From the IMG/VR virus record IMGVR_UViG_3300031658_000079, positions 1 through 27,997 of that record: DNA of 27,997 bases; one strand, given 5' to 3'. The position numbers and the translations under genes were made by a program. A model generated the notes under the pieces. The model had not been told where the DNA came from. It saw only the letters and a program-made list of their open reading frames with translations, and made no database searches. Position 1 is the first letter of the stretch. Every line of letters begins with the position of its first letter. This stretch comes from a virus (lineage: Duplodnaviria > Caudoviricetes). Of the stretch, positions 1 through 27,997 are shown piece by piece.

Positions 1-2
1 CA

Positions 3-446
3 AAGGTGCAAGTGAAACAGAGAGAAGATATGGTTAAATCTCAACAAGCAACCGTTGAGGGACAACAGCAGGAATTAAGACAATATTGGGAAGGTGTGGC
101 AGACACTCTAGAAAAATCGAAAGATTTTGCAGGGTTGAGCATCCCAGAGAGAGAAAAGGGTAAATTTTATTCTTATCTTTCTGCTCCTATTAATAAGGAT
201 GGCCACACACAACGTGATTTAGATCATAGTAATGCGCAGATGGAGCAAAAATTAGCAATAGATTATTTAATGTACAAAGGATTTAATCTAGAGCAAATTA
301 TAAACACCAAAGCAAAAACTAAAGCGACTAAATCCCTGAGAGAAAAGATTTCTAGAAATGAAGAGACTGTAAAAAGCTCTAGAGCTAAAGCTAGAACGAA
401 ACGAGTAAATGTCGATTTTGACGATCTTGATCTTAGTAATTTATAG
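3..446 (+). CDS. 5'-truncated conserved protein upstream of the major capsid gene (possible scaffold/structural protein)
   Basis: The frame is open from the window edge, so the GTG at 6 is probably not the true start. Charged, helical sequence. Its position directly before the MCP matches crAss-like gene order. Confidence 0.6.
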   Translation, partial: KVQVKQREDMVKSQQATVEGQQQELRQYWEGVADTLEKSKDFAGLSIPEREKGKFYSYLSAPINKDGHTQRDLDHSNAQMEQKLAIDYLMYKGFNLEQIINTKAKTKATKSLREKISRNEETVKSSRAKARTKRVNVDFDDLDLSNL

Positions 447-487
447 ACAATTTATTAAATTGTATTAACCTTAAAAATAATTAAAAA

Positions 488-1924
488 ATGAGCGGAACAA
501 ACATTAGCGTGCAGAAGAATTACTATAACGATGCACAAATGACAGACATGAACAGTCTGTCTAACGCGCTATTGGCTCGTCCAACAGAATTATCACCGAT
601 AATTACTCACTTGGCTGGAAAAGACGATAAGCGTTTTCCATTATCTTTCTTAACAGAAGGTGTAGGAAACACTAAGTCCATTGACAGACTAGAGTATGAA
701 TATCGTGTGAAAACTCATACGTTAAAGACGAGACCAATTGCAGCAGCAGGAGCAGCAGTAGGAGCAGGTGCGGCAGGAGCAACATTTACGTTGACCTTTC
801 CAGATAAGCACTTTGTATTTCCTTACGTGTTGATCAACGGAATCGGAGAACAAGTTAGAATCATGAATGAGCCAGTACAAAATGCTGGAAATTATGAGTA
901 CACATGTAGACTTGTTAATCCAGATTTAACAGCAACTTTAACTAGTGGAGTAGCAGTGGGGTCTCTTTGGGCTTCTTTGTATGCACCTGTAGGAGTAGAT
1001 TTCTCTAGAGGAAATGCTTCAAACTGGGAAACTCCAGGGAAAGTTCGTAACAAAATCGGAACTGTAAGAAAGTCTTACCATATGTCTGGTAATGCTAAAG
1101 ATTTTGTAGCAGAATTCTCTTTACCAACTAAAGGCGGTAAAACTACTAAACTTTGGATGGACTATGAAGAGTACACACACATGTTGGACTTTAAAGAAGA
1201 ATGTGAAATGTACTACTGGTACGGACAAAAAACTTATGACTCAGCAGGATCAACTCAAATGAAAGACGAAAACGGACAGCCAGTAATTGTAGGTCCAGGT
1301 CTTTTAGAGCAAATCATCAACAGAGATACTTATTCTACTTTAACGGAGAATAAAATCAAAAATATTATTGGTGACTTATTCTATGGCATGACTGATGCTG
1401 CACAAAAACAAGTAACTCTTTATACTGGTACTGGTGGTGCTAGAGAATTTGATGAGGCTCTTAAAAATCACTTTAGCACAGGCGCAGGTTCGTGGAAAGT
1501 TGGTGGAGAGAATCGTTTCATCACTGGATCTGGTAGATCATTAGGTATGAGTGGTTACTTTACTTCATACGAGCACATTGACGGACATACGGTAAACGTG
1601 GTAAAATTACCATTATTTGACCATGGTCCAGTTGCACAAGCTCGTGCAAAACACCCTGTTACAGGATATTCACTTGAATCTTATAGAATGGTATTTGTTG
1701 ATCAGTCAAACTATGATGGACAAAATAACCTTCAAATGATCTCTAAGAAAGGTCGTGAGATGATGAGATGGTGTGTAGCCGGTTCAGTAGTTCCAAGAGG
1801 ATTTGATTCAAGTTCTTCTAGAGCATCTGACGTGGATGGGGCATCTGTACATATGTTGAAAACAGCAGGTATTATCTTAAGAAGATTTGATACTTCGCTT
1901 GACATCACTTGTATAGCTTCGTAG
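488..1924 (+). CDS. Major capsid protein, crAss-like phage type
   Basis: 478 aa. Motifs resemble Crassvirales MCPs as I recall them (MTDMNSLSNALLARP, FPLSFLTEG, RKSYHMSG, EECEMYYWYG, LYTGTGG.REFD.A, YEHIDGH.V.V..LPLFD). A-rich leader; followed by a strong hairpin. Confidence 0.9.
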   Translation: MSGTNISVQKNYYNDAQMTDMNSLSNALLARPTELSPIITHLAGKDDKRFPLSFLTEGVGNTKSIDRLEYEYRVKTHTLKTRPIAAAGAAVGAGAAGATFTLTFPDKHFVFPYVLINGIGEQVRIMNEPVQNAGNYEYTCRLVNPDLTATLTSGVAVGSLWASLYAPVGVDFSRGNASNWETPGKVRNKIGTVRKSYHMSGNAKDFVAEFSLPTKGGKTTKLWMDYEEYTHMLDFKEECEMYYWYGQKTYDSAGSTQMKDENGQPVIVGPGLLEQIINRDTYSTLTENKIKNIIGDLFYGMTDAAQKQVTLYTGTGGAREFDEALKNHFSTGAGSWKVGGENRFITGSGRSLGMSGYFTSYEHIDGHTVNVVKLPLFDHGPVAQARAKHPVTGYSLESYRMVFVDQSNYDGQNNLQMISKKGREMMRWCVAGSVVPRGFDSSSSRASDVDGASVHMLKTAGIILRRFDTSLDITCIAS

Positions 1925-1964
1925 TAGGCATTAATTTGCGTTTTATATATATTGGTTTTTGATT

Positions 1965-1994
1965 GAGGATGTGGGGGGAAACCCCCACGTCTTT
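1965..1994 (+). terminator. GC-rich hairpin after the MCP gene (intrinsic terminator or 3' stabiliser)
   Basis: GAGGATGTGGGGG-GAAA-CCCCCACGTCTTT: 13-bp stem including G-U pairs, with a GNRA tetraloop. Only a short U run follows. Confidence 0.75.
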
Positions 1995-2062
1995 AATTAT
2001 TAATAATAACGGGGAGTTATTCTTTACACCCACCTAATTTAAACTTTAAAAGAACTAAGATT

Positions 2063-2872
2063 ATGAGTAAAATAGTATTTTTAAGGAGACGAGAGATTTT
2101 AAATCACTTACCTAAAGAAGTTAGAGCAGAAGCAATTATGAAGCTTAGTAGTGTTTTTGTGAACAGACAGCCATTAAAAGGCTTCGATCGTGCAGACGAA
2201 AGTAAATATTTAGATGGACTGTTGGATGTAAGTCCAGCACATGCAGATTGGCCAAAACATGCAAAATCTTTTTGGACTGATCTCACAATACCAGTAGGAT
2301 TCACTGGGGTAGAATTGGAAATAGGTATGAATGCAGATGGATCTCCATTACAAATTATGGATTACATCAAATATAGTTTTGCTCTTAAACATCCACAAGT
2401 TGGATTAAATAAGGAGGAGATGCAAGCAGACCCTGTTAAGAGATTTTATATCCATGATACTACTAGAGATATTAAACTTAAAAACACTCAAATACAATTG
2501 AGGAAAGATGCAGACAGAGAGTTTATTAAAATTGCAGCAGATATTAAATCTATGAGGAGAGTACTTCGTATTTTAGCTAATACAAATCCAGATAGAATGA
2601 CAGAGGAACAGGTTGAAAATGCTTTATATGAATTTAAAGATTCAAGCCCTGTAAAATTTGTTAAGATTGCTAGAGATAGTAACCTACCTGTAAAAGCTGA
2701 AATTGCAGAACTAGTGTCCGCAGGAGTATTAAGAAAAATTGGAAACCAGATAATTTTTATTGATGAGGTAATTGGAGATTCTACAGACGATACAGTAGTA
2801 TTTTTAAAAGATAAAAAGAATTCAGGACAGTTAACAATAATGAGAGCAAAATTAAAAGAATTAGCCTTATAA
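2063..2872 (+). CDS. Conserved crAss-like protein encoded immediately downstream of the MCP (function unknown)
   Basis: 269 aa, charged. Motifs FW.DL.IPV, DYIKY.FALKHP.V, RFYIHD, FLKDKKN. The syntenic position is typical of this family. Confidence 0.7.
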   Translation: MSKIVFLRRREILNHLPKEVRAEAIMKLSSVFVNRQPLKGFDRADESKYLDGLLDVSPAHADWPKHAKSFWTDLTIPVGFTGVELEIGMNADGSPLQIMDYIKYSFALKHPQVGLNKEEMQADPVKRFYIHDTTRDIKLKNTQIQLRKDADREFIKIAADIKSMRRVLRILANTNPDRMTEEQVENALYEFKDSSPVKFVKIARDSNLPVKAEIAELVSAGVLRKIGNQIIFIDEVIGDSTDDTVVFLKDKKNSGQLTIMRAKLKELAL

Positions 2873-2873
2873 C

Positions 2874-3998
2874 ATGAATGTACAACAAATGCATTTAGCA
2901 ATCGAGCAAGGAGTGGATAAAATCAATTCACTCCAAGCCGATTTGCTTTTACCTGAAGAGATAGATTTAGAATTGAATAAAGCTCAATCTAAATTTGTTA
3001 ATCTCAAATATGGAATAAATAATAAATATCAACTAGGATTTGAAGGAAATCAAAAACGTATAGACGATTTACGTGTATTGGTTTCTGAATATGAAGATAT
3101 AACTACATATAAAGAGCAACTGTTCAATAATATACATGTAGACTCTTTTAGATTACCTACAGATTATATGTATTTAATTAATCAACTGACTAGGGTTTAT
3201 ACAAATAAATGTGAGCCTATGTCTTGGAGTGTTTCATATCCCAAAGATTATTATTACTTTAGAGTAAGTATGGCTGGTTTTATATCTAACGAAAGTACCG
3301 CCATTATTAACGAGCTAGTCATTTATGACGATCCTCAAAATATAACAGCAGGTACTACATATAGTTTATGGACAAATGTAAATGCACATACATATCCAAC
3401 AGGTGTTCCAGCTGCGCAGGGAGAAATATTAGCATCAGGTAACGCTGGCGCTATTATGAACTGGGAAGCTATTGGGCATTTAAGCTATCCGGATGAAATA
3501 ATTATTATAATTGATCCACTTCTTTACCCAACATTAGTGGCAGCTTTATCCACAGCAACCGTAATAGGTAAAAATCTAGCAGGTGCACATATCTCTAGTT
3601 CACCTTTACGTAAAACAAACGTAGCATTTTCAGAAAAGAGAGTTCCAACTTCTTCTGCATCTTTAAAATTATCTTCACATGCCTCTAAATTTGTGCAGCA
3701 AGATGATATATTTGCAATGCTACAAGATCCATTTAATACAACAAAATATACATCTCCGCTCTACACAGTAAGACAAGATGTACTTGATATATACACTAGT
3801 GATATATTTATAATAGACAGTGTAAAATTAACATACTTAAGAAACCCTCTCCAAATTTCATTATCTTTGGGGATTAGTTGTGAACTGCCCGACCATTCTC
3901 ATAGAGAGATTGTGGACATGACCATAAGTAGTATTTTAGAATCGATTGCAGATCCTAGGTACAAATCTTATGAAGCCGAGGCAAATAAAAATGAATAA
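2874..3998 (+). CDS. Ring / tail-tubular (head-tail connector-like) protein
   Basis: 374 aa. N-terminal EEIDLELNKAQ..FV...Y and FEGNQKRIDDLR.LV, central LP.DYMYL, and C-terminal YLRNP...CELPDHSHREIVDM resemble crAss-like ring proteins. Confidence 0.75.
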   Translation: MNVQQMHLAIEQGVDKINSLQADLLLPEEIDLELNKAQSKFVNLKYGINNKYQLGFEGNQKRIDDLRVLVSEYEDITTYKEQLFNNIHVDSFRLPTDYMYLINQLTRVYTNKCEPMSWSVSYPKDYYYFRVSMAGFISNESTAIINELVIYDDPQNITAGTTYSLWTNVNAHTYPTGVPAAQGEILASGNAGAIMNWEAIGHLSYPDEIIIIIDPLLYPTLVAALSTATVIGKNLAGAHISSSPLRKTNVAFSEKRVPTSSASLKLSSHASKFVQQDDIFAMLQDPFNTTKYTSPLYTVRQDVLDIYTSDIFIIDSVKLTYLRNPLQISLSLGISCELPDHSHREIVDMTISSILESIADPRYKSYEAEANKNE

Positions 3999-4020
3999 GT
4001 AATAAAAAAAATTTAAAAAA

Positions 4021-4950
4021 ATGAGACAACTTTTAATTGGAGCGGATGTAACATCTGCAACAGCAACGGGCTTAGTAGCCTATAAAAAAGTAGCAGCAAC
4101 AGGGGCAACTGCATTGTTAGTAACAGGAGACACGTTGCAAACAGCACCAGAAGTAAAATTCTGTAGAAATGGTTCAGGAGAGTGTTCTCCTTGGATTCAA
4201 GGAAAGGATATTACAAACTGGGGTGGTATATCAGGAGCAGCACAAACTGCAGAATCTGTAGCTATTTTAACTTCTGTAGCACCAACTACTGCAGGAACAA
4301 TAATGATGATTAAATTAATTGATCAGGCATCAGGATCTGAGCCTTATGTTAGAGAAAATATAGAATTTGTTTGTACTACAGCAACAGCAACAACTTCTGT
4401 AGCTTTAGGGGCAGCAGTAGCAGCACACATTGCAGCACCTGGGTATAACGGAATGATTGCTTCAACTTCACAAACAGGTTCAACAGTAACTATTGTTGGG
4501 CATACTTATGCAGGACCATCTGCAATAGGGTATAATGCACAGACTAATATTGCAGGGGCTTTTGATGCTAATGGTGATGCAACAGGTGCACATACTTTTA
4601 CTTCTACAGCAGCAACGTCTACTTTAGGGGATTCTTTTATCTTAGCAGACTTTGAAAAAAGTTTATTAGGAAGTAACAAAGGAGATTACTATAGAGTACA
4701 ACAGCCAGATGCAACGGTAACATATGCAGTTGCAGGATTACTTATGGATGTGTACACTTTAGGGTGGAACTCTAGATATTCAAATGGTCAAATTAACAAA
4801 GTAGATAACAACCATGAATTATACATGGCGGTTCCAGGAACAATTTCTACTTGGGTTAGATCTGGATCAGGAGTAACTGCTTTTGAGACTATCATGAATG
4901 GGTACTTAGCTCATACATCAGCGGGTAATTTACCAGTAGTAGCACTTTAA
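4021..4950 (+). CDS. Probable auxiliary capsid / virion structural protein
   Basis: 309 aa, Ala/Thr/Gly-rich and beta-rich. Strong A-rich leader and its own terminator suggest a high-copy product. Position after the ring gene matches the crAss-like auxiliary capsid gene (inferred from synteny). Confidence 0.55.
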   Translation: MRQLLIGADVTSATATGLVAYKKVAATGATALLVTGDTLQTAPEVKFCRNGSGECSPWIQGKDITNWGGISGAAQTAESVAILTSVAPTTAGTIMMIKLIDQASGSEPYVRENIEFVCTTATATTSVALGAAVAAHIAAPGYNGMIASTSQTGSTVTIVGHTYAGPSAIGYNAQTNIAGAFDANGDATGAHTFTSTAATSTLGDSFILADFEKSLLGSNKGDYYRVQQPDATVTYAVAGLLMDVYTLGWNSRYSNGQINKVDNNHELYMAVPGTISTWVRSGSGVTAFETIMNGYLAHTSAGNLPVVAL

Positions 4951-4962
4951 TATTTAATTAAT

Positions 4963-5004
4963 AAAGGTTATAGAGAGCATTCGTGTTTTCTATAACCTTT
5001 TTTT
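4963..5004 (+). terminator. Rho-independent terminator
   Basis: AAAGGTTATAGAGAGCA-TTCG-TGTTTTCTATAACCTTT: 17-bp stem (2 G-U pairs), UUCG loop, and a T7 run at 4998-5004. Confidence 0.85.
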
Positions 5005-5015
5005 AACCTTATACA

Positions 5016-5516
5016 ATGGCCTTACAAACAACCCTTATATCTAATTGTAGCAGTGTAACTGTTCAAGTAACAGACACTTTAGCCGGAGCCTCTTCAGGTG
5101 ACGTGATTCAATTGATAGATTACAGTGGGACTTATCCTACAGTAACTCAAACAGTAACAGGACTACCTGCATCAGGATTTATGGATGTAGTTGTATCAGT
5201 ACCTGGAAATGGGGTTTATACCATTGATTTTAAGCAAAATTCTACGACGGTAGTAGATAGTACAGGATTAGTTTCCGCATGTAACGTAGACTGTTGTCTA
5301 GGAAAGTATGCAGAGGAATTAATGGGGTGTTCATGTGACTGCCCAAAATGTTCAACAACTTTAGCAAAAGCTCAAAAAGTTTTCTTACTTTTGAACTCTG
5401 CAATTGCAAACGCTGGTTTGTATGATCTGACTAATACAGGTTATATTAAAGGAGCTAATGATAAATACCTAAAAGCGAAAGCCATGTGTGATGGTAAATG
5501 TGGATGTGATTGTTAA
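5016..5516 (+). CDS. Cys-rich structural protein, possible tail hub / fibre-docking protein
   Basis: 166 aa. Beta-rich N-half, then a helical C-half with CNVDCC, CSCDCPKC and terminal CDGKCGCDC. Synteny fits crAss-like hub proteins. Confidence 0.5.
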   Translation: MALQTTLISNCSSVTVQVTDTLAGASSGDVIQLIDYSGTYPTVTQTVTGLPASGFMDVVVSVPGNGVYTIDFKQNSTTVVDSTGLVSACNVDCCLGKYAEELMGCSCDCPKCSTTLAKAQKVFLLLNSAIANAGLYDLTNTGYIKGANDKYLKAKAMCDGKCGCDC

Positions 5517-5527
5517 AACCTTAATAT

Positions 5528-8500
5528 ATGCCTGTTACTTGTCCTTCGTGTTCGTCAATTACTCTTACAGCTGCTTCCGGAAATACTAATTGTATTTCTG
5601 AATGGAGGGCTGAAATATTTTGTACCTCTAATCCTTTTGATAAAGTTACTACAACTCTTCAGTATAGCGTAACCGGTACAGGAGGATGGACTGATATTCT
5701 TTTGTCTTATCTAGATTATCAAAATACATTTCAGAATTTTAATTCCCCTACGCAAAATATGAATGGGTTGGGAACTCAAACAGGGTATTTTGATTATAAT
5801 ACACAGACTTTTGATGGGTATCATGCATTCAAACATCAATGTGGAGCACTTAGTCCCTTTCAAGAAAATAAGACTGGGTATTATAGAGTAAAAGCAGAGC
5901 TAGAATACCCTTCAATAACTTGTACACAGTACTCTAATTCCGTTTTAATAACAATTGGATCAGGTAATATTGTAGATTTAGAAGCTAGTGTCTCGTGTGG
6001 GTGTGTAGACACTGACTCTACTTATGGAACAAGTGCTAAATTAGCTCTTAATTTTCAAGCTTCTGCTCCAACATGTCCTTCGGACTGCAGGTTTGAAAGC
6101 TGTCCAACTCTTCTAAGTATGTCTGATGGGGATATAGTATACAACTTACCCTCAAAGGTAGAGGATAGATCTGTAGTTTTATTTAATATTAATGATTTAG
6201 GGCCAGCTAACTCTGTAGCATTCGCAGCAGGGAAGAATTATATGTATTGGACTAGTGCTACTTCCGGGTATATAACAGAAGTAGGATACCAATGGCCTGG
6301 AGGGTGGGATTTTGAAACAGGAGCTACAGCTACCTCTTTCAAGGTAGGAGTACTTAATTTAGATTATGTTACGCCTTTGTATTCGTGGGGATCACATTTA
6401 GCGGATATACCAAATACTACACACCAACTTTTAGCTTCTCATAGAAATAGACATATAAATTTTAATGGTTCTAGTTTAACCACAAATTACCAATTACATA
6501 CTGGGGGACAACATCCTAACTCTATATATATAATAAATAACTATAATATTAGTGATCTGGCTCAGGGTAAGATATACCCTGCTCTGTTTGACTGGGGAGG
6601 AGTGACACGCCAGGAGCAATTTGATTTTGGGATAGTAGTTACATCTGACTATGACGCTGGCGACAGTGCGGGAGATTTAGTTGGGACTGTTTTAGTGAAT
6701 TTAGATCCAATTCGTATGGTTAACCCCTTAGAAGTACAAGCGGCGGATATGGAACCTATGTTTATGTATCCAGATTATAATTTTTATGATGCTGCTAATT
6801 CTAACCCCGGAGCACTCCCAACTATGAATGCTGAGGTAGGTATAACATCTGGGTTTGATTATAAAACATATTGTTCAGGAGATTTAACAGTATTTAGAAC
6901 AAATGCCCACACAACACTATATTCTTTAGATGATGCAAGTAATACCTTTACAACCGGTACCTCTAATCATCCTTGTACAGGAGTTGGGGCAGATTGTCCT
7001 CCTTATTACCACTCGTCCGATGTAAATGCGCCCCACGCTAGTATAGGTAGACTTAAAATATTAAATAGAATAGAATATGTATCGTCTACGGCAGGAGAAG
7101 ACGATGAGTTTCCTAGTACAACAACTGCTATAAAACTTAGATTTGCAAATGGATCTTTAACATCTCCTGGAGCCACCGCTGAAGAAGGGTGGTACCACAT
7201 TATAGCTAAAGATTGGAATAGAGAGATATATAATACATGGAACACGGCTAATCCACAGACCCCAGCAATGAATAATGGGTCTACACAGCATTGGGCGTCT
7301 CTTGGAAATGCAGGAATAGGATTTTCTTCACATCAAAATTATAACACTATTTATAATACTAGTTTCTTTAGTATGCCTCAATATGAACTCTTTTTTGAAA
7401 ATGGAACAGATACTTGGAGATATGGGTTTAACCCGTTAGGACTACATGCGTCATATGGTACTATTCCATACCAAGTTGATGAGGCAGGTAAAAGCACCTT
7501 TAGAGTTTTAGATACTACAAATGGTGGGGCATGTACAGGATATGCTTCCAGCTGTTCCGATCCTGTATCTTTAAATTTTGATTCTAATACTGTTTCGACG
7601 TTCTCAAGAGGATCAGGCCGATCTGAAAAAAGAAGTACAGTTTGCTTCTATTGTGATAAATTAACAGGGAAGGTTGAGGCTGTTTCACCTGGAGATGATG
7701 GACCTTCAGGAGATATAAGTGTCCCTTTTGAGTTTGTATCTCTAAGTACTACTAATCCTACCTATGCAAATTGGGGAGATGGTTCTATCACTTTAACTGT
7801 AAATAGAACTGCTATTTTTAGTGATAATTTTCCAGTGCCTATACCAAACTATAGGTATAAAGCGGTTATATATAAAGTTTCAGGTCCAGGAGTAAGTTGG
7901 ACTGATTCACAATCCTATATTGTTGCTGGGGGAATCCAAGATTTATTAACTTCACCTGTAGTTACTTTTGCGAGTACTACATATCCGTCTCCTTTATTAT
8001 TACCAGAGGGGCACTATAGTATTAAGTGGTCTATAAATGTAATTGATCCTGGAGTATACGAGGTAGAAGAGTGTTGGTGGGAATACCCAGTATCACTAAC
8101 GGCGGACAATGTTGCTCCAAATCCTCCTATATTTCTACATTTGGGTATACATACTAGCGGATATAGTTTTAAAGTACAGGCCTTGGATACTGTTAGATCA
8201 TATGCATCCGCACCAACACTTACACCTGTGTTTACACCTCCTACTACGTCTTTCGTACAATGTCAAGAAGGTACGTGTTTAGACAGTGGAACAGTCAGTG
8301 GTACTGTTGGAACTAATATTACGTTATACGGCGGAGGTTCTTTATATAGCTATAAAGATGTATGTGTAGCTGCAGGGCATACTTGGAACGGATTTGATCA
8401 CATAGCATCTATAGAAGATGTAACAGTTGGTAATTGGGGAAATATGACCGCTAAACCAACCTTTACACACTCTTACCCTCTCAGTGGGGTACCATACCCT

Positions 8501-11500
8501 AATCATGCGTATAATAAAACGATCTGGCAATCTTCTACGTACTTTCCTAAAACTACTCCTAGTTTTATATCATCGGCAATAGGTACATTGTACCCAGCCG
8601 CAGATATTGATATTAAAGTAACTTGGGAAAGTGGATTTACTAAAACTTTTACTTTAACTTCCCCGATAATGCACGGTAGAGGAGGGCAGGGTCTAAATGG
8701 ATGGTGGAACCTTGGTGATTTAGCTCCATGTGCAGCAGAAATGTGGCCTACAGGGCAGTCATTATATAACGAGCCTGGAATCACTTTTCTACCGTATGAT
8801 CAGAATGCTACAACTACTTCAAGTGCTACGTCTCCTTACGTATCGCACGTTCCTCACCTCGTTCGTACACAAAGTTCAACTACCGCACATAATTTAAATC
8901 AATCATATAAAAATCAACAATTTTATAAAGTGTTGTCTTTACCTAGTCAGGCTCCTACATATCCGTACGAAGTTTATGATGGAGTAGGTAGTGCGCATGG
9001 CCAGTCAGGGAAAGGTATTCGTGGTTATTTCAGTACGTCACAATTTGTAGATTGGAATATTGGAAGGTCTTTAGCTGCAAACGGTACTGCAACTTTACAC
9101 GCAGGAATGATACTTGGTGGATTTACTGGGGAAGTTCTATATAAAATAGGACATGTTAGTGTTCTCTCCTCGTGGTTTGCTGCCAATTCCCTAGCTGCAG
9201 TTGCAGGGGTATTATCCACAATTGGAACTTCTACACACTATGATGATTTAATAACAAGTATTAAAAATACTACTGGAACCGCATACCAAGGGAATATAAC
9301 CTCGCCTGCAGTAATTGGAGGTGTAGGTACAGCTGGAACACTTACAGATGCGGATGACTCAGGAATATATTTTGAAGATGGTCTTTTTTATGCTAAAGAT
9401 TGTCCTGTATGTTTAACCCCACAATTTGATAAAGCATGTAGAGCGGCTGGGGCTATAAATTTAGATCTTACGGGCTATTCATCTGCTAGCACTTTGGCTT
9501 CACAGGATGATGGATCTTGTATGATGTGTGAGGCAGGATCAGGTAAATTACAAGTAGACGCTTGGGATCCGGGAGACGATGATCCAGCGCACTTTTCGTT
9601 TTACAACACAAACCCTATTCCATACCCGTCTTCTGGTCCTGACTTAGATGTGTCTAACCTAATTGAAGGGACAGGAAATATTTTAGATATTAATACAGGT
9701 TCTAATAATTGGGGAGCTGATGATGGACTATTAAATGTAGTAGATGGTTCTAATTTTTTAGGGAAGACTTGGTATAAAATACAAGGGGGATCAGGAGCAT
9801 ATTTAGGTTATGCCTCGAACACTACGGATGGCTCAGGAGAGATTCTGTTTAGAGCTGATTTTTGGGGTCAGTTTTTACTTGCAGCTAGCACTTCTATGGG
9901 GAATTTAGGTACTGATTTTCAAGTATTTTATGAATTATTTTACTACAATACTTCTACAAGTTCATGGGATTTAATTGAGCAGAGAGGTACAGCATCATAT
10001 GTTAACGGTGTTCCCTCTACAGTAGAAGACTTTCATTCTGGAACCACAACCCAGAATATCACATACGGACATTATAAATTACGAATTAAAGCGGTTGATA
10101 CAAATATTGGTTTCAGTGGTCCTCTTACTACATGTTTTCAAGATGTTTATCTTAATATGAGAGTTAGAGTATGTGATACCTTATACTCAACAACGGACGG
10201 AATAATTATATCTGATCCAAACGAAAGAATTGTAGACCCTAGTTTATCTTGTAACTGTTGTCCAGCTCTTGTATTAAGTGCAACTACTTCAGGAACAGGT
10301 TGTAATATAACACAAGGACTAACGATTACTGCTAATTGTGATTCAACAAACGGGGTAACACTAATTAGCTCCACATTAACAGCAACATTTCTTACAGGTC
10401 CTCTTGCAGGATCTTCCTCAAGTTTGGGCGCTATCACATCCTTTACCGGAAGTCCGGTTACAACTGGGAGTGTTACTGCCGCACATCTAGGACCAATGGC
10501 TCTATATGGAGCTTCATATACCGTTACTAGTACCTACACAGGCGGAACGTGTGATGGGGCGGTATTAACAAGTGCTCCTTTCAGCATTGCCGCTACTCCT
10601 ACTTGTGAATGTCAAGATCCAACTGCACTTAATTATCAAACTGTATACCCTAACGGAAATGCAGACTGTGTTGGGGCTATTGGAGGAACAAATTACAGTT
10701 GCTGTACATACCCAACAGCCTGTGCAGCTCCTACAGTAGCTATTGTAAGTACTGCATGTAACGTAACTTTAACTGCTACGTCAACTTGTTCTGGAAGTAT
10801 GCCTGATACAACACAATTTTTTGTGATGGATGTATCTGCAACTAGTAATGTATGGGATGCAAATAACCCTACATATACAGGGGCAACTCAAACTTTTGCA
10901 CCTACAACTGCCGCTATAAGTTGGACAATGGTTGAAAGTTGCAATTTGAATCAAATCTCAATATGGGCAGGTCTTACTAATGGAGTTTTTGTAATACTAC
11001 AAAGACAAACTTGGACCACTACTGGTTATACAATTGACAGTGTTAGTTCTGTATTCACTTTAGGTACGGGCTCTAATCCTTTAGGTACAGGACATTTTCC
11101 AGTTGTTTGTGGGTGTACTATTCAAACAGTTGGTTCTCCTGCTATAACTGCAACAAATTATAGCGCTTCAAATACCTGCGGTGATGGAAGTTGTATCTAC
11201 CCAGGGTGTATGGACGCAACAGCTACAAATTACAACGCGGCAGCTACAATTGATGATGGAAGCTGTCTAGGCGATCCAAGCTGCTCTATAATAACTGGTC
11301 TGAATTGGCGTAGGCCTGACTGCTCTTCCGGGTGGTGTGACCCTGAGATAGAGTTTAACTGGGCACAGTGTGATACTGATTCTGCTGGTAACAGTATAGA
11401 GTCTCCTGACACTATTCAGATTAAGACTATTTTTAGCATAGACAACGGTGCTTCATGGGTGCAAAGTTCCCAATATACTGTAGCGGGAGTAATGAATACT

Positions 11501-14500
11501 CCAGGAAATACTAGTGATACAACTACTTATTTAGGTACTCCATTAAAACTACAAGATTTATTTACATCTTGGTTTAATGAGGGTTTAATTGCTTCACCAG
11601 ATATATTTGACTGTGTGTTTGCATATCTGGTTATGTCAACCTACCCAACAGCTCCAAATGCTTCTAGCAGCACGTACAGTGAAATTGTTCGTGTGTTAAA
11701 TCCTCACGGACCAAATCCATACTCATGGCCTATAAGTGTAAGTGATACTTCTAATTTAACAGCAGGGGTTCAAACTAACTGTCATGCAGGAACTTGGCAT
11801 GGTACTGCTTTAGGAGCGGGCCCTCATGCTTCTGCGGGACAACCTACAACTATTCTTGTAGCTCCTTGTGGATGTACAGATGATGGAACTATTACTCCTT
11901 CTACTGGTTGGTTTTTACCAACAGTCTCGGCATATACATCTCCACTATTTTCTACATCAACACCAGCAGATAATTTAATGACGAATTCTTCTATGGGAAT
12001 AGATGATGGTTCATGTATATATGCAGGATGTATGGACTCATCAGCGTCTAATTATAATAGTGGGGCTTCTCAAGATTGTACAAGTCTTTGTGGGACAGCA
12101 ACTTGCTGTTGTACTTACACAGGATGTACAGATAATTGTGCAATCAATTATGATCCTTTAGCTGTTACTGATGATGGATCGTGTCTTTTACCAAATCCTA
12201 CTATAGGCACTACATTTATGCCTAGTACTCTGTGTACTATGCCATTTAGACTTGTATTTAAGCAGTCTGGGCAGTATGGAGCTGCCTGGGGGTTTACATC
12301 TGTAGCGTGGACTGTTCATTTTGATCCAGCAGGTACTAACGTTCCTGTTTTGAGCGGAACTACTGCTTCTGCGCCATATAACGTTGTAACTATTAACTGG
12401 ATGGATGACTGTAGTACAGCTACGATTTTTTCATCTGGTCCAGGAACTTATAGATTTACAGGTGTACTAACATATCCTAGTGGGTGTTCTATTACTCTTA
12501 CTACAGATATGACTAATAGTTCTCAGTTTATTACATGTGATTGTGCACTTTGCCCAAGTTGTAGTAATTATAACTCATCAGCTACTTGTGATGATGGCTC
12601 TTGTACAGGGTGTACTGATATTACTGCCAGTAATTATAATTCTGGAGCAGTTATTGATGATGGATCTTGTATTGTTAGTGGATGTACTGACGCAGGAGCA
12701 GCAAATTATAATGCACTAGCTACTGTAGATGATGGAAGTTGTTTATTTTGGCATGTATGGGAAGAGTGTACTTCTGGAGATAAGATGTCGTTTGGAGGAG
12801 GGACAGGTCCAGGAATAGTAACATTACTTAACAATCAAGTTGGTTTAAATTATATTAACCCCCTTGAAACTATAGGAGAAACTTTTCAAGCAGATTACTG
12901 GGATGGAACGGCTTGGCAGACAGATGGATGTTGGAAATACATAGGAACAGCTTCAGGAGACAATCCTGCAAATTATACTAACCCATTAAACAGTGGTGTA
13001 GGTCCAGCACAATGGATACCAGCAGTTGTAACTACAACGTATTCAAATTGTTTAGGATGTATACCAGTATTAGGTTGTATAGACCCTACAGCATATAATT
13101 ATAATTTTAATTGTGCAGGTGCTGCAGTATTAGCAACAGTAGATGATTTTTGCTGTGCTTATTCTTGCTGTGGTGCTCCTATTTTCACACAGGCGGCAGG
13201 ACATGTAGATTCTTGTGATGCAGAGTATACAATGACTATTAATTGTAATGCTATTGCCGCAGATAATGCAGACACTATAACAACAACTTTACAATTTTGG
13301 GACGGGACTGCCTGGCAAATAGCTAATAGTTCTGTTTATGATCCTGCAGGCACAGATAATATAACTAGTCATTCAATCACTTATCACTATAATTGTAATA
13401 CTGATGACTTTGGGGGGTATGGCACAGGACAATATAGAATATACTCATCAATAACATACTCAAATGGAGTTACGTGTTCATCCCACTCAAATGGTGGTGC
13501 TAGTATAGTAATTACGTTAGACCCAGGAGGATGTACTGATATTAATGCAACCAATTATGACGCAGCTGCTGTTTGCCAATGTGTAACCTGCCTCTATAAC
13601 CACTGCTGCGCTACTCCGGTATTAACTATAGACGGAACAAACGGAATATGTGCTCAATCTTTAGAGTGTGACATACAATGTGATCCAGCTGCTGATGATG
13701 GATATACAGCTTTGTGGCAAAGTTTTGCTACTGGGTCTTGGGTTACTATAGATACTCAAACTAGTGCAGGGCCTACAGCGGCTGCTACACTAACCCTAGC
13801 TAATAGTTATTTACATACTGCTAGTGGAACATCAGAAAATTATAGAGTAGTCTTTACAAGTGATTATACTGCACCTACTCCAGATTGTACAATTTATTCT
13901 AACATATTAACAGTTATAGCCCCTATCTTAGGGTGTATGGATGGAGGGTTAACTGAATATACAGTAGGTCCAGGGGGTACAGGATTTGGAACGGCAGCTG
14001 ATGGAATAACAGCTTCAAATTATGATCCTACAGCTGAGTGTGATGATGCAAGTTGTTGTGTTGATGGGTGTACAGATGCACTTGCTACAAACTATAATGC
14101 TTTAGCAACTTGTGGTGATGGCTCGTGTACTTATACATGTTGTACCAGTCCTGCATTAATAGCAAACTATACTGCCCCTTGTTTCCCTCATCTGGAATGG
14201 ACAAGTGACTTTAGTGCGTGTCCTGCTACTCCAACCTCTTTAACATTAGATTGGTATGAGAACACAGCTGGTAATATTCTAGTACAAACAACAGTATATC
14301 CTGCTCCCGTAGATGGAACAACTTATATATTACCTAATGCAATTTCAGCTCCTTTTGGGACAATGCTATGGTGGGTAATTCCAACATATACTTTTGGAGG
14401 TACTTCAATCCCTGACTGTAATAATATTGAGATGGTAGTTATTGTTGCTCCCATTCTAGGTTGCACTAACCCACTCTCTTTAAATTATAATGCTTTAGCT

Positions 14501-16399
14501 ACATGTGATGACGGTAGTTGTATAACTCCTGTTTTTGCTTGTACTGACCCTACAGCTGTAAATTATAACCCAAATGCATCTAACGATGATGGATCTTGTA
14601 TACATTGTGGGACAGGATGTACTGATACTGCAGGAGGGTATTCTAATTATGATGCTACAGCTATTTGTGATTGTGATAATGTATGGGTTAACATGGGGAC
14701 ATGTAGCGATACCGCATATTACGACGATAATGCGTGTACTACAGGGGGTGGAACTTGGACTAACACATATACAAACAATAATACTTCAGCAACGTGGAAT
14801 ACTTGCTGCATTGCTTGTGTTTATGGATGCACAGATTTTAATTGGAATAATTATAACCCTTTGGCAACTTGCCCTTGTACGGAATTATTAGGAACAGAAC
14901 CTTGCAACACTAGTACAAACTCTTTAACTGGAGATGACTGTTGTTGTACAAGTTGTATTTACGGGTGTACTGATGATGGAAGTAAAAATCAACTTTGGTG
15001 GGATGGAGGAGGTGGAACAGATTACGCATTCGCTACAGGAATAGCTACATATGGGGTAACACCTAATGCAGCCGGCGCTACTAATTTTAATAGTCTTGCA
15101 ACATGTGAAGATGGTTCGTGTACATATGCCGGGTGTACAGATTTATTAGCTACAAATTATAACTCTAATCTGGTAGCAGATTGCTTAGGCGTGGTAGCAG
15201 GATCAAATTGGTCTACATGTTGTGTGTACCCTGCGACTGGGTGTACTGATGCTACTACACCCGCGTTTAATATTACACCAGGAGCAACAGTTGATGATGG
15301 TTCGTGTATGTACTGTGATTTAGCTACAGGGAATTATGAAGACGCTGCTGGAGCAGATCAAGCAACATGGGCTACAGGGACTTATACTCAATCCCCAACA
15401 ACAAGTATAGCTGCTGTAGATGGAAGTGTGTTTACTTCTTTCACTTTAACTAGTGTTGGAATAGCGCTTCAAAATACTGCAGAATTTTTAAATGGTACTA
15501 ATAGCTTTGCTATAGAGTTATATACTGTGCCTACAAATTGTGGAGCATCAAGTGGTGGTACACTTCTAGCTACAGGCCCTTTAACATTAGCTTCAAGTAG
15601 TATTATAACTAATAATTTTACAGGGCTGCCTTATGGGTATTACGCAGTGAAATTAGTTGTTAAGAATTCTATCGGTACTACAGAGCCTACTAATTGCTGG
15701 GTTGAGTCATGCGCATTAATACAGGCTACTGTTTGTTCTGATGCTGCTGCTGCTAATACTTCTACAATAGCTGCAAATTTACAGTATACTGATAATACAT
15801 TATGTATTTATCCAGGATACTGTGCATGTCAGGCAAGTTTAAGTGTTACAACAGGTACTCCATGTAGTAATTCTGCAGTTATAAATGCTACAATTTCTTG
15901 TACAACATTTACAGATATTTCTTGGAGCTGGCAAGACGCTGGAGGAAACACGCTTTTAGCAGGAGTTACTTCTGCGGTATTGGCGGGACAAATTGTTTCA
16001 AGTCTTCCTGTAACAACAAATGCAACGTATACATTTATATGGGATGAAACAAGCACACCTTACGCTACTTGCCCTCAACAGACTGCTGCTACAACTGTTA
16101 CTACAATAATATCCTGTGCGTGTACAGATTCTACAGCGGCTAATTATAATGGCACAGCAACGTATAACTGCCTTGGTAATCCTGTTCCAGATCAAACTGC
16201 AGGATGGAATGCATCACCTTGTTGTTTAAGTTGCATATATGGATGTATGTCTTCTACAGCTTTAAACTATAATATAAAAGCTACATGTGACGACGGATCT
16301 TGTATTGAGCCTGGAGACGGATGTTGTGATCCAGGAGCTGCTAATTTTAACTCAGCAGCAACAAATTGTCTCCCTAACCTATGTACATACTGTAACTAA
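5528..16399 (+). CDS. Giant Cys-rich repeat protein (3623 aa), probable virion appendage/adhesin
   Basis: Uninterrupted 10.9-kb ORF. Roughly 20-25 GC[TM]DxxAxNYxxxAxxDDGSC-type units are interspersed with beta-rich domains. No signal peptide. Confidence 0.8.
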   Translation: MPVTCPSCSSITLTAASGNTNCISEWRAEIFCTSNPFDKVTTTLQYSVTGTGGWTDILLSYLDYQNTFQNFNSPTQNMNGLGTQTGYFDYNTQTFDGYHAFKHQCGALSPFQENKTGYYRVKAELEYPSITCTQYSNSVLITIGSGNIVDLEASVSCGCVDTDSTYGTSAKLALNFQASAPTCPSDCRFESCPTLLSMSDGDIVYNLPSKVEDRSVVLFNINDLGPANSVAFAAGKNYMYWTSATSGYITEVGYQWPGGWDFETGATATSFKVGVLNLDYVTPLYSWGSHLADIPNTTHQLLASHRNRHINFNGSSLTTNYQLHTGGQHPNSIYIINNYNISDLAQGKIYPALFDWGGVTRQEQFDFGIVVTSDYDAGDSAGDLVGTVLVNLDPIRMVNPLEVQAADMEPMFMYPDYNFYDAANSNPGALPTMNAEVGITSGFDYKTYCSGDLTVFRTNAHTTLYSLDDASNTFTTGTSNHPCTGVGADCPPYYHSSDVNAPHASIGRLKILNRIEYVSSTAGEDDEFPSTTTAIKLRFANGSLTSPGATAEEGWYHIIAKDWNREIYNTWNTANPQTPAMNNGSTQHWASLGNAGIGFSSHQNYNTIYNTSFFSMPQYELFFENGTDTWRYGFNPLGLHASYGTIPYQVDEAGKSTFRVLDTTNGGACTGYASSCSDPVSLNFDSNTVSTFSRGSGRSEKRSTVCFYCDKLTGKVEAVSPGDDGPSGDISVPFEFVSLSTTNPTYANWGDGSITLTVNRTAIFSDNFPVPIPNYRYKAVIYKVSGPGVSWTDSQSYIVAGGIQDLLTSPVVTFASTTYPSPLLLPEGHYSIKWSINVIDPGVYEVEECWWEYPVSLTADNVAPNPPIFLHLGIHTSGYSFKVQALDTVRSYASAPTLTPVFTPPTTSFVQCQEGTCLDSGTVSGTVGTNITLYGGGSLYSYKDVCVAAGHTWNGFDHIASIEDVTVGNWGNMTAKPTFTHSYPLSGVPYPNHAYNKTIWQSSTYFPKTTPSFISSAIGTLYPAADIDIKVTWESGFTKTFTLTSPIMHGRGGQGLNGWWNLGDLAPCAAEMWPTGQSLYNEPGITFLPYDQNATTTSSATSPYVSHVPHLVRTQSSTTAHNLNQSYKNQQFYKVLSLPSQAPTYPYEVYDGVGSAHGQSGKGIRGYFSTSQFVDWNIGRSLAANGTATLHAGMILGGFTGEVLYKIGHVSVLSSWFAANSLAAVAGVLSTIGTSTHYDDLITSIKNTTGTAYQGNITSPAVIGGVGTAGTLTDADDSGIYFEDGLFYAKDCPVCLTPQFDKACRAAGAINLDLTGYSSASTLASQDDGSCMMCEAGSGKLQVDAWDPGDDDPAHFSFYNTNPIPYPSSGPDLDVSNLIEGTGNILDINTGSNNWGADDGLLNVVDGSNFLGKTWYKIQGGSGAYLGYASNTTDGSGEILFRADFWGQFLLAASTSMGNLGTDFQVFYELFYYNTSTSSWDLIEQRGTASYVNGVPSTVEDFHSGTTTQNITYGHYKLRIKAVDTNIGFSGPLTTCFQDVYLNMRVRVCDTLYSTTDGIIISDPNERIVDPSLSCNCCPALVLSATTSGTGCNITQGLTITANCDSTNGVTLISSTLTATFLTGPLAGSSSSLGAITSFTGSPVTTGSVTAAHLGPMALYGASYTVTSTYTGGTCDGAVLTSAPFSIAATPTCECQDPTALNYQTVYPNGNADCVGAIGGTNYSCCTYPTACAAPTVAIVSTACNVTLTATSTCSGSMPDTTQFFVMDVSATSNVWDANNPTYTGATQTFAPTTAAISWTMVESCNLNQISIWAGLTNGVFVILQRQTWTTTGYTIDSVSSVFTLGTGSNPLGTGHFPVVCGCTIQTVGSPAITATNYSASNTCGDGSCIYPGCMDATATNYNAAATIDDGSCLGDPSCSIITGLNWRRPDCSSGWCDPEIEFNWAQCDTDSAGNSIESPDTIQIKTIFSIDNGASWVQSSQYTVAGVMNTPGNTSDTTTYLGTPLKLQDLFTSWFNEGLIASPDIFDCVFAYLVMSTYPTAPNASSSTYSEIVRVLNPHGPNPYSWPISVSDTSNLTAGVQTNCHAGTWHGTALGAGPHASAGQPTTILVAPCGCTDDGTITPSTGWFLPTVSAYTSPLFSTSTPADNLMTNSSMGIDDGSCIYAGCMDSSASNYNSGASQDCTSLCGTATCCCTYTGCTDNCAINYDPLAVTDDGSCLLPNPTIGTTFMPSTLCTMPFRLVFKQSGQYGAAWGFTSVAWTVHFDPAGTNVPVLSGTTASAPYNVVTINWMDDCSTATIFSSGPGTYRFTGVLTYPSGCSITLTTDMTNSSQFITCDCALCPSCSNYNSSATCDDGSCTGCTDITASNYNSGAVIDDGSCIVSGCTDAGAANYNALATVDDGSCLFWHVWEECTSGDKMSFGGGTGPGIVTLLNNQVGLNYINPLETIGETFQADYWDGTAWQTDGCWKYIGTASGDNPANYTNPLNSGVGPAQWIPAVVTTTYSNCLGCIPVLGCIDPTAYNYNFNCAGAAVLATVDDFCCAYSCCGAPIFTQAAGHVDSCDAEYTMTINCNAIAADNADTITTTLQFWDGTAWQIANSSVYDPAGTDNITSHSITYHYNCNTDDFGGYGTGQYRIYSSITYSNGVTCSSHSNGGASIVITLDPGGCTDINATNYDAAAVCQCVTCLYNHCCATPVLTIDGTNGICAQSLECDIQCDPAADDGYTALWQSFATGSWVTIDTQTSAGPTAAATLTLANSYLHTASGTSENYRVVFTSDYTAPTPDCTIYSNILTVIAPILGCMDGGLTEYTVGPGGTGFGTAADGITASNYDPTAECDDASCCVDGCTDALATNYNALATCGDGSCTYTCCTSPALIANYTAPCFPHLEWTSDFSACPATPTSLTLDWYENTAGNILVQTTVYPAPVDGTTYILPNAISAPFGTMLWWVIPTYTFGGTSIPDCNNIEMVVIVAPILGCTNPLSLNYNALATCDDGSCITPVFACTDPTAVNYNPNASNDDGSCIHCGTGCTDTAGGYSNYDATAICDCDNVWVNMGTCSDTAYYDDNACTTGGGTWTNTYTNNNTSATWNTCCIACVYGCTDFNWNNYNPLATCPCTELLGTEPCNTSTNSLTGDDCCCTSCIYGCTDDGSKNQLWWDGGGGTDYAFATGIATYGVTPNAAGATNFNSLATCEDGSCTYAGCTDLLATNYNSNLVADCLGVVAGSNWSTCCVYPATGCTDATTPAFNITPGATVDDGSCMYCDLATGNYEDAAGADQATWATGTYTQSPTTSIAAVDGSVFTSFTLTSVGIALQNTAEFLNGTNSFAIELYTVPTNCGASSGGTLLATGPLTLASSSIITNNFTGLPYGYYAVKLVVKNSIGTTEPTNCWVESCALIQATVCSDAAAANTSTIAANLQYTDNTLCIYPGYCACQASLSVTTGTPCSNSAVINATISCTTFTDISWSWQDAGGNTLLAGVTSAVLAGQIVSSLPVTTNATYTFIWDETSTPYATCPQQTAATTVTTIISCACTDSTAANYNGTATYNCLGNPVPDQTAGWNASPCCLSCIYGCMSSTALNYNIKATCDDGSCIEPGDGCCDPGAANFNSAATNCLPNLCTYCN
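10600..16396 (+). repeat. Dispersed coding repeats GC[TM]D-x2-A-x-NY-x3-A-x2-DDGSC in the giant protein
   Basis: Examples: GCMDATATNYNAAATIDDGSC, GCTDITASNYNSGAVIDDGSC, GCTDAGAANYNALATVDDGSC, GCTNPLSLNYNALATCDDGSC, GCMSSTALNYNIKATCDDGSC. Confidence 0.9.
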
Positions 16400-16410
16400 A
16401 AAATAAAACT

Positions 16411-16713
16411 ATGGCATCAAATTTAACCTTAAACTCAGCAACCTACTTAAAACTTCAGAAATGTCTTATAGGAGATGGAGATCGTCTATTAAATAAAATT
16501 GAAACAGGTCGTATAGATGACTGTTCTTTAATGAATCAAACTACATTTGCAATTATAGAATATTTACTTCAAAAGGTAGAACCTTTGCCTTTAGAGTGTC
16601 TAATACCTTGTGATGTAGAATATTCTGGAACAATGTCTGCATCATCACATGGTTATTTAAATAAATTTATTAACTTTGCAAATCAACACTGCGATTATTG
16701 TAACTATAATTAA
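16411..16713 (+). CDS. Small helical Cys-containing protein (possible second hub-type protein)
   Basis: 100 aa; LQKCL...DDCS...CLIPC...HCDYC; A-rich leader. Confidence 0.55.
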   Translation: MASNLTLNSATYLKLQKCLIGDGDRLLNKIETGRIDDCSLMNQTTFAIIEYLLQKVEPLPLECLIPCDVEYSGTMSASSHGYLNKFINFANQHCDYCNYN

Positions 16714-16744
16714 AGTGAGTAATAACTAAACCCAATATATAAAA

Positions 16745-17182
16745 ATGGAAGCAATGACACAAAAAACTACAACAATGAAGTTTAACGGAACAAAACATGA
16801 ACTGGTAGAAATACTTAATGGCCTTTACTCTACAGGAGAATTAGCAGGAAAAGAATTTGCAATCGCCTCTAGTAAAAACATTACTATTATTAAAGAAGCG
16901 CTAAAAGACATCGAAGAGATAGCAAAACCATCTGCAGATTTTATAGAACTTGCAGAAAAAGTAAAAGCTATTGGTACAGAAGAGGATTCTAAGGTACAAG
17001 TAGATGCATTAGAAGCAGAAAACCCAGAACTAGTCCAAGCAAGAAAGTCTCAATTAGAAGCAGTAACAGCAATGCTTGATGAAGATGTAGAGGTAAACTT
17101 GGTAGGAATTACTTCGGCAATGTTACCAGAAGAAATTAAATCTCATCAAGTAAGTTTACTTACAAAAATATTAATTGATTAA
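16745..17182 (+). CDS. Acidic helical hypothetical phage protein
   Basis: 145 aa, Glu/Lys-rich and coiled-coil-like, with an A-rich leader. The start could be one of several nearby Met codons. Confidence 0.6.
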   Translation: MEAMTQKTTTMKFNGTKHELVEILNGLYSTGELAGKEFAIASSKNITIIKEALKDIEEIAKPSADFIELAEKVKAIGTEEDSKVQVDALEAENPELVQARKSQLEAVTAMLDEDVEVNLVGITSAMLPEEIKSHQVSLLTKILID

Positions 17183-17196
17183 AACAAAAAAACAAA

Positions 17197-18051
17197 ATGG
17201 CAATACTAACTTCAAAACTAATCTTAACCAGCACAGATCTAACAACTGATTCTCTGGCATTAAGTCACCAAACTACTTTTACAGGTAGTCACACTAGCGG
17301 GCTTGCTAGGGAGAATATAAAATCTATATCTAAAACAGTAAAAATTTCTTGTATAGACGGAGACGCTGTAACAACAGGAGCTGCTTTAGAAGGGCAATAT
17401 CTAGATATTACTGATAATCATGGTCTTAAGAAGAGATATGTAGTAACAGATACCGCTGCAAGTGGTGCCGCTACAGGTACTCTAATTGTTGCGAATACAG
17501 ATATTGGTAGTACGAGTACACCAGCATCAAACTTATACGGAGCTGTTTCTGTGGGAATAGGCGCAGGATCTAGTCAAAATCTTTTACTAGCACAATTAAA
17601 AATTGCTATTGCAGATGCTCAAGGACATAATGGGTCTATAACTGTAGGCGCTTTAGCATCAGCAGCTAACGGGCCTCAATCTATAACTCTTACTAACGCT
17701 GTTGCAGGAGAAAGTGGAATGTTTACTGTAGACAGTGTAAACTCTACTTTAACTATCCTAGACACAACAGGAGATGCGGAGGCTACTAACAGCCAAGAGC
17801 AACACTCTGTTGTTATAGCAAAGGGTAAATATGCTTCTCCAGCAATTTATTATATAAAGAATACAGCTACATATAATGCTAGTACAGGTATAGTATACTT
17901 ATATTGGAATGATGGAGCAAGTACAGAATTTATGGAAATGCGTGGGCAACAGTTTGCATATTTTCCAGGGAACCCTCAACATGATTTAATGGCATACACT
18001 TCAACAGCTAATACAGTGATTGAATTTATGGCAGTAGGTACAGAGGCATAA
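17197..18051 (+). CDS. Hypothetical beta-rich structural protein
   Basis: 284 aa, Thr/Ala/Gly/Ser-rich; C-terminal YYIKNT...GQQFAYFP...IEFM; strong A-rich leader. Confidence 0.6.
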   Translation: MAILTSKLILTSTDLTTDSLALSHQTTFTGSHTSGLARENIKSISKTVKISCIDGDAVTTGAALEGQYLDITDNHGLKKRYVVTDTAASGAATGTLIVANTDIGSTSTPASNLYGAVSVGIGAGSSQNLLLAQLKIAIADAQGHNGSITVGALASAANGPQSITLTNAVAGESGMFTVDSVNSTLTILDTTGDAEATNSQEQHSVVIAKGKYASPAIYYIKNTATYNASTGIVYLYWNDGASTEFMEMRGQQFAYFPGNPQHDLMAYTSTANTVIEFMAVGTEA

Positions 18052-18052
18052 C

Positions 18053-18334
18053 ATGGCTAAAGAGTTAAATGAAGATACTGGTTTTACGATTAGTATTAAA
18101 ACTTTAGTAGGGATAGGAGCAGCCATGGCAACTGTTATAAGTATGTGGTTTATACTACAAGCTGATATAGCGGAAGCAAGGGAGTTACCAACGCCGTTAG
18201 AATCAGATGTTAGTAGGATGGAATTTGATATGAAGGATAAAATGATTAGACAGACTATAATGACAACTCAGCAGGATGTAGAGGATATGAAAAAAACTCT
18301 AGAACGAATAGAGGATAAACTTTACAAGAGATGA
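18053..18334 (+). CDS. Single-pass membrane protein with C-terminal coiled coil
   Basis: Hydrophobic segment LVGIGAAMATVISMWFIL, then heptad-like QQDVEDMKKTLERIEDKLY. Its stop overlaps the next start (ATGA). Confidence 0.75.
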   Translation: MAKELNEDTGFTISIKTLVGIGAAMATVISMWFILQADIAEARELPTPLESDVSRMEFDMKDKMIRQTIMTTQQDVEDMKKTLERIEDKLYKR

Positions 18335-18693
18335 AAGATAAAAGTACTGTTTGGAGAATCTTCGTGATGTATTTACTTGTATTAGCTTGTATGTTAATAT
18401 CTAGTTCAGCGTTTAGCCAGCTTCAAGTAGTAGTTTTTAACGCAGGGTGGAACGCTGCAAACGACGTAAAGTGGGCATATGATTTAAAAGATGTTGAAAC
18501 GTATGTTTATGTAGATGTGAGTAAAGATGTTAATTTACAAAAGAAGCACAAGATAGCAGTTATACCTACTATCATATTATTTAAAGATGATATTGAAGTT
18601 ATAAGATTTCAAGCTGATCTTAGTTTTAAAATGATAGCAACAAAAGAAGAAGTACAAGATGAGATAGATAACCAAATAATGAGCGATTTTTAA
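18331..18693 (+). CDS. Exported thioredoxin-fold protein lacking the CxxC active site
   Basis: Signal peptide ending AFS|Q. VVVFNAGWNAAN aligns with thioredoxin VVDFxAxWCGPC, and YVDV...LQKKHKIAVIPTIILFKD matches the thioredoxin cis-Pro region. Confidence 0.75.
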   Translation: MKDKSTVWRIFVMYLLVLACMLISSSAFSQLQVVVFNAGWNAANDVKWAYDLKDVETYVYVDVSKDVNLQKKHKIAVIPTIILFKDDIEVIRFQADLSFKMIATKEEVQDEIDNQIMSDF

Positions 18694-18694
18694 A

Positions 18695-21037
18695 ATGAGG
18701 AGATTACTACTACTATTATTATTACCACTTAATTTATTATCCCAGGATTCTTGGGTTAATTTTAAAGTACAGTTTGACTTCTACGCACTAACAGAGTCGA
18801 ACTTCTTTATGGTATCAGATGCATCTGGAGATACAGCTATGTTCTTTCAACCTACTCAACAGTATGAGTATCTAGATACGACTATAGCTTTAAATTCTGG
18901 CTCATATCTATTATCTCTTATGGATAGTTTTGGGGATGGATGGGTATCAGCGCAACCAGCTTGGTTTAAAATGAGTAATATATGTCAAGGTCCTATAGTA
19001 AATTTTACCCCATTAACAATGGCTTTCTTTACGCTAGACACTTTAGTTAATATTTGGCCGTGTGCCCCACCAACGCCACCTTTATGTGCTCCTGCTTTAT
19101 TATACCTTAACTTGGATCAATTCCCAGGAGAAACAACATGGGAAATTAAAGACACAGTTGGAACTATATTAGAATCTGGAGGGCCTTACGCTGTTAATTA
19201 TCAACAACTTACTATACCACTATGTTTACCCCTATCTCCGTTAGTATTTACTATTAACGATACGTATGGGGATGGAATGGCTGGATCATTGTGGGGAGGA
19301 CAAGATGGCTCATATTATATTGTACAATGTTATGACACATTAGTAGATGGAAGTGTTGCTAATTTTATAGATGACTCAACTCATTATTTTATAGCAGATA
19401 CTTGTGCTCCTATCTTTGGTTGTATGGACCCTTTATATTTAGAGTTTAATGTTCAAGCAGATACTAGTGACGGATCCTGTTTAACCTTAATATCATATGG
19501 CTGTATAGATGACAGTATGTATAATTGGAATCCTTTAGCAAACACAATGGAATTAATACCTAACTGTGATTACACATTAACTCTATATGATTTAATGGGT
19601 GATGGTTGGGTTGGCTCTTACCTAGAAGTTGTACAAGGCCTAGACACAAATCAATATATTTTAACAGCAGGTTTTCAACAGAGTTTTACTATAAACTTAG
19701 ATGCACCTCAAGCAGTATCTTTCAAATTCTTCATAACACAACAAGCACAACTAACAGCTGCCCATTGTGGATTTAAACTAACAAACCCTTTAGGAGATAG
19801 TATAATAGAAGTACCAGCTCCATTCCTATTACCTCTTTCTACACATATTACAAATACTTATTGCGGTAATACCTGCGTTGAGAAAGTTTTTGGATGTACA
19901 TTTCCTTTAGCTATTAACTATGATAGTTTAGCAAATACGGATGATGTAAGTTGTTATTATAATCCAGGGTGTACCAATCCGGTATACTTAGAGTATAATG
20001 CTGCGTATGACCAAGAGAATGGTTCTTGCAGCACACTAGTGGTAATAGGGTGTATGGACTCCACTGCATTTAATTATATAGACACCGCAAACACAGAACT
20101 ACCTAACTCTTGTATAGCAGTTGTTGAGGGGTGTATGCAACCATTAGCTTTTAACTATAATGTTAATGCTAATACAGAAGACACTTGTATTGCTATAGTA
20201 TATGGATGTATGAGTCAATTAGCATTAAATTACGACTCACTCGCAAATGTTGATGATAATAGTTGTATTGGAATTGTTTATGGGTGTATTGATACCCTAG
20301 CATTTAATTTCTCTCCTACGGCTAATGTAGACGATGGAGGGTGTATTCCAGTTATGTATGGGTGTATTAACCCAATCATGTTTAACTTTGATACTAGCGC
20401 CAATACTAATGATGGAACGTGCATTCCTTTTATATTTGGATGCACTGACTCAATAATGTTTAATTTTAATATACTAGCAAATGCTGATAACAATTCTTGT
20501 ACTCCTTATGTGTACGGCTGTACTGACCCTTCTTCTCTTAATTACAACGCCCTTGCCAATACAGAAGATTTTAGTTGTATCCCTTACATGTATGGTTGTA
20601 CCGATAGTACTGCTATTAATTATGACTCGACAGCTAATACTGACAATGGTTCGTGTATGGCTGTGGTGGAAGGATGTATGGACCCAAATGCCTACAACTA
20701 CTCAGGATTTGCTAACAGTAGTGACAGCGCTTCTTGCTTATATAGTGCTAATTGCATATCTGGTGATAGTATACCATATTGGTTAAATGACCCTTGCTAT
20801 GCTTGGGTGTTAGAAGTAGATGATTACTGTTGTAATAATGAATGGGATAATATATGTCAATTAACTTACAACCATTGTAATGGTTCTTATACAGGCCCTT
20901 TATTAAGTAGGACGCAAGGAGAAGTAAAATTAATATCTATCACAGACTTACTGGGCAGGCCAGCAAAGGAAGGTAATAATAACTTACTGTTTTATAGATA
21001 TAGTGATGGAACAGTAAAAAAACAATTAAAAAAATAA
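18695..21037 (+). CDS. Exported Cys-repeat protein with T9SS-like C-terminal tail
   Basis: Signal peptide MRRLLLLLLLPLNLLS|Q; three D-x2-GDG[WM] beta-domains; 13 GC-x5-[NE][YFW]-type repeats; a DDYCCNNEWDNIC module; C-terminus KLISITDLLGR...LLFYRYSDGTVKKQLKK. Confidence 0.8.
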   Translation: MRRLLLLLLLPLNLLSQDSWVNFKVQFDFYALTESNFFMVSDASGDTAMFFQPTQQYEYLDTTIALNSGSYLLSLMDSFGDGWVSAQPAWFKMSNICQGPIVNFTPLTMAFFTLDTLVNIWPCAPPTPPLCAPALLYLNLDQFPGETTWEIKDTVGTILESGGPYAVNYQQLTIPLCLPLSPLVFTINDTYGDGMAGSLWGGQDGSYYIVQCYDTLVDGSVANFIDDSTHYFIADTCAPIFGCMDPLYLEFNVQADTSDGSCLTLISYGCIDDSMYNWNPLANTMELIPNCDYTLTLYDLMGDGWVGSYLEVVQGLDTNQYILTAGFQQSFTINLDAPQAVSFKFFITQQAQLTAAHCGFKLTNPLGDSIIEVPAPFLLPLSTHITNTYCGNTCVEKVFGCTFPLAINYDSLANTDDVSCYYNPGCTNPVYLEYNAAYDQENGSCSTLVVIGCMDSTAFNYIDTANTELPNSCIAVVEGCMQPLAFNYNVNANTEDTCIAIVYGCMSQLALNYDSLANVDDNSCIGIVYGCIDTLAFNFSPTANVDDGGCIPVMYGCINPIMFNFDTSANTNDGTCIPFIFGCTDSIMFNFNILANADNNSCTPYVYGCTDPSSLNYNALANTEDFSCIPYMYGCTDSTAINYDSTANTDNGSCMAVVEGCMDPNAYNYSGFANSSDSASCLYSANCISGDSIPYWLNDPCYAWVLEVDDYCCNNEWDNICQLTYNHCNGSYTGPLLSRTQGEVKLISITDLLGRPAKEGNNNLLFYRYSDGTVKKQLKK
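19892..20737 (+). repeat. Tandem array of 11 Cys repeats of about 26 aa
   Basis: The Gly-Cys codon pairs at 20204, 20282, 20360, 20438, 20516, 20594 and 20672 are exactly 78 nt apart. Four further units lie upstream, from 19892. Confidence 0.9.
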
Positions 21038-21044
21038 TAAAATA

Positions 21045-21416
21045 ATGGCACAATCATCAGAAGAAGTACTTCTAGCTGGAATATCAGGAGAAGTAAAAAC
21101 AACAAGAGACCACATGTTAGGACAACTAGGTTCTGCATTTAATGATTCAGGAGACGCTGTAACTCCCCCAACAGGTAAGGTTATAACTGCAATTTCTTTT
21201 TTAGGAACTATGTCTTTAGCTGGGTTGGTAGCAGAAAATATATCAGGTAGCATGTCTTTTGCTTTAACGGCAGGCCAGAATGGAGAAGGTGCAGGAGGCG
21301 AGGTAATAGACGCAAGTAATAAATTTCCTTCTGGAGCAACTATACACGGAAGGTGGACTTCTGTAACATGTACTGCACAAGCTTCTGGAGGTATAATAGC
21401 TTATTTCGGGTACTAA
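21045..21416 (+). CDS. Hypothetical small beta-rich phage protein
   Basis: 123 aa, Gly/Ala/Thr-rich (LGQLGS, PPTGKVITAI, FPSGATIHGRW). Its stop overlaps the next start (TAATG). Confidence 0.65.
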   Translation: MAQSSEEVLLAGISGEVKTTRDHMLGQLGSAFNDSGDAVTPPTGKVITAISFLGTMSLAGLVAENISGSMSFALTAGQNGEGAGGEVIDASNKFPSGATIHGRWTSVTCTAQASGGIIAYFGY

Positions 21417-22432
21417 TGAATAGTATGGGTATAAATATCAGTAATCCTATTTCAGATTCCTCTAGGAAGATGAAGTATGTGGCATCAGTTAAGTCTGTAA
21501 CTATGGGAGGAACTTCTGACTATTTAGATTGTGGGGATGCAACTGATTTTTCACATACTTCTGGGTACGGCGCTTCCAATGATTTACCATTTAGTGTATC
21601 TGCGTGGGTTAAAGCCTCCGGCACTCAAAATTATACTATTGTAAGTAAAGCAGACGCGGCTTCTGGTAACCATGAATATAGAGTATTTATGCTAGGCAAT
21701 AAAATATACTTTGATGTATATTCTAATACTAATAATGTTTATAAACGTGCATACTCTGTAAATGCACACACATATGCAAACACATGGGTGCACTATGTTG
21801 CTACATATGCTGGCGACTTTAACGTTTCCAATCCCCTTAGAATTTATATAAATGGAGTTCTGGATATAACAGGTACTGGATCTGGAGGGACATATACAGG
21901 TATGAACAATGAAACCTCAAAGTTGACATTTGGACACATGTTATCAGACCCTAACTATGATTTAGCAGGGAATATGTCAGATATAATGATGTGGAAAGAT
22001 TATGAGCTATCTCCTGCGGAGGTTGACGCTATGTATAATGATGGTGTATACTCAGTAGATCCTATGGAAGATAAGGGATCTTATGGGGGAGCAGCTTACT
22101 GTAAATTATGGTTAAAATGTGATGCTGATGTTGCTATCACTTCACCTACTTCGTCTACTGTGTACGTATCATACAGAGACCCAGCAACTCCAGAGGTCCC
22201 ACCATCGGGATCAATACTTAAACTTACGTCCGGAGAGGAATTTGATGAACACTGCTCAGGGTTTACGGACCCTTGCTGGAAAATAATAGATCCTGCAGGT
22301 ACTCCGGGAATTACGGGTACTCCGGATTACAGTGGGGGCACAGTGCACAATACAAGTTATGTAAATCAAACTTCACTAAATGCTTCTACTACACCGTGTA
22401 GTGCTGTTATTTCTAATGAATATGCCTTTTAA
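21416..22432 (+). CDS. LamG / concanavalin A-like lectin-fold protein
   Basis: FSVSAWVK, TIVSK, WVHYVATY, RIYINGV, GNMSDIMMW...LSPAEVDAMYN. Start reassigned from 21353 to the coupled ATG at 21416. Confidence 0.85.
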   Translation: MNSMGINISNPISDSSRKMKYVASVKSVTMGGTSDYLDCGDATDFSHTSGYGASNDLPFSVSAWVKASGTQNYTIVSKADAASGNHEYRVFMLGNKIYFDVYSNTNNVYKRAYSVNAHTYANTWVHYVATYAGDFNVSNPLRIYINGVLDITGTGSGGTYTGMNNETSKLTFGHMLSDPNYDLAGNMSDIMMWKDYELSPAEVDAMYNDGVYSVDPMEDKGSYGGAAYCKLWLKCDADVAITSPTSSTVYVSYRDPATPEVPPSGSILKLTSGEEFDEHCSGFTDPCWKIIDPAGTPGITGTPDYSGGTVHNTSYVNQTSLNASTTPCSAVISNEYAF

Positions 22433-22433
22433 T

Positions 22434-23501
22434 ATGAAAAAATTAATACTAATATTATTTTGTCTTTTTACTTTAGGTGCCAATGCCCAAATAAAAAAGT
22501 ACTTTAAGTTTGCTACTTTCTATGCGGCAGTGAATGGAGGAACATCTATGTCTGACCTTAAAACTTTTAAAGTATCATCAGGGCAATTAGAAGAGGGGAT
22601 TACAACTACTCCTTATGATTATTCTGTTACTTTAGGGTTACGGAAAATAGCTAGATTTGGGTATGAGAATAAAGCCAATACATTTTATGATGGTACTGAG
22701 ACATCTTGGTCAGATAATGCTACAGTTGGTAAAGTACAAGGATTTGAATATTTATTTGAATTAGACTATGCTAGACAACAAGGTGTAGATTACCTAGACC
22801 AGCATCATTTTATTAGATATAGTTCTGATGATGATTGCGTAGGTAAGTGGTGCCTTAATGAGTTTACTACCAAAGTAGAATACTTAAACGACGGTTTTGC
22901 TGATGTTGAGTATTTTGAAGTATCAGAAAGATATAGAATTAAGAAAAATAGAAAACTAGCTTTTAATATAGGAGCTGCACATAGACTATCAGAGCCTTAT
23001 GGGTACGATCCTTTAGAGGATTGGATATTAAGTAATGGTAGTTTACATTATACGCATTTAGCTATAATGGAGGGATATACGGTCGATGTATATGCAAATG
23101 AATATAAAGATCCAGATGGTAATATAGTTGCTACTAGCTCTGAGGTATGGAAAGAAGTAATAATACCACAAGTATTAGCAGATTATTCTGAAAAGAAAAG
23201 AAACGAATTAAATAACCAGATACAACATTCTCTTATAGTTGGGTTTGATTACTATAAATATTCTAAAACCTCTTGGCTGCACGCTTGGGGAAATTTAATG
23301 CCGTTACATTATAATGATAACAGTGAATTTTCTTACCATAGATATAATGACGGAGAACAATGGTATGATTATTCTGCTGGTTTAATATATGGTGTTAAGA
23401 TAAATAGTCATTTAGGTTATTTTGTAGAAGGAAAATATAATAAGTATTGGAACAGAACCTGGTACGATTTTAAGTTTGGAGTTAATTACGTTATATTCTA
23501 A
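22434..23501 (+). CDS. Probable outer-membrane beta-barrel protein
   Basis: Start reassigned to 22434 (MKKLILILFCLFTLGANA|Q signal peptide). Many amphipathic, aromatic-ended strands. C-terminus YDFKFGVNYVIF has the terminal-Phe beta-signal pattern. Confidence 0.75.
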   Translation: MKKLILILFCLFTLGANAQIKKYFKFATFYAAVNGGTSMSDLKTFKVSSGQLEEGITTTPYDYSVTLGLRKIARFGYENKANTFYDGTETSWSDNATVGKVQGFEYLFELDYARQQGVDYLDQHHFIRYSSDDDCVGKWCLNEFTTKVEYLNDGFADVEYFEVSERYRIKKNRKLAFNIGAAHRLSEPYGYDPLEDWILSNGSLHYTHLAIMEGYTVDVYANEYKDPDGNIVATSSEVWKEVIIPQVLADYSEKKRNELNNQIQHSLIVGFDYYKYSKTSWLHAWGNLMPLHYNDNSEFSYHRYNDGEQWYDYSAGLIYGVKINSHLGYFVEGKYNKYWNRTWYDFKFGVNYVIF

Positions 23502-23563
23502 TGAAAATACAACTAATTATAACTGAGGATGAGATTGTAGAGGAGCTCAATTACGGGAGATAA
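23501..23563 (+). CDS. Possible 20-aa micro-ORF (MKIQLIITEDEIVEELNYGR)
   Basis: ATG overlaps the upstream stop (TAATG), the same coupling used by real genes in this window. Very short. Confidence 0.25.
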   Translation: MKIQLIITEDEIVEELNYGR

Positions 23564-23585
23564 AAATTAATATTAAACTAAAATT

Positions 23586-23756
23586 ATGAATTGGATAAAT
23601 AGTTGGAACACAGGAAATAAGAAATTAAAATACGGCATTAAAATTAGAATAGGTAAAATAACTATTCTAGATCTTAGAGCGTGTTTATTTTGTGATGTAG
23701 GTTGTACATCTAAAAGATTTAGACTTGTAGTATTTAACCTTGGATTTGAATTATAA
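23586..23756 (+). CDS. 56-aa hypothetical protein missed by the ORF track
   Basis: MNWINSWNTGNKKLKYGIKIRIGKITILDLRACLFCDVGCTSKRFRLVVFNLGFEL. A-rich leader; fills the gap and ends 1 nt before the next ATG. Confidence 0.7.
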   Translation: MNWINSWNTGNKKLKYGIKIRIGKITILDLRACLFCDVGCTSKRFRLVVFNLGFEL

Positions 23757-23757
23757 G

Positions 23758-23967
23758 ATGTCTATCACAAACAAGCAGATACACGACGAGCTTAAAGATC
23801 TTAAACTTGATGTGAGATATATTAAGAAGAAGTTATTAGATCCGGATGATGGGACTATAGCTAGGGTTAATAAGAACACAGAGTTTAGAGCAACAACAGG
23901 TAAAGTACTATGGTCCGTTTGGATTGTATTATTAGGTATAATTGGTAAACTAACATTTTGGAATTAA
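23758..23967 (+). CDS. Small membrane protein, holin candidate
   Basis: 69 aa from the ATG at 23758. Charged N-terminus, one C-terminal TM segment (VLWSVWIVLLGIIGKLTFW), and 1 nt before the DUF5675 gene. Confidence 0.5.
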   Translation: MSITNKQIHDELKDLKLDVRYIKKKLLDPDDGTIARVNKNTEFRATTGKVLWSVWIVLLGIIGKLTFWN

Positions 23968-23968
23968 G

Positions 23969-24433
23969 ATGAAATTAAAAGTATTAAGATTTAGCAGCCA
24001 AAAGGATTCAACTAATGGATTACTTTTTGACGCAACAGATGGTGATAAGTTTTTATGCTATACACTAGAAGATGAAGCGAGAGCTATTAAGGTAAAAGCA
24101 GAGACACGTATTCCAGCAGGAGTTTATAAAATTCTATTTAGAACAGAGGGTGGATTTCATGCAAAATATACGAACAGGTATGGTAGCATGCATAAAGGTA
24201 TGCTACATATACAAGATGTTCCTAATTTTGAGTATATCCTTATACACACAGGTAACACTGATGAGCATACTGCAGGATGTTTAATTTTAGGAGATTCTCA
24301 AGAAAATAATATAACAACTGAGAATGGGTTTATAGGTAAATCTACTACTTCTTATAAACGCGTATATCCTAAGATAGCTAAAGCATTAGAAAAAGGTGAA
24401 GAAGTAACAATTGAGTATATTGATTTTGATTAA
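23969..24433 (+). CDS. DUF5675-family protein, putative cell-wall enzyme/endolysin
   Basis: LCYTLED, TRIPAGVY, QDVPNFEYILIHTGNTDEHTAGCLILG; His...Gly-Cys arrangement as in L,D-transpeptidase-like folds. Confidence 0.8.
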   Translation: MKLKVLRFSSQKDSTNGLLFDATDGDKFLCYTLEDEARAIKVKAETRIPAGVYKILFRTEGGFHAKYTNRYGSMHKGMLHIQDVPNFEYILIHTGNTDEHTAGCLILGDSQENNITTENGFIGKSTTSYKRVYPKIAKALEKGEEVTIEYIDFD

Positions 24434-24645
24434 TGAAAGTACTAGGAAAAAGTAAAACATACATACATGATCAGGGCAATCCTAGTGATGTGTGGACAAT
24501 AGAACATAACTTAGGGAAATTTCCCTCAGTCTCTGTGGTAGATTCGGCAAATTCAATTGTAACGGGAGAGGTACAGTATATAACAAAACATAAAATAAAA
24601 GTAACATTTACATCAGGTTTTTCAGGAAAAGCCTACTTAAATTAA
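24433..24645 (+). CDS. Small stand-alone beta-domain protein associated with the fibre
   Basis: 70 aa, WTIEHNLGKFPSVSVVD...VTF...SGKAYLN; TAATG-coupled to the upstream gene; resembles the C-terminal domain of the next gene. Confidence 0.7.
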   Translation: MKVLGKSKTYIHDQGNPSDVWTIEHNLGKFPSVSVVDSANSIVTGEVQYITKHKIKVTFTSGFSGKAYLN

Positions 24646-24651
24646 AATACT

Positions 24652-27273
24652 ATGGCAAAAATAAATTATTTAGTAGATCTAGATTTAAATCAGAATCAAC
24701 TAACAAATGCAAGAATTCAAAACTTAGCATCGGCGCCAGCCAATCCAGTTGAAGGTCAAATCTATTATGACACCTCAGACGGAGATAAACAAATATATGT
24801 GTGGAATGGTACTATCTGGGCAGGTGTTGCACATATAGCAAACCTTGCAACAGAAACTACTATAGCCTCTGGAGACACAGTAGGTTTTTCTGATGAAAGT
24901 GAATCAGGAGATCCTAATAATAATATAACTATAAATAATTTAATTGGTACAGGACTGCAACATGTTGCAGCTGCCTCTGTTACAAATGGAGATCATTTCT
25001 TATTTTTAGATGGCGGTGCTACTGGAACGGCTAAAAAAGAAGCTGTACACGATCTAGCAACTTTGTTTGCTGGGTCCGGGTTAACAGCTACAAATTCCGT
25101 TATTAATGTAGGAACGTTAAATCAAAACACAACTGGATCAGCTGGTACTGTGACAAATATTGGCAACCTAACAGGTGAGGTTACATCTACTAATAGAGTA
25201 ACGGTTATTGCAGGTAATGTAGTTGACGAAGCTAATCTTAAAGTTTCTAACGGACCTACAAACGGTTACGTCTTATCAGCACAGTCTGATAATAATGGTG
25301 GTTTAACATGGGTTGACTCTGCTGCCTCTACTCAAACTCTAAGCAATAAAACTATTGCAGCTTCTCAAGTAACTGAAATATCTAATATAACTGCTGGGGA
25401 AGGAGCGCAACTAGAAAATATTGGGTCGACTACAATATCCGCTACACAATGGGGATACTTAGGTGCTGCATCAGGTGCTATAACTAATAGTAACACACAG
25501 CTATCACAAGCGCAAGTAGAAGATTTTGCAGGTGGTTTATTTAGCGGAAACACTGAAACAGGTATTACTGCTACATATCAAGCGGGTGATAACACAGTAG
25601 ATTTAGTTGTAGGTACATTGAATCAAAATACAACTGGATCCGCAGCAACACTAACATCTGCGCGAGCAATAAATGGTGTTGACTTCGATGGCTCTGCTGC
25701 AATCACGGTTACAGCTGCCGCTGGTACGCTTTCAGGTAATACATTAAAGTCCAGTGTTGTTGCTAGTTCACTTACATCTGTAGGTACTATTGCAACAGGT
25801 GTTTGGAATGGAACCGTTATTGCTTCTGCTAAATTAGATGCTGATACAGCTCACTTAACCACAGCACAAACATTTACTGGTTCTAAAACGATGGGGACCA
25901 CTACAAAGCTTAACTTTAGAGACGCTAATGCTTTTATAAATTCTCCAACCGCAAATGATCTTGAAGTTGTTGCAACTACAATTACTTTGGATGCTGGTGC
26001 TGATATTCAGTTAGAAGGAGCTACAACTGTTACTGGTAACTTATCTGTTTCGGGTAACTTAAATATTGATGGAACAACAACGACTATTGATTCTACTACA
26101 GTTGCAATAGCTGATAGTATGTTGAAGCTAGCTAAAGACCAAGCAAACACAGCTGATGCTTTGGATTTTGGTTTCTACGGTCAGTACGGTGTTGGTGGAA
26201 CTCACAAATACGCTGGTGTATTTAGAGATGGAAGTGTAACTGGTGATCCATTTACTTTCTTCGATAGTCTACAAGCTGAACCTGGAACAACGGTTAACAC
26301 TGGTGGTACTGGTTATGATTTAGCAGATATATCAGCAGGTGCAATAACTTCTGCTGATGGTTTTACCGGTGATTTGACTGGTGATGTAACAGGAAACGCT
26401 GACACAGCTACTACGCTAGCAACAGCAAGAACAATTGGTGGTGTATCATTTAATGGTTCTGCTAATATAAATCTTCCAGGCGTTAACAGTGCAGGTAATC
26501 AAAATACTTCTGGATCTGCAGCTACCTTAAAAACGGCTAGAACAATCGGTGGAGTTTCCTTTAATGGATCTGCTAATATTAACTTACCAGGTGTCAACGC
26601 AGCTGGTAATCAAAACACAAGTGGTACTGCAGCAAGAGCTACATTAGCGTCGGGCGCTGACACGCTAGAAACTGCGAGAACAATTGGTGGGGTATCTTTT
26701 GATGGTAGTGCTAATATTAATTTACCGGGTGTAAATACTGCAGGTAATCAAGCAACATCTGGTTTAGCTGCAACAGCAACTATACTAGCTACTAACAGGG
26801 CAATTAATGGTGTAAACTTTAATGGATCAGCTGCAATAACAGTAACCGCTGCTGCAACGTCACTAACGGGTACCTCGCTAAAATCTACAGTTGTAGGATC
26901 TTCTTTAACAAGTGTTGGTACATTAACTAGTGGTAATACAACAGCTACCGTTAGCGCGGCTTCTTTAACCGCTGCAGGTATTTCAGAGAGAGCTACAACA
27001 GGTGAAGCTTTGGAAGGTACTGACACATCAAGACATGTAACGTCTGCTGGTTTAGCTGCTAGGAGTTACACAACAACTATTGGTGGAGCTACAAGTATTG
27101 CAGTTACTCACGATTTAGGTACAAGAGCTGTAATAGTTCAAATGTTTGATACAAGTTCTTACGAAACTGTACATGCTCAAGTTGTTAGAACATCTACAAC
27201 AGTTGTAACTGCAACTTTCAATTCTGCTCCAAGTGCTGGAGATGTTACAATAATGATTACTAAAGTACAATAA
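24652..27273 (+). CDS. Tail/head fibre protein with internal repeats
   Basis: 873 aa, Thr/Ala/Gly/Ser-rich. P.EGQIYYDT...YVWNGT.W motif, [20 protein letters not shown] motif, [16 protein letters not shown] repeats and a terminal HDLG beta-domain. Confidence 0.85.
26422..26763 (+). repeat. Three coding repeats [10 protein letters not shown][ND][20 protein letters not shown]
   Basis: Units start at 26422, 26533 and 26671 (spacings 111 and 138 nt). Confidence 0.95.
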
Positions 27274-27276
27274 TCA

Positions 27277-27753
27277 ATGAGTACTCCTAAAAAAAATTAC
27301 GAGAAGTTTGGCTCTAGGAATTTTGTTCCTAGTACTGCTGGTGCTAATGGAGATGGTGAAGGTGATATTATCTTTATTGGTACTGGACATGAAGGAGAAG
27401 ATGTCGGAGCTGGGCAAATATATTATATGGCTACTGATGGAAATGGTGGTGTTGAATGGTTAATCACTGATGCTGACGCAGAGTCTACATCAAAGAATTT
27501 ATTAGCTGTCGCTATGGCTAGTGGACAACCTTCAGATGTTGGTATGCTTTTAAGGGGAATGGTAACCTTGAGAAACGCACCTGGCGTTGGCGCTGGAATT
27601 CCTTTATTCTTATCTACTACAGCTGGTGCTTGTAATAGAGTAGCCCCATCTGCCACTGGAGATGTCGTTAGAGTTATTGGGTATAATATAAATGATACTG
27701 CCAATGCACAGATATGGTTCAATCCAGATAGTACTTATATTGTTATAGCTTAA
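27277..27753 (+). CDS. Fibre-associated / virion decoration-like hypothetical protein
   Basis: 158 aa; GQIYYM...W...DADA...LLAVA...GMLLRG...PLFLSTTAG...PSATGDVVRVIGY...IWFNPD, a pattern I associate with phage appendage proteins. Confidence 0.6.
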   Translation: MSTPKKNYEKFGSRNFVPSTAGANGDGEGDIIFIGTGHEGEDVGAGQIYYMATDGNGGVEWLITDADAESTSKNLLAVAMASGQPSDVGMLLRGMVTLRNAPGVGAGIPLFLSTTAGACNRVAPSATGDVVRVIGYNINDTANAQIWFNPDSTYIVIA

Positions 27754-27997
27754 TGGCAGATATATCTAAAATAACTGGAGTAGCAATAGCAAGTGTATCT
27801 AAGATATGTGGAGTAGCGATTGCAAATATTTCAGAAGTGATGGGTAATATATATGCTTCATTCACAAATGCTCAAGCTGCTTCAAGATCTCTTACGGCAG
27901 GATCTGGAGAAATGGTGCATTTACCAGATACAAATTCAATGGGAGTTGAGTGGGATGAAGACGATGATTTCTCAATTTCTTTTTGGGTTAAAGCAGG
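27753..27997 (+). CDS. 3'-truncated protein, probably a second LamG-domain protein
   Basis: TAATG-coupled start. MADISKITGVAIASVSKICGVAIANISEVMG...DDFSISFWVKA runs off the window edge; FSISFWVK is the first LamG strand motif. Confidence 0.7.
   Translation, partial: MADISKITGVAIASVSKICGVAIANISEVMGNIYASFTNAQAASRSLTAGSGEMVHLPDTNSMGVEWDEDDDFSISFWVKA

Follow-up and report, generated by a model that had tools for sequence, protein, structure and literature searches.

A conserved trio of predicted envelope proteins in phages of probable marine Flavobacteriales hosts, and a separate protein with a host-like sorting tail

Based on the sequence of one phage window (the whole stretch of 27,997 nucleotides of IMG/VR record IMGVR_UViG_3300031658_000079) and on the gene neighbourhoods of its relatives, two adjacent things have been recognized: a conserved trio of genes, A, B and F, whose products are predicted to be addressed to the inner membrane, the periplasm and the outer membrane, respectively, and a separate gene, C, for an exported Cys-rich protein. 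The first-pass annotation had joined all four in one system that remodels the infected cell envelope; the targeting to four compartments (inner membrane, periplasm, surface and outer membrane) is supported by sequence and fold, and the single system was given up because C is missing from all 50 distant records that bear the trio, including all 21 near-complete ones. We somewhat favor the view that A, B and F represent a new class of outer-membrane disruption or lysis-control machine, composed of a barrel, an adaptor with a redox-dead thioredoxin fold and a coiled-coil protein of the inner membrane, which would be common to crAss-like phages, other podovirus-like phages and siphoviruses that infect small-genome marine Flavobacteriales, with one clade adding a host-tagged surface protein. 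No description of the trio was found in the literature searched.

From its sequence, the window genome is assigned to an uncultured crAss-like phage: a crassvirus major capsid protein is encoded at 488–1924 (PF23898, E = 5.8e-79), the ring protein stayed below the cut-off, and the terminase and portal fall outside the 28-kb record. The gene layout described at first is correct, with an ATGA overlap of A and B at 18331–18334, a 1-nt gap between B and C at 18694, and F two genes downstream of C, ending at 23501 (all features from A to the DUF5675 gene are on the + strand). Equally tight spacing occurs elsewhere in the operon (17197–18051/18053, D/E and E/F), so it is not special to these genes, and tight coupling was rejected as a sign of a system. 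The two intervening genes were likewise rejected as members of the set: D (21045–21416), for a 123-aa protein without a signal peptide, is present in only seven of the 80 close F loci, and E (21416–22432, with 21416 as the likely start), for a LamG/ConA-like protein without a signal peptide (PF13385, E = 1e-15) that is probably a virion or fibre part, in only two. A promoter scan was at chance level (35 found, 40.8 expected), and a terminator scan gave six against 3.5 expected.

A (18053–18334, 93 aa) is predicted to be a type II inner-membrane protein. Sequence and alignments, with the topology judged by eye, give it one N-terminal helix at about residues 16–35, a Pro-rich linker and a C-terminal periplasmic coiled coil, which is the anatomy of an i-spanin. 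The periplasmic part comprises about 58 residues and contains no Cys, either in the window protein or in the consensus, so that the periplasmic cysteine of spanins is missing from A. Only weak PHROG matches were obtained, and the homologues reach a holin PHROG at E = 0.0016 and an Rz-like one at E = 0.046.

B (18331–18693, 120 aa) is a predicted exported protein with a thioredoxin fold. It matches solved thioredoxins (best E = 1.5e-7) and retains the cis-Pro (Pro79), and the W-C-G-P-C of thioredoxins aligns to W-N with a gap, so that both the fold and the missing CxxC reported at first are borne out; B is thus predicted to be a redox-dead periplasmic thioredoxin fold. Its signal peptide is predicted to be cleaved before Gln30, which is invariant in 68 of 68 homologues, and no conserved lipobox was found in this gene overlapping A (the signal peptides of B, C and F were judged by eye and by conservation). 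A single-protein scan with B returned no loci, versus 507 relatives with an alignment query, and its best five GTDB matches are phage-like contigs within MAGs of discordant taxa.

F (355 aa) most likely starts at the ATG at 22434, 1 nt after the stop of E, and not at 22380 as in the ORF list, because the homologues align from 22434; it ends at 23501. The beta-barrel features noted at first hold up, since two structure models (pLDDT 74 and 82) both give a 12-stranded barrel, predicted to lie in the outer membrane. The signal peptide is predicted to be cleaved before Gln19 (invariant in 54 of 54 homologues), and a lipobox-like N-terminus is seen in 13 of the 27 displayed F rows. F has a conserved loop (about 72–102) and an inserted domain (187–261), which is also conserved and faces outward by strand parity in our reading of the models. 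Many charged and aromatic residues are kept among relatives at about 30% identity, and 11 distant sequences share H283, H292 and D312 without exception. In a structure comparison with the pLDDT 74 model, the best match, at Z = 14.3 over 202 aligned residues (rmsd 3.8), was the nucleoside channel Tsx, followed by other 12-strand barrels (Z = 12.8–12.2), OMPLA (Z = 11.4) and LpxR (Z = 9.9); the Tsx score is near those of the other 12-strand barrels, so this match shows no function. No sequence match to F was found in PDB, Pfam, NCBIfam or PHROGs. Relatives of F number 3572 at the 90% cluster level, and a single-protein scan gave no match in GTDB. A stand-alone relative of F was seen among cellular genes in a Flavobacteriales MAG, in which A was not found.

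The linkage of the three genes, on which the first proposal depended, is conserved: of 80 close F loci, 76 contain A and 75 contain B. Among distant F records, A and B are each present in 48 of 50, and each in all 21 near-complete ones; conversely, F was found in 39 of 49 B-anchored records (12 of 12 near-complete). The gene orders F-A-B-C, A-B-C-F and C-F-A-B all occur, and other small barrels lie near the trio in 15 loci. The trio is not confined to crAss-like phages and is also carried by other podovirus-like phages and HK97-type siphoviruses: Crass_capsid was detected in only 11 of 50 F-bearing records (4 of 18 near-complete), and in locus L184 an HK97-type capsid and neck genes stand beside the trio. 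No cultured relative emerged: among 50,697 phage records, A, B and F had no match, and C had only short repeat matches in five. A complex prediction of F and A with B as partner, made with no controls folded, scored 0.01 against a mark of 0.32 and carries no weight for any of the readings.

C (18695–21037, 780 aa with 41 Cys) is composed of variable N-terminal domains (MAM or other heads), GC-D repeats, a six-Cys domain and a sorting tail. A Sec signal peptide is predicted at its N-terminus, where a basic-hydrophobic-Gln pattern recurs across homologues (by eye). The six-Cys domain (20753–20878) lies directly before the tail, and in an alignment of 51 sequences five of its six Cys are invariant and the sixth is present in 90% or more. 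The short C-terminal tail (20921–21037) resembles a shortened type A CTD signal. The T9SS-like character first ascribed to it stands in part: the C of the window misses the TIGR04183 and PF18962 cut-offs, which eight of the 41 scanned C proteins reach. In the alignment the short tail corresponds to the full CTD with an internal deletion, and the two are interchangeable behind the same six-Cys domain. It is found in 97 of 301 Flavobacteriales genomes, in multiple copies, and is C-terminal on both cellular signal-peptide proteins checked. On this evidence the tail is equivalent to the host sorting signal, in a shortened T9SS-type form to which current profiles are blind, and C is likely a T9SS cargo displayed on the surface of the infected cell. 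In the available part of a study of P. gingivalis, the last 22 residues were enough for secretion of GFP (PMC10202324). C would be routed via Sec and then the host T9SS, and would act as a variable adhesin or receptor decoy; of the roles proposed at first, adhesion or receptor masking fits only C. A Bacteroidota host is supported, and C with its short tail points to small-genome Flavobacteriales.

C accompanies F in 63 of the 80 close loci and, within the window's clade, is present in 11 of the 12 B-anchored records that are near-complete; it was seen in none of the 50 distant trio records, with the positive control detected. Since A, B and F are found without C in all of these 50, C is regarded as a passenger specific to one clade and dispensable for the trio; no dependence of C on the presence or absence of the trio could be shown.

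Lysis genes are neighbours of the trio in many phages. In the window the order is F-g56-G-DUF5675, in which G (23758–23967) encodes a coiled coil with a C-terminal membrane helix that is holin-like by anatomy only, has no family match in profile scans and is present in 12 of the 80 close F loci. The DUF5675 protein (23969–24433; PF18925, E = 1.5e-26) is a candidate endolysin, and the available part of bioRxiv 10.64898/2026.04.11.717860 regards it as a candidate C82-like lysin. Elsewhere the trio adjoins holins and four different endolysin families: A-B-x-F-M15-holin in L184 and L190, A-B-x-F-M15-47aa-holin in the complete 32-kb genome G512, F-A-B-lipoprotein-endolysin-holin in the complete genome G546, and C-F-A-B-amidase in L081, with L084, L085 and L223 similar. 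These contexts were read by eye from gene lists of about a dozen loci, and the trio lies within a lysis cassette in those just named; the placement is looser in many close loci, with 3 to 10 genes between trio and endolysin, and no endolysin was seen near the trio in the stretch of L279 that was read. Separate holins are usually present. Small lipoproteins adjoin the trio in L183, L223, L276 and L279, one of them with a weak Rz-like match (E = 0.019), and on the coding strand of G512 inspection by eye revealed no ORF of at least 45 aa with a lipobox. In some siphoviruses B and F are separated by a YfiM/VanZ-like gene (weak matches).

From this gene context, which among the roles first proposed favors lysis for the trio and leaves adhesion and receptor masking aside, we tentatively infer, at a little under an even chance, that A, B and F carry out the outer-membrane step of host lysis as a non-lipoprotein analogue of the spanins. 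A and F would build up in the inner and outer membranes late in infection, with B as a periplasmic adaptor that binds through its conserved cis-Pro edge. Holin and endolysin would remove the peptidoglycan first, and the A-B-F bridge would then draw the two membranes against each other or break through the outer one in the manner of Rz/Rz1, the barrel of F taking the place of the lipoprotein o-spanin. The spanin reading is supported by the linkage of A, B and F across unrelated virion types, by the adjacency to holin and endolysin genes, by the i-spanin-like anatomy of A with the weak holin and Rz-like matches of its homologues, by the lack of a lipobox ORF on the coding strand of G512 and by the published suggestion that an outer-membrane protein could serve as o-spanin (PMC6139136). 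Against it, the periplasmic part of A is short for a protein that has to cross the periplasm and it lacks Cys, the conserved charged and aromatic residues of F are more what one expects of a channel, sensor or enzyme than of a passive anchor, given how diverse spanins are, and an F relative stands alone among cellular genes in a MAG without detected A. Moreover, lysis genes and the trio both end late operons, so that their adjacency may only reflect late expression, and the lipoproteins beside the trio in four loci may be ordinary o- or u-spanins, so that the trio does not always replace them.

The same position beside lysis genes would also suit the timing or inhibition of lysis, comparable to the holin T and periplasmic antiholin RI of T4. 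Here A would act as a holin with one helix or as a holin regulator, and B would bind it in the periplasm; F would be a channel or sensor of the outer membrane, signalling superinfection or lysis nearby and thereby delaying the burst. The holin PHROG reached by A homologues, Tsx as the best fold match of F, the conserved charged residues of F and the usual presence of separate holins, which leaves room for a regulator, are consistent with this; however, no family scan gave a sequence link to T, RI or RIII, and the fold match is uninformative on function as stated above. We regard timing as possible but rather improbable. It is less likely still that the trio protects the infected cell or its progeny late in infection by blocking or masking the phage receptor (superinfection exclusion, or prevention of re-adsorption to debris). 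All three proteins are predicted to be envelope-targeted, domain 187–261 of F is conserved and apparently outward-facing, and other small barrels are nearby in 15 loci, but the trio is shared by phages whose tails are unrelated and whose receptors probably differ, and its genes stand with those for lysis and not with early ones.

That A, B and F instead export, fold or anchor C, with B as a holdase for its disulfides and F as a PorV-like holder, is quite doubtful. PorV has 14 strands. F has 12 by count in both models, its best fold matches are mostly 12-strand barrels, it has no family match, and PorV is absent among the 50 fold matches listed; F may nevertheless belong to a barrel family outside those listed. 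C does accompany the trio in nearly all near-complete records of the window's clade and in all three gene orders, but it is absent from the distant records and bears the host's own sorting tail. We consider it very unlikely that F is an outer-membrane lipid-degrading enzyme of the OMPLA or LpxR kind, switched on via A and B to weaken the outer membrane at lysis: both enzymes are among the fold matches, H283, H292 and D312 are invariant and a YfiM/VanZ-like gene sometimes intervenes, but F has no sequence match to any solved structure, and the OMPLA motif was not seen. Finally, that these are plain parts of the virion, or passengers that share no function, is highly improbable given the conserved signal peptides of B, C and F, the barrel fold of F and the unrelated virions that share the trio, even though the genes lie in a late structural operon and the C repeat recurs in a signal-less 3623-aa protein of the same window and, in S-CAM3, within a feature whose annotation is virion structural protein.

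Whatever its role, a set of phage proteins directed to the inner membrane, the periplasm and the outer membrane is probably important, since a genome of only 32 kb retains it. For the passage of phages without recognisable spanins through the outer membrane, the trio offers a conserved three-gene candidate with a barrel; given the number of F relatives, such a route, if true, would be common in environmental phages.

T4 lysis inhibition depends on the holin T and the periplasmic antiholin RI. As would be the case for A and B, an inner-membrane protein that has a single helix and a domain in the periplasm acts there with an exported periplasmic partner to control lysis; however, no sequence similarity was found, T4 has no outer-membrane barrel in this role, and the periplasmic part of A is a short coiled coil. 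In its overall architecture F resembles Tsx, NanC/KdgM, autotransporter translocators and OMPLA (Z from 14.3 down to 11.4, and a Foldseek comparison) at 8–13% identity, whereas the inserted domain and conserved loop are its own. In the available part of the lipocone paper (PMC12419801), the gene context of the trio is not described. The two-component spanins of the lambda Rz/Rz1 type resemble the trio in that a type II inner-membrane protein, with helices in the periplasm, is paired with a partner in the outer membrane, and in that their genes adjoin those for holin and endolysin (PMC6139136, in the part available). They differ in that the o-spanin is a small lipoprotein, encoded in, overlapping or after the i-spanin gene, whereas the partner in the trio is a predicted 12-strand barrel and the gene overlapping A is B; in addition, the trio has an extra periplasmic thioredoxin-fold part, A lacks a periplasmic Cys, and there is no significant family match. 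In the same part of that survey (Kongari et al. 2018, PMC6139136), two-component spanins are described as generally having intermolecular disulfides, no spanin was recognised in 13% of the genomes, and an outer-membrane protein acting as o-spanin is raised only as a possibility. As for C, the available part of the account of Cryophage (Bellas et al. 2020, PMC7468147) likewise describes a Bacteroidota phage with variable proteins that carry T9SS sorting domains and are proposed to use the host machine; it mentions no trio of barrel, thioredoxin and anchor, and its cargo comprises an endoglucanase, a GH39 and a PA14 protein, whereas C is a Cys-repeat protein with a mostly shortened tail. In short, C alone belongs to a published kind, phage T9SS cargo, and what would be new is the make-up of the trio.

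The 28-kb virus record carries every long gene on the plus strand and includes a gene for the crassvirus major capsid protein (488-1924; PF23898, E = 5.8e-79). Four of its genes, which the first-pass annotation had joined into one envelope-remodelling system, are flanked on one side by a 3623-aa protein and followed downstream by a DUF5675 gene (23969-24433) and a tail-fibre-like gene. They are A (18053-18334, predicted inner-membrane single-helix coiled-coil protein), B (18331-18693, predicted exported thioredoxin-fold protein), C (18695-21037, predicted exported Cys-repeat protein) and F (22434-23501, predicted outer-membrane barrel, with 22434 the most likely start judging from homologue alignments). 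A, B and C sit where claimed, A overlapping B by ATGA and B separated from C by 1 nt. The 3623-aa protein (5528-16399), which matches no family and lacks a signal peptide, carries C's Cys repeat near residues 2970-3260. Family-profile scans gave no confident family hit for A, B, C or F; B resembled thioredoxin weakly (E = 5e-4), and the match of A to phrog_1009 (unknown function) was weak as well. Signal peptides were called by eye; all 54 F sequences and all 68 B sequences compared carry Gln where cleavage is predicted. Cleavage before Gln is common in Bacteroidota signal peptides.

An IMG/VR search with F found 147 relatives. Within 10 kb of F in the best 80 loci, A occurs in 76, B in 75 and C in 63, and the intervening genes D (21045-21416) and E (21416-22432) in only seven and two, all counts of non-independent events, as the loci are related and some near-duplicate. 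Judging from locus lengths, those without C are mostly contig-end loci. A search with B gave 507 relatives and 78 new loci; among the 49 searched as whole records, mostly ones not reached via F, F is present in 39 (12/12 near-complete ones) and the C-terminal part of C in 33 (11/12, the exception being close to a contig end). Further scans, seeded with distant F relatives (about 30% identity), gave 20 and 80 loci. Of these 100 loci, 50 with long contigs were picked for whole-record searches. A and B (the latter with a profile including four distant members) were each found in 48 of the 50 and in 21 of 21 near-complete records, whereas C was found in none of the 50 by a profile that matched three of three known carriers. 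Thus A, B and F form a core, here called the trio, and C is an addition; the proposed four-part unit holds for the linkage of the trio and is not supported for C.

The capsid profile matched 11 of 50 F-bearing records searched among the 80 (4/18 near-complete ones), so the close clade is not crAss-like only, or its capsids are too diverged for the profile. Fifteen of the 80 F loci carry a second family of small outer-membrane barrels (about 136 aa), e.g., L013 (3032-3442) and L026 (16275-16685, minus strand), often in an opposite-strand block beside a ribonucleotide-reductase-like gene. In 13 of the 27 F homologues displayed (e.g., loci L005, L018, L022 and L065) and in some homologues of C (L011, L017) and B (L082, 2915-3253), a lipobox-like signal precedes a short Lys/Cys-Cys spacer and Gln; this may represent a lipidated variant moving between the three genes.

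Homologues of C have a signal peptide in common, along with Cys repeats and a conserved six-Cys domain, while their heads vary; a MAM head is present in 11 of the 41 scanned (of 59 family members). As for the suggested T9SS-like tail, a full type A CTD scored above the cut-off in eight of the 41, whereas the window's C, with a short tail (20921-21037), gave no such hit. This short form, shared with the remaining homologues, aligns as an internally deleted type A CTD, and TIGR04183 and PF18962 miss it in the C proteins scanned. With the last 77 residues of the window's C as query, matches at E 0.01 came from 97 of 301 Flavobacteriales genomes, mostly via the tail and often in multiple copies per genome (up to 19 scored); the assemblies are almost all 0.8–2.3 Mb. 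Two loci checked (L289, 1489-2541; L293, 172-1701) encode cellular signal-peptide proteins ending in the short tail. Based on these Flavobacteriales tails, their cellular carriers and a review according to which the 22 C-terminal residues of a type A CTD are enough for secretion in P. gingivalis (PMC10202324), the short tail is likely a shortened sorting signal for the T9SS in streamlined marine lineages. Phage-encoded T9SS cargo has been published for Cryophage (PMC7468147). In a 116-kb phage without C (L279), a different exported protein of 208 aa with a sorting-tail-like end comes after B (8301-8927).

The complete trio was seen on phage-like DNA only. The five best GTDB matches to B are phage-like contigs inside MAGs, and the F profile matched two of 401 Flavobacteriales genomes (five candidates scored per genome), one on a phage-like contig of this kind and one as a stand-alone gene. 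The latter, a distant relative (L185, 1006-2220; genome G163) flanked by cellular genes in a Flavobacteriales MAG in which A was not found, is possibly the source or recipient of the phage gene. Five F matches, spread over five contigs, also come from G104 (loci L085, L180-L184), a GTDB bin assigned to Woesearchaeota. As the four contigs read resemble phage DNA, this bin appears to be a mixture of phage sequences.

The thioredoxin fold without CxxC proposed for B was supported, its profile matching solved thioredoxins (best E = 1.5e-7) with CxxC missing and cis-Pro kept. The barrel features of F also stood: 12 strands were counted by eye in each of two AlphaFold2 models (pLDDT 74.0 and 82.4). 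By strand parity, the insertion at 187-261 would face outward, and a conserved but poorly modelled loop near 72-102 would face the periplasm or lumen. With the pLDDT 74.0 model as query (Foldseek was also run), the top fold match is Tsx (Z 14.3, rmsd 3.8, 202 aligned), followed by EstA, KdgM, NanC, OmpG and NalP (Z 12.8–12.2) and OMPLA (Z 11.4). In a language-model search, too, F lies close to barrel families.

Gene orders around the trio were read by eye from gene lists. An HK97-type siphovirus (L184) has tail completion-A-B-x-F-peptidase M15-holin-like, as does L190. The gene order in the complete 32-kb genome G512 is A-B-x-F-M15-47 aa-holin (phrog_3427, E = 9e-18); inspection of its coding strand by eye showed no ORF of at least 45 aa with a lipobox. 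The order is F-A-B-70-aa lipoprotein-endolysin (phrog_33083, E = 1.5e-15)-holin in the complete genome G546, and C-F-A-B-amidase in L081, with L084, L085 and L223 similar. In the window, F is followed by a 56-aa gene, the holin-like G (23758-23967) and DUF5675, a candidate lysin according to one preprint (bioRxiv 10.64898/2026.04.11.717860). The trio therefore stays constant while four endolysin families swap beside it. Counter to this pattern, several genes lie between trio and endolysin in many close loci, in L279 no endolysin was seen in the stretch read, and small lipoproteins adjoin the trio in L183, L223, L276 and L279.

The L276 lipoprotein (7867-8079, 70 aa), between B and the endolysin, has a hydrophobic C-terminal end, a weak Rz-like PHROG hit (E = 0.019) and a topology like that of a unimolecular spanin. 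In small siphoviruses, a YfiM/VanZ-like (lipocone) membrane protein, recognized by weak Pfam hits, lies between B and F (L190, 5655-6062; L287, 1079-1447; L184, 5388-5759). In a larger phage lineage, the endolysin is followed by a membrane and coiled-coil protein of 360–400 aa with no confident family, another lysis-linked candidate (L084, 3664-4833; L085, 8745-9830; L081, 11264-12463).

The trio is real and widespread, and from its gene context we tentatively suggest that it carries out the outer-membrane step of lysis. That it sets the timing of lysis, with holins among its neighbours, seems unlikely, and receptor blocking, with an insertion of F modelled as outward-facing, is more doubtful still. 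A display system of A, B and F with C, which accompanies them in the close clade and in none of the distant records, is slightly less probable again. It is improbable that F is a barrel enzyme, OMPLA ranking among its fold matches below Tsx, and very improbable that these predicted exported or membrane proteins are virion parts.

For the outer-membrane step, A would act as an i-spanin analogue, F would replace the lipoprotein partner, and B would be the adaptor in contact with both. The linkage of the genes and their neighbourhood are observed, and the cell locations and folds of the products are predicted, whereas contact among the three proteins and a part in lysis are inferred. Full-text searches of largely open-access literature returned no description of the trio, and the phage-record collection searched held no cultured carrier. 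Kongari et al. (PMC6139136) report that a spanin was not found in about 13% of genomes and remark that an OMP could serve as o-spanin. A lipoprotein partner and periplasmic cysteines are two defining features of spanins; the trio lacks both, and thus is not classed as a spanin.
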